The position numbers and the translations under genes are program-made. From Styela clava (Eukaryota): DNA of 64,000 nucleotides. This document shows, piece by piece, positions 1-64,000 of the stretch (its first letter is position 1; each line of letters opens with the position of its first letter). The notes beneath the pieces are model-generated. The model made no database searches, was not told the DNA's origin, and saw only the letters and a list, made by a program, of their open reading frames with translations. The stretch lies in assembly GCF_964204865.1 (NCBI RefSeq), contig NC_135260.1, forward strand, positions 11,098,001 to 11,162,000, in the 5' to 3' direction.

Positions 1-718
1 ACTTGCATGAAAAACACTCATTAGGTTGTAACCAGATAAGAAATGTCATGTCCTACTCCATTTAAAGCACTTTGTATTAGCTCTTTAGTGATCCCTTAGA
101 AAAGCATGGGAAACTCAATTATCGTTTCAATAAATATCTGCATCTCGGTTACCGTTCACTTTAAACAGGCACGGTTAATTTACCAGCGGTGATAAGGAAA
201 ATCAAAATCGAGGCAGAGGATGTAACTCAGAATAAAATTAATTAGAAATATGAAACTTCGATATTCGGCAACCGCTTATACTTGCAAAAAACGGGAAATG
301 GCGGGAATATAGAATACCAACTTTAGGATATTGCCGCCGAAACGATCGCGGTGACAAAGACAATCAGCGCTTATGATGAAATTAATTATTAACCAGTAAA
401 AAAACGCTTTATTGCCGACTTTTCAATGTTTCTATCAATTTCCAAATGGAGTATCGACCTCCGACGTTCTGGATCCATGTTATGTATAAAAAATATTCAA
501 ATTATTTGATTCGAAAAAAGATTCGATTTTGCTCACCCCAGACTAACAGCCAATTAATTTAGCTTTGCTTTCTAATAAGTTTGTCAAAGCGGGTCGTAAT
601 CGTGGAGGATGCATAGTGCAGTAGCTGCTTGAGATGATCGCCAGCCTTTTTCGGGACTATTTTCGATTACTGGAACAAAATTAAAATCAAAATATCCATT
701 GAGTTATTTGATTTATAC

Positions 719-828
719 TAGGGTCACCATATTTGAAAAAGCAAAATTCCGAACAGTGCATGACTATTTTCATGACCTCGTAGTAAAAAATATGCGCACG
801 GCACGAAATCGGACGTATGGCAATCCTA
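719..828. mobile_element. Short hAT-type MITE
   Basis: Imperfect TIRs TAGGGTCACCATA / TATGGCAATCCTA; perfect 8-bp TSD ATTTATAC. Confidence 0.75.
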
Positions 829-1295
829 ATTTATACATAATGTCCGGAAATGCGACAAACACTGAAAATCCGCGAAAGCAAGCCAATGATTACAGCCATG
901 TCTAAAATCTTTCCAAGTGAAAAGTGTCCGCGTTGCGCGAAAACGCATACTGTTGCGTCACTATTGCATCTTGCAGGTTAGCCAACGCTACGCAAATAAA
1001 CACGGGGAAATCCATTTGACTAACTAATAGCCTTCAGCCTTTTAATTTCGAGTCATTGATTAGTTTTCCATGAAAACTTTTCTTTGAAAATAATTAATTT
1101 TTAAACCATTAACGAGAGCCGCAGGAAAGGTTGTTGAGAGCTGCATGCGGCTCTCAAACCCTAGTTTGAGAATCACTGCATTGGAGTGATTCTTGTCTAA
1201 CAATGATAGTTTTATTCCAAATGCATTCCGAACAGGCGAACATTGAGAGGAAAACTTTCAAAATTCATACCAAATTGTAATTTACAGTACTCTAC

Positions 1296-4200
1296 CTTTG
1301 TATCAAAGGAAATATTTTCTCAATAAATGGTTCTAAATTTTCCATGATTTCATTTTTCTTCGCCAAATTTTTGTACTTTGGAAGCGGTTCCAATAATTTT
1401 TCTAACAAACCATAAATCAAGTTTGCTTTGTCAACGTAGCCAAGAACTTCCAAATCTGAACTTTGACCTCTGTATTGAAGGAGATTCTGTAAAAGGAGTA
1501 TAGAAGTGAAAGAACATATCAATTTTTTTTAATTGAATCCCCAAAAGCAATTATGGTGCTAGCGTTTCAAGAATTTTTTTATGTGGGTCAGTGATAAAGT
1601 TTCTAACAAATATTTTATTTTTTACGAAAAAAGAAAGCCAGTCCATGCTATATAAACTAGAACTTGATAAAAAAAATCTAGTTTGTATGCTGGCATATAC
1701 ATGGTTAAATGTAGTTATACGGGGATGGTACTGTTAACCCCGAAGAGGATAAGGGTCATAAATCACATACCATATTGTCAAACAGTTTTATTTTCTGAAG
1801 TTTACTTCATCACTAACAAGTATTGTATACACAACGATAACATTTGAAGTCCTTTTCGTATGTTATATTTTTGAAAGATAAAATAAAGCAGATCACTGAT
1901 GGGATATCCAGGAATGCGAGGTACTTGGGTACTTGGGAAATCGGCCAAGAAAATGTTGGATAAGTAAAAAATTTCTTGAATTCAACTATTGAAGCCAGAT
2001 TCTGGTGTTTAACCCCAAAAGATGTGAAAAATTGGGGATATACGAGGTTACTATATACATTTGCAATTTTTTTTATTAAGTTTAATAAAAATGCTAAACC
2101 CTAGAAAAATATTAAATATTCACATCCCAATACCTCAATTTCAGCTTGAAAGAATTTCCAACCATTTACATTAGTTTGCCATTGAACCATTGCTCCTAGT
2201 TGAGTGTCAATTAGATTACCAACAGTTCCCATTGGCACCTTGAAATGATGAAAACCCCCTAGATAAAAAGAAATGACTTTTAACGAAAGAATAGACGCAC
2301 ATTAATCAGTTACATGTAGAAATTTTAGTTTCAGATCACAAATTAAACTAAAAAATAATAAAAACAAAGTAAGCAATTTAGAACTAACTGTGTATACAAG
2401 CAAATTAAGTGTACCGCCATGTTTTTGAACTTCTCATTTTTGACAAAAAAAAATTTTTTCAGAAAATATAGTTGGTTATGTAAATAATAGATGATAGATT
2501 ATTCAAGTCAAACTGAATCGCAAATTACAAAAATAACATTCTCCCAATGCAAGTAATTTCAGATAGCTATACCGTTAGAAAACAGATATAATATAACCTG
2601 CAACAAGTAGATTTTTATTCATAAGTAATTTCCAGTGAGACCCATTCTCATTGCTTTCAACATCATCTGTACCACGAGCTGCCAGATATTCTGCTACCGA
2701 GGGAAGATTCGAGATGAAAGTAAAAACCTGAGAATAATATAATCAATAATATAAGGAAGGCATTTTTACACCTTCATTCCATGAAAGACTTTGTTTGGGC
2801 AGACACTGCTACGCTTCGCAAAAGCTACTACCCGAACCCCATAGCTCTTGCGAAATTTTATACCCAATTGGGGTTGGGCACCCTGGGTAAGGTGAGTAAT
2901 CTGTAGGGCTGGGAATTTAAGGGAACATACTTTAACCATTAAGTGGATAAAATTAACTGGTTAACTGCAGCGTGACGCTTGGCGTCATAGTCATAATTTA
3001 GAATTCATACGTCTCAATGGTTTCAGAGCTATTTCGCATATTCTTATCATGGCATCGATTAAAATTATTTGAGAATATTCACAATAAACTACGATAATCA
3101 TTTATGAAGAAATTGTACTCGAGATGTCAGTTCAAGGTCAAAATAAATTGAAACTGTTAACCATCTAAAATCGGTCCTAGTGATTTGTGAGCCAACATAA
3201 TTAAGCCCAATGCTCTGACAACTAGGACATAAGCTTACAGAAATTAAAAGAATGCGTATTATGTAAACTATAAGACTATAGAACTACTGCTCAATTTCTA
3301 AAATCAAGAATTTAAAATATCACGAAATCTTGAAAAGAATTGAATGTTCAATTTGTATTGTATATTCTTATCCGTCCAGTTATCTCATACAGTTTGGAAT
3401 GCTGAGAAGTTAATGAACCCCTTCCAACCGCCTGAATTCAAACCTGTGTTATCAGCTTTTGTCACTAACCTCATAAGAAGATATTTCTCCAGATGTTAAA
3501 GCAGTTAGCAATTTCATCATTGGACTGAGATGAAGAGGAAAATATCCCGATGCAGATGATAACAAGAGATGAAGACCTGTTCCTCTTTTCTTCTCAGACC
3601 AAAACTTAAGTAAAAAATAGAAAAAGTTTAGCTCCTTCACCTATGACCGGATGAGTGAGTGTGTCCCGGCTTTGATTAAATTTTAAGTTTTGAGAAAAAC
3701 ATCGTTTAATCAAATCATTTGATTACCAGCACGTTCAATAAGGATTCAAAATGCTCATTTTATATGTCAATAGCTTAATGCTATTGTGAATCCCTGCCCT
3801 ACGCATGAGTTATCAATCAGGGCGTAGCATGTGAAGTCAATTGAATGAATTGTGAGTCGAGACTGACATTGGAAATGTGGAAAAAAATTTAAATTCTCAC
3901 CGCTTCTGCTGCTGTTTTTGAAGAGGATAAAACTTTAGTGACAGCCTCCATTAATTCTCCATAATCACCCAATGTATCTTCATGGAATGAATGAGTAACA
4001 CAAGATAATAAACGTCGAAGAACATTTCTTGAAGTTGTCGCTACAGGCTAAAGAAAACAAACAAGAAGTTTGCTACAAAAACCATACAGTTATCTATATC
4101 CAAATAGTGTAAACTTCAAGGACTGCCCTAAATTACCGTAATGTTGATTTAAATAAAACAATTCAACATATATTTTACAAAATTAAAAAAAAAAAATAAT

Positions 4201-7200
4201 TTCATTTATTTGAACATTTTATAAATAACATTCATACACATATGTAATACAGTAGAACATCCACTAACGAAAGACCCCGAATACGAAAGTTCGAAGTATT
4301 GCTTCGAATAACAGAAGAGGCTTCTAAATACGAAATACAGAAAATTTAAAACACACGCTGTTGGCCATTTAAGCAAATAGGCAACTCGATTCAGAAGTGG
4401 GGCGCCTGAACTGCTTTGTCATTGGCTGACGACCAGCGACTTTCCGCCATCCCATTGGCTCGTTTGTTTCCAGTGGGTACGTACAATGCGTCTCGCTCAG
4501 TTTCAGTTGCTGGTGAAATTCAGTGAACAAATTCAGTGAGTGAATTTAGTGGTGTGTTATTTTCGTACATTGCTCTCTCCTTAAGCTATCAACCATTTGC
4601 CGAGGGGCCGAAATCTCATTACCTACCTAATTTATTACATCCTGGGTGAAGTGGTGGGCGTTAGAGTTAAACCCGATATTTTTCATCTACAATGCCAACA
4701 TAGTTAATCAGCTACAATTGGGCCACCAGGCCGATGCGGCAACATAAAATGCAATCAACAACGTATACTTTACTGATCCATGAAAAGTTTATAACACCCT
4801 CTTTATTTATATACAAAAGCATCGAGAAATGATTAACATCAAAATAACAGATTTCGAGAATCTTACCAAATCACTTTCAACTGGATGAAGATCAGAAACT
4901 TGCATTATATGAAACCAAACTTTTTGTTCGATAACTCTTTCTCCAAGCCGTTGTGTAACATTGCTCCCAGAATCATGTAGAATCTAGAAAAATTGAAAAT
5001 GTATTCCTTGTTTCCGTACAACATACAATCGAAAAAACAAAATAAACATGAAACATGTACTGTCGAATTAATAAATCAAGACATTTGAAATTTTCATTGT
5101 TCTCAGAAAGAACACAGTTATATTCTAAATTACTCTTTATAGCCCATAAAAATCAATTGTAAACAAACTTAAAAGGTGAACACACAATTTTAGAGAAGTG
5201 AAGCCACATTATAAACCAGGAGAGCTAAAATCATAACATATTGTCTGCTAAGTAGCAGCATTGCAATTTGCACAAAAAAGAGGAAACACAATATCCTCGT
5301 CCAGATACGAGTCTTAATAAGGTATTGGAAATTGTTGACAAGTTCGTTTCATATGCATTGACTTGATTGAAAAGGGTGTCGTAACCGACCAGAGAAACAC
5401 CATGCAATGGCAATCCTCTGACACTCAGGATTTGAACCTGTGAACCATAGAGTCCTTTCAGAATAATAACGGCCATGTCTATTATTCTTATATTAAAAAA
5501 TAGATAGTTTATTTTTAAAAAACAGAAATTAAAAATGGAGAATTCTGGAGACAAGCAAAACCTATGTAGAAGTTTAAAACATGATAGATATCATGCGCCT
5601 GCCCACAAGCTAAAGATAAGATAACACCTGCTGAAGTATGAATTTTCAAATAACCTGATATCTGATAGTTGCCCATGCCAGAAGCACGGGAGATATTGCT
5701 GGTATTTCAGTCAATGAACAAAATATTTTATCAAGTTCTTTGAATTCTGTTTTCTTCTGACTTAATTTATGTTGGTCTGTACCACCGGCTTCTGCCAATC
5801 TCTGAAAGATTATCAGAACATAAAGTGGGAATAGACTAAGAAAATGAAGATTTCATTATGTTAATTACCTGATGCAATTACAATTTACAATGTCTGTGAA
5901 AATTTGATCTTAAGAAATTAGAATTCAATGTTATGTGAGAACAGCGTCTGAAAAATTTTACCCCCAAACATTCCAGTCTGAAAATTTCTTAAAAAAGATT
6001 CTTAATAGAGGTTACGGGTTGTTTTCATTGTTTTCTATGGTTAAACTACCCAAGGCAGGAATTCACGGGGTGAATCTTATTTGAACTTTTTCTAGCAGTC
6101 TTTTTGAAGAAATCAGTTAAGTGAAATAATTATCATCCAGTGAAATTTCACTATCTCATGGAAATTTTGCAAAATGAAATAACATAGCTGAAACATGAAA
6201 ATTTGGTTTTAGTTTGGTTGTGACAGCATCAGGCGGGCCAGATTGAATTACCTAACAGGCCGGAATCTGCCCGCGGGCTGTAGATTGCCCATGTCAGATA
6301 TAGAGTAATGCAAAAGTTATACCTGAAGATATTCCATGTCAAAACCTTCAATTAATATCAATTGTTGCAATATATTCAATCGAGATAGGAGATGTGCAAG
6401 ATTGCTAGTATCTGTCACTTCAAGAAGTGGATGACCAGCACCATAACCCTGATCTGAACGAGAAAATAAAATTAAGAGCCTTTTACCATTTCTTCCACTT
6501 TCAAAATTTGCAATGAAAATGTGAACCAACAACAACAACAACAACAATAACCGCAACTACAATTAAGCAAAACGATCCATTCTGTGTCTAATAAAAGTTG
6601 AGAAAAAGATTAAGACTCATAATGCCCTGAAATATGAAATACAATGAAAAATAATGATGTAACATCAATTAATTAATAAAGTTTGCAAAAATGATACAAA
6701 TTCGCATCATATTTTGGGCCCAAAGGTCAAAAGCACTGGTTACCTATTTCTAAGCAAACTAGCACTTTTACGCTTTTAAAATTTCTTCAGAATTTTTATA
6801 TCTCACAGGGTATTTCAAAATTAAAATATGCCATTTTCCTGTAATATTCTGATACATGCAGTGCACTGTTACCAGGTTACCCACCTCCAAATAAAAGCCA
6901 TGCAAAAAATATAAAATAAAAATAAATTAACATAATAAAAACTACCTTTAAATGTTTTGCCGAGTTGTAGCAAGATATCAGGAGCCATTTCAAAATGAGA
7001 GTAATACATGAATAAGATTTCCAATAGTTCACATTGTTCTTTTACTGCTTGGAGGGCAAATGGCACGATCACCTGTAACATTCAATACCCAGCTAAATAA
7101 ACCAATTCAAAAGATTATTTGATTATTATAAAATCCATAAGTGTTTCATGTAATATATGACTCCAAAAAACTTAGCAGACTTTACCAGTAAATAATATAT

Positions 7201-10200
7201 TATGAAAAACACTACAGGAATGGATTGTGCCATGAAATAGTTTAGGTTTTTTCAAAACCCTAATCAAATGGTCATATTTTCATCATGAAATAATTTTTCC
7301 ATTTTTCAATTTAATTCCAATCCAAGCAAAGATTTTGAACATGACATCTTTTGTTGGAGAGCGGGTGGTGCCAGGGTCTCCCTTTTACAAATTTCCAAAA
7401 GATCGAATAAGTCAAAATATTATTGTCAGCAAAGGAATGAAACTCACTAAACATGTGGCATAATAGCAGCAACTGTTTCAGAAGCCATTTCACAGAAATT
7501 ATCGAGGAACAATGATTCAAGTCAATAGTCATTTTGACGTGTGAAGATACATAAGTCTTTGTGGGAAAGGGCGAGGAAGCCCACAGTCGGAGGCTCAGTT
7601 TATCTATGTACCGTAATTCGGTGCTCCCGAAGTATGCGAACCAAGATGGCGGACATCGGAACGTAACATGGGTAACAGGTTAGGGTTAGGCGATAATTTT
7701 TTTCCAATTTTCCTTATTTTAGTCCTATTATCAGTTCGAAGACTAGCCAAGAGCCTCCCGTATTATCTATACCTAAAATTATGGCCTAACCCTAACATAG
7801 TACACCTATTACATTCCGATGTCCGCCATCTTGGCTCGCATACTTCGGGAGGCCTGTAATTCTTTATATTGCTAGATGGTAGGCCAGGCTTACAAAAATG
7901 AGTCTCTCTTGTGCTTTATATAGTTGAATAATAAGGAAGAATCATTTACCTGATGTGTGAAACTAGAACCCCTTGATTTAGATGAAGGAGGATCAGATGA
8001 AAATTGTTCTTTATATTGAGAAAAAATATTTTTACTGAGATCTGATTTTAAATTGTTGACAATTTCTGCATATTCTTGCTGTAAAAGAAAAATAATTCAA
8101 GCAAGTTATGTATGTAGTTGTAGAAGAGTTTTAAAACTTATATTATTTCATTTTAAATTCTCGAGTCAGAATTATACACATTATATTAGTCGGCAGTAGG
8201 ATAAATTTTCCAACCAGAATTAAAAAGCTTGCTGCATCATAGTTTTCATAATGTCCATTTATAATATAACACATAAAGCTAGATATCTTGGATAAACCCA
8301 AACTTCATTATCTAGTTAACTCAGGAGTGTTAGTAAATTTGAGGCAACCAATTTCAATGTTTAATGCTATAATATTGCAAGATTTTCAATTCATTTTCAA
8401 TTCAGACTGGTTTGGCAGCTGCGTTGAATTTGGATCATTGGTATCACAGGAAGTTAGGCAGACCAGGACAGTGGGGCAAGCTAAATTTTACGAAGAGCTT
8501 CTATTAACCTAATTGTAATCGTTCCATACATGTAAGTAGCCTATCTATTCAATATTCACAGCGGCAGTTGGAAATTTGAAGAGAGTAATAAAGCAGTTTA
8601 GAATAGGTTTCTTGTTCAAATGAATTATGTGGTGAATGATGAACGTTGGACTTGGAAAATAAATTTTCAAATCACAAATATTCCCATATTTCCATCCTGA
8701 CAAAGCAAATAATAGTTTATATCTTGGCAGACATTCATTATATCATCTCTGAACATCTCAAAACCCAAAATATACATTGATGATTAGGAATTGCAAAACC
8801 TATACTTGAGATTACAATGGTAAAATTCTATACCTGAAAATCATGAGATTTATCTTCAAAATAGCTGAGTACATGCTTTATGATTCGCAGTAAATGTAAC
8901 CTGAACATAATAAAATATTTAGAATCAAAAGAAAAGACTTTTTATTTGATAGGAAAAAATTCGATCTCTAATTTAATAACAAACAATAAAAAAATCCACA
9001 TCCCAATAGACCACTTTTCTAGTATTCTTAACTTGGCATCGAATCTTAATTAAGAATAAATAGAGCGCATTTATATTAAAATTCTGTGAAAGATGGATGA
9101 AAAAGCATTGCGCAACTTCTATGCAACGCAGTTCATAATAACCTATGATAGGTTCAGATTATCACCGAAAATGCCAGTTGTATTAGGGTCTCCATATATG
9201 CTGCACTGCTGAAGGATTTCTATGATGTTCGGAATAAATAGGAAATCTTATCTTGTGATCAATATTCAATTTCAAACATATTATAGTTCTGACATTCATA
9301 CAAAAAATGGATTGGAAAATGTAGTTTTCTTAGACACAAATTTGTTCAAAAGATTTTACCTTTCACTAAAGAAATATTCGGTTATTTTTCCGATCAATGC
9401 AAAATGACTTCTGTCATCTTCTAAAAGTTCGTTGAATTTTTCTTTTGATCCGTGAAAATCACAAAATGAATATTGAGATATCAAATTCAGCGTTTGAACA
9501 GAATCAAGGTTCTAAAAGTTTGGATATTCAGAATAAAATAATATCAAACAAGAATGAAAATATTTTAAGAATTGTATACTTTCTAAATCAGACTTGATGT
9601 GAAGATTTAAACTCTTTCAGGAAAGAAAGAAATAGGGTAGACGACGCCGAACGCAACAAAATATTCTGATCTTTTTCTACATGTATTTAACATTTTTATG
9701 CTTTCTTTGAATAAGAACAAAAAAAAAAGTACATTACAAAAATGATACCAGAAACTCTGCTAGCTTCAAACAAAATGTCTGCAGGTTGGATGAGATGCTT
9801 TTGTTATTCTTCAATTTTTTCTTTGATTCTTCGCTGTATAAATATGAATATAATTATTATACACATCCTCAAATTTTAACTTAAAATATACTAAAAGAAA
9901 TTGCATCAACAAACCCGTTTGTCTTATAGTACTTCAAACAGTTTTCAAGACATTGAATATTCTTGTTCAGTTCATTTCCAACAAGATCTGCATCTTTTAT
10001 GCACGATCTACCAACTGTGATTCTCCATAATTCCTGAAATGGCCTGAGAAACAAATAAAGTAGGCTACTATTAGTTAGAAAAATATCATATATTCTCAAC
10101 TTGAGACATGTATTTGTAACATTATCAACAGTGTAAGCAGTTACAATACATAGAACTGTACATGATATTCAGGTTAAACAAAGAGTCTAGGACAGTGGTT

Positions 10201-10743
10201 CATGAAGGGTGGGGGGGGGGGGGGGGGGGGGCATAGACAATTTTATGAGGGAGCGTGAAGCTAATTAAAAATAATGATCCTGCCGATCTTATTGTGGATG
10301 TGTACATTTTTTATTTTGGACATTTATGTTCAATCTATGTATTTTCAATGTGTTTTTGAATAAATCATACTTTTGGCTTACTATCTGGTATTTGTAATTT
10401 GCTTATTGTTAGCTACTGTAGTTATTTTGGAGGTGGGGCGCGAGACTTGACGAATTTTAAAAAAGGGGCGCGGCTTAAAAAGTTTGAGAACCACTGGTCT
10501 AAGAAAATGACATAATTTGATTGTATTCTCTCGAAATGTTTAAGTTTTGAAATACTACATTCTTTTTGTTGAGTATACATACAGTAGGATCACAACCTTT
10601 AGTTTTTAGCAGAACTTGGCATTTGAAATTAAATATGAAATAACATAAGTAAAGGATTTAGTAATTAACAAAATTATAGTGAATATGCTAAAAATTAAAA
10701 GGCAGAGTGCTTACATGGAATATGTCCTGTCATCTTCTTTCAT
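1296..10743 (-). CDS. NUP188: Nucleoporin Nup188, 5' part (15 exons visible; gene continues past the left edge)
   Basis: Manually spliced GT-AG exons keep frame: 10715-10743, 9915-10043, 9749-9833, 9360-9511, 8834-8900, 7950-8078, 6946-7072, 6323-6453, 5655-5801, 4867-4983, 3901-4047, 3470-3604, 2598-2727, 2134-2258, 1296-1486. Peptides ELWRITVGRS..LKYYK, EQCELLEILFMYYSHFEMAP, LILIEGFDME, SPVLLAWA, GYFPLHLSPMMKLL and KVPMGTVG match recalled vertebrate Nup188 in order. Confidence 0.93.
7620..7854. mobile_element. GG-terminal foldback MITE, family A copy 1
   Basis: About 70-bp TIRs (GGTGCTCCCGAAGTATGCGAACCAAGATGGCGGAC...GGTTAGGGTTAGGC); 8-bp TSD cgtaattc/tgtaattc; near-identical copy at 50438. 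Confidence 0.88.
10193..10496. mobile_element. hAT (Charlie-like) MITE with an internal poly-G tract
   Basis: CAGTGGTTC...GAACCACTG termini; TSD gtctagga/gtctaaga. Confidence 0.8.
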
Positions 10744-11308
10744 GATTTAGCAGATTGAACCAAGCAGGGTTCAATATATATCAGTCTTATAAATACTAGA
10801 GAAGACTAAATTGAAAATAAATATAAATGGACTATTTGCAGAAAATTGTGGAAAAGTAAAAACATGAAAAATATTGCAAACACACGAGGCAAAATTGTAG
10901 CAGCAAAAAGTTTAGAGGGAGCAGCCAATTATTTCAGCGCAACAAAAAATATCTGAAGTTACGGTACTCCATTTACTCAAAGGACTAATTATAAAGGGAC
11001 AGTATCCAAAAATTCAACTTCATCCATGAAGCGCTTCTCAAAGCAACTTTCAATTTGGTATGATGCAAATACCATTTATCAATACGAAAAGCATCATTCC
11101 TTTGCTGTCAATACCATACATACTTTGCTTTCTGCATAAAATTCTCTCTTTATTTTTGAAAACCTTGGCTTAGTTGATCACATAAATTAGTGTTGTAACC
11201 TTCCTATCACAGTAAAAGTATTAAATGATTTGTATCAAGCATTATGTACTATAAAATTTTATGATCATCAGCACAGAATAAATGTCTTTAAGAGTTTTTT
11301 TCACTGTA

Positions 11309-12571
11309 TCAAGAGTCATTATTCTCCTGTTTTATCTCGTTTTCAATATGGTCAAGAAGATCTTCGTTTGGAACATCGGTGATATACATTCCTTCCTCTA
11401 AACATCTTACAACATTCTTTGGAATTCTTATGGGAAGAGAAAAGAAATCCCTACAGGATTGTCTGTCATAACAACGCTGAATGATAACTCTTTGATCAAG
11501 ATATGCCAGATAATAAACATTGTTACTTTTGTGTTGCCTACCGATATTCCGACAATATCGATTCCCCCTAATGCTATATTTTACTGTGTTTTCCTCTGCA
11601 TCGTATTCTATACTACCAATATGACCAGGAGTATCGTTCGTTTGAATAAGTGATTTAACATAATCATTGAGTTCTAGACAATCAAAATCGGAGTAAAAAC
11701 TATCATGTGTAAAAGATGGAACACGCCCACTGGAGATTGGAACATTAGGAGTTCGTTTTTTGATTTCAAAAGGTATAAGATAAATATCTGTATCATCAAC
11801 ATTGCATATAAGTGAAGCATAGAATATGGATTTATTGTTGCCACATTGAGATAATTCAGGCCCAAAAATTTTGTTCGACTGAGCCATTTCTTGTGATAGT
11901 GGAACATGGAGAGTGTCGAATTCAAATTTACAATGATCTGATCTCAGTAACAAAGCTTCTTTCCCTTTTTTGCAAGACTGAAACAATCGGAAGTGACGAT
12001 TTTTTGTATAGACCGCTTTGTCCACAATGAGTTTATCTTGCCCTCCTGAATGTATCGTTAGTCTGTGTCGAAATTCAGGATTTTCACACAATTCTTCAAC
12101 AAAATCGCCGACTTCAAAATTAGATCGGAATGCAATACCTGGTATTCTGAAGATCAAATGTTGACTAAATTTTTCACTTGTACTCGAATCTAATCGTAAT
12201 ACATTCCATTCTGAACATACAATTCCAAAATCAGACTCCAATTTGTTGCAAGAAAAACAGATCAGATCATCAACAATTTTATTAGCATCAACTTCAGTAT
12301 TACTTTCTTTTAAAAACTCGAGGTCAAAATAAAGATGGCACGGTTTGTTTTCACGTATTACTTCATAAAAATGTCGAGGCCAATTATTTTTCATCATTTT
12401 CTGATATTCCCACCAGAATTTTTCGTAAGTGCAAGCAATGAATTTTCTTCCTGAGCGATTGTTTTGAAGTGAAATAACAGGTTCGACTGCAAATATATGA
12501 ATGTTTGGATCGTCTCCAGCTTCGGTAAAAGCATCATCTTGTTTGTGGTGAATATTCCAAGGTTTTTCCAT
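11309..12571 (-). CDS. PRIMPOL: PrimPol paralogue 2 (AEP primase-polymerase), intronless, N-terminally shortened
   Basis: Motif I HLYFDLE, motif II KFSQHL, motif III VDKAVYTKNRHFRL and the UL52-type Zn finger RYC..RQHKSNN..QRC..C are all present. First ATG is at 12571; the ORF track starts at a GTG at 12580, and an in-frame TGA lies just upstream. Confidence 0.88.
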   Translation of the reverse strand: MEKPWNIHHKQDDAFTEAGDDPNIHIFAVEPVISLQNNRSGRKFIACTYEKFWWEYQKMMKNNWPRHFYEVIRENKPCHLYFDLEFLKESNTEVDANKIVDDLICFSCNKLESDFGIVCSEWNVLRLDSSTSEKFSQHLIFRIPGIAFRSNFEVGDFVEELCENPEFRHRLTIHSGGQDKLIVDKAVYTKNRHFRLFQSCKKGKEALLLRSDHCKFEFDTLHVPLSQEMAQSNKIFGPELSQCGNNKSIFYASLICNVDDTDIYLIPFEIKKRTPNVPISSGRVPSFTHDSFYSDFDCLELNDYVKSLIQTNDTPGHIGSIEYDAEENTVKYSIRGNRYCRNIGRQHKSNNVYYLAYLDQRVIIQRCYDRQSCRDFFSLPIRIPKNVVRCLEEGMYITDVPNEDLLDHIENEIKQENNDS

Positions 12572-12936
12572 AAGGATCACACAAATAAATCAGTTTAAAT
12601 CTCAATAAAATGAATCCATATAAGCATTATCACAATTACATTCAATCTATAGCATAAATGGAAAAACTAAAAATGTTTAAAAGAAGAAATAGAACAAACA
12701 AACACTTTTATAATGCACCCAAAACACTTGAACATTAAAAGAGTTGGTTATAGCCAATTTCAGAATTATAAAGCACTTCCTCTCAGCCAGGGATAAGTTG
12801 AGGTAAGTTAGAAATACAGTTAAGGCCCAAAGCATTGCATGTAGGAAATATGTGAAACAGATTTTAAAAATTAGTTGGCCTTCTAAAAAAGTTATAAACA
12901 TTAGTATAGTACAAGAAAGAACGTGACTTGAGCAGA

Positions 12937-14427
12937 TTATGTTTTGTTCTCTATTGCGTTCAATAAATCATCATCGGTAACATTTCCCCAATCATCCTCA
13001 TTTTCACTTTCTGAAATTTTACAATAATTTTCACTCTTATTATTATCACTAGTATCTTTTTCAAGTAAGTTAACATAATCTAGCAATTCTTCATCAGTTA
13101 CATCAAGACCAATATCAACAATATTGTTTGAAACTTCTTTAGGAAAAGGTATCGGAGAAGATTGGTATCCTTGTGATCTACAAACAGGATCAAGGCATTT
13201 CTGGTAACAAACTTTAGAATTTAGATCAGCAACATAATAAATATGATTGCTTTTGTGTTGCCGATTAATATTATTACAAAATCGATTTCCAGAAATATTG
13301 TATATTATAGTATTACTACAAGGAAAGAAGGTCCACTTGTTAACACAGCCTTTTGTATCATTTGAATTTACAATAGAATTTATGAAATCTTTCAACGAAG
13401 GAAATGGAGATTCAAAGCTATCAGTATGAGGAACATTATCGCTAGAAAGTATCGTGTTTAATTCATTTTCTTTTTTTATTCTTGGAGGCATGTCTACTGA
13501 AAGAATTTTAATATTTGAATGGAATTTTACGTTCGACACTAGGGAAGCATAGAACACAAGTTCATTGATGTCCTTTTCTGTCGATTTGTATCGTTTCACT
13601 GGAGGAATATTTTCCTTTTCTTGAGCATGGTGCCTACAACAAGCAGCTCTTACGTTTCCAAAAGACAAATCGAAATTACAAGTTTCTGATTTCTTTAGGG
13701 CAGTAGATTTACCCTTTTTTGTAGACTGAAACAAACGGAAATTTCTATTTCTTGTATATACGCTTTGATCAATAAATGACACAGCTTCACCGTTTGATGT
13801 TAGTACTGTAAATTTATTTCCACTGTTATTGCATATGTTTTGGACAAAACCCCCAACTTCATAGTTGTTTCTAAAAACTGCATTCGGAATGTGAAAAATA
13901 AGATGACGACTAAATTTAACATCATTCGATGAATCAAGTTCAAGAACATGTTTTCTATCACACTTTATTTTGAAATCTTCAAATAACTGTTGGCAAACAG
14001 AATTGATGACTTCGTCAACTAAATCTCCACCATTTATAGATTGATTAAAATTTTTATGATATTCCAAATCAAAGTACAGATGGCATGCGGCATTTTCTTC
14101 AATTACTTCATAAAAATGTTTGTCGCTGTTTTTCATTCTTGAATAATAGAACCAGAATTCTTCGTAACTTGACACAATGAATTCTCTTTTTCCTGATGAT
14201 ACATTGTCAGATTTTGGTTCAACTGCAAAAACCCTCAATTCTTCAGACTTAGCGTGAGCATGACGAAAAGCCTCCTTCAATCGAAAATATTTCGACCATG
14301 TGGGTGGAGGACATGGCAAGTCAGACAACCTCGGCGCATAAAACTTGTGAATGGGGTTCTCTGTGTATTTTTCAGCCAAACGTTCAACTCTTCTTTGAAA
14401 TCTCAAAAACTTTTTCTCGCACGCCAT
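12937..14427 (-). CDS. PRIMPOL: PrimPol paralogue 1, full length, 496 aa, intronless
   Basis: N-terminal helix plus YAPRLS, EFWFYY, HFYEVI, HLYFDLE, KFSRHL, FIDQSVYTRNRNFRL, Zn finger RFC..RQHKSNH..YQKCLDPVC, and an acidic C-tail with two RPA-binding-like motifs. Confidence 0.95.
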   Translation of the reverse strand: MACEKKFLRFQRRVERLAEKYTENPIHKFYAPRLSDLPCPPPTWSKYFRLKEAFRHAHAKSEELRVFAVEPKSDNVSSGKREFIVSSYEEFWFYYSRMKNSDKHFYEVIEENAACHLYFDLEYHKNFNQSINGGDLVDEVINSVCQQLFEDFKIKCDRKHVLELDSSNDVKFSRHLIFHIPNAVFRNNYEVGGFVQNICNNSGNKFTVLTSNGEAVSFIDQSVYTRNRNFRLFQSTKKGKSTALKKSETCNFDLSFGNVRAACCRHHAQEKENIPPVKRYKSTEKDINELVFYASLVSNVKFHSNIKILSVDMPPRIKKENELNTILSSDNVPHTDSFESPFPSLKDFINSIVNSNDTKGCVNKWTFFPCSNTIIYNISGNRFCNNINRQHKSNHIYYVADLNSKVCYQKCLDPVCRSQGYQSSPIPFPKEVSNNIVDIGLDVTDEELLDYVNLLEKDTSDNNKSENYCKISESENEDDWGNVTDDDLLNAIENKT

Positions 14428-14606
14428 CTTAATAACAATTAGTTTACAAAAACGAAATAAATTTAACCATTGAATTTTCTGAAATTAATTCAAAAAATAT
14501 TTTCCGTGTTTTTAAATTACCGTTTCTCAAATACAACCAACTTCATGGAACATTACCTTCAATTTTCATGAAGAAAATAAATAACAGGATTCCTATCTCA
14601 CATATG

Positions 14607-15665
14607 CTATCTCTTAACAAACTTGAACCGTGACAAGATATCTTGATATGGCGTTTTTGAATAATTTACTGGCATTGGCATACGCATCAATTTTTTAAAT
14701 TTGGGGGATTGCATTACCAAAGCTTGTGTGACACCAAAACCACTGGAAATAAACCAATAAAACACCACACCTGATGGCATGTAGATGGCTACTGGTATCA
14801 TAACCACAGAAATGCCCCGCAAAAAATTTATCAAATACTTGGATATACCTTCTAAAGGTGTTTTACCATCACCCCTATGTATTTCAATAGTCGCAAGGTT
14901 GGCAAATGCCATTAAAACAGGCAAGACAAAATATGGATCCGCAAGACATAAGTTATTGAACCATAAAACGCCTTCTTGACTTAATTCAGTATATGTTTGT
15001 ACTTGTGTAGCTGATACACTTGTAGTAAATGGTAAAGATAGAGTCATATTTCTGAGTGAAGCAGTCATAGCAAACCATATTGGAAGTTGTACCCAAGGTA
15101 CTAAATTTCTTCTCAAAGTACCAGGAACTTTATGCTTCTGATACAATTCCTTTTTCCTTTTATGGAAGCTGTTAAAAACATGCATGTCTCGAGTTTTTTT
15201 GTCCCATCTATGTTCTTTACCAGCTTCAACCGCCTCTTCATTCAATTGTTTTATAATTTGTTGCAAAACTGGAGCCAGTAGTTTATGTTTCAAATTTTTC
15301 TGCATTTGCCATATAAACAAAGGGGCTGTGATTGTCAGTCTCAATGACAGAGTACAAATAACAATAGAGACCCACCAAGGAAGACCAGTTAAGTCATGTA
15401 CTGTAGTCAAGTATGATTCCGCCATCTTGACTAAACCACTGTCAACAAAGGAACTATAGATAGATTCCCATGTAGTGGGTTCATAATACTTCCCATAATC
15501 AGCAGCATAATCCAATGTCTCTGGTGGGTTTGATTGTGAAGATGAGACAAATTGAGTTGTGTGGTATCCAGATCTATTTGATTGCCAAAACCGTCTGTAA
15601 TGAATTACATGGTGTGGGTTTGAAGCGATTCTTTTAACTGCAACATTAATTAACAAATGCTTCAT
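14607..15665 (-). CDS. COX18: Cytochrome c oxidase assembly protein COX18 (Oxa1/YidC family), intronless CDS
   Basis: Basic mitochondrial-targeting-like N-terminus; HDLTGLPWWVSIV, WVQLPIWFAMTASLRNM, GVLWFNNLCLADPYFVLP, YWFISS. It lacks the long C-terminal ribosome-binding tail of OXA1L. Confidence 0.88.
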   Translation of the reverse strand: MKHLLINVAVKRIASNPHHVIHYRRFWQSNRSGYHTTQFVSSSQSNPPETLDYAADYGKYYEPTTWESIYSSFVDSGLVKMAESYLTTVHDLTGLPWWVSIVICTLSLRLTITAPLFIWQMQKNLKHKLLAPVLQQIIKQLNEEAVEAGKEHRWDKKTRDMHVFNSFHKRKKELYQKHKVPGTLRRNLVPWVQLPIWFAMTASLRNMTLSLPFTTSVSATQVQTYTELSQEGVLWFNNLCLADPYFVLPVLMAFANLATIEIHRGDGKTPLEGISKYLINFLRGISVVMIPVAIYMPSGVVFYWFISSGFGVTQALVMQSPKFKKLMRMPMPVNYSKTPYQDILSRFKFVKR

Positions 15666-16874
15666 TCTATTATTACTAAATTACTATACTCAAAACATTA
15701 CACTAATTCCTGAAAAAAAAAATACAAAATACATATTTAAAGGCAGTGTGAAATAAACTTTTCCTAAATGCCCAATTATCTTACTTGTATTCTAGTTCAG
15801 CTTCGAAAGTTTCCAAGACTTATAGCAACCAACACAATTACCTTAACCCATTACAACGGTAATATCTGTATTCTGTACTCAGGAAATCAATGTTGCAGAA
15901 ATTCAGTCAAAAGTTAATTAAATGCCATTCCATAAATTCAAAAATCAATCAATAACTCAAGAACAAAAACTATGAATCCCAACAAAATAATTGTCTTAAT
16001 TTGGCAACAGAAATGTTTAATCATGGGTTTACCGTAATGAAAGAGCAGTTCTGAAAGAAAAATATTTAGCTGCACTGCTTTTATTTATAAGCTATCTTTA
16101 TGCATCCACAATTATATGGCATATCAATTTTGCAATGATTGGATCTTATTTTCATAACACCTCTTTAACCCCTTCAAATGAAAAGACATTTTGAATTCAC
16201 ATTTACATTCTGTACATACATGTATTTCCAGTATGATGAAAAAACGAACTACCAATTATTAACTCAATGATATACCTCATGATGAATGTCTATTGAAAAT
16301 ACAGGACTTTCAGCAAAATTTGACTCATAAGTTTATATTCACTGCAGTCATAGGCCAAGTGCATGTTTAGGCTTTAAAAACGTAAGTCAATGTGCTTTAA
16401 TAATAATTGATTTGATTCAAAATAGCCAGAAGAAATACTTTTGTAATAGAATTTGTAAGAAAGTTATAGATATGATCTGCAGCACTAAAATCTGTGGCAT
16501 AAATTGAATTGTGTTTATATTATGCAGTAGTAAGTAGTCCACAGTCTTGTTGTCATGCCCACCACAATATTTCCTGTTTCTTATTTGGTCCACAAACACA
16601 AACATCAGTGAAAAAGGAAAATTGACAAGATTTCATTGCATTGCATGATTCTAAAACAGAACATTAGATGTAGTTCAAAGTATTCACCCACTCAGTTTAT
16701 CTAGTTAGCACAAAATGTTTGACAAGTATTAGAGCTGTAACAATTTCAAAATTTGTTTCTGAGATGTAAGAATGGATAAAAGTATATAAATCGGCTGATA
16801 CTTTCCAATTTATTAAGCTTGTACACTTTTATCAATTTATCACAACAATTTTATTTTTCATTCAATTCCATACA

Positions 16875-18137
16875 TCAAGGGCATTTTCTCTCTACACTAG
16901 ATTTTCCAGCTTCTTCGTATTCTTGTTTTGAAATCCACATTTGCTGAAATGTTCCTAAAGAAGCTAAAATAGATCCACCGATCCAAGGTGAAAACTTACG
17001 TTCAATAGAATTTGTAGGAGCAATAATTTTTAATTTGGCACTTGGTGGTGTTTTGTTTGACAACTCAGCTGTGAGCCTGTCAGTAAAACCTTGAACTAAA
17101 GTATTACCACCAGTTACAATTACACTACTGTAAAGTCCAAGTCGAATATCGACATCACATAATCCTACTGAAGATGATACAACGTGAGGAACGCCAAGCA
17201 TAGAATTTCCTTGGATAAGTGATGGATCAAAAAGAGCTTCTGCAGCTTTCATACGCTCATGGCCAAAGTCTTGATGATATCCATTTGGGAAGCCATAGTG
17301 ACATTGAGGCATTCCCATAGCATCTTGCTCAATGTAAGGTGTGTCTAGGAGTTGTAAAACTGATGCAGCAAAGTCCTCAAGAGTGTAATTCATCATGTAC
17401 TTCTTCCATGATTCTGTAACTTCTGGAAGATCTTTTTTCTTTTCCCAATCTGGTTGACCTCCTTCTTTGGCTTCTTTTTTTGAAGCGATCATGTATGCAG
17501 GGATTACATCAATGTTTAAATTTTTCATTACTTCTCTACATTGCATAAGGATGAAATCGCCACCGAGCGGAGATTTTACGATTCCTTGTTTGAGAACATA
17601 TCCATCGTGTACTGGTACAGCAGTTGTGTGGGTAGAACCGCTATCCAAAACAACCCCAGTTGATCGCCCATTAGCAAATGCTGACAAAACAGGGGATTTG
17701 CAAAGAAAAAAGGCAGGTACATTATATTTCTCAAACATTACTTCCGTTAGTTTTTCTCGCTTGTTTCTTGCATTCCAAGCTGGTTCGGAAAATAACACAG
17801 GATGTAAGTTAGATTCGCTATGCAAGCCACGTTTGTAAGTATAGTCCAACATAGATTCAAATAAATCCCAATCTTCTATCATTCCATCGAGAACGGGTGT
17901 GACAATTTCAGTATCTTTCCTTGGAGTCAACAAAGCACTTGTACCAAAATGCAACTTCTTTGTTGGCTTGGATTCTTCTCCTTCAACTTCCATTTCTTCT
18001 ATTGCTTGGGATCCAACATGAGTAGGAAACACTGATTTGGGACAATCTTCTCCTGCATACCCAGCACGGACAGAATGTGATCCAATATCAATGACCAATG
18101 CACCGACTTCATCTCCACCATATATACCCCCACTCAT
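16875..18137 (-). CDS. ACTL6A: Actin-like protein 6 (BAF53/Arp4), likely pro-orthologue of ACTL6A/B, intronless
   Basis: [20 protein letters not shown]...AFANGRSTG...KSPLGGDF...[31 protein letters not shown] are diagnostic for ACTL6. Confidence 0.96.
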
Positions 18138-19359
18138 GGTTTCTATTTATTGAACTATTAACTTACTTAAAAATTAAAATATTCAATGAAACAAATGATA
18201 ATATGATTATGAGTTTAAAAAGAGATAAGAGAAGAGATTTCTATAGGGAGAAAATACAACAATGTATTCAGCTATATCGGATTTTGAAAATTTCCTTTAC
18301 CTTCCATAAACTGAAATTCATGAATCCATGACTGAAGGTATCTTGACCTAATGCCACAAATGAAAATATTTGAATTGGTAAAAAAAATGAATGCTAAACC
18401 ACTAAAGTTACGGATATGCGAAATATATGTGAATACTCCAAAACACAATTGTTAAAAATAAACTCTTTTCTTCTGTTTAATTGCAAAACTTGTTATCACT
18501 AAACATCCAAAATGAAGCTTTCAAGAGAGTACGCAGGGTGAAAAAGGCAATTTGGTATGGACAGAAAACGCTGGTTCTATAAATAAAATCGATTTGAAGC
18601 TGTTTAATTAGTAATCATGGGAACATGATACGAGTAACTCAGAGCTGAAACACGTAGTGTGTGTGGGGTTCTTATGATAGCAATACCTTCTTTCAACGGG
18701 TTGTGTAATCTCTTATGATGGCAATACTTTGCATTATCCGTCTAATACAATAAAAAATAATTGCACTCTTGCATTTTGATGGCTGTTGTACAGTAACAAT
18801 ATGGTCAACGAATAATAATGTCATAAACTAGCTCCGAATTCGTGACCTCCTTAAATGTAAATTTGAATTTCTTGGGCAACAGTTTTATCTATATGAATGG
18901 TTGTTTATCATTTTGGTGAAAATTACACAAAAACCCTTAATAGTTAAGACTAATGATACAGTGATAATAGGATTAAAATAGCACCTACAGGCTTTGCATG
19001 CCCTAATAAAACTAAATCCATTAGAATTGAGTAAAGGTATTGAAAGTCTGTGCAATTTCCAACACTCAACATAAACAGTTTTCAAAATCCAAACTTGGGA
19101 GACCTCTGAATTTTTTGACCAGTTCATGTAGGTATGAGATCTTCTTTTATAACTCTGGAAACATAGTTTTGCAAAATATCAGCAGTATTTTAGATGTAAC
19201 TGCACGACATGTTATCACAATATCGAAGGGGGAGTTTTTACTGTACAATATGGACATATTTGGGATTGCACAATAATATTCGATTAATTCGAGATTCAAT
19301 TCAATAAAAATATTTGATTCGACTCAGCAAAATATTCGATTTTGGGGAGCCCTAATAAA

Positions 19360-19810
19360 GGGTCTGGTATAGTTTAGTACCACATGTACTTCTAGTTGAC
19401 CTGGCTTAACAATTTTTGCATATGTCAATCCTAACCCCACCTGACTACGTCACCGAAAAATTACGTCATTTCGACGTCACAGTGGCGTAATAAGGCCCAC
19501 CGAAGTATGCGGATGCTTGTCCAAAACGCAGACAATCACCCGAAATCGAGCAAGCAATTTCTCTCGTTTTCTCGTCACAACGATCACTATAGGAGAGAGA
19601 TCGCCGACTTCAGCAAGTTCGTTATCGGCAGCGCAGATGTCATTTCGAGCGATCGTAATTCTACTTTGGCAATCTCTATGACGTGATGGTGACGTCGTAG
19701 TGACGTAATTTTTGGATGGCATAGTCAGGTGGTGGTTAGGAATAAAATATGCAAAATTCGTTATGCTACGCCCACCGGAAGTACTTGTGGTACTAAACTA
19801 TACTAGACCC
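19360..19810. mobile_element. GG-terminal MITE with about 120-bp TIRs, family B
   Basis: GGGTCTGGTATAGTTTAGTACCAC... / ...GTGGTACTAAACTATACTAGACCC; perfect 8-bp TSD CTAATAAA. Confidence 0.9.
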
Positions 19811-21460
19811 CTAATAAATACACATTTTCAAAACTCTCATTGCATCATTGAATTCTGGAATTCGGGTTCTTCATAATATAATTACAGTTATAATACACAA
19901 GCTGACAAGTGTCTGAGTTTCTTTTTAATCCCTTTTTACTGCGAAAATTTTTAAAGATAGATTGTTGCTAATTCCGTGATTATTAAAAAATTAAATTTTT
20001 TCACATAACCAGCTAAAATTTCTATAAATATTTTCAAGCAATCAAATACAGAAATACATTTAGACTACTAAAAGGATTTACAGAAAGATTATAGAAAATA
20101 ATAAAACTTGAAATTCATGGCATTGAAATTTCTTTTTCAGATATAACTTACCGTTCAGCCGTTATTGTCTCATTGTGCCATCTCATATTGATGTGCTGTC
20201 ATTGGACGTTAAATCTCAAACATTATATCAATTCTCATGAACTCCGGACTTTTAGAAGCTTCCTTAAAAACTCTGGTGTTCAATATTGTATTCACCAACT
20301 ATCCATTTTGATTTAAAGCTCGGCATTTGGCAATGATTAAGTCGTCCAGTCATCTTATCGGCTTCCCTTTCCCCCGGGATAAACATGAACACGTTAGATA
20401 TCATCACGCTTTGGATATCATATCCCAAAGCCGAACAACATGTAACATCGCATAAAATAGGCATAAGCAGCTCCCGCCACTAAATTGTCACATGCCAGAT
20501 TCAAAAATGATTAATTAGCGATAAAAAATGCTTCACAAACATTACCGATAAAACACAATAGAATATTTATTGTAATACAGTTTTTGTAACTTTTTAAATT
20601 AATTTGCAATTGTAATATTCAACTAATATAAAGTAATTTTTATTTATATTGCCATTTGTTATGCGTACGATGAGAAGTTGGCAACTGAAAGATGAGATAG
20701 GCTATATTTGCGCCACGAAATGAAATTTAAATATCCGGCTCTTATGAGAGCTGCTGATTAAAAAAAGTATGTCATTCACATAATGATGAATTACTTGTTT
20801 TTCATTAAATTTAAAACTTGTTGCAAGTTTTTTGAAAATAAGCAAGATATATAGAGACATGTTTTTGAACATTTTCGATAATAGAGGAAACTCGTGAAAC
20901 GACGAATCAATGCTTATATTGGAAGTGCCATGTCGGACAAATGTTCGCGTGTTCTGAGGTAAAATGAATAAAACACAGGAAAAAGAAATAGATGATGAAT
21001 TTCATTTGGCGAATAAGCAAAAACAATTGCAAATACCCAAATATGTTTTTGTAAAGGGGAAAAGGTAAATAAAAAATGGGTTTCTGGGTAGGTATCAATA
21101 ATACCCTCTTCATTGACGCTATTTTTATCTTCATAGATGGTATTTCGTGAGACTGCTTTCACTCTTCTTGTGGATAAATATAAAATCCTCTCTAATATAC
21201 GCAACTCTCAGCACATGTGGCCATGCTATCCGACAGAAGATAGTAGTTGCCAGATATATGCATTATGAGTTTCCGACATACAAAGTTTTGTCGCCAAATT
21301 TTATCCGTTTAAAATAAAATCTTTTGTTGAATATTATTTTATTTATCATATTACTATAAATTCTAATATATTCAAACAATTACATGTAGTATATGAAATC
21401 ATCTCTACACAACTATAGTAGTTTTCTTGGTACAATCTGACAACTGCCAAGCCATTTCAG

Positions 21461-21486
21461 CCTTTTTACTTCACGGTCTCGTCTAG
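21461..21486 (+). promoter_or_regulatory. Probable non-coding first exon of RACK1 with a TOP/TCT-like pyrimidine start
   Basis: CCTTTTTACTTCAC... is followed by donor AG|gtaggt at 21487. The matching acceptor ttttcag ends at 22407, 19 nt before the ATG. Confidence 0.6.
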
Positions 21487-21804
21487 GTAGGTCGTGTTTT
21501 ATTTGCAATATTGTTTTTATTGGTTTCTTTTTGAAATTAGCCATTTGTATTTATATGTAATTAGCACTTTTGTTGAAAAGAATTATTGAAGGTTCAGTAA
21601 GTTTTTGTTATGATGCTGAAAAATGTTCCGTTTGGGCAGACTTTGACCCATATTGCAAGATAAATTTCAGGTGCCACAGATTTTAACATTGAGAAATCTA
21701 AGGCTTAAGTTATTCAGTATATCTGGTTGATCTCCAGTCTGCTAGTGGGCAAAATACTTACTTTTTGAACTCTGGATAATGAATGTTTCGTGTTATTAGA
21801 AAAG

Positions 21805-22115
21805 GATTTACATATTTATCCCGGGGGAGAGAAAAGTCGATAAGACAGCTTAACCATATGGTGAACCACGGCCTCTCGTCCGGTTATCATTCCATGTTGA
21901 ATATGGGATTAGTTAGTTCTTTAGAAGCATGGACTTGATGGTTGAGAAAGCCGTAATCAACCAGCGGTTACGTGAACCATTCTACGGCGGTGAGGAGTCT
22001 AGCAATTTTCTCGAACATAACTATCCTTGTATGGGATTCGGACATGCGAACCTACGCAGAGGTGCAGTGGCGAGCGTATTCCTAACGCTTAGCAGGATAA
22101 TCCCCCCGCCACGCT
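21805..22115 (-). mobile_element. tRNA-derived SINE family 1, inside the RACK1 5' UTR intron
   Basis: Pol III-like head (B-box-like GTCCGAATCCC). Body and tail are shared with 34350-34630, and fragments occur at about 20345-20390, 38000-38055 and 5380-5480. Confidence 0.7.
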
Positions 22116-22426
22116 CTGATATATGGTCAAATTAAATGATTTTGAGCTTTAAATAATTTAAAGTATTTTGTTTATGTGTGAAATTTTGGTATTGTGGAAA
22201 ACTGTTATGTATATATAAAAACAGTTAAGCCCAACCACAGAACCAAGTCTGATTAAACATAAATATCTTTCATTGAGGCAGTTATTGCTTTGGCTCACAG
22301 GCTAGTTGTAATTTGACATAGTACTTGTTTAAGTTTATATTATGAAAGCGAAATATACACAACACACAGTGAATCACAGTAACTCACTTTAATTCTTTAT
22401 TTTTCAGGTGCATACACTAAGCAGTC

Positions 22427-23386
22427 ATGGAGCAGATGACATTACGTGGTACCCTTAAGGGTCACAATGGATGGGTGACTCAAATCGCAACTACTCCGGC
22501 TTATCCAGACATGGTTTTATCATCATCTCGGGATAGAAGTATTATATTATGGAAATTAACAAGAGAGGAGGGAAGATATGGTGTACCACAGAGAAGAATG
22601 ACTGGTCATTCCCACTTTGTTTCTGATATCGTTATCTCATCAGATGGCCAATTCGCTCTTTCTGGATCTTGGGACGGCGAGTTAAGATTGTGGGATCTCA
22701 CTTTGGGAGTTAGCACTCGTCGCTTTTGTGGACATACTAAAGATGTCCTATCTGTTGCATTTTCCACTGATAACAGGCAAATTGTATCTGCCTCTCGGGA
22801 TCGCACAATTAAGTTGTGGAATACACTTGGTGTGTGCAAATACACCATAATGGATGATGGACATTCTGATTGGGTCTCCTGCGTCAGATTCTCACCAAAT
22901 TCAGGCAACCCCGTTATCGTGTCATGTGGATGGGATAAGATGGTTAAAGTTTGGAATTTAACTAATTGCAAACTGAAGACCAACCATTATGGCCACACTG
23001 CATTCTGCAATGGCGTTACCGTTTCACCTGATGGATCTCTCTGTGCTTCTGGTGGAAAAGATGGACAAGCTATGCTCTGGGATCTCAACGAAGGAAAACA
23101 TCTTTATACTCTAAATGGCGATGGTGAAATTCATGCAATGGCTTTCTCACCAAACCGATATTGGCTTGCTGCAGCATGTGGACCTTGCGTCAAAATCTGG
23201 GATTTGGAAGGAAAGGTTATCGTTGACGAGCTGAAACCAGAGCTTATCAACATGCCAAACAGCAAAGCTGATCCACCAGAATGTCTTTCACTCGCTTGGT
23301 CCTCCGATGGTCAAACCCTTTTTGCTGGTTATGCCGATAACTTGATAAGAGTTTGGCAAGTATCTGTACCAGCACATATTAGTTAG
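22427..23386 (+). CDS. RACK1: Receptor for activated C kinase 1 (40S-associated WD40 protein), intronless CDS
   Basis: [23 protein letters not shown]...GHSHFVSD...[14 protein letters not shown]...FSPNRYWL; seven WD repeats. ATTAAA at 23473. Confidence 0.98.
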
Positions 23387-24427
23387 AAGGATCATGATTC
23401 TGCATGAATTATTGGAATACTCATTCGACAAAATGAATGGGAATAATGTATAAGAATGTGTTCCATACAAAAATTAAATATTCCAACCAATACTTAGCAG
23501 TGTATTCATTCAACTGTGCCATCGGGTAACAGGGGAGTTGAGCAATGAGACGAAGTAGTTGCAAGAGGAGATTTGAGTACAGTGTTTAGCGTAGCATGTA
23601 ATGCTTGTAACCCAGTTGTGATACTGCTAGTATTTGGCTCATATACATCAGATTTTTATACCACATGCGTCCAGAGATTCTCATACGCGTAAGCCCTTGG
23701 CAGTCAACGGAACTCAATATTCTGTAGAAGATACCGTTCGGTGTGCTATATATTTCGTATTAGGAAGGATTCCGCTACTGAAAACCTCTACTAGCTAAAA
23801 TAGCCAGCATATTAACTAAGCAGAACTTATCGGACTTGTTTTATTCAACCAGGGTCTGTGATGATACACTTTAAACTAGGTACTTTTAACCTGCAATGCG
23901 TGTACAGTAAGTTAGTCATAGGTACGAAATTACATATCAAAGGTACACTATTTAAATTTTTGCTTCTGCTAGGTCACACAGCATGCATCTTTCCACTTCT
24001 GTGCCTAAACATGCTACAATACTATCATATTCAATCACAGCATTCGGAAACATGTAACCAGCTTCAACGCTGCCATCATATACATAAATAGGGAAGAGAA
24101 CAATCACAAAAAATTAATTTTAATATAGAATTTATTCATGCTTGAAGACCAGAGTATGTGCGCATGCAATCTGTAGAAACCTGAAGTCTTCACGACTTTG
24201 CTGACCACCAGATAGCATCAAACATGTAATCGTCCCAAGAAGCGCAATTTTTAATATTGAAACAAAAATAAATAATAGCCTCCTAGCGACGTATAGTACA
24301 GTTTCTGTTCTAAATTTCAAATCCTACAGTTTGCTGTTTTTGTTTAAAAGCTATATATTTCCTGAATAAATAAACAAGCAAATTTTATGTCTGAACAATT
24401 CGCAGCTTGTTTATATTATTTATTTGC

Positions 24428-24587
24428 AGTGGTGGGATTCAGCCGGTTCTATAGAAGCGTATTTTATGAGATCAGCGAACCGGTTGGCATTATTGGTTAT
24501 TGTCAATGACTTTTTGAAGCAGAACCAGCTGAAAAATATGACTTTTGTGATGGAACCGGCTGATAAAAAATTTGAATCCCATCACCA
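24428..24587. mobile_element. hAT-type MITE (CAGTGGTGGGATTC family)
   Basis: CAGTGGTGGGATTC...GAATCCCATCAC; a related copy lies in the opposite orientation at about 40617-40790. Confidence 0.65.
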
Positions 24588-24617
24588 TTTATTTACATTA
24601 TAAAGTAGAACTTATCA

Positions 24618-27600
24618 TCAATTGTTCTCAGCATATTGTTTACCAATACTGAACACATCGACTTCAGGTTTCACTTTATCATATAGATTGGGAAATGCAT
24701 TTTCAGTCCCATATTTCTTTCTGCAATTTCTGTACAAAGTTAAATCAAACATTTCCTCAAACTCGTCAAGCTTCATAAATATGTCAGCATAAAGAAATGA
24801 ATATCCTCCCGAGTCAATGATGAATCTGTGATGAAATGAATAGTTTTGAAACATTTTCGATTTTTAATAGTGAAGTATGACTATTGCGACACATATATGC
24901 GGGAAAATTGTCCAGATATTAATTATGCTATGTTTAGCTGCCCTCACCACTAAACCGAATATTTGGCAACGAAGGCAACTCTGCCCTCATAATATATCTA
25001 TTTCCCTCCATCATCCCAACTGTTCATCAAATTTTATTAGATTCTAACAACATATTGTTTTGCTCTATATTAAACTATACTACATCTAACAATAACTGAT
25101 AATGAATCAATTTCAATAGAATAAATCCGATATCACGCAAATTAAAACCCCTCTTAAGGATAGAAGATTCAATACCGGGTGAAAAAAAGACAATGATTTT
25201 GTTTGGGTTGAGTAAGAAATAGTTACATATATTCAATATGCATTGAAAATAAGAATTAAAGTAAGTCATTCCTTCAAGAGGACCGAGTTAGCTAAATAGC
25301 AAGATGATAGCATGGGTTCCCAACTTTTTTTGATACATTTCTTCCTTTGCCTAATTTGGGTCTTTATTCACAAAAACTCTATTTCCAATATTTCATCAAT
25401 TCTTAACAAGGTCCTTGACTAGTATTAAATGCTCTCCACGCTCCAGCTACTGGAATGTTTTATTTGTTTTTAGGGTTTCCATAAATAGGTATTACAAAAA
25501 TACTAAATAACTAAACAATATTACAAATACTAAGTAATATTTCTGTATTTCCACCACAAAAACATCAAATTTCCCCCTAGGTTGGAAAACGATGGATTAC
25601 AGCAATCCATCAGCACAAACATCCCGAATTGGATTTGAACCTGTGCACAATATAACACCATGCCTACATGGAAAGTACATAAATATAATATTAAATCAAG
25701 AGATAATGCTACCTTTCCATACTTCTCATTGCATATACCGCATCATAACCTTCTTTTCTTTTTACTTTACCAGGAGTTCCATATACACCCAGATCATAAA
25801 ACATTCCATAGTCAGTACCAGGACACATTTGTTCAGGTCTGGGTGGCCTCAGCTGTCCATTGTGCTTTCCTGTGATAGGAAAAATGAAAAAAGGACTTCT
25901 GGTTATACACCTGCACTTAAAATGACTATTGGACGTATAAACAAAAGAATTTTCTGAATTATGTACGTTGTATTTGTTTGAAGAAATGAATATATACATA
26001 AATACTGGATGATGTACATAACTTTTGTGCAAAACATCTTAGATTTCTGAAATTTTTATATACAATCATACAGAAAGCTGCATTTTAGGTATTGAGTAAT
26101 TTAGGGATGATCTCTATAAGATGAATGAAATAAATAACATAAAAGATTACTTAATTTCAATGACCCATAGAGTCAACGCTGTACTCTGATAAATATAATA
26201 AAGTAGGGTTGGGGTTTAAATTATTATTCATAATATTATTTAATATTTTTCATAATAGTACATATAATATCCACTATTGACCTCACAGTATTAAATTATT
26301 ACCCAACTAAAAACAAATTTCACACAAAATATGCTCTTTCGTGCAGTACAGATTATGGAAGAGGGGAGACTGGATAGTGATCATCTGAACTCCCCATAGT
26401 AGGTGCTCGCACAAGGTCACAAACGCTCAACGGAGTCAGTGGCGCTCAAGAATGAATACTGTGATATTGTTGGCAAAATTCATATTACCATAATAAATAA
26501 CTTTTCAAACCATGCAAATTTCTTACCATGATTGTATATTCTACATGGATATATCAACACTGGATAAGTATCAAATAACTCTTCTGCTTTATTTATAGAT
26601 TCTTCTAAAACAGTCATTGGTAAAACAATATCTTGAAACACCTGCACAGACACAATCCTAATCATCAAAGGGGACAAAAAGTAAATATGGGTTACTTACA
26701 TAGTCTGTTGGTTAAATTTCCAACCCTGAGACAACCTAAAGTAGCTTAATACCTAATAGGCTACTTATGCAGAGCTTTGTTCAGAGAGTAAGCTATCATA
26801 AAGTGAACGAAAATTTCACACTCTAAATAAAATGAACATATGTTTTCCCCTAAACTTATAAAAAATATACAAGCTGCTCTAGGCCTATGAGAACTTAAAT
26901 ATGAGTAATTTAGCATATAAGATGGCTGCAATGCCAGATAATGGCTGCAACTGCCAGAAACTCAATAAATACAAAAATATGAATTTATGGAAATAGTAAT
27001 ATGATACGATAGTAAAATATACCTGTTTAACAAATGTCATTGCTCTAATTCCAGGCGTTGTCGTAAACTTGAGAAAAGCTGGCTTCGGTGGACACAACCA
27101 TCCAAGAAATAATCGAAAGATGGGATTGTTACCAAATGGTATCATTGACTCTAAAACCTAAAGCAAAGAAATAACAGAGATTTCGTTACTCAAAACTAGA
27201 ATTAATAGTAGGCTAATAGTTTGTCAGAATTATAGATTACTCAAAATTGTGCGGTTTAATATCAAAGTATAATGTATATCATATTTCATGCATGAAAATG
27301 TAGCTTTTTTCTGATTTTGCTGTGTGTATAACATCTATTCATCTTTAAAAAAATAATAATAAACATCAGTCTAAAGCTCTTAATAAGGACAATATACAAT
27401 GAATGGTCCTTCATACAAATAGGTAAATATGGATTGCTCACCCAAAATATAGCTCTGTTATGTCGAAGGAGATATTCTCTCAGTGGAATATATTCTTCAT
27501 TGCATTCATTGTGTGTTTTGTTCAAAAATGTTTCAACATGTTTATAAAACCATGGTTTGTACCATCTATTGAATAAAAGTGTATTCTCATACGGAAGAAA

Positions 27601-30600
27601 GTAGGTGAACAGCTAAATCCTTTGATTACTCATAAAATCGCAATGCATTTAATTTTCTGTAGTACAGATCAAAATTCATTTAGTTTACATTAAATTATGA
27701 AAAAAAAGTTTTATAATATGAGCTAGTTTTTTTGCATATAAACTATCATAATGCTTATCGTCAGTCGTGATAATCAAATTTGATTAAAAGTAGTCTGGAA
27801 ATAAATTGTAAATACTAAAACTATGTATGCCGGTGATTAGAGTATAGAGACAAAGTTAATAACTCTGTGATCAAAATAAAGTACTGTATTTCGTGATGCA
27901 CTCTGCATTAACCGGCTCACAGTTTGGGAACCACAGCTGTAATCTAAGAGTGATACGTTTCTAGGAAAATTCGACGTTGGAAATCTTTCTGCATAGGAAA
28001 AATCGCCGCAAGAGCATTTTGCTGTAAAACAAGTATTTGTGACAAAAACAGTTAGGTTTCTGAATTACCTTTTTATTAAAAAAGATTCATTATTTAAGAG
28101 CATACATATCCTAACCCTATGCGGCAAAATTTCCTACTGCAAAATTGCCGGACACAGAGTGATACATGATCAATTTCATCTGCATATATTGATGAAGCAT
28201 TTTCCTCACCTCCACTCTGAATAAGGCTCAGTTCAAGCGGCCACTGCACAGAAAACTCAAGAAATATAATATGACCCATATCTAACCTAGATACATGATT
28301 TATTTTTCTTCGTTTCTCTGGTGAATCACATTCTGCAAAATTCCCAACCATTATAACAGCTTGATTCTTTGAAAAAACAGTTGCTTCAAGATAATCAGGT
28401 AGTTTTGCATCTTTATCATGAGCACCTGAAAATTCCCTCATCTTATCACAGTATTCTTTTTGACCTTTAACCTAAATAAAATGGATGAGTATGAATTAAA
28501 GCAATCAAGCAGACGTTATTATTCTGTATAATTTAGATCCAAATTACTGAATAATATGATTGTATGTATACAGCGACATAGTCAGGATCTTGTATTATAG
28601 ATACAAAGTTATTGCCTACAATTTCGACATCATAATATCATGTCATCAATGCATTTTACAGGATAAATAATTTTCAGTTCGAATCTAGTCGGGGTGTCTT
28701 GGTGAGAGTTTCTACTTTGTCTTGAATTGGTCTTATGAGAAATTAGACCGAATCAATATAATGCCAAGAAGGGCACATGTATTCATTTTTACTGAGAACA
28801 TTAAATCTATTGCAGTTGTTATCTGGCGAATTCTGCATGTCATATGTCGAACAAAAAAAACAGGTTTATTGTTGAAATGCACCATATCGACCCAATGACC
28901 TGCTGCCCGCTATGTATGTATCGCTAATGTGTATATAAGTGCCTTCATATTTTATATATGAAAAAGCTAATCAAACAATAACATAGCACCATTCATGAAA
29001 TATCAGAGAAACTAGCAAGCAAACTCATCTTACTGATATATATTTCATATGAACGTAAGGTTTTACTGGAACAATCCTTAATTCCAATGCCACAAGAAAT
29101 CCTAAAGTACCATGTGACCATGGTAGACATTGAAAGAGATCAGAATGGTCATCTCGAGTGGCCCGAACAAGTGATCCGTCTGCTAAAACTATGTCAAATG
29201 ATTCAATTGCCTCCTGTGGAGTATAAAATTTTAATGTTGGTCAATCATTCTGAGCTATAGTTAGTGATTGAATACAAGAATGATTATACTATCTATCTTC
29301 AAACTAGCAGTAAATGTAGTCATTAATGTTTCTATGAGATATTTTCATACCTGTAATTGGTATACAAGCAGTGTCTGATACCTAAAAGCTAGTATTTTTG
29401 AAAGAATCGGAATTTAATTTCACAATTCTCCTCCATCCACATAGGCCCATGTATTTGAAACATCAAACTGGTTATTTAATCCAATTCCAACCTGTACTGA
29501 TTAAGGAGTAGGTTGGTAATATTCTATGGTAGTTTCAAGGGTGATTCTAAGAACGTTGCATAAAAAAAATGTAATCAATGCGTAAAATATGTTTAATAAA
29601 AACTCTATAAAATTACTAAGACATATTTGATAGAATTTTACAAGTGTTTCGATTGGGAAGTTTTATATTTTGTATATTTATTATTTACCTGATACAATCC
29701 AACGCGATGTGAATAAGTTGTCATTCCAACAGCCATGGCCAATCCACCACAAGTTGCATCTGATATTTCCAATGTCACAGCCAGCGTATACCCAAGTGGA
29801 ATTAAATATTCGGTTATTTCTCCAACAGAAACCTATTAGTGGAAAATATAGTTGAATAACTGAATTTCGGAAGATTTAATTGTTTTCAGCAGTTTTATTG
29901 GTTAGGTTTGGTTACTAAAAAGCTGAAACATATTCACATTGCAATGAATATATAGTTGTATAACGTTTAAAGTCTATTTTATTGGCTCTACTCTATCTGC
30001 ATTCTGACATTTATTTGTGTTGGGCATTAAGGGTATGGAGTAAAAACAGATTTGGATTGAATGACAAAAACACAAATGTTATGTGAAAAAGGCATGACTG
30101 TATGATTCTGATAAACTGCAGTGACTTTTGCTAATATTTCAATAATTAGTTAATGGAAAAGCAGAATACAAATGGTAGTGACTCACTACTAGTGAGTGTA
30201 ATGACAACTCAATAATTCCAGTCATATACAGTGAATGTGATTTAAAAATATTATAGTGCTCACACAAGTTTCTTGGGTCATAAGCTATTTCAGCCTGATA
30301 CAAAAAAAAACATTTGGAAAAATTTTATTATAACAAAAACGATCAGTGAATTAGCAGTCAAATTTTTACCACCACAATGCTATATATATATATATATATA
30401 ATATATATAGCTTACACCTAAAAATATTATTATAAAACAATACCATTGGTTCCACACGAACTATCATTCTTTCTTTATCCAAGTCAAGAATATCATAGAG
30501 CGGAATTGATACTTGATAACATTCATTCTGTCAAAATATTATTATTAGAACTAGAAGAATATAGGGTGAATATTATAATTCAATCAAAATTACCAATAAA

Positions 30601-32521
30601 ATTCAGGTGGTGAAAATTACAAAAAGAGCAAATAAGAACTATCCGGAGAAAAAAGGTCGTAGCTGTATATTTTGGTGAATGTGTTTAAGAAGGTGCCTAA
30701 TAGTCCTTAAGTACACCTACGGTAATTTTGACTCTTTACACCAGTGCTTAATTCCAGTAGGCTTATTAAACACAGACAAATCATGGCATAATTACAGAAA
30801 ATTATGCCTTCATTCGTCCTGATTGCTTTTACAAATAGGTTAACAAGTTTACAAATAACTGGTAACTGAAAAGATGGGATATTGAAAAAGCTTGATAACC
30901 AATACCGGTATATTGGACTTCAAATTTACAAAAAGTGACTAAAGGATAAATTAATTCAACCATATTGCCTACTTTTCTGAAAAATGTTGTAGAAAGACTC
31001 AGCCAATTCGGTCTTGCTGTACACATTCGAGGTCTATTAGCCACAGGTAGTTCATTCCAATGCCTTACCTAAGCATCATACAAAAAAAAAATAGAAGAAC
31101 AATTTTGAAAGTGACAAATCTTATCAATTAAAATTTTTTGTGATGTTCTTATAAGACAAAAATCAGTAACTAACAGTGATTTTGCTGTGAGTATATTGAA
31201 ATATTACACTATTGCGTCAATTGGGTTCATTGTCATCATTGAAATACAATGTCAACTTTGATACTGATATACAGACAGACAGATGAATTAAATCTTGTCA
31301 TAGGCCTATTTGGGCTTATGCTCCTGCTACTTTTGTTCTCCCATTAAAAAGTATGTGAAGCAACGGAATGAAATTGAATTCCTGATTTACAAAATAATGA
31401 ATTACAGAAATTTCGCTTGTGATAATGAGCAACATGATATAATACCTTTTTCTGGATAGATTTGACTCTGGTATCGTGATTCTCTGGAGCATAAAATAAC
31501 TTTTGATGAACCAATCTCTGTAATTTGAAAATTGAATCGAAGAGAAAACTGGCAGGAAGACAAAACAATACAATGACGAGACCCCTGTGTTCTTCTAACC
31601 ATGATATTATCCACTTCTTCACCTATGAACATTAGAATTAGACCAAGACTAATAATTTGAAAAAATATTTCTGTAAATTACACATTTATGCTATAATATA
31701 GACCAGGGGTCGGCAACCTTTTGTCGCACGTGGGCCAAAATTAAAGGTTGCAAGTCATTGTCGGGCTGCACATATTTTTAGAAAGTTGAAAACCGAACAG
31801 ATGATACTTTTTATAATTAAAATCAAGCAGTGATACATTGCGTTGCATCTCAAAAAATTCCATTTGAATATTTTCTGCACCATTGAATCGTTTGCACTTA
31901 GCATCACCTTTTCTGCTTTTGTTGCCATTTGTCTAATTATAATTAAATTATAGGCTAATTAAACGAGTAATTGTGAATTTTATACTTGTTAGATTATAAT
32001 ATAATTTAGTTTACACGCGTCTCGCAATAAATTCGGTTACGTAAAAAATATAATCGTCAAAACAGCTGCTTTGTTACTATAATTCAGTGAAGCGTCGCAG
32101 GCCGGATTATATTACTGCGGCCTGCGGGTCGTAGGTTGCCAACCCCTGATATAGACAGTCTGACAAACATAGCTTCATTGGTACCGGTATGCTCCAACAT
32201 TAGCACAAATTAAAAGAAGCCTTTAATGCTGGGGTGGGCAGGGTTTTTGGACCGGGGGCGAAAAGTTTTGCACATCTAGACTGACGGGCAAAATTTGGTT
32301 TTAGCTTTGTGGTGACGGATCAGTTGGATCAGATTGAATTACCCAACTGGCCGGATTTGGCCCACAGGCCATAGTTTGCCCATGTCTGCTCTAATTTAAC
32401 ATAAGCAACACTGCATTTTGTTTGTCAGCCATTTCAGCATTTAGTATTATGTTGTTTCGTTTTATCAATGACAAAAATATAAGTGATCGATTTAAATAAA
32501 TACCTTTGTTGTAAAATCCAT
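24618..32521 (-). CDS. DHCR24: Delta(24)-sterol reductase family FAD oxidoreductase (DHCR24-like), 12 exons, about 540 aa
   Basis: Exons 32504-32521, 31446-31622, 30973-31068, 30444-30527, 29689-29832, 29034-29213, 28287-28471, 27442-27565, 27023-27157, 26527-26641, 25713-25869 and 24618-24825 splice in frame (1623 nt). Motifs: MCTARPNW, IVRVEPMV, LPWSHGTLGFLVA, WYKPWFYKHVE, YIPLREYLLRH, IPFGNNPIFR, FLYAD..EFEEMFD, AFPNLYDK. Confidence 0.9.
31704..32148. mobile_element. hAT (Charlie-like) MITE
   Basis: CAGGGGTCGGCAACC...GGTTGCCAACCCCTG; perfect 8-bp TSD ATATAGAC. Confidence 0.9.
32228..32388. mobile_element. Degenerate hAT MITE; relatives at about 6225-6297 and 52278-52440
   Basis: Shared GGCCGGA..TGGCCC..GGC.T..TTGCCCATGTC end and GGGGTGGGCA(A/G)GGTTTTTGGACC start. 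Confidence 0.6.
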
Positions 32522-32797
32522 AATGTAAACAAAGGATCTGCTAAAACCGGTATGTTAGTCGGTGGCTAAAACAGATATCCAATCTCAAATTTGTACCAGA
32601 CGCGTGAACAAGTGAATGTCACATAGTCAAATACTCTTCAACCATCGATCTTGCTAAATGTAGACAGCTCGCAAGTCTACAAATTGTAAGTAAGTAAGGT
32701 AAGTCTGTAAGTGTTGAATCGTCCAGCCTGTAGTTCCCACAATTTCAACCACATTGAAGCTAGCTGTGATTCACCTATATAGTACCGGTATATTGTA

Positions 32798-32882
32798 TTT
32801 TTTTTTTTTTTTTTTTTAAATGGATCCACAATGTGGATTATTCAATATGTAAATAATAAATAAATGCAATATAAATAAAAGA
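32798..32882 (-). mobile_element. Short poly(A)-tailed retro-insertion
   Basis: A T20 tract plus 65 nt is flanked by the 9-bp direct repeat TATATTGTA (32789-32797 and 32883-32891). Confidence 0.45.
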
Positions 32883-33496
32883 TATATTGTAGCCTTTAAA
32901 TCTCTGACTGGTGTGTTTAAGGGTACATCAATATCGTACTGACTTTGCAAGAATTGTAATCTATTGAACAATGTCGATTTCGGTACACTTGCAATGCCGA
33001 CACCTTGCGCCGTGTGCACCACCGTATGATGAGAAAGTGCGTAAATAAGGTACGGTAGTCATCGCCGTGCGCACTTTTTGCCTAACGGTTTCTTCACAAA
33101 TGACTAAAGTGGACAAGTAACGGTAATGCTTTGAACTAGGCACTAAACAAGTTACAACCACAGACGTTAGGTATATAATGGCTCTGATACAAGTTACAAC
33201 CGATCACAAAAGTTACGTCTGTCGTCATCTGCATATTCATTCTGGAGCTCGACTTAGTTCTGGAATGTTTTCATCCAAACTTCCTTCTGTAGGTACGGTA
33301 CTAGGCTATTTTTTACCTTCACGATCGTTTTCTCAATAATTTGCGCCCGACTTCGAATTCACAGAAATATCATCTCCGAATCTGTTAATAATAAGTTTTG
33401 ATCTCGCTTCAAAATTTAACATGTGATTCTCATCTACTGATCTTACATCGCAACAACCGCGCCCAAAAGACAGTCTTCTTCAAGTTTTATCCTCTT

Positions 33497-34344
33497 GTTA
33501 TTAGTTTTTTTAACAGTAGGACAAGCAGCAATGTAAGGAACAGCTTGCCTGCATTCATCTGCGGAGAAGCTGGCACACTTACAGTTAAGTAAACAAGCGG
33601 TTGAGGAGACAAATAGAATTCAGCTAAAGTAGTCAAAGAAACAGCAACCGACAGATAAAAGAGAAAAATGAGCTCGGCAAACAACAATGGAAGGAATAGC
33701 AGGTCTAAGCATGAAGGTAGTTAGTCATAGAGAAGACAGCAGCATATAGAAAGGAAGACACGAGCTCGGCAGGCAGCAATGGAAGAATTTCCAGATATGA
33801 AGTTCGGATCCTGCAGAACCGAGTTCGGCAGGAAGCAATCGAAGTACGTTTAGTTATAAAGGTTCGGAGGCCGCTCGATATAAATGCGCAAGGATACATG
33901 TCAAGGGGAAAAGAAGGAAATTACCAATCCTTGACGGCGTTGCCGATACTGGTTCTAATTTTTGTTATTCACCGATTGTTTAAGTTGTATTAGTTACATT
34001 CGTACGTACCGAATTGTAGCAGTGAAAGCCCCTTGTTTTTAGTGTAAATATCGTGAGTTACTTTGGGGAAAGAAAGTCAGAACCTTGCGGATTGAGGCAA
34101 GATACCACAGTTGTGGGTGGTGCATCTTCTGATAAGGTGAACTGACGAGGCGGCCAGTCGGACAAAAGGAACTGTCGTCCGGTTGATACTTCATATCCGG
34201 CGGAAGCGGCCGAGAGACCGATGTGTGAAATTCAGGCTGAATTTTTCAGCTGAAGTAGTTAGAGAAGCGGGAACGGGTTAGGATAAGAGCCAGTAGCAGA
34301 TAGGAAGGGCCAAGTCATATTTGCACGATGTAATAGAATGAACA
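33497..34344 (+). mobile_element. GC-richer LTR-like or unclassified transposon segment
   Basis: Composition shift, an internal ~60-bp diverged duplication (33637 vs 33731) and TATAAAT at about 33879. No TSD was found, so the boundaries are approximate. Confidence 0.3.
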
Positions 34345-34349
34345 GAACG

Positions 34350-34630
34350 CGTGAGCGTACAAGTGGTTATTCTATCAAAGCCACCTCGCAGGTTTCAAAT
34401 CTCGTTGGGGATAATTAAGTACCAGAGAATTGCTCTCCTCATCGCCATAGTGTGAGATTCACGTTCCTCCGCCATCAATATAAGTACTTCTGAAACAAAT
34501 AACTGGCTAACCAATCCCATACCCGTATATGGACTGGTAACCGGACGAGAGTCCATGGTACGTACGTCATATTCCATAATATTATCGGCTTTCCCCTCCC
34601 CTGGAATAAATATGAAAATCCTATTCTATC
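34350..34630 (+). mobile_element. tRNA-derived SINE family 1
   Basis: B-box-like GGTTTCAAATCTC; AATCCCATA...TAACCGGACGAGAG...TTATCGGCTTTCCCCTCCCC..ATAAATATG..ATCCTAT tail shared with the other copies. Confidence 0.7.
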
Positions 34631-35945
34631 AAAACCTATGGTAACTGTTTATGTCAATTTAGATGAAATTTAATGGGTGTTAAGGCCTTTTTCGTATACT
34701 ATTAATAAATTTGGTAAAAATCAAACAATCTCCCTAAAACTGCGCACTTTTTTAAATTTTCTAATCCCGGTGTTGCTAAGTAGAAATTCCAACCGCTCGC
34801 ATCAAATGCCGGCCACATTACATATCGAAGAACAGATGGATAAATAGTTTATTTTAGAAACTCCGGAATACACACAAATTGAAAATGAAAAATTCTGAAG
34901 AGCGAGAAGCATGAGAAATATCTCGCCAGCAAGCACACAAAGAATTGAGTGGAAACACAAGCCTGGGTAAACGAGGAATCGAATACAATATATAAATATA
35001 TATGAGAAAGTGACAAAGATATATTCAATACGGAAGAACTGTTCGTTCGGGACTAGGCATTGCTGAAAAGATGATATAAGTGGATTGAACAATTGTTTAA
35101 AGAGACCAATGAAACCTCAACACTGAACAGGTCCGCGTAATTGACGAGGCTAACGTGCTATTAAAAACAGAACGCGCACAGAATAAAAGCAAAAAAAAAA
35201 CGCCGAGGTGAATGTTTAAAATTGTTTCGCCCTGGCATAGTACCATATCATGTTACATGGCAATTCTAAGCTCCTCTTCTTATTTCTGGTTGAAATATTC
35301 AGACACTGTTATGTTGCCATATTTTTGTTTACAATACAATACACTTTTATTTCGATCTTTCGTCTACAACACAGAACGCACACAAAAAACAATACACAGA
35401 CAATGGCGACAGAAAGACCGGAGAAATGGGCAAAACTTAAAGAAAGGTTTATAGCAAACGTTGTAATCAGCGTTTGCGCCTTTTCACCCGCACATAAGTG
35501 GAAAAACATATCACGACGAACTAAAAAAAATTAAATTCATAAACAGCATACATGAACACGAGAAAGTAGTATTCACGGGCTAAGCTCACTTTTACAGTTG
35601 TATATAATTTTGGTGCGTATATTTTTGTTTGCCATATCCTGTTCGTCTTGCTTAAGTCTGCCTCGTGATATTGTTTTAGTACGGATTCATTGTTATCATT
35701 TCAATCCTTCTGCATAGCCTAGCCCTAAAACACGACCAAATGCGACGACCACAGGGACTGTACTGGTTTTAAATGTAATGGTTTTAAATGGAAAAATTGT
35801 GTCAAGTCGTTCGCGGTCACAACTTCTTCATTTCAATAAACCTTGCTTGATTTGCATGTAACTGCAATTTTACATTTTCTGCAAGTGTGATAATTTCCAA
35901 TAATGATGTCTTATTATGTAAGTTCGTAGTTCTTCTGTCTCTGTA

Positions 35946-36877
35946 TTAGTTTTCACCATTCGCTGCAGGTTGTTTTGAACAGAAGGGAAAGACGGAACTT
36001 TTCCAATCCGGAAAGTAATAAATTACGGATAGAATATTTATAACATTTCTAGCTAGTACCACCACAAGTGTGGATCCGTATTGTGACTTGAAGAAAGATC
36101 CCATGACCATCAACGCAATACTGCCGCCAGTCCACATGCAAGCCGCCACGCCCTAATCAACACAGGCTTCAAATTATCAGCTGCCTCGCCAACAGTTGAT
36201 TGATGCTTATATAGAGGTGCTAGGAACAAGTAGAAGTAGAGCAACACGAATTGTTCGAATATTGAAGCTATACTTGTTCCGATAAACAACATGTCAAGGC
36301 TGAATCGAGATCCAACGATTCCACAACCGCGCGGAGTCATTCCGAAACGATAAGCTACAATGTAAAGGAAGATTACTGTGTTAGGATGTAAAATGGCTAA
36401 CAAGAACACTGAAATGCTTATAACCTGTGTAGTCTTTGTTGTCAAATGTTCCATCAATTTGTTTCCATATAAAACCCTCTGACGCAAAGATAGGACGAGG
36501 AAACAGCACATCAACACCAACCCATCAAATATAGATCTGCCTGAGATAGTCAAAAAGCAGTAACTCGGACAATATTCTTCGACAATTAATTTTTCAACGA
36601 GTGCTAACAACATCACGAATGTATAAGCAGCTGCCATAAAATCACGAAATATTCTCATCCAAAATCCGAGTCCGTTTGTCCAAGATCTTTTTGTCTTAAT
36701 CTTTCAAGCATGAATGTCCCAGAAAGATATGATGTTACAATAGCGAATATAGTAAAACTGTCCACAGACGCTAACCATAATGACTGTATTTTCATTTTCT
36801 TCGTCGCCACCGGGCATTGTTTGAGAAAAGTTATATGAAAAATAAAGCCAAGTAGAATTCTCGAATATTTGTGACAT
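35946..36877 (-). pseudogene. Frameshifted copy of the orphan 7TM gene
   Basis: Closely similar to 38940-39881 but broken across several ORF fragments: +4 nt near 36785, -10 nt near 36670, -4 nt near 36150, and a TGA at 36704-36706. Confidence 0.85.
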
Positions 36878-38939
36878 TTCACTTCTAGCAGAAATCTCTG
36901 TTAGGTTCCAGTTCAAATCACTTGTAGACTAACTAATTTATTCTGATAAAGTATAATCCTCAAAACTAATGATTGGCGATTAACTCCGATGCAAATGGAA
37001 TGGGACATTAGCAAAGATCACAGTTTTCAATCTGAAAACTCTATAATTATAGATATTTCGGTCCATCAGACGTAAGTAAATGGCTATCGATAGCTTCAAG
37101 TAGATCAGTAATGAGTAGAAAAAGAACTGAGCAAATAAATATACCTTCTTAGCTTTCTAAATCACAAGCATATATATTGATGATATATATATTTATCCAA
37201 AAAGGTAGGGCCGTGCCAGCGGAGTTTGTCAGGTTTTCTATTTTGAAACCTACCGGTGTCGTAATTTCACACTTCGAGTTGTAATAAGTCAAAACTTCCC
37301 GCTAAAAGTAATAGTTTAATTGTCATAATACACGGACCATAAGGAGCACTGTCAATCAATTTATTAGATTGGGTTTTTGTCCATACGCAAGGCGCAACTG
37401 GTATCGTTTTTAAGTGTAGGGAATAAAGCACTACTCGTCACACAGATTAGACGCGTCGGTTTATAACGCAGATCGATCGAATTTTGAAAAAAAAAATAAT
37501 ATCAAGAGCGCTTTATGGTCCGGAAGGCACGGTTAGCGTTTTTTGGGTTTGTATACACCAGAGCGATCGTTTTTATTTTCTCGGAGTCGATTCTATTTTA
37601 TCTGGTCGGACTATCAATGTTCCGTAACCCAGAATCAAACCAAATCTTTTTTGAACCGGCAGTCGATTCGATTGTATCACATACTTGGCTGTTGGCTCCT
37701 ACCTACTACACCTATCCATAACAAACTTCAGAAAATGATTGAAACATATTTTATTGATATATCTGTACAAAGACTTTTTTCGATTCCAAAGGACAGTGGA
37801 ATGAAGGTGAAAGTCAGAGAAAACAAATGAAACATTGATATTACGAAACACGTATGTAGCCTGCGTTAGAGGTATGCAGACTCTTATTGTTGAAAGTGTA
37901 ATATAAGGGGGAAAGAAGCTACAGAAGAGCAATCATCTTAAAACTAATTTTCGTGGTGATTTAACTATTTTACATTCAACCAAATCAAAATGGCTACGGC
38001 ATAATTCTATCGGCCTTACCCTCCCATGAAATAAATATAAAAATCCTATCCTATCTTTCAATTTTTCTAATCCCGGGATTGCTAAGTAAAAATCCCAACC
38101 GCTCACATCAAATGTCGGTCACGTTATTACATATCAAAACACAGATGGATAAATAGTATATTTTGGAAACTCCGGAATACACACAAATTGAAAATGACGA
38201 ATTCCGAAGAGCGAGAAGCATGAGAAATATCTCGCCAACACGCACACAAAGAATTGAATAAAAAAACACAAGCCTAGATAAACAAGGAATCGACGAGAAA
38301 GTGACAAAGATATATTCAAGACAGGAGAAAACTATACTGTTTAGGCATTGCTGAAAAGGTGATATAAGTGGATTGAACAATTGTTAGGGAAAACACCAAT
38401 GAAACCTTAACAGGTCCGCGTAATTGATGAGGTTAACCTGCTTAAAAACAGAACGCGCACACAACAAAAGCAAAAATACGCCAAAACGAATGTTTGAAGG
38501 CGTTTTGCATTGGCTCAATACCATAATTATCATGTTACATGTCAATTCCACTCTCTTCTTCTGATTCTGGTTGAAAATATTTAGACACTATTATTTTGTC
38601 ATATTGTTTTTAACACCGTTTTGGTTAGGGTTTCTTATTGATATTGCTTCAGTACTGGTTCTTTGTTATCCTTTCAGTTCTTCTGCATAGCCTAAAACAC
38701 GACCAAATGCGACAACCACAAGCACTTTACTATGAATGGTTCTGCAAAATTGTTGTTGTAAAATTATAACTTTGTTTCGCAACTAACTAGTTGAATGCTT
38801 ATTTCCATGTAACTGCAATTTAGCTTTTTCTGCAAGTCTAATAAAATGCAATAACGATGTCCAATTATGTGTTCCTATGTACATATCAAAATATTCAAAT
38901 ACGACTATCAAGTTCGTAGTTCTTCTGTCCCTGTATATA

Positions 38940-39881
38940 TTAGTTTCCTCCGTTCGCTGCAGGTTGTTTTGAACAGAATGGAAAGAGAGAACTTTTCCAA
39001 TCCGGAAAGGAATAAATTACGGATAGAATATTTACAAAGCTTCTAGCTAGTAGCACCACAAGTATGGATCCGTATTTTGACTTGAAGTAAGCTCCCATGA
39101 CCATCAACACAATACTGCCCCCAGTCCATATGCAAGTCGCCACGAACGCCCTATGCAGAACAGGCTTCAGATTATTAGCTGCCTCGCCAACAGTTGATCG
39201 ATGCTTATATAGAGGAGCTAGGAACAAATAGAGCAACACGAATTGTTCGAATATTGAAGTTATACTTGCTCCGATAAACAACTTGTCAACTCTAAATCGA
39301 GCCCCAACGATTCCACAGCCACGCGGAGTCATTCCGAAACGATTCCCAACAAAGTTAAGGATGACTACCGTGCTAGGAAGCAAAATGGCTAACAAAAATA
39401 CTGAAATGCTTAATACCTGTGTAGTCTTTGTTGTCAAATGTTCCATCAATTTGTTTCTATATAAAACTCTCTGACGCAAAGATAGGACGAGAAAACAGCA
39501 CATAACCGCCATCCCACCAAATATATTTCTGCCTGAAATAGTCAAAAAGCAGTAACTCGGATAATATTCTTCGACAATTAATTTTTCAACGAGTGCTAAC
39601 AACATCAAGAATAAATAGCCAGCTACCATAAAATCACGAAATATTTTCATCCAAAATCCGAGTATCGCCGAGTCCGTTTGTCCAAGATCTTTTTGTCTTA
39701 ATCTTTCAAACATGAATGTCGCAGAAAGATATAATGTCACAATAGCGAATATAGTAAAACTGACCACAGACGCTAACCAAAATATATTTTCATTTTCTTC
39801 ATCGCCACCGGATATTGTTTGAGAAACGTTGGAGTCATATGAAAAATATTGCCAAGTAGAATTCTCGAATGTTTGTGCCAT
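38940..39881 (-). CDS. Orphan intronless seven-transmembrane (GPCR-like) protein, about 313 aa
   Basis: Seven hydrophobic segments; N-terminal sequons NST and NVS; Cys at the top of TM3 plus GC in ECL2; LRQRVLY in place of DRY; FLAPLYKH ending TM5; C-terminal FPDWKSSLFPF. The first ATG is at 39881 (the ORF track starts at a TTG). Confidence 0.8.
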   Translation of the reverse strand: MAQTFENSTWQYFSYDSNVSQTISGGDEENENIFWLASVVSFTIFAIVTLYLSATFMFERLRQKDLGQTDSAILGFWMKIFRDFMVAGYLFLMLLALVEKLIVEEYYPSYCFLTISGRNIFGGMAVMCCFLVLSLRQRVLYRNKLMEHLTTKTTQVLSISVFLLAILLPSTVVILNFVGNRFGMTPRGCGIVGARFRVDKLFIGASITSIFEQFVLLYLFLAPLYKHRSTVGEAANNLKPVLHRAFVATCIWTGGSIVLMVMGAYFKSKYGSILVVLLARSFVNILSVIYSFPDWKSSLFPFCSKQPAANGGN

Positions 39882-40476
39882 TTCACTTCTACCAGAACTC
39901 ACTGTTACGGTCCAGTTCAAATCACTTGTGGACTAACTAATTTATTTTGATGAAGTATATTCCTCAAGACTAATGATTGACGATTAACTCCGATGCAAAT
40001 GGAATGGGACATTAGCAAAGATCACAGTAATCATTCTGAAAACTCTATAATTATGGATATTTTGGTCCATAATGTTTGTGCCATTTCACTTCTACCAGAA
40101 CTCACTGTTAGGGTTCAGTTCAAATCACTTGTGGACTAACTAATTTATTTTGATAAAGTATAATCCTCAAAACTGATGATTGGCGATTAACTCCGATGCA
40201 AATGGAATGGGACATTAGCAAAGATCACAGTAATCATTCTGAAAACTCTATAATTATGGATATTTTGGTCCATAATGTTTGTGCCATTTCACTTCTACCA
40301 GAACTCACTGTTAGGGTTCAGTTCAAATCACTTGTGGACTAACTAATTTATTTTGATAAAGTATAATCCTCAAAACTGATGATTGGCGATTAACTCCGAT
40401 GCAAATGGAATGGGACATTAGCAAAGATCACAGTAATCATTCTGAAAACTCTATAATTATGGATATTTCGGTCCAT
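39868..40476. repeat. Three tandem 203-bp repeats spanning the 7TM start codon and upstream region
   Basis: aatgtttgtgccatttcacttctaccagaac recurs at 39868, 40071 and 40274. Only one copy is present in the other duplication unit. Confidence 0.95.
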
Positions 40477-42211
40477 CAAACGTAAGTAAATGGCTATCGA
40501 TAGCTGCAAGTAGATCGATAGTGAGTAGGAAACAACTGAGCAAATAAACGTACCTTCTTAACTTTTCCTTTGGTTAATACCAAGCATATTGATGACGACC
40601 ACCGATACCCTTTATCCAGTGGTGGGATTCAAATTTTTGTCAGCCGGTTTCATCACAAAAATCATATTTTTCAATCGGTTGTTACAAACAGAACATTGAC
40701 AGTAACCAGTAAAGCTAACCGGTTCGCTGATCTCATAAAATTCCGTGAGACGGTTCTACAAGAAACCTACCGGTGTCGGAATTTCACACTTCCAATTGTG
40801 ATTAAATCAGTCAAAACTTCCCGCTAAAAGTAATAGTTTAATTGCCATAATACACTGACCATAAGAGCACTGTCAATAAATTTCTTAGATTGGGCTTTTG
40901 AGTGTAGGTAATAAAGCACTACTCGATACACAGATTAGACGCGTCGGCTTATAAGGCACTTGATAGATTTTTGAAAAGAAAATAATAACAATATATATTT
41001 AAGAGCGCTTTATGGTCCGGAAGACACGGTTAGAATTTTTTTAGTTTGTATGCACCGGAGCGATCGTCATCGTTTTCTCGGAGGCGATTCTATTTTATGG
41101 ACGGATTATCAAGGTTTCGTAACCCAGAATCAAACCAAATCTTTTTTGAACCGGCAGTCAATTGTATCGCATACTTTGCTCTCAACTGCTACACACATCC
41201 ATAAGCAAACTCCAGAAAATCATTGAAACATATTTTATTGATATATCTGTACAAAGACTTTTTTCAATTCCAAAGGACAGTGGAATGAAGGTGAAAGTCA
41301 GAGAAAACAAATGAAACATTGACCTGTCTATCACGAAGCACGAATGTAGTGAAAGTGTAATATAAGACAGAAAAGAAGCAACAGGAGAACAATTATCTTA
41401 AAACTAATTTTCGTGAATAATTCAACCAAATCAAAAACCACATCTACTTTTAATTGTCCTTACCAAAATATGTTGAAACACTTCAATTCACGACTATTGA
41501 TAACTTCTATATCATTATGCAAATGATCGTAAATTTATCGTTTCAAGGGCAGAATAAATTCTATCTATTTGTTTCTAATATTATTCTGTCGAGCGGTAAC
41601 ACTGAAAAAGGTTATTGATATATACAATATTGGACGGCAGCATTAACAAAAATAAAAAATCATGTATGTCTATCTAGTCGGCAAATTGAGCAAGGCAGAC
41701 CTCTCAAAGTATGTGAAAGACATGAGCAGCCATATAAAAATAGAAGACCTCAGTAAAACATCTGGCTTAAATAATAACGAAACAGAGCACTGATCTCTTA
41801 CTTTCAACTGAGAAATTGTAATGTTATTATATTTCAAATGATTTGTTCCATTTAGTTTGTGTAAGTAAGTCCTGCTGACAAAATTTTAAAGAAGCATACA
41901 GCCTTGTCTTTTTATCCATCTAGTTAAATGATGTAAATATGTAAGTTCAGAGCAATATACATAGCACAAATGGCATTGTTATAGTGTGATTAGAACAGAA
42001 TAAAGATTATGCAAATAACACCAATCACTGTGGCAGTAATTTGTTCACCAGGATAATAATAGGCCATGCAAAATATGAAAAATCAATTAGTGAATTCGAG
42101 TAAACAACTTTTGATTAGGTGAGATTAATGGTTACAAATGGGCTTAGTGTTGCTAGAAAACACAATTGGCCCACACTTGGTCAAGTGCATGTAATGACCT
42201 GCAGAATGTTT

Positions 42212-45200
42212 TTATTTGAAAGGTTTCAGAGCATCCATATCCCATGCACGAACATCGACAAGAGCTTGATTTAATGATTCAATCCAAGCTATTCTTTCTT
42301 CTTTTGTGTCAGCAGACAACCAATGCCTTGAATAAGAAATAGAAAAATTTTAAGTTCTATAAGTCGCAGATATAGAATTGTGACATACTTAAACAAAAGA
42401 ATGCTCAAATATATGGACAGGAACCTCAAAACGAAGTACCGTATTTCCCGGCGAATAAGTCGCTTCTCTAGGCCCAAATTTTTGGCCTGATTTTGGGGGG
42501 TCGTCTTATTAGGCAAGTATGTTATTTTTCAATTATATACGGTAATATCAATTTTTTCACAGCATCGGTTGTCAACCTCATTAAAAAATTTTCATTCTTC
42601 ATCAGTCTTCACTGAGCACAAGATCGCTAATACGCGAGCCCAACTACCACATGGTGTGCAATTTTTAATTTTGACGACGTCTTTACATAAAACTTCAAAG
42701 TGCAAAACGAATCCCATAGAGCCCACAAATGTTTTTATATAAATAAAAGTAATAGCATTTTCTCGACAACAACAATCTTAAAAGCAATTGGTCAAGTAGT
42801 TGAAGAGTAAAGCGATTTTTCACAACAGCAACAACAATAGGAAGAAGAACACTAACAACGACATAATAACAAAATAATCCATACTTCGTGTCATCTTGAT
42901 AGAGGTTAGGATTGATTTTGTTCAGGAGGAATATTCCGTGTGTGAAATTCTCCATAGGTAAAACTTCCAGAGGGTGGAATTTTCATGGGTGCGATCTTAC
43001 AGTTGCTTTCAATATATATTATCTTACCCAGCTTCACTAATATTGCGTAACCGTAACACCTTTTATGGTTTTGTACAATACAAAAAATGCAAAACTTGAA
43101 AACGTCCGAACGGAGCGTTTTTTTTGTTGCATTACTACTATGATTTAGTGCCTTGTAACAAAGATCTGCCGGCCAGCTTACTTTGTAGTTATGACTGATC
43201 CAGTGTCCTCAGATATTAGGTTTTGTCTATCCCCTTGACGACGAGGCCTCATTGTACGAAGTTCGAAGGTGTTAGGTCGAGCACATAAAATGCGTTCTAC
43301 TGTTGTTATGTCACGGCTGATACATTCACGAAGCGCGAGGGACATCAGCGGCTTCTAAAAAAAAAAGTTACATTGCTACCATGTTCATTTAGCACTTACA
43401 AACATCTGAAGCATACAGGCAAATAAACAGTACTTTTTTTCTTAAAACATTCAATTTTCCTTATATTACAAATGACCCATGATCAAATTACAAGGTACAT
43501 TATTGGAATATCACAGATTGGAATATCAGAGAAAAAAACAATGCTATTCATTGCATAACACAAATTCGCAATGCTTGGAGATGTGACAACACTTAATAAT
43601 TGACATCAAGTTACAAATTCGCTGTCGCACATCAGTGTGTCACAGCCCGCAGGTTTAGAGACAACAAACTAGAAAGGTCAGGGCAACGAGTTATGTGAAA
43701 AACTTCTCATGCTTGTATATGCATAATATATTAGAAATAGGCAATATCGTAACCCCATATCTGTGAAATAATTTAGAAAGAAACACAAATTTTCACTACA
43801 ATTTTACTACCATGGTTGCAACCAAATTTCTGTGTGTATCATTTTTTCGACCGCCAAAAGGAAGATGTAGACAAAACGATACTACCTTGTATTGTTCATC
43901 ATCAGGATAAGTCCAAGAATACAATTTTCCTTGTCTCAGAGCACACCATCTTCTATGCCATGCACCCAGACCTCCGACATCATCAAACATTGTCTGAAAA
44001 ACATCAATACAAAGTAAAAATAAATTGTCCAGATTTCACGATGTTGGTTTTGGCTTATTTACTCAGTAATATTTTTCATTAAATGCTTCCAAACAACTTT
44101 TGCATGCATGGTCTTTATACACGATTCAGCATTGTCAACTGTAACGTTATACCAGAACTACTATATTAATGGCAACTTCAATATAGGTTTTTTTTTACTG
44201 AAATGTCAGTATGTCTTTTGTGAATATTCAGCATTTGATGGGTCACCAAAATAACACCACAGATTACTTCATAGTCCTTGAGTCAGTGGTTCGCCATCCC
44301 TGCTGTTCACATTGACAACACTTTCAGGAAACTTGAATTGATTTATTACCAGGATTATGCAGTTCCAACAACTTGAAGAGCAGAAATTGTTATCAGTACC
44401 CAATTAGTATACTGCATTCATTACTAATATACTGATAATACAATGTCAGAAATCCATTTTACCCGATACAAAACATGTTTATTTCTTACCAAAAATCCTC
44501 TTTGTGAGATGCTTGATTCGAAGTTGGATGAAAACTTGCACAAAATTTGACCAGATATTGGTGAAAGAAAAGGAACCTGAAACGCACAAAAAAAAAAAAT
44601 ATTCTACCAAACAAACCGAATCAGGAGAAGTAGGGTCTAGAGAATACAATTGAGAAACGTGTGTAAAAAAGCATTCTCACAATCCCTTTCGTGTTAGTAG
44701 CCTAAGCTATTTGTAAAAAATCACAAAAATTGCCACAGTTTACCAAGGCTCATGTAAACAGTACTTTTGCAATAGTAAATAAATAATACTGAATATGATC
44801 AATTTTTCACATTTCTCCTTGTAACCTTCTGCCATTAATTATGGTTACGAGATAATTAACGCCCCCATCTTGACTTACCATATTCAGCTATACAGTTCCA
44901 AGAGGCAATAAAATAGAATGTGGATGTATTAATAATCAATTTTGTCATATTATTTGAGCATACCAATTTTTTCTAAGAAAAAGTGATTAACTAATAATTG
45001 TAGGTAAAATAATCTTAATAAAATAATCATTTTTAATCATAATTTGGTTAGAGGCATCATAAGACAAATGCCAAAATCTGAATGCTTGTTATTTTCATAC
45101 TTGGGTTACTCCAAATTATGCATGTGTAATTCATAGCATCAAGTAATTTCTTCACTTTACTCACATATTTCTACAGGAAGAATTATTTAACGAGGTAGAC

Positions 45201-48200
45201 AATAAAAAAGATTTTAAAAAACTTCTAACCTTTTGTAAAGCAAATTTTCTTCCAGTTATTGCTCCTAAAGTGATGGTAGTGCTTCCAATAAGAGAGAAAT
45301 TACTGATACGAATGGCATTTGGGCCACCAGGACTCATCATGGAAGGCATGTGTGATGTACGTTTGGAAGTTCTCAGCTTCTTTGGTGTGAGAGACTGCAA
45401 TAAACATTATGTTGATTACAACAGGAATTTATTGGCCCATAAAATTTGATAAACAAAATCACAAATACACAAAAATAGAATAAATATTCACATTGACTTG
45501 AAATTAATTCTATTCGAGTTTAAGATTCTTGATAATAGAAATCAATTAAAATAGTTTCATTTGAAAATAAAATAGCAAGAAACCAATTAAGTCAACATTT
45601 ACTTGAACTTGCTTGCGTTTACCAATTCAGACACCTCATTGTCTACTTGTACATAATTTTTTATATTATTCAAATACATTCATTATTAAGACCTTGTCTG
45701 TATCAAAGCTGTTCTTGCTGTCTGTTTGTTGCTTTTGAGTATTTTTTGAAGTGGTAGCTGCTTTCTTAACCTTATTTCTAGTTTTCTCAACTGCCTCTGA
45801 CAATAATCTCTTCATGTCACCTGATCTTTGCTGTTCATTTAAATTATTTTAACATTGGAAGTGTAAAGTGATATTTTTGAAGGTTTTGTGCAATAATTGT
45901 TGAATGAATTTAGAATATCAAACCATCTTCATAGCAGCGTGTTAAATATAATAAAAGACTTGAGATTTTCTGGCTTTTCAACATTACAATTGAAACTCTT
46001 CTCTACTTACTAAACTGTCTAGGTCAGGAGTTCCCAAACCGCGGCCCGCGAAACGATTTAAAAGCTTAAGTGAAATGGTGTTGTTTATACCTGTTTGCGA
46101 TCTAGATACCGCTAGTTGCTATGTCACTACCACAGTTTAAAGACGTGTTTATCGTAACAGTCACATTAGAAAGCTTAGAGATACCAAAAAGCCAACCAAA
46201 ACTAGACGCTGAAAACAGATGTTCCTTGAATAAATGTGAGCGTTTGTATTTCTGCATTCAAAGAAATCAAACTTCGGTGATTTGTCTTCTTTGCCAACGA
46301 ACTATTCCATATATGAGGAAATAAGACATTAGGCGCCAATATGAGTCGAACAAACATGTTTCAAAAAAATGTCAAGTGAAAGTGAATCGACAGAACCCCA
46401 GTGAAACCGTCGCGAACTTAATGTCGCTACACTCTTCTGGCCCGCAAACATTGTTCAGATTATGATTTTGGCCCGCGCCCAATAAAGTTTGGGAATCCCT
46501 GGTCTATTTAAATATTAGAACACCAAGCCACGGGTCGGACCAGGAAGCGTTTCAGAGTAAAGATTAATATGTTGTACTCAAATTAAAAAGAATAAAATAC
46601 ATACTTTGTGTAAAATTCCAGACAACTTTCCTTTTGCTTTATCTTGTACAGGAATTCCATCAGCACGAGTTCTGTGGTTCTGTAAAAATGTTGAAGTAAA
46701 CAAAACAATAAATATAGTTGGATTTTACAAAATTGATATGTTGCATGCAAGTACTTACCAGGCTATATACTTCTAGCACAATTTTGAAGTCACTCGATAA
46801 ATTTCCACTAAATATAAAATATATATAAGTATGAATGGATGATTATCATAAGTGTGAATCACATTGGAATAAAGATAATTATAACGAAATAATGGCTCGA
46901 AAAAACACCGGTAGATTTCTAGTATATACTTGAGGATGTCAACAAAGAATATAGGTAAATGAAAATTAATGCTATATACAGGGTGTTCATAAAGTCCTGC
47001 TACAATTTCAGTTTTGATATAGAGTTGGTTCTAAGTAGCGTAACCAGGTTATTTTTTTAACAGTGTTTATTTAAGTTGAACTTTTTATTACTTCATTCAA
47101 TACCCATGTAGGAACCAAACTATGTATAGTATTGTTAAATTCCCTCTTGTAATTTAAAAACTTGAAAGACTTCATGGAAGTTGTTGATATTTTTCGTAAT
47201 AATATTTCCCTTTTCAAGGTTTGTTATTCAAGTATGAAGATTTCTATTAATCTAATGTCTAACTATTTGACCAGTATGGTAGTACGATACTTACATTGTG
47301 AAATCATCTTTAAATACAAGTGAATCTCCAGACAAATCACCCAAAGTAGAAGCAAGTTGTGTTGCAAACATTTGATGACCATTTCTCACAAGAACAAAGT
47401 AATAGTGGTTTCGTAGTTCACCTAAAACAAGATTAAATTTATTTCCGAATCTAATATTATCTAAGATAAGAGTGTGTAAGACAGAAAGTCATATAATAAC
47501 AGGTTTATTAAAATGAATATTTTTATCATGTTCTATTTTAATTCTTATTTAGACGTCTGACACCTCAAACAGGCATTTATATCTATAGTATATTTAATAC
47601 AAATTTTTATCAATTCTTCGCAAAATTTATGATAGTTCTATGAATAAAATTAATGACACAAAAACTTTGATTTAATCAAATTTTGTAAATTTTTAACCAA
47701 GCGTAGACGCCTTGATAATGACAGTAATCAATTATTGATTAATCTATTAAAGAACTGTTAAAAATCTTGTAAAATTCAACTCAAAAAAAAATGTGAACTT
47801 TAAGTATTGTTTACTTAATAAAATAGAAATTTAAAAAATAATTAAATTTGACATGAAAAAGAACATCATTTTGCATCTGAAGTAATTAAAATACTGATTA
47901 ATCCATCAAAAAGAACTACGAAAAAAATTCATTAAATTAGACTTGATAATTCCTACTAACCTGCATCTCTTTTATTAGCAATTGAGAAAATATATTCAGT
48001 TCTGAGTGGGAGACGTAAACCCCCAACAACGAGGACTCCAGAACATGGTTTAAAATTTGATTCATCTCTTCCGCTTGTTCTTTTTTGTTTCAGTTGTTGA
48101 ATTTCAGCCAATAAAGCCAGACGACGTTCACCTGGAATATATAATTATAGATATCAGGGATTTCCAAATTTACTTTAACTTAACAACAGGATATAGCAAA

Positions 48201-51200
48201 TCAATATTTTCGTCATTTTTATTGTTTTTCATCAGAGATTCCCAATTTACCTTTTTTCATACAGGTTGTGAAGCATTGTCAAAAACAATTGACTTTGTTA
48301 ACATTAAATTACATTGTGGATAAAATGTGCAACACACACTTTTAATCAACGCGAGACGTATGCTTGTTTTTGTGCACATGAAAAGTGCATAACATGACCG
48401 AATGTACCCAATAACTATATTTACCATTAAAATGTGATGCACTTAAAACGACGACACACAGTTTTGGGAACCACTGTTTTAGATAATAATATTGTTGACC
48501 CAACCTACAGCTCCATAAAATCAATAGATAGTGTTAAAATATGGAAGGTACAATATAACCCCAAAAATAGAATCAATAAATTGTCAATTTCTTCTACAAA
48601 AGTGAAGAAAATTTATTTAACACTTCAACCCTCGTTTGTTTGATCATACTCAGAAGCTTCAGTAATATATATATATATATATCGTTTTGCAAAAAAGATA
48701 GGTCCTCTCTAGAATATATTCCTGGGTTCAGCTTTTTTTACCCTGTATTTATTGGGTAATACCATGCTCTTCAATACCATTATACCAATTGCGAGTAAGA
48801 AACAACTTACTTGTAATTAGCAAGAGTTTCTCAGCTTCAACTTCTGTGATAGTTCCTTTTCCATGATGGGCATCATAACAACAATTCAATGCAGCACTAG
48901 CTTGCTGTATAACACGCTGTTGTGCGCTTACTTGCGCCATCATGTCAGAAATGATTTCCTATCAATTGTAGATAAAAATATCAGATTTCAAAAATGATGT
49001 TTATATATTATAACTGCGCTGTCGAGACCAATAATAAAGTATAGAGCCACGTCAATATTATACTAATTAAAAAGATTAATAAAGACGAAAAATTTTAATT
49101 TACCTCAATGAAATATAGAAATAAATTAAATAAGATTAAGTTTATATCCGCATAAGTTAAAGGGAATTTTTCAAACATGAATATGTAACTATGCTGTCGG
49201 GCCACCAATAAAGGATAAAGCCATGTCATAATTAACAATTCGAAAGATTAATATAAGATGAAAAATTGAAATTTATTCTAATAAAATTGTGAAATACATT
49301 AATTAGTATTAAGAAGTTGGAAACTGCATAAAGCAATTTTTTAAACAAAATTATGTGTGGAACAAAATATTCATTATTGACTTTGCAACATTCCAAAAAA
49401 AACGTATAAAACTACCACACGTTTAATGGGTTGACAGTTAAAACTTGACTAATCCAGTTAGGAAACATAGAAGGAAATTACAAAAATATAATTTCAAGAA
49501 ATTTCATTTACAGCCCCACTACATAATAGATTATAACCCATCATAAAAATCATATAGACAAAATAGAAATAAGTCTTAATAATTGCTCAGTTTTAATATT
49601 TGATTGGAAAACATAATTGAAACAATTTGAAGAATTGTAAAAATATATACACCACGTATAGTGGGGCCTGAGATTCTGAGGGGGCCGAATCTCAAAGTTT
49701 AAAAATATATTCAAAAATAAATCCCTCTTGCGTTTCTAAATAGAAATTTTTCCTAAAATCTACACTGATTTAAAAACTGGAAAAAATAACTTACATTGAC
49801 TGGCCGCTTGTCCGGAGCTTGCTTTTTTATCATGGCTGCTTTAGCATTGGCCGCTTCATTCCTGACAACTCTTTTGTCGACCCTAAATCGTAGCATAATC
49901 TTACTCTCAAGTGTCGATCAAAAACTGACCTACTTTTTGTAAAATAATGAGTTCGCAATATGATACCTCCATTTAGCTAAAATTTAAATTTCTGACTAAA
50001 AAATGCGTAACCGATTGATTGATAAATAATTACTGCAACAAAATTTTTGTGTTAATTTCTAAAAAAGGAAAATGCATATTTATGACATCATTGATTGATA
50101 TTTGTTTTTCATAGAAAGTACGAAAGCATTTAACGAACAATAATGTTTAATTGATGACGATAAAAACTAATATTATAATTGATGACGCTTAATACATATC
50201 TACCTATATTAAAGGTCGTATAATTAATCGATCCGAAAACGAAACATCAATAAAAAAAGAATATGATCTTTATTACAGGAAGGTATAACGTAATATGATA
50301 TTATGTTACATAGCAGAAAATTATATTTGACTACTGATTTAATAACTGTATACATATTCTTTGTACAGATTGGAATTGAAAATAAAAATAATGACACAAG
50401 ATCATTATACATCGATAAGGATTACATCAAAAAATTGGGTGCTCCCGAAGTATGCGAACCAAGATGGCGGACATCGGAACATAACATGGGTAACAGGTTA
50501 GGGTTAGGCGATGATTTTTTTCCAATTTTCTTTATTTTAGTCCTATTATCAGTTTGAAGACTAGCCAAAAGCCTCCCGTAGTCTTTATACCTAAAATTAT
50601 GGCCTAACCCTAACCTAGTACACATATTACATTCCGATGTCCGCCATCTTGGTTCGCATACTTCGGAAGCCCCAAAAATTGTGGTTAAATTGCTGTTGTT
50701 GTTGTGAAAAAATAGCTTTTCTCAACTTATGGACTAAACAAGTTCCCATTTGAACTATCTGAAGAAGTCTATTAATGTAAATAATTTCAAAAATGCTTTG
50801 AATTGCTGTAGTGCCTGGAATTTCAGCTAGGGGAAATTTAAATGAAAGAGAGAATTTCGAAAAATCTTTTGAGCCCAGAATTTCACCCAGAGGACATTTT
50901 AACGAAAGAAACATACCAATCAGCTATTCATAAATTAGCCACTACATTTGCATTGTGATCATATGTTTAGGTGAGTGCAACAAATCTTATTGTATGTAAA
51001 ACTTCGTTCTGCATAATCGAAACAAATTGCAATATTTAGTACAAACAGATGGGAACAATACAAAACATCCAACAAACCTTCCAATGGACTGTCTTCGTTT
51101 TTCTGTGCGATACGAACTGATCGTATAAACAGGAAAATCTTTTTCTTGGCAAAATGAGACAATCGACTCAGTTGAGTTAGACTTGGAGAGACAAGTTCGT

Positions 51201-54200
51201 TGAAACTTACTCTGCTGAGTGAGAGCATGAGTGTCTTCTGCTTCATTGCAAGTCTGCTTTCGCTATTAAAATAGGCCGAATATGTATTGCTATATCACAA
51301 CAGTAAATAATATAAAACGTTTTGGGCAATACCGATATGTCAACAACATCACAAAAAATGGAGAAAATATTTTTATTCAATTGAAAACAAAAAAATCACC
51401 AATAAATGAGAGGATGAATAAGGTGAAAAAAAACTCACAACTTGAGTAAAGTGAAATATTCTTGAGAAAAGAAATTATTTTATGCTCGTAATTATACATA
51501 AATTAAGTGTATGTAAATAAACACCTTTCTATATGGAAAAACTTTTATCCACTATAAATTCAAGTAGATTATTTAGATACTAAATAAAAAAAACTTACCA
51601 CTGTAAGCTCTGATCTTATCTCCAATTTGCTCTTCTGTCTAGTAAGATTCGGAATAGTAATGGGTGAGTGAGTGCGAGGAGGTGGAGTGAGAATCATTTT
51701 CTCCTCATCAGATAAAACTCCCTCAAATAAATCATCAATCATTTGACAAGCATCTTCCTTTTCAGTTTTTTCTTCTGAAACTGGATGAAAAATAAAAAGT
51801 CATTTAAACAAGATTTTGCTGACTAAGGTATAGAAATAAAACTGTAATCAAGACAGATCAGGACAACTCGTGGGTGCCATGGCCTGGTGGTTACAGCTTT
51901 GGAATCAAATATGTAGTTATCTCGAGTCAAAAATCTTGGGTTGAGACTACTTGCCCACCAGCTCACTCCGGTGCAGTGTGGCACGCATGCAATGCCGAAC
52001 CGGAAAGATTCCAGGCTTTCGAAAATAGTAGCTATTTACATATCAAGAGCTGCTTATACAAGGCCTGATCCTGAACTTCAGAGTTGAGAAGTGAAAATTC
52101 TATATATAAAATACAAATGTCAAAATACACAACTGCAAACAAGCTGATTTTCTCTTTTTTTTATCATTTTCTTCAAGGCTCATTTATCATATACTATTAT
52201 TTCAAGGCTCACAACCTCAAATAGCCATACATATAGTAAATCTAAAACCTAGTAAACTGAGCCTCTACACTCACACTGAGATGGGTAAACTACGAACCGA
52301 AGGCCAAATTGTTGAGATTGCGATTAAATTGTTGTAAATATTGTTCATAAAAAGTAACTTTTTACGTCATACTTACATGGCCCGCCCGTCTAAGTGGGCA
52401 AAATTTTTGGCCCCTGGTCCAAAAACCTTGCCCACCCCTGCTCTACACTTGAGGTATGATGATATTGGATATTTTCCAATTACCAGTTTTGTAACTGCTC
52501 TAACTCACTCAATAACACTAATCTCACTTGTTTTTAACTCGCCTGATACGTTGGCTAACTTCTCTTCAATATCTTCCAAAACTTCATATTCAGAACTACT
52601 GCAGCAAGCAATTGGTAAAGATGGACTGACTACCTTCTTCTCATCTTTCAATAAGAAATGCAATAACAAAATTTTCATACTTAGTTACAAAGACTATCAT
52701 TTCATACTTAGTTACAAAGACTATCATTGGTTAAAATAACCTCATTTGATAAACTAAATTATTTCTAACAATATAATAAAGCAGGGCCCTCAGCCCCCAG
52801 GGCCACAAGCTGGTTCTCTGAGGGCCACGAGCAAAGAACCATTCATGACGACATTAATTCAAGTAAATCAATTTATTTGTATGATTTATCGACCATAATC
52901 CATTTGTTCTTCTACATTTGTTTGTTGGGTTTTTATTATCAAAGTTGCAAATCAACTAAACGATAGAAAACCATAAAAAATAAAACTTAATTTTTGTATT
53001 GAAGGGGGGCACTGATCATGATAGTTTACAATGATAAATATAACAGGTTGTGAGTCATGGAAAGAGATTTTAGTATGAACAAACGGATATAATTACGGTA
53101 ACTAATATTGCAACATGTTAATGATTGAATCTAGATTAAATAAGGTAAATTACTCAATCTTGTGTGAGTCATAACTTAGGCAACAATGGACAAAACATAT
53201 ATTAATAAGAAATTTTCATTGCTCAGTCTCAGATGGTTACCTGCCGAAGCATCCTTTTCGTTAACAGTGCTATCTTCATCTTCATCCTCATCTAAGAGAG
53301 AATCACTGTAACTTAATTCTTGACCATCTTCATCTTCCTCCTCATCCTGATCATCATCTTCCATCACAAGTTTCTCGCAAGCTGATGTGTAGATTTCTTC
53401 ATCACATTGAGCTCTGTAATATTATTAAAACATAAGTTAAAGGATGGTATATTAGTTCATAACAGGAATATTGAATATATTTTATTTGCAAGAATGTTGC
53501 CCTAGTCACTAGTGATTGAAGTGCTAGACTTAACTATGATAGCATTTTAGGTTGATTCAATTCCCATGTTTATAAATTGGATAGGTAGGGAATGACAAAT
53601 ACGGTTCTTCCACAATACGGTAACTCCTTACCTAGCAGTGACTGCTTGTGTAGTGCCTTGTTCAGAGTGAATGTGTTGGCCACAAACAAACCTTAACTAG
53701 GTATCATTTGCTACATTAATTTAGAGTTAAATTGACTGTAATGCGCATTTATTTTTTAATAGTAAACATAGCAAATAAAATATAGAAAACTAAGGTATTT
53801 TTATAAAAAAAGCAGGATTCTGCAAGAACAAATGTTGAAGAGTCTTAGAAGCGGGCCACCCCACAGATCATGGAAGTTTAAGAGATACTGGTGAATCTTT
53901 TAGAAATGTACCAAGATGGTGTACAACTCACAATTTGACTATGCGATTAGTTTATAAAAATGATTTGCTTTCAGGTATCAATTATCATGTTAGTCATCAA
54001 CTTATTACTAATAATGAAACTAATATTATACTATAATTGATTTTCACATTCTATATTCATTCAGTATCACACAGGCAACATACTCGTATATGCAAATAGC
54101 AGGAATCTGCAAATATTGCTCAAGAAATTGAAGAAAACAAAAAAGTAAACCAGTAAAAACTGGTGTAAATTGCAAATGATGCTAACCTTGTTACAATTAG

Positions 54201-57200
54201 TTGTTCAATTGGAATGACAATAGTCATAGTTTTCTCTATATTCAGAACAACACAACACCGATATATTCGCTGCATTGAAACACTGTCACATTGGAATCAT
54301 GAAAACTGTTGTCAAAAGCCTATCATTTCATATTTACTATATGTGCTGATATATGAAGAATATAGGTTTTTCTACTAATTTTAATAAAGATTCTGTCCCT
54401 TCCTGTCCAACAATGTCAGTACATAGAAAATTAAGTTTGCTTGTATATTTTCATGAAAGACACTTCCTGTTTTGTAAGTATGTATGTATGTGCTTCACAA
54501 TAATTTGGGTTTAGTCAAGCTTATTAATGAAATCTAACCTGGTACTTATTTAAATAATGTTGTTTTTACTTTACAGAAAATAACTAGAATAACAAACTAT
54601 TGAAACCTTCCTTGACCTTTCTTTTTAACCAAACTCTCAACACTGAAACTCTTACAGCTAAGCATTGTAAGTTGTAACTAAGCTGTAACACCAATACATT
54701 TACCTATATTCATTATGCAAAGGTAATACTAATCCTAGGTTGAATATAAATGCTCAGTGATTATATGCTTTTATACTTGCACAGATTATCATGGATAATC
54801 CAGACTGCATGAAAATATTTCGAAGCTTGTAGTGAATAAGGTTTTGATTAAAAAGACTTTACCTTCATTTTCATACTAACTAGGCAATTGAAACAATGTC
54901 AATGACAAACTCCAAATTTCTGCTCCTCAATTGTCAATTTTATCAAACATACACTAACAATATTATATTCTTGTTCATGCATGCTGCTAAACTGAATGCC
55001 ATTCAAAATTTCATATCAAAAATTAGTTATGCACAAAGCATTCTTTGAAAAAATGAGCATACAGTTCTAGGATGCAATTATAATGGTCATAACAGTGAAA
55101 CTTTAAGAACTGCAAATTTCAAGACCATTCTTTGTTACTTCTTTCACTATTTTCTATTTCTAACACATCTTCTAATATATATCATAAATTGGGTTATTTA
55201 CCTTCTTTCAGATTGTACAGTACCAAAGTAAAAATTTACTATTTTAATTATCTTCAGCTAATGAACTGAAAATACTCAAGTTCAGTAAAAATTCAAAACT
55301 CTATTTTCCACATTTCTCTGTATAAAATACCGATAATAAAAATTCCTATTTCTGATGAAGCATTCATTTACCAATCTATATCCTTGAATTTGGTGATTGA
55401 TTATAAATTTCCAAATTCTAAAATTCCCTCGTATACAGGTCAAAAGGATGGAATTGATCTTACGATTCGTTGGAACGTGACATTCAAGTATCCTTGGGCT
55501 TTAGTACTTAAACTAAGCTGATCAATATGAACCATGCCTGCTGCTGCTAACAAGCAGGGATGACAATATATCTAAATATTGTATTCAACATAGTCATTAT
55601 TATCGTACTTATTATGATTACTCATTATCATAAGTTGAGACATAAGTTAATACATTTTGGGGAAGACCAAAGTATTTCATTGCAACAAAATTGAAAATTG
55701 ATCATATCAAGAGAATTAGCTAAAAGCAAGGTCAAGCAATTTTACTTAAAAGAGAATCATCTCTGGGCAAAGACTACCGGCAATCATAATGTCAAGTGCT
55801 ACCGAAACTATTAAGATTTATGGTGGTGCAATACTCAACACAACAAATGCCAATTGTCTGAGACTTGAAGTTCAAGGTATTATCTGTTATAATCAGCAAA
55901 GCAGGTATGAGATAGTGGATGCTAAAAACTGAAATCATTGAAAAATTTTTGGGCATAAAAATTTCTTTGCCTGAAAGATAAACATATAATAAACAGTAAT
56001 GACTTTGCAGCAAATGTCATTGTTCATTTCAGCTTTAAAATTGATTTATGAAATACCGGTAAATTATACAAAGATTCACAATTGATACCTGCTGTCATTA
56101 TTATCATCTTCCAAGTATGATCCGTTTTGTTTTAATTCAGTCTGATCATCACATTGTTCTGTAGAATCCATGTCTTTTATTTGATCTTTATCATTTTCAC
56201 AAACTCCCATAATATCGTCGTTATCGTCAACATCATCCAAATTTTCAGCACTAGCTTTTTCAACTGTCGGCGAGGCAGGTTTTATTTCCTCATCGCATTT
56301 ATTTTGGGCCTAAAGTATAATTTTAACAATGATTCAGTTACTGCATTGCGAATATAATTTGTTTCAACAGGTGGCATAACATGTTATGCAATAAGATAAG
56401 CCGTAATGAAATTAATCAGTTCTTGCTAAAGTATGCGAATGATTACATTACTTCACTGTTGCTATTTTCGAGACAATATATTGGGTAATATTCAATGAAA
56501 AATGAGTCTCCATTATTTCTGAGTGAAACCACGCGAACTTGCTTTAAACAGCTCTTAAATAAAGGTATGCGATATGTATGCAAATTTACATTACTTATTT
56601 ACAGCTATGCTGCATGTTATACAAGAGTGCATTCGAATAAATAATCTCAATTCCCAATATTATTTCCTGAACTACATTTATTCTAAAGTTGAACACTCGT
56701 ATAACAAAAAAGACTATATACTACTGTATAGGTGACTAGTTCATCTGACAATCGTGAATGTCACTGTCTATGTTCATTCCCTTCAAGGAAAAAAAAGACA
56801 TGATGCGACACTACTTGTGTATTAATTGATCCATTAATCGTGCAAAAAATATATTAAACACGTCACATGATCAATATTATTAGGATTAAGTTTTTTCCTT
56901 GCGGATTTATTTTGCGTATTGAATGAATGCCATGTTTGGTCGACCGCGACCTTCTACGTGTCATAATAATCAATCATTGACAATCAATTATGATTAGGCA
57001 GTATTAATAAAAACCTAAATATATTATCTGACTAAATTTGATATTTCATGAAACGAAAAATAGTTAGGTTGTTCGTGTCTAGGTAGTAGAGTAAGAAACT
57101 ATAGGTGATTGAAGAAGACATTATTGAATTTCAAAGTAGCTGAATATCGACAAACTAATATACTGAAAACAAATTTTTTCTTTTTTTTTTAATATTAGAT

Positions 57201-60200
57201 ATCGTATATCAAAGCATATTCAAAACAAAATACTGAATTGAGGTATTTAAAAAATAATAATGAATATTTTAGTATTAAAAATTCTTTCACACCAAAGTAC
57301 TTTTTACGCTCCAGAGACAATTAGATTCAAAAATCATTAACACTCTACATACTTCAATCAGTGCTGCAACTTACAAGCTCAACTAAAAGTGTAGATAATA
57401 TTTGAAAAAATTGTCAAATCATACCAATCCGTGGATTTTCATTCCATGTACTTTTCTATTTCTTAATTCTTCCAATTCTTTTTCTCTCTCAGCTCTCGCT
57501 CTCTCCATAATCAAATTTGCAGAACTTGTGTTCATTGCACTGATATCAGCTTCAGTTATTCCGTTACTCTGTGTGTAAAGTTACAACAATTAATTGCATA
57601 ATAAAAGAATAAGTCTACAAGTTGAAGTGCATATCCTTTAATTACATGATAGGTCTTTATTTCAATATACCAGTAAGTAAATCTACATTTTACCATTCTA
57701 GAATATCCTTTTAGGAATATGTTCAAGTTTAACTAAAATTTGTTAGAGATGATTATACGACTCAACTCCTAAATATCCTTAATTAACGATTTTAAATCTC
57801 GGGTTGTAATCCCTTGCCCACTGACTTATTCAGGGTGTAATAAATTAGGTAGTCAATGCTGAACCAGAAAGATTCAAGTCCTTCCAAAACAAAGTAGCTT
57901 CTTACATAATGGTGCAGAGCCATGTTTGGAGGGGAAGGCATATAAATACACCACAAAAAAATTTCAAATATTCCTTATTAGATTTTTTCTATTTATTATT
58001 TGCTTTTACACTCACCTGTAAATCCAGCATTCTTTGCTGCAATGTTTTTGAGCCGGGGGTTGTCTGCTGACCAGATGCATGTGCACTGTTCACAATTATC
58101 GATTGTTTATTTGTTTGCAAAACAGTTTTAGCATTGCCACTTATCCTAAATAAAAGAAAGTTTTAAATATTTACAAACAAATAGAAATGAATGTATCTGA
58201 TAAGGTAATTAATATTTTAATGGATGCGCCGTAGTCCTACAGAGCTTCGTCTATAATAAATTTCATCCACCTATATTTACATGGAAAACGTACGGAAGAG
58301 AATTCATGTTCTATCAGAAATAATATCTTCTGAAGTATCAGTGGCTTACCTACCCAGAGTCAAGGTGTGAAAAGGTCACATAAAAAATAAATTTTGATTT
58401 CTTGGTAAATAATACCTGATTGCAAAATCATGACAGAATGCTTCAGCTTCAGAATGAAGCTTAATCGATAAATCGAATAAGAGATTAATAAAATACATAA
58501 TGACACCGCTCTCTTTTTAAAATGCAATCTCTTTTTAAAATGCAATATGTCTTAACTTTAGATAAGGCTGAGCATTTTGAATTGAATACTAGAACCGAAT
58601 ATTAAATTGTCAAATCGGTGAAGATGAAAATTTTCAACCGACGCCAACTTGTTTTAGGGTGAATCATTCAATTTTTTTTTTGATAAACGATTCTGACATA
58701 TGACACTTTTCCTTCCTAGTTAGTTATTGACGAAACATGTTTCTTATTGTGCACAATACCTCAGCAAACTGACTGAATGATGCTTTCTATGTTTTTAGTA
58801 ATTTATGTATTTGGAGGACCCATTACAATGAAAAAATCACATTCAATTACATGACTTCCAAGTAGTTGAGATTCAATTCGAAAAATAAATTCGTTTCAAT
58901 TTTGAAGTCATCATGTATTTGAAAATGCCCAGTCCTACTTACGATATAACAGACTTGTTTTGTTGTGATTTAGCTGGACTTCTCCTTTCTGCTGCTTTAC
59001 CAACTACAGCAAACTTTGCAAGGCTTTCAATATCCAGATCTCCAGAAGTTTGTCTCACAACCCTGGCTGTAGTATCAACAGGTGCTGAGGCCTTCTGTGG
59101 TTGCACCTTTTCAACCTTAAACAATAGTATATCAGAGATATTAATTCAAATGGCTAACACCAACAGCTGGACATTTTAGAACACGGATCAAAGAATATAG
59201 GTAATTAGTAATGGGAGAGACGAGAGAGGTTTTAGGACTTTAATTGACCATCTATTCTTGTGTTTTGCTTAATGTACCTCTCCCACATATACATGATTTT
59301 GTATGTATGTATACACAATGACTTATTTCAATCCATTTTTAATAGTGTTGCCAATAAGCGCTGGGTCTAAAGAGTCAGAAAAAATTTACAATCAATTTCG
59401 TTTCTTGACTTGGGTTAAGAAGAATGTTGAATGTTGAAAATTTTAAAATAATAGTAAAATTGAATACAACTCACAGGAACAGCATTGACTTGTTGTACTC
59501 TTCCTGTGGGAGGCTTCCAACGAACAGGTGATTTCTCTGGCCTTAGAAGATAGAAACCATAATACCGGGTAATAGAAAATTAATAATAGAAAGTTGAAGT
59601 AATCAATTTAGCAATACACAGACTATTATAGACTACTTTTAATCACTTGATTGATAAACTTACGATTTAGGTGGGTCATGATGAGAAATATCATCCTCCC
59701 ATCCCCTGACACGAGCAGCCAAGGCAGCAAGTCGTTTCTTCCTTCCCTGATGTTCAAGGGATTGTGTTTTCTGTAATTCCGGGGGTGGTGGATGATGAAT
59801 AACTGGTGATGGTAGGTTTTCATCATCATAGCTGATATCATGCCCTTGTTCTAAAATGAAGATACATAATAGGAGTATTATGTCATATCTCTAATTGTAT
59901 TTACATTAAATAAAAAAACAAATAGGGGCAGGGGCCTGCCTAGTGGGTAGAGCGATAGACTTAATTATGACGGACGACAGTATTGCATGTCAAAATCCAA
60001 TCCATCTCCCCCAGCGTCTAACAAATTGGGGAGGTTAACTCGGTTCTTCTAACTATATTAGCTCCCTACTTGGCAGTGATGATTGTACAGAGCCTTGTTC
60101 AGAGTAAATGGCGTATAAATATATCCTATAAAAGACAGTAAATGACAAGGCTTCCAAAATCTTTGCCCTCTCTCTGCGAGTAATAGGTTTGATAATTAAT

Positions 60201-63098
60201 TGTAAGATAGGTTTGGCGGAGTGAAGATATAAAATCCATCCAGTTTTGACCAATAATTAACCATAACTTATTTTGTTCTAAGAAAAACAGAAAGTAAACA
60301 GAAGCAAACTTTTATGGCAATTTATATTCATGTGAATAATAATGTTCAATCTAATGAGATTTTTCAACTTATTTGATTATTTAAAAGCCGTCTAATATCT
60401 AAAATTGTCATATTTTCACTAATTGCTTGCTGGTATTGTAAGAAGAATAAGGCTGATATATAACACATAACAAGAATAGCTTTTGGTAATTCACCTTCAG
60501 CTTCCCATATCTTTCTCTGATTCAATAGTTTTTGCATTCTCTGATTGACATGATGACCAGATTGTCTGGATTTAGATGTTCTTGACTGAATCATGTCTAT
60601 TAACACAATAACAAATATAAAGCATAATATCAATTTTGTATGATATATTGTACACTCTCTAATAGACTTGTATATGAAAGTTCATAATATAATGTACATG
60701 ATTCTTCTACACAAGCTTTTTAAAGTTTTAAATCTTAGCAATTTCTTACTACCACTTGTTTGCTTGGTGAAAGTGAATAAAATCAATAATATAACTTTTT
60801 GAATGAAATTTGCTCAAAGCCGGGTAATGTGCACTCACTCAGCAATTAAGGAGATTTTGAGCAATGTTACAGGGACAACTTAAACGTCACAAGCTACTAT
60901 TGCTTAGAAACTATAGAGTATAATTTTATGTTAGTAAATCCAGAATGACCCGGGACTTATTAAACAGTTCATGTCAATGTGATCAGGAAAACAGCTATGA
61001 ATTAGTGAATTCGACCTAACCGAAGTTTTTGGAAAAACTTTTGGGCATAAAATTTTTTGGTTCGGTAGGTACACTGACTGTGGAACGGTGTGAGTTCATA
61101 CCAAGAACTGATTTTATTAAATTTGGATAAATGAGTGGATAGAAATTTCAAGAAACAAACCAGAGTCCGATGAGCTTCTTTGTTGTAAAATGTTTTCGCT
61201 GTCTTCACAATCGGTTCGAGTTCTTTTATTTGGTGACTCTAAATTGTCTGAAATACAATATACTACCATATTAAATATGGAGCGTCAAAAAAACAATCAA
61301 GAAAAGGGTTGATCATTTCAACACAATCTCCCTCAAATTTAACTTATACTTACCATTGTTTTTCAACTCTTCTGTCCCAGAGCTCATTTTAATAGCTAAA
61401 TTTTCTTCACTATTTTGAGACAGTAACGGCCTTCGTTTTCTCTGAGCTGTGCCTGAATGCTGTTGCATTTTCTGTTGCATCATTTCTTGCCTTGCACGAG
61501 TCCGCTCCACCAACCTCTGTGGACAATTACACATAATATTAAATATTTTAACAATTTTTAATATTTACTTTGTTATACAACTTATATTTACTTGCATTAT
61601 ACATATTGAATGTCAAGCAAAATTATACAAAATAAAAAAAACTCAGGCAAATGTCATCTCACATATCAGCATATAGCCTATAGATATACCATACACAATA
61701 GGGCACAGTTCTTCGATTCCAATATGTCCTGGCATTCGGTTCAATGAAATAAACTCTCTATTTGTCTCTGAAACAAGGGCGTGTGCCATGAAGTGAGATC
61801 ATGAAATCGTTCCATGCTATTTGTCTCGAGAATAATTTAAATAATTGGCAACGTGTGCTGGCCGAAGGTGATCAAAATTGCGATTTTTTGCTAAATGGAA
61901 ATACGCATTCAATGCATACAATATCAAAGATAGTTAAAAATGTAAATAAAGGCACAAAGTGTTATAACGTCAGCAATTCGACATTGCTAACACTACAACA
62001 GATTCCAGTTTCTTCAGTAGATTGTATCTGGATTTATAGAAAATGAGCAAAATATGTCACTTGAGCAAATAAAAGTGTCAAATAGAGAATATTGATGTTT
62101 CCAGTTGTCATTGGAGCACTGAAAAAAATTAAATTACACCCGTTTGTCGCCGTACTATACGCGACATAGCGGACAACCTACTAGTCTTCCAGTAGTCGAG
62201 TTGTCCATAAGCAGATATGTATGCCAATTTTTTTTCCTGCTGCAAATCAAATTATTTTTTTCAGAGCAATCCAATGGTGACGTTTTTAGATCAGTAGATT
62301 GCGCTTCCTTTTAGCTTATTGTGGCATTATGGAGGCCCAGACTGTCTCGTAAATGAGAGGTTGGAACTTGGAACTCACTGTTATAATCGATGTCTTACAG
62401 TCTTATCTTTTATTATGGCAGTATGGCGGATATTCCTGGAATCGGAGAACTGTGCCATACCGCACATAATTTTGTATTCAAGTGGCTGAAGTAAAAATGA
62501 AATTTCTGAATTTTTAACTACAGAACTAATTCTTTATATTGCCGTTTTACAGTATTAAAGGCTGCTCAATAATAATTGGTAATACCTTACATTCTTATTA
62601 CTGTATTAGCCCACAGCCAGACAGAACTACTGAACTAGAATGTGCGATCAATTCCTGAATTCATCAAATTCAGAAATTGCTGAATAGCAAGATAGCCCCA
62701 ACATATTACAGTATTACTGTATTATGGAATTGTTTTCAGTTTTTTGTGTTCTGCCATTGCTTCTACAGTTTTATATCTGTACCGGTCTGACCAGTAGGTA
62801 CGGTACCCCCGGTACCTGTAGTAAATAAACTGCCCAAACAGCTAAAATATAATGCTGTAATGATAGGAAAATTTTATGTTGGAACACCGTCTGTGAGCAA
62901 TAACTGAATCCTGGAATCAGTGAATACTGGAATACCGGTACGATGCTGTAAAAATATGGGAAGGAAAATATCAGAATATCGTAAATACTGAGATAGGACT
63001 CCGAAGTCATTCCTGCATTTGTCGTTTCAAAAAATGCTAATTTAAACATAGATTAGAAAAAAAATAAATGAAAATCATACCTGAGTAAAGTCATCCAT
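42212..63098 (-). CDS. ANLN: Anillin (actin/septin/RhoA cytokinesis scaffold), multi-exon
   Basis: MDDFTQ|[11 protein letters not shown] start; [18 protein letters not shown]; VYTISSYR; [23 protein letters not shown]; anillin-homology domain LRLPL; PH domain [46 protein letters not shown]. Stop TAA at 42212-42214. Not every internal exon boundary was verified. Confidence 0.95.
42440..42542. mobile_element. Tc1/pogo-type MITE
   Basis: TA|CCGTAT...ATACGG|TA termini with internal AATAAGTCG/CGTCTTATT inverted motifs. Confidence 0.6.
46025..46501 (+). mobile_element. hAT Buster/SPIN-type deletion derivative retaining the transposase N-terminus
   Basis: TIRs CAGGAGTTCCCAAAC / GTTTGGGAATCCCTG. Internal PKLDAENRC...ERLYF...VICLLC..*DIRRQYE..H resembles the SPIN/GTF2IRD2-type Zn-binding N-terminus and contains a stop. 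Confidence 0.8.
49010..49305. repeat. Two diverged ~175-bp direct repeats in an anillin intron
   Basis: taact..gctgtcg..cc.ataaag.ata.agcca.gtca...aaagattaat repeats at about 49011 and 49186. Confidence 0.6.
50438..50673. mobile_element. GG-terminal foldback MITE, family A copy 2
   Basis: Same element as 7620-7854; perfect 8-bp TSD AAAAATTG. Confidence 0.9.
51870..52045 (+). mobile_element. SINE family 3; relatives at about 57795-57910 (+) and 4580-4745 (-)
   Basis: TGGCCTGGTGG head; shared GGGTT...GCCCAC..C(T)CAC and ATGC.GAACC.GAAAGATTC..GTAGCT segments. Confidence 0.55.
52673..52726. repeat. Perfect 27-bp tandem duplication
   Basis: tttcatacttagttacaaagactatca occurs twice in tandem. 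Confidence 0.9.
59927..60130 (+). mobile_element. SINE family 2; degenerate copy at about 53495-53680
   Basis: A-box-like GCCTAGTGGGTAGAGCG; shared TAGACTTAA.TATGA and GCAGTGA...GCCTTGTTCAGAGT.AATG segments. Confidence 0.6.
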
Positions 63099-63260
63099 GT
63101 TTTCTGTGACCACCTATGAAAAGAAAATACTCCTATACTGTAAAATTTCTGGCGAAAAAAAAGAATTTTATTCTCAGAAATATGAACAGCGCAAATAGTC
63201 CAAAGCAACACGGGCGATTACGCAGAGCTCTGGCTGCGGGATTGTTTGGTCATAAACACT

Positions 63261-63275
63261 TTTAAACTTCCCGCT
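63261..63275 (-). promoter_or_regulatory. CDE/CHR-like cell-cycle element upstream of anillin
   Basis: The minus strand reads AGCGG-GAAG-TTTAAA (CDE, 4-nt spacer, CHR variant), about 165 bp upstream of the ATG. An NRF1-like TGCACATGCGC is adjacent. Confidence 0.45.
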
Positions 63276-64000
63276 ACTGCACATGCGCGAGATATGGTTG
63301 ACTGAGATTTAGGCGGAGGCGTATGTCGCCGATACGATTGAACTCTTATTTAAACTATAAAGAAAAGCTGACATATATTTTTAAATAATAGATATTTATA
63401 TTTTTTTATGAAATAGAAATACAGTTTATTGTATCTTATCTACGTTCGTTTTGAACGCTAGATAGATTGTTATTGTATATAAAACCTTTACCAATAATTT
63501 AATCCGCTTGATGGCAATGTTGAGAAAGAACACCACGGGAATGAATTGAAAAATGACGGGATGCTTGGGTCATATACACCTCAATGACCTTTCCCCGAGC
63601 ACCGGCTTCCTCGTTTACTTCGTGACATTAGCCAATCAGCAAATTGCAAAAAGTGACGTAACAATGCTCCCTTTTCGCATCCGCTCAGACGCTTTTCTCA
63701 CTCAGACAGATTTTCAAGCGTGGTCGCAAACATTACCTCGTTTTCGCATTTTTAAACTCTATTCGTTAGTTTTCAGTTGTGTTTTGGAAACTTAAATGTA
63801 AATCAGATAATTCAATGGTCACCCTGTCTTCCTAGGAGTTTTAATTTAATTGCAGTTATAAAAATTAGTGTAGAAATAGCTGTGATAGACTAGGCTAAAA
63901 TTCTTTAACGGTACTTTTAAAAAACAGATTGTTGTATGCGATGAATCATAATGATGGTTTGAAACACATACCCCATTTCACAGGCGCCAACTCGCAAAAG

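What the first reader, a model, noticed from the sequence alone, without database searches (positions are those of the whole stretch)
12340..12571. PrimPol-2 lacks the N-helix and carries a natural Y89-to-acidic substitution
Seen: copy 2 starts at MEKPW, about 40 aa downstream of the copy 1 start, with an in-frame stop just upstream. Its WFYY motif reads WWEY (copy 1 WFYY). The RQ motif is KQ in copy 2 and RL in copy 1. Known: the human N-helix contacts the template, and human Y89D lowers processivity. Inference: copy 2 is a low-processivity or primer-only variant, and the two copies split the RQ motif in complementary ways.
Basis: partly seen in the sequence, partly recalled or inferred. Interest (0 to 1): 0.7.

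Follow-up and report, generated by a model that had tools for sequence, protein, structure and literature searches.

The report
Shortened second PrimPol in sea squirt
A sea squirt carries a second, adjacent copy of the DNA-restart enzyme PrimPol that has lost its first 40 or so amino acids but kept its catalytic parts; it is probably a working, faster-evolving duplicate, and the odd-looking amino acids that drew attention also occur in other species' ordinary PrimPols.

Summary
In this Styela clava-type window, PrimPol copy 2 (11309-12571, minus, 420 aa) has 4 residues before the W42 equivalent (copy 1: 43). An in-frame TGA lies 7 codons upstream and no AG acceptor follows it before codon 12, so a hidden exon is nearly excluded. 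Glu55 aligns to human Y89; KQ and RL are as described.

The functional motif is WxxY, which copy 2 keeps. Position 89 is Tyr in 48 of 188 homologues and acidic in 9, including a tardigrade PrimPol. KQ occurs in 50 of 188, including Ciona and Clavelina, and Gln48 contacts DNA through its backbone, so the 'complementary split' fails. All catalytic and Zn-finger residues are intact; listed SNPs lean synonymous (9 of 15).

What is unusual is the complete loss of the N-helix plus its conserved linker, and Glu where 14 of 15 tunicate-clade relatives keep Tyr. Most likely a working, fast-evolving tandem paralogue that primes normally and extends primers somewhat worse (0.55). 'Primer-only' is unshown. 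New variant of a known kind; modest interest.

The parts
11309..12571 (-). PrimPol copy 2 CDS, one uninterrupted frame, 420 aa (P0001); RefSeq allele XP_039272767.1
   Evidence: Foldseek ranks 1-10 are human PrimPol
12590..12592 (-). in-frame TGA seven codons upstream of the ATG; the last upstream AG ends at 12601, ahead of this stop
12539..12544 (-). motif Ia as K10-Q11 (human R47-Q48)
12404..12415 (-). WxxY motif as W53-W54-E55-Y56 (human W87-F88-Y89-Y90); Glu55 at 12407-12409
12317..12325 (-). motif I DxE (D83, E85 = human D114, E116)
12158..12172 (-). motif II K134-x-S136-x-H138 (human K165, S167, H169)
11960..12022 (-). motif III D184 and the nucleotide-binding stretch R192, H193, R195, K201, K204 (human D280, R288, N289, R291, K297, K300)
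11453..11554 (-). C-H-C-C zinc finger (C340, H347, C367, C373); one extra residue between the last two cysteines
11342..11377 (-). single acidic helix aligned to the first C-terminal acidic motif of primate PrimPol (RPA-binding motif; that label is recalled); copy 1 has two such
11149..11154 (-). AATAAA after copy 2; none found after copy 1 or after the Oxa1/COX18-family gene
12779..12781 (-). contig branch with a 9-letter loose end in run X2, beside AG dinucleotides: possible spliced-leader or other 5' junction, about 208 nt upstream of the ATG (weak hint)
   Evidence: tables 7 and 8
12937..14427 (-). PrimPol copy 1 CDS, 496 aa (P0002), same cluster as XP_039272762.1; 40% identical to copy 2
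14299..14427 (-). copy 1 residues 1-43: predicted N-helix (2-23) and P-x3-Y/F-x-PRL-x-PPP linker, the part that copy 2 lacks
14278..14283 (-). copy 1 motif Ia as R49-L50
14143..14154 (-). copy 1 WFYY
14607..15665 (-). upstream neighbour, Oxa1/COX18 family (PF02096), same strand, 179 nt before the copy 1 ATG

Best explanation
Copy 2 is a tandem duplicate of the tunicate PrimPol gene that lost the coding sequence for the N-helix and linker and has since changed about twice as fast as copy 1, while keeping the whole active site and zinc finger. It most likely still does what PrimPol does: binds single-stranded template at stalled forks, starts a short DNA primer with the help of the zinc finger, and hands it on. 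Without the N-helix it has lost one light contact to the primer-template duplex, and Glu at 89 probably loosens the W42/F86/Y89 pocket a little (Trp at 88 may fill in), so extension of a ready-made primer is probably weaker than in copy 1 while priming is largely spared. Shown: deletion, residue identities, paralogy, intact motifs. Inferred from polymorphism: purifying selection. Inferred from human mutants only: the kinetic effect.
For: Intact D83/E85, K134/S136/H138, D184, R192/R195/K201/K204, R42 (R76), W53/Y56, Y69 (Y100) and C-H-C-C. AF2 model pLDDT 72.6; Foldseek best hits human PrimPol, E about 1e-23, rmsd 2.7-3.0 A. Copy 2, copy 1 and P0004 form a clade at 99/95 inside a tunicate clade at 100/99 and share a deletion of about 25 residues before motif III (21-23 residues against 42-51 in the 12 other tunicate-clade rows). 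Branch 1.45 against 0.69 to copy 1. Of 15 SNP rows listed inside the copy 2 CDS, 9 are synonymous: pN/pS 0.17-0.24, binomial p 0.0007-0.006. Window against RefSeq allele: 7 of 420 residues differ in copy 2, 15 of 496 in copy 1 (Fisher p 0.2). In human structures Lys10 is the only N-helix residue on the DNA backbone and the helix is disordered in one of two molecules (PMC8241999). Y89D keeps dNTP priming in both human studies.
Against: No enzyme assay exists for either copy. The two human Y89D studies disagree on severity (PMC4231748: 4 to 1 nt, lower DNA and dNTP binding, less helix; PMC8373064: mild). The SNP table showed only 40 of 228 rows and I did not choose which. The RefSeq allele has Pro for Leu80 three residues before the catalytic Asp83, a column that is Leu in 174 of 189 rows (Pro also in Aphelenchoides P0122). 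No orthologue of copy 2 was found in another species, so long-term conservation is untested. Five upstream ATGs lie between 12779 and the start. No listed run is on record as RNA. In a quick tree with long-branched outgroups copy 2 fell outside the tunicate clade, with a long-branch warning.
Confidence: 0.55

Rival explanations
1. Kinetically ordinary PrimPol. The N-helix loss and Glu89 are neutral or compensated; the duplicate is kept for dosage or for a different tissue or stage.
For: Position 89 switches between Gly and Glu among metagenome PrimPols that are 98% identical (L064/L067 against L050/L060/L061). WHDY occurs in Ramazzottius and Plectus PrimPols. The Lys10 column is Lys in 0 of 15 tunicate-clade rows (N-terminal alignment is loose). 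Nematode PrimPols of five genera have only 10-12 residues before the W42 column. Y89R has 1.4-fold higher catalytic efficiency on DNA (PMC5587808).
Against: The linker columns P, Y, L, P are kept in 23-26 of 26 other rows of alignment A3, so their loss is unlikely to be without effect; Tyr89 is kept in 14 of 15 tunicate-clade rows.
Confidence: 0.2
2. Specialised paralogue (the strong form of the first reader's idea): a primer-only enzyme, or one with another compartment, partner or template, with work divided between the two copies.
For: Both changes point the same way in human data; the zinc finger needed for priming is intact; rate about doubled with constraint kept; the lost segment is basic (9 K/R in 40 residues) and could carry a targeting or partner signal; position 89 tunes RNA-templated priming in human PrimPol (PMC5587808).
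Against: RQ variants are not complementary. No polymerase-specific residue is lost. One active site does both reactions. No orthologue shows the pattern preserved.
Confidence: 0.13
3. Decaying duplicate: transcribed or not, it is losing function and the changes are damage.
For: Long branch; 12 departures at 73 otherwise conserved columns; L80P in the RefSeq allele; upstream ATGs.
Against: At 40% identity to copy 1 the frame is still whole and every catalytic and Zn ligand is kept; 4 of the 12 departures are the deleted linker, and Ciona PrimPol departs at 12 of 74; SNPs lean synonymous.
Confidence: 0.08
4. A hidden upstream exon, or splicing from copy 1, supplies the N-helix.
For: A TCCTTA stretch just before the ATG resembles a minor-spliceosome branch site (consensus recalled); run X2 shows a junction-like loose end at 12781.
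Against: No AG between the in-frame TGA and codon 12. The nearest minor-type donor on the minus strand is at 33890, 21 kb and several genes away. Contigs of all four runs laid cross the ATG region without a joint, and the only joint listed is a 31-nt skip at 16764 with TG..GC ends. The loose end lies upstream of in-frame stops. The RefSeq model has the same start. No N-helix remnant upstream (a weak test).
Confidence: 0.03

Closest known systems
Human PrimPol (PRIMPOL/CCDC111; PDB 5L2X, 7JK1), eukaryotic AEP primase-polymerase with UL52-type zinc finger
   Same: Motifs Ia, Ib, WxxY, I, II, III, steric-gate Tyr and C-H-C-C finger all present; 34% identity and TM 0.80-0.88 (by target length) over the catalytic core.
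   Different: No N-helix or linker; K for R47, W for F88, E for Y89, H for N289 (His in 41 of 183 rows); region 201-260 almost absent (also in copy 1); one acidic C-terminal motif instead of two.
Human PrimPol Y89D variant (PMC4231748, PMC8373064; passages read)
   Same: Acidic residue at the same column.
   Different: Glu, not Asp; neighbour is Trp, not Phe; present in both known S. clava alleles of an evolved background; the human effect itself is disputed.
Nematode PrimPols with short N-termini (Panagrellus, Panagrolaimus, Acrobeloides, Ditylenchus, Aphelenchoides)
   Same: Too few residues ahead of W42 (10-12) for the human helix-plus-linker arrangement; KQ in several; Ditylenchus destructor has two divergent copies among the hits (P0062, P0099).
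   Different: They keep a short stretch that may be a helix remnant and an aromatic residue at 89; independent origin.
Plant PrimPol (WxRY; Arabidopsis AtPrimPol, PMC8523556; abstract start and passages read)
   Same: Non-aromatic residue at 89 in an enzyme shown to prime and extend.
   Different: Basic rather than acidic at 89; long, different N-terminal extension.
Trypanosome PrimPol-like PPL1/PPL2 (recalled, not looked up)
   Same: Duplicated PrimPol-family genes with divided roles.
   Different: As recalled they act as polymerases without priming; copy 2 keeps the priming finger.

Membership tests
Eukaryotic PrimPol | AEP motifs I (DxE), II (SxH), III (hDh) | tested here: met
   D83-L-E85, S136-Q-H138, V-D184
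Eukaryotic PrimPol | C-terminal UL52-type C-H-C-C zinc finger | tested here: met
   PF03121 E 1.7e-06, above cut-off; C340, H347, C367, C373; last spacing 5, seen in 7 of 176 rows
Eukaryotic PrimPol | WxxY motif with W87 and Y90 | tested here: met
   W53-W-E-Y56; definition from PMC8373064
Eukaryotic PrimPol | Template-binding motifs Ia (RQ) and Ib (R76) | tested here: met
   KQ (50 of 188 homologues) and R42 (173 of 188)
Eukaryotic PrimPol | ModN/ModC fold | tested here: met
   AF2 model; Foldseek ranks 1-10 are human PrimPol chains
Eukaryotic PrimPol | Primase and polymerase activity | not testable with these tools
   needs purified protein
Chordate-type PrimPol (N-helix + Y-x-PRL linker, Tyr89) | N-helix and linker ahead of W42 | tested here: not met
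   4 residues before W5; stop upstream. Not family-defining: only 17 of 176 rows carry the human-like linker
Chordate-type PrimPol (N-helix + Y-x-PRL linker, Tyr89) | Aromatic residue at 89 | tested here: not met
   Glu55; Tyr in 14 of 15 other tunicate-clade rows and 5 of 5 vertebrates
Primer-only primase | Loss of primer extension with priming kept | not testable with these tools
   no sequence feature known to me separates the two activities in this direction
Ascidian spliced-leader operon, downstream gene | Spliced leader at an unpaired AG at the boundary with the upstream gene | tested here: inconclusive
   9-letter loose end at 12781 in one contig of one run; not found exactly in the window; unlike the Ciona leader printed in PMC7986045; no Styela leader found in print

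The most novel reading that the evidence does not exclude
A chordate keeps two PrimPols with divided labour: copy 1 the full priming-and-bypass enzyme, copy 2 a stripped, N-helix-less enzyme tuned by W88/E89 to lay down very short primers (or to work in another compartment or on another template), expressed from a trans-spliced COX18-PrimPol1-PrimPol2 operon. It would be a natural deletion showing what the conserved but crystal-disordered N-helix/linker does.
Probability: 0.13. Interest if true: 0.6.

Novelty: new variant of a known kind. Interest (0 to 1): 0.3.

Why it matters
The N-helix and its linker are conserved from tunicates to humans, yet the linker is invisible in crystals and I found no deletion or K10 mutant study. 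A naturally truncated paralogue under apparent purifying selection, beside a full-length sister gene, is a ready pair for asking whether that segment matters for extension, lesion loop-out, targeting or partner binding. It also adds to the evidence that an acidic residue at 89 is tolerated, which bears on the disputed human Y89D variant. It does not change how PrimPol is thought to work, and both genes are already in RefSeq.

Tried and rejected
Whole-genome look: no genome is held for this window, so further PrimPol copies elsewhere in the genome were not checked. Orthologues of copy 2: none in the 90% clusters at near length (148 hits, 120 listed), at shorter length (3 hits), among 1.84 billion 50% representatives (150 listed of 2670; an orthologue over 50% identical would hide in P0003's cluster) or in 80 metagenome loci (none held two copies or the neighbouring genes; L027/L029, encoding P0038, show one copy in 11.6 kb). 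Expression: no RNA holder listed; runs X1, X2, X9 are RNA by guess only and contig depth cannot rank genes, so X2's depth of 261 over copy 2 against 89-131 over copy 1 is not used as evidence. Minor-spliceosome intron: rejected. Remnant of the lost exon upstream: none (DNA score 24.5 against null 26.5; protein 18 against 20.9), but the positive control was itself weak (p 0.04), so the test has little power. N289H: common (41 of 183). Single C-terminal acidic motif: also in Ciona, Clavelina and P0006. Order of duplication and speciation: unresolved (copy 1 + P0004 91/84; AU p 0.049 for copy 2 + copy 1, 0.165 for copy 2 + P0004). Link between linker and Tyr89: Tyr in 14 of 17 linker-bearing rows against 33 of 159 others, but confounded by kinship and contradicted by nematodes, which lack the linker and keep an aromatic residue; left as a lead. 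Papers on tunicate PrimPol or duplicated animal PrimPol: none among the listed hits (both searches were loose and only 20 of 4,381 and 15 of 3,618 were listed). Styela operons or leader: nothing. Earlier notes of this scan: none. No complex prediction was run.

Full report
Setting. The window holds, on the minus strand, an actin-family gene (16875-18137), an Oxa1/COX18-family gene (14607-15665) and two PrimPol genes in tandem, each one uninterrupted frame. Copy 1 (12937-14427, 496 aa) and copy 2 (11309-12571, 420 aa) are 40% identical. Their closest named relatives are Styela clava XP_039272762.1 (97%) and XP_039272767.1 (98%), both annotated PrimPol-like. No whole genome was held.

Observation. 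Copy 2 has four residues before the Trp that matches human W42, copy 1 has 43. Glu55 aligns without gaps to human Y89 in phmmer against PDB chains and in three MAFFT alignments. The RefSeq allele differs at 7 of 420 residues and shares start, KQ and WWEY. AF2 predicts a helix at 2-23 and a low-confidence linker in copy 1, as in the human crystals, where residues 18-34 are disordered (PMC5088642, passages).

Hidden exon. The frame upstream of the ATG is closed by TGA at 12590-12592. The last AG before the start ends at 12601, ahead of that stop, and the next lies at codon 12, past motif Ia, so a standard acceptor cannot add a coding exon. A minor-spliceosome donor pattern has its nearest minus-strand match at 33890. 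Contigs from four runs cross the start without a joint; the one joint listed is elsewhere and has no intron ends (contigs drop rare forms). One X2 contig branches near 12779-12781 with nine foreign letters beside AG dinucleotides; they are not in the window exactly. This may be a spliced leader, as in Ciona operons whose upstream genes mostly lack AATAAA (PMC1488885, passages; here AATAAA follows only copy 2), but it is one contig from a run that is RNA only by guess, and it does not match the Ciona leader (PMC7986045, passages). Either way it lies upstream of in-frame stops.

How odd are the residues? 371 fetched proteins were cut to 194 at 60% identity; 5 without a detectable DxE were dropped, leaving copy 2 and 188 others. 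The set is the best-scoring part of three searches, not a census. W87 is kept in 161 of 188, Y90 in 146, R76 in 173. Position 89 is Tyr in 48, Arg in 47, Lys in 19 and acidic in 9; named acidic cases are Ramazzottius and Plectus (WHDY), Stenamoeba and Sorochytrium (WREY) and Trichogramma. Metagenome PrimPols 98% identical to each other differ by Gly or Glu at this site. This matches PMC8373064 (passages): the motif is WxxY; Y89D has 4.3-fold lower catalytic efficiency, unchanged priming processivity and wild-type fork rescue. Against this, PMC4231748 (passages) found Y89D and Y89S insert one nucleotide per binding instead of four, lose RNA priming and bind DNA less well; and within the tunicate clade Tyr is kept in 14 of 15 other rows. 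So Glu55 is a real departure for its lineage but well inside what the family tolerates. Y89R even raises RNA-templated priming (PMC5587808, passages). The supplementary alignment of PMC8373064 was not read and may show similar motifs.

The RQ 'split'. RQ is found in 64 of 188, KQ in 50, TQ in 28, xL in 8. Ciona and Clavelina have KQ; P0004, P0335 and Solemya have RL or KL. Arg47 uses its side chain on a phosphate, and R47A lowers activity (PMC8413282, passages; PMC10415149, passages), which Lys can plausibly cover; Gln48 uses its main-chain nitrogen (PMC8241999, passages), which Leu keeps. Neither copy has plainly lost a contact.

The N-terminal loss is the unusual part. Of 176 rows with a residue at the Q48 column the median has 58 residues before W42; 15 have 25 or fewer; 4 have 5 or fewer: copy 2, one that starts without Met, a hagfish isoform with a longer sibling, and an unnamed gene call. 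Nematodes of five genera have 10-12. The linker columns lost in copy 2 are kept in 23-26 of 26 other rows of A3, whereas Lys at the K10 column is in 5 of 5 vertebrates and 0 of 15 tunicate-clade rows. In human structures K10 is the only helix residue on the backbone and the helix is disordered in one molecule of two. I found no study deleting it.

Origin and constraint. With long-branched outgroups a quick tree put copy 2 near the base and warned of long-branch attraction. With 18 rows, leaving those out, copy 2 joins copy 1 and P0004 at 99/95; the three share a deletion before motif III. Copy 2's branch is 1.45 against 0.69 and 1.03. Whether the duplication predates the split from P0004's lineage is open. 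All catalytic, nucleotide-binding and Zn ligands are intact and the model matches human PrimPol best. Of the 40 SNP rows shown (228 in all), 15 fall in copy 2: 9 synonymous, 6 not, pN/pS about 0.2, p 0.0007-0.006 by transition bias assumed. No listed indel lies in the copy 2 frame, but 11 of 23 indel rows were not shown. One caution is Pro for Leu80 in the RefSeq allele. No orthologue of copy 2 was found elsewhere.

Verdict. A real, probably functional, fast-evolving PrimPol paralogue without N-helix and linker. Normal priming with somewhat weaker extension is the best guess (0.55), resting on human mutants; equal kinetics 0.2, true specialisation 0.13, decay 0.08, hidden exon 0.03. The Glu and the KQ/RL pair do not by themselves mark a special enzyme. 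Interest 0.3: a useful natural deletion, not a new system.

Noticed in passing
window 11149-15700: Oxa1/COX18-family gene, PrimPol 1 and PrimPol 2 lie head to tail on one strand with gaps of 179 and 365 nt; AATAAA follows only the last; an X9 contig bridges all three (no proof of one transcript). Possible ascidian operon.
   Followed up: partly
window 12572-12779: Five upstream ATGs with short frames (1-22 codons) lie between the possible 5' junction and the copy 2 start; they could damp translation.
   Followed up: no
window 12332-12334 (P0003 residue 80): The RefSeq allele of copy 2 has Pro for a conserved Leu three residues before the catalytic Asp; Aphelenchoides PrimPol has Pro there too.
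   Followed up: partly
window 12937: Runs X2, X9 and X10 carry a 21-nt insertion just after the copy 1 stop codon; the base change there (also in X1) keeps a stop.
   Followed up: no
window 11309-23386: Five conserved genes here (two PrimPols, Oxa1/COX18 family, an actin-related protein, a WD40 protein that looks like RACK1 by recall) are each one uninterrupted frame; several other tunicate-like PrimPols also come as single frames (L027, L029).
   Followed up: no
proteins P0012, P0020, P0030, P0035, P0067 and others: Many arthropod-like PrimPols read WxYD, with Asp at human Y90 (17 of 188 rows), the change reported to inactivate the human enzyme (PMC8373064). Alignment shift or real compensation, not examined.
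   Followed up: no
window 36110-36703 and 38940-39932: Two similar minus-strand frames for a multi-pass membrane protein with no clear Pfam family; the one at 36110 looks shorter or broken.
   Followed up: no
proteins P0051, P0062, P0082, P0094, P0122, P0364: Nematode PrimPols of five genera have only 10-12 residues before the W42 column: an independent, clade-wide loss of the linker.
   Followed up: partly

What the first reader, a model, noticed from the sequence alone, without database searches (positions are those of the whole stretch)
11309..14427. Tandem pair of diverged PrimPol paralogues, both with intact catalytic motifs
Seen: two adjacent intronless PrimPol ORFs that are strongly diverged, yet both keep DxE, SxH, the motif III Asp, the Y100-equivalent sugar selector (HFYEVI) and all four Zn-finger ligands. 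Known: PrimPol is single-copy in well-studied animals. Inference: an old duplication kept by selection, giving a two-enzyme repriming system, for example nuclear vs mitochondrial or primase vs translesion specialisation.
Basis: partly seen in the sequence, partly recalled or inferred. Interest (0 to 1): 0.8.

Follow-up and report, generated by a model that had tools for sequence, protein, structure and literature searches.

The report
Two tandem PrimPol genes in Styela
A sea squirt (Styela clava or a very close relative) carries two neighbouring, single-exon copies of the DNA-repriming enzyme PrimPol; both look functional and transcribed, and the second is a fast-evolving version without the N-terminal DNA-gripping helix, which makes this a modest lineage-specific gene duplication and not a new kind of system.

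Summary
Two head-to-tail, single-exon minus-strand ORFs are 40% identical: copy 1 at 12937-14427 (496 aa) and copy 2 at 11309-12571 (420 aa). Both are true PrimPols by match to human PrimPol structures, UL52 zinc finger and, for copy 2, predicted fold. They are the only PrimPol loci in this 377-Mb genome. RefSeq already annotates both in Styela clava as "PrimPol-like"; I found no paper on them.

Both keep every family-invariant residue. Copy 2 evolved 2-2.7x faster. It lacks the N-terminal ~40 residues (N-helix and linker), has a one-residue deletion in template-contact motif Ib, has Y89E, and keeps one of two C-terminal acidic motifs.

Copy 2 is not decaying:
- The listed polymorphisms are 10 synonymous and 5 non-synonymous (p = 1e-4 against neutrality).
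- Contigs of three RNA-like run sets cover it.

Synonymous sites between the copies are saturated, so the duplication is old. Whether it predates the nearest sampled lineage is unresolved (AU p = 0.06).

A division of labour is plausible but untested, and nothing supports a nuclear versus mitochondrial split. A nematode also has two diverged PrimPols, so this is an ordinary retained duplicate.

This scan had noted the N-helix loss and a candidate operon on this same stretch.

The parts
12937..14427 (-). PrimPol copy 1: single-exon CDS of 496 aa including the stop. This is the canonical, slower-evolving paralogue.
   Evidence: ORF. Human PrimPol 7jk1 E 2.8e-51, aligned from residue 9. 97% identical to S. 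clava XP_039272762.1. Groups with P0002 inside the tunicate clade.
14299..14427 (-). Copy 1 N-terminal 43 residues, equivalent to the human N-helix plus linker. Absent from copy 2.
   Evidence: Aligns with human residues 9-41. All sampled deuterostome PrimPols have at least 39 residues here. Role of the N-helix and Lys10: PMC5088642.
14062..14154 (-). Copy 1 WFYY, HFYEVI and motif I (YFDLE).
13717..13917 (-). Copy 1 motif II (KFSRH) to motif III (D...RNRNFRLFQSTK).
13180..13284 (-). Copy 1 UL52-type zinc finger (R-x-C ... R-x-H ... C-x4-C).
   Evidence: Pfam PF03121, 35.6 bits against a cut-off of 21..
12946..13104 (-). Copy 1 C-terminal tail with two acidic motifs (DVTDEELLDYVNLLE and WGNVTDDDLLNAIEN). 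These are candidate RPA-binding motifs.
   Evidence: The tail lines up with the vertebrate RBM-A/RBM-B region in alignment A2. Motif definitions: PMC10415149. Binding was not tested.
12572..12936 (-). 365-nt spacer between copy 1's stop and copy 2's ATG. It has no N-terminal remnant and no AATAAA or ATTAAA, and RNA-like contigs cover it.
11309..12571 (-). PrimPol copy 2: single-exon CDS of 420 aa including the stop. This is the fast-evolving paralogue without the N-helix.
   Evidence: ORF. Human PrimPol E 4.6e-38, aligned from residue 41. 98% identical to XP_039272767.1. AlphaFold model pLDDT 84.9, with TM 0.79-0.87 (normalised to the target) to 5l2x/7jk1. Relative-rate tests. pN/pS.
12434..12466 (-). 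Copy 2 motif Ib region (QNNRSGRKFIA), with a one-residue deletion relative to copy 1 and other PrimPols.
   Evidence: Gap in BLASTP. The only >=90%-conserved column lost is G at position 40. Role of Gly74/Gln75/Arg76/Tyr78: PMC5088642.
12317..12415 (-). Copy 2 WWEY (W87 and Y90 kept, Y89 changed to E), HFYEVI and motif I (YFDLE).
   Evidence: PMC8373064.
11969..12172 (-). Copy 2 motif II (KFSQH) to motif III (D...KNRHFRLFQSCK, with N289 changed to H).
11453..11560 (-). Copy 2 UL52-type zinc finger. All four ligands and both Arg residues are kept; the last spacing is C-x5-C.
   Evidence: Pfam PF03121, 28.2 bits against a cut-off of 21..
11336..11386 (-). Copy 2's single C-terminal acidic motif (ITDVPNEDLLDHIENE). 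The terminal W..TDDDLL motif of copy 1 is missing.

Best explanation
These are two functional, vertically inherited PrimPol (AEP-superfamily primase-polymerase) genes. They arose by an old tandem duplication in the lineage leading to Styela.

Copy 1 (496 aa) is the canonical enzyme. It has the N-terminal helix and linker, the ModN/ModC catalytic core, the UL52-type zinc finger and two acidic C-terminal motifs.

Copy 2 (420 aa) keeps what chemistry and de novo priming require:
- The metal ligands.
- The dNTP-triphosphate contacts.
- W87/Y90 and the Y100 sugar gate.
- The zinc ligands and the two zinc-finger arginines.

After a phase of 2-2.7x faster change, copy 2 has lost or altered the elements that hold the template strand and recruit partners. 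It has no N-helix (Lys10), a one-residue deletion in motif Ib, Y89E, and only one acidic tail motif.

Shown here: both genes are intact, both are covered by contigs of RNA-like run sets, and copy 2 is under purifying selection today.

Inferred: copy 2 is an active nucleotidyl transferase with a looser or different grip on the template. The pair would then have split PrimPol's jobs, with copy 1 keeping polymerase/translesion extension and copy 2 working mainly in priming or in another context. I put about 0.85 on "two selected, functional paralogues" and about 0.3 on that particular division of labour.

Both genes sit in a same-strand run of single-exon genes whose spacers are covered by RNA-like contigs. 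They may therefore be co-transcribed.
For: Identity and family:
- Human PrimPol structures are hit at E 2.8e-51 and 4.6e-38.
- Pfam UL52 is above cut-off in both.
- The copy 2 model (pLDDT 84.9) superposes on 5l2x/7jk1 with TM 0.79-0.87 and E about 5e-24.

Vertical origin:
- Both fall inside a tunicate PrimPol clade (95/96) within animal PrimPols.
- They share with P0002 a roughly 30-residue deletion relative to other tunicates.
- They are the only two PrimPol loci in the 377-Mb genome.

Real duplication:
- Both are in an independent RefSeq annotation and in DNA-like contigs (X10).

Age:
- 40% amino-acid identity and pS 0.69.
- The topology is copy2+(P0002+copy1) with support 93/81.

Constraint on copy 2:
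- 27 of 27 invariant and 46 of 47 >=90% columns are kept.
- Listed polymorphisms are 10 synonymous and 5 non-synonymous, binomial p = 1e-4.
- There are 7 of 420 amino-acid differences from the RefSeq allele, against 15 of 496 for copy 1.

Asymmetry:
- Tajima relative-rate tests are significant with all 7 outgroups, for example 77 against 33 unique changes.

Transcription:
- Contigs of X1, X5 and X6 (three studies, 55-79 Mb of contigs each) cover copy 2 end to end.
- X5 and X6 contigs leave the genome at a GT donor at 10714/10713, so they are spliced RNA.

Missing N-terminus:
- The RefSeq model starts at the same ATG.
- There is no remnant in the spacer and no joint in the contigs.

Functional meaning of the changed elements: PMC5088642, PMC8373064 and PMC10415149.
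Against: - No enzyme activity, localisation or protein-level evidence exists for either copy.
- The runs laid are contigs whose RNA nature is a guess supported only by one splice junction and by assembly size. Strand, abundance and transcript ends cannot be read from them.
- The polymorphism test uses only the 40 best-supported of 166 variant rows.
- The RefSeq allele of copy 2 has L80P right next to the metal-ligand motif. That could mean tolerated damage, or it could be an error.
- Y89D in the human enzyme has only mild effects (PMC8373064). Asn289 acts through its main chain (PMC5088642). These substitutions therefore may mean little.
- No orthologue of copy 2 was found outside Styela. The AU test does not reject a Styela-only duplication (p = 0.06).
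- Most tunicate PrimPols also have a single acidic tail motif.
Confidence: 0.7

Rival explanations
1. The copies are simply redundant. Both are ordinary, interchangeable PrimPols kept for dosage, or by co-transcription in one unit, and copy 2's differences are neutral drift in dispensable parts.
For: - All catalytic, dNTP-binding and zinc-finger residues are kept in both.
- Y89D is nearly neutral in the human enzyme.
- A single acidic tail motif is usual in tunicates.
- The genes lie 365 nt apart on the same strand with RNA-like contig cover over the spacer.
Against: - The 2-2.7x rate asymmetry is significant with every outgroup.
- Copy 2 lost a 40-residue segment that every other sampled deuterostome PrimPol keeps.
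- It has an indel in the loop that contacts the templating base.
- Long-term retention of a purely redundant copy at saturated dS is unusual.
Confidence: 0.18
2. The split is by compartment. One copy serves the nucleus and the other the mitochondrion.
For: Human PrimPol works in both compartments (abstracts seen). The two copies differ most at the N-terminus, where targeting signals usually sit.
Against: - Copy 2 begins MEKPWNIHHKQDDAF, which is acidic and runs directly into the ModN core.
- Copy 1's N-terminus aligns residue for residue with the DNA-binding N-helix. Neither looks like a presequence.
- No predictor or localisation data were available.
Confidence: 0.07
3. Copy 2 is a decaying or non-enzymatic duplicate: an expressed pseudogene or a regulatory or dominant-negative protein.
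For: - It is the faster-evolving copy.
- It lacks the N-helix.
- The RefSeq allele carries L80P beside motif I.
- No orthologue has been found elsewhere.
Against: - It has an intact 420-codon ORF in 33% GC DNA despite saturated divergence.
- Every invariant family residue is kept.
- pN/pS is about 0.12 on the listed variants.
- The model is confident and PrimPol-like.
- Contigs of RNA-like runs cover it with no frame-breaking indel listed in its CDS.
Confidence: 0.04
4. The genes are not host PrimPol genes. They would be a viral or mobile-element AEP primase insertion, or an assembly artefact such as uncollapsed haplotypes.
For: The genes are intronless. Pfam also reports a weak hit to the ASFV C962R AEP domain. 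Structural neighbours after PrimPol are herpesvirus and poxvirus primases.
Against: - Both nest inside the tunicate branch of animal PrimPols.
- Another tunicate-clade PrimPol (L003) is also single-exon.
- The neighbours are ordinary host genes: actin-family, Oxa1/COX18-like, and a spliced downstream gene.
- The copies are only 54% identical in DNA, so they are not haplotypes.
- Both occur in an independent assembly.
Confidence: 0.01

Closest known systems
Human/vertebrate PrimPol (CCDC111); structures 5L2X and 7JK1
   Same: - The same domain order: AEP core with DxE, SxH and hD motifs, WxxY, the Y100 sugar gate, a UL52-type C-H-C-C zinc finger with the two arginines needed for priming, and an acidic C-terminal tail.
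- Copy 1 aligns from human residue 9.
- The copy 2 model superposes with TM 0.79-0.87 (normalised to the target).
   Different: - There are two genes instead of one, and both are single-exon.
- Both lack most of the disordered 201-260 insert.
- Copy 2 lacks residues 1-40 (N-helix with Lys10, and linker). It has a one-residue deletion in motif Ib, Y89E, R168Q, N289H, C-x5-C zinc spacing and one acidic tail motif.
Trypanosoma brucei PPL1/PPL2 (Rudd et al. 2013, PMC3898837)
   Same: A eukaryote with two PrimPol-like paralogues, both with an AEP core and a CHC2 zinc finger. Their jobs were shown to differ: PPL1 is a primase-polymerase, and PPL2 is a polymerase/TLS enzyme without primase activity and is essential.
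   Different: - The trypanosome pair share only about 10% identity, and PPL2 has DxD instead of DxE.
- The Styela pair are 40% identical, tandem, and both keep DxE and all priming residues.
- No activity data exist for Styela.
Other tunicate PrimPols (Ciona intestinalis P0031, Clavelina lepadiformis P0123, unnamed P0002/P0003)
   Same: They belong to the same clade (95/96 support). The P0003-type gene on metagenome contig L003 is also one uninterrupted ORF. P0002 shares the short motif II-III linker with both Styela copies.
   Different: One sequence per source was seen. None lacks the N-terminal segment. No tandem second copy lies within about 5 kb on L003.
Ditylenchus destructor PrimPol pair (P0177 and P0214)
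   Same: This is another invertebrate with two diverged PrimPols that both keep the catalytic motifs. One of them (P0177) also has a very short N-terminus before the W42-equivalent position.
   Different: The two are 51% identical, lie on different contigs, and belong to a different phylum. It is an independent event.

Membership tests
Eukaryotic PrimPol (AEP superfamily, NCLDV-herpesvirus primase clade) | AEP catalytic motifs I (DxE), II (SxH) and III (hD) | tested here: met
   Both copies have YFDLE, KFS(R/Q)H and the motif III Asp, aligned to human D114/E116, S167/H169 and D280.
Eukaryotic PrimPol (AEP superfamily, NCLDV-herpesvirus primase clade) | C-terminal UL52-type C-H-C-C zinc finger | tested here: met
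   Pfam PF03121 gives 35.6 and 28.2 bits against a cut-off of 21. All four ligands and the R417/R424 equivalents are present. Copy 2 has one extra residue between the last two Cys.
Eukaryotic PrimPol (AEP superfamily, NCLDV-herpesvirus primase clade) | Significant full-length sequence similarity to characterised PrimPol, and placement among animal PrimPols | tested here: met
   phmmer against the PDB gives E 2.8e-51 and 4.6e-38 to human PrimPol. Both sit in the tunicate clade of the tree.
Eukaryotic PrimPol (AEP superfamily, NCLDV-herpesvirus primase clade) | PrimPol catalytic-core fold (ModN + ModC) | tested here: met
   The copy 2 model (pLDDT 84.9) matches 5l2x/7jk1/7jkl with TM 0.79-0.87 (target-normalised), probability 1.0. 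Copy 1 was not modelled.
Eukaryotic PrimPol (AEP superfamily, NCLDV-herpesvirus primase clade) | WxxY motif (W87 and Y90) and Y100 sugar selector | tested here: met
   Copy 1 has WFYY and copy 2 has WWEY. Both have HFYEVI. Motif definition: PMC8373064.
Eukaryotic PrimPol (AEP superfamily, NCLDV-herpesvirus primase clade) | N-terminal helix with the template-contacting Lys10, plus the linker to ModN | tested here: not met
   Met for copy 1 (43 residues aligned to human 9-41). Not met for copy 2: four residues precede the W42 equivalent, there is no remnant upstream and no joint. This feature is typical of animal PrimPols and is not a defining feature of the AEP family.
Eukaryotic PrimPol (AEP superfamily, NCLDV-herpesvirus primase clade) | Acidic RPA-binding motifs in the C-terminal tail | tested here: inconclusive
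   Copy 1 has two acidic D/E-x-x-LL-type motifs and copy 2 has one. They fall in the same alignment region as the vertebrate RBM-A/B. Binding was not tested.
Eukaryotic PrimPol (AEP superfamily, NCLDV-herpesvirus primase clade) | DNA-dependent primase and polymerase/TLS activity | not testable with these tools
   This needs recombinant protein assays.
Tunicate SL-trans-spliced operon (Ciona type) | Same-strand genes abutting with little or no intergenic DNA (operationally under 100 bp between transcript models) | tested here: inconclusive
   CDS-to-CDS spacers are 179 nt (COX18-like to copy 1), 365 nt (copy 1 to copy 2) and 565 nt (copy 2 to the next ATG). UTR ends are unknown. Definition: PMC2760879.
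Tunicate SL-trans-spliced operon (Ciona type) | Polycistronic transcript, with spliced leader added to the downstream genes | tested here: inconclusive
   One X6 contig is colinear from 10714 to 15617 across three genes and carries a spliced junction. X1 contigs bridge COX18-like to copy 1. A contig does not prove a single molecule, and no spliced-leader sequence was seen or searched for.

The most novel reading that the evidence does not exclude
Copy 2 is a naturally N-helix-less PrimPol that has become a dedicated repriming primase, or a PrimPol with a relaxed template cleft. It is co-transcribed in one trans-spliced operon with the canonical enzyme. A chordate would then have split PrimPol's priming and translesion/extension roles between two proteins, giving a natural separation-of-function pair.
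Probability: 0.2. Interest if true: 0.55.

Novelty: new member of a known kind. Interest (0 to 1): 0.3.

Why it matters
PrimPol's two activities, repriming and lesion bypass, are hard to separate in vertebrates, where one protein does both. A natural pair keeps every catalytic and priming residue in both members but drops the template-gripping N-helix and alters motif Ib in one of them. That offers a ready-made comparison for asking what those elements contribute.

Beyond that, this is an ordinary retained tandem duplicate of a well-known enzyme. It is already present as two gene models in RefSeq, and there is at least one independent parallel in a nematode.

Tried and rejected
- Upstream exon for copy 2. 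I translated the 365-nt spacer in three frames and aligned it to copy 1's first 48 residues. The best score was 18, against 22.7 +/- 3.2 for shuffles, so there is no remnant.
- Third or parental intron-bearing copy. A six-frame search of the whole 377-Mb assembly found only the two loci.
- Orthologue of copy 2 elsewhere. The word-indexed search of 5.8 billion clusters gave only the S. clava RefSeq allele (98%), then P0002 at 37%.
I could not see whether that species has a tandem pair or learn its name (one search gave no names).
- Timing of the duplication. The free tree puts P0002 with copy 1 (93/81). The AU test does not reject copy1+copy2 monophyly (p = 0.061), so this is unresolved.
- dN/dS between the paralogues. 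Synonymous sites are saturated (pS 0.69), so only the polymorphism-based test is informative.
- Literature. There is no paper with both PrimPol and Styela, and nothing on animal PrimPol paralogues.
- Viral or transposon origin and haplotype artefact. Both are rejected; see the rival explanations.
- Operators' notes. The downstream gene's exons were not assembled.
Full report
**What is there.** On the minus strand lie two uninterrupted ORFs. Copy 1 is 12937-14427 (496 aa, ATG). Copy 2 is 11309-12580 as a mechanical GTG-ORF, with its first ATG at 12571 (420 aa). They are 40% identical over 422 residues (E 8e-87) and 54% identical in DNA.

Both match human PrimPol chains 7jk1/5l2x (E 2.8e-51 and 4.6e-38). 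Both pass Pfam's cut-off for the UL52-type zinc finger. An AlphaFold2 model of copy 2, built on a 40-sequence alignment, has mean pLDDT 84.9. It superposes on all human PrimPol structures with target-normalised TM 0.79-0.87 and E about 5e-24. Herpesvirus, poxvirus and ASFV primases follow far behind, as expected for this AEP clade.

**Organism and prior annotation.**
- The closest database proteins are Styela clava RefSeq XP_039272762.1 (97%, 496 aa) and XP_039272767.1 (98%, 420 aa). Both are named "DNA-directed primase/polymerase protein-like".
- Identical proteins are also on record from a 22-Mb NCBI contig.
- The window is therefore S. clava or something very close, and both gene models already exist, with the same start for copy 2.
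- A six-frame search of the window's own 377-Mb assembly finds these two loci and no third.
- I found no paper mentioning PrimPol together with Styela, and none on animal PrimPol paralogues.

**Motifs.** I took human numbering from the phmmer alignments and residue roles from three papers: PMC5088642, PMC8373064 and PMC10415149. Both copies keep the following:
- W87 and Y90 of the WxxY motif.
- HFYEVI (Y100).
- D114/E116.
- K165/S167/H169.
- D280.
- R288, F290, R291 and K297.
- C419/H426/C446/C451, plus the priming arginines R417 and R424.

Against 38 other PrimPols from animals, plants, fungi and protists, copy 2 keeps 27 of 27 invariant columns and 46 of 47 columns conserved at 90% or more. 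Copy 1 keeps 27 of 27 and 45 of 47.

**How copy 2 differs.**
- It begins four residues before the W42 equivalent, so it lacks the human 1-40 segment. That segment is the N-helix (1-17, with the template-contacting Lys10) and its linker.
- Every other sampled deuterostome PrimPol has 39-80 residues there.
- The RefSeq model starts at the same ATG.
- The 365-nt spacer holds no recognisable remnant (best score 18 against 22.7 +/- 3.2 for shuffles).
- No joint was seen in RNA-like contigs.
- It has a one-residue deletion in motif Ib (SG-RKF against SGKREF). Motif Ib is the loop whose Gly74/Gln75/Arg76/Tyr78 contact the templating base.
- It carries R47K, Y89E, R168Q and N289H. The literature gives Y89D as mild, and Asn289 acts through its main chain.
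- Its last zinc spacing is C-x5-C.
- It lacks a CCxxH patch present in most tunicate PrimPols.
- It has only the first of copy 1's two acidic C-terminal motifs, which lie in the alignment region of the vertebrate RPA-binding motifs. Most other tunicate PrimPols also have only one such motif.

**Origin and age.**
- In a maximum-likelihood tree (LG+C20 PMSF) both copies fall within a tunicate clade (95/96) among animal PrimPols. This excludes a viral or mobile-element source.
- The topology is copy2 + (P0002 + copy1), with 97/94 for the trio and 93/81 for P0002 + copy 1.
- Copy 2's stem is 2.01 substitutions per site, against 0.68 for copy 1.
- The AU test does not reject copy1+copy2 monophyly (delta lnL 5.0, p = 0.061). 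Whether the duplication predates the split from the unnamed P0002 lineage is therefore unresolved.
- All three share a roughly 30-residue deletion between motifs II and III relative to other tunicates.
- Synonymous sites between the copies are saturated (pS 0.69, dS about 1.9, dN 0.56), so the duplication is old.
- Tajima relative-rate tests with seven outgroups all show copy 2 evolving 1.7-2.8 times faster (p from 0.018 to 6e-6).

**Is copy 2 alive?**
- A 420-codon ORF has been kept in 33% GC DNA over saturated divergence, with every invariant residue retained. That already argues for selection.
- For recent time I classified the variants that read laying listed. These are the 40 best-supported of 166 rows.
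- In copy 2, 10 are synonymous and 5 are non-synonymous, over about 250 synonymous and 1010 non-synonymous sites. That gives pN/pS of about 0.12 and a binomial p = 1e-4 against neutrality.
- The listed part of copy 1 gives 5 synonymous and 6 non-synonymous variants.
- Against the RefSeq alleles, copy 2 differs at 7 of 420 residues and copy 1 at 15 of 496.
- One caveat: the RefSeq allele of copy 2 has L80P directly beside the metal-ligand motif.

**Transcription.**
- Thirteen runs from four studies hold the stretch.
- I laid X1, X5 and X6. These are labelled as a guess at RNA, with 55-79 Mb of contigs each, from three studies. I also laid X10, which is DNA-like at 349 Mb.
- X5 and X6 contigs leave the genome at 10714, where the minus strand reads ...CCATG|GTAAGC just after the next gene's ATG at 10743. 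These are spliced RNA. X10 runs straight through that point.
- Copy 2 is covered end to end in all three RNA-like sets (X1 contig 11004-12778; X5 10829-12724; X6 10714-15617), and so is copy 1.
- Contigs cannot give strand, level or ends, so "transcribed" is likely but not proven.
- No frame-breaking indel is listed in copy 2's CDS. The paired +1/-1 events at 13652-13660 in copy 1 are an in-frame polymorphic patch that matches the RefSeq differences G257K and V259I.

**Context.**
- The pair sits in a same-strand run of single-exon genes: an actin-family gene (16875-18137; Pfam Actin E 2.7e-141), an Oxa1/COX18-like gene (14607-15665), copy 1 and copy 2. A spliced gene follows, starting at 10743.
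- There is no AATAAA or ATTAAA between the COX18-like stop and copy 1's ATG, nor between copy 1's stop and copy 2's ATG. One lies 155 nt after copy 2's stop (11154).
- An AG directly precedes copy 1's ATG.
- The spacers are covered by RNA-like contigs.
- In Ciona, operons are rich in single-exon genes (38% against 15%) but typically have no intergenic DNA (PMC2760879). Co-transcription here is plausible but open.
- Single-exon structure seems to be a tunicate PrimPol trait and not a retrogene mark. A related PrimPol on metagenome contig L003 is also one 596-601-aa ORF, with no second copy within about 5 kb.

**Interpretation.** The best reading is two selected, functional PrimPol paralogues. 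One is a canonical copy. The other is a diverged copy that keeps the chemistry and priming apparatus but has lost or changed the elements that PMC5088642 describes as latching the enzyme onto the template strand.

From that anatomy I infer a changed template grip, and hence some division of labour. This is inference only. Plain redundancy remains a serious rival. Nothing supports a nuclear versus mitochondrial split.

The nearest precedent for a two-PrimPol eukaryote is Trypanosoma brucei PPL1/PPL2, where one paralogue primes and the other does not (PMC3898837). An independent diverged pair exists in the nematode Ditylenchus destructor (51% identity, one with a short N-terminus).

**Verdict.** This is a lineage-specific, already-annotated duplicate of a known enzyme, with one mildly interesting natural variant lacking the N-helix.

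Noticed in passing
window 10714-18137, minus strand: Four single-exon genes lie in a row on one strand: actin-family (16875-18137), Oxa1/COX18-like (14607-15665), PrimPol 1 and PrimPol 2. A spliced gene follows (ATG 10743, donor at 10714/10713). One RNA-like contig (X6) is colinear from 10714 to 15617. No AATAAA or ATTAAA lies in the two spacers upstream of copy 2, but one lies at 11154. An AG sits directly before copy 1's ATG. This is a candidate trans-spliced operon, but the spacers (179-565 nt) are longer than in Ciona operons.
   Followed up: partly
window 12937: A 21-nt insertion polymorphism (TATGTTTCACAAACATGTGAC on the + strand) lies right at copy 1's stop codon in X1, X6 and X10, together with T>C at 12937. 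The stop is preserved as TAG, so only the start of the 3' UTR changes.
   Followed up: partly
copy 2 codon 80 (window 12332-12334): The S. clava RefSeq allele (XP_039272767.1) has Pro instead of Leu in CH(L/P)YFDLEF, immediately beside the metal-ligand motif. It could be a damaging allele or an error. It was not among the 40 variant rows shown.
   Followed up: no
proteins P0177 and P0214 (Ditylenchus destructor): This nematode encodes two PrimPols that are 51% identical, on different contigs. Both have the catalytic motifs. P0177 has only 12 residues before the W42-equivalent position. This parallels the Styela pair.
   Followed up: partly
alignment A1, columns about 243-275: Copy 1, copy 2 and P0002 share a deletion of roughly 30 residues between motifs II and III, compared with Ciona, Clavelina and the other tunicate PrimPols. 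The shared indel supports their common clade.
   Followed up: partly
L003 4845-6650 (JGI metagenome contig JGI24021J15306_10010014): A tunicate-clade PrimPol is encoded as a single 596-601-aa ORF with three or more acidic tail repeats. No second PrimPol and no long COX18-like ORF were seen on the 11.7-kb contig.
   Followed up: partly
proteins P0122, P0124, P0125, P0126, P0005: Several other tunicate PrimPols carry a 30-40-residue N-terminal extension before the N-helix, for example MLQLLKKLNLFSTPRYSSRSSGYKF in P0126. It could be a targeting peptide. Neither Styela copy has it.
   Followed up: no
window 22427-23386, plus strand: An intronless 319-aa WD40 beta-propeller ORF (Pfam WD40 E 1e-59) lies in a locally GC-richer stretch (0.40).
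   Followed up: no
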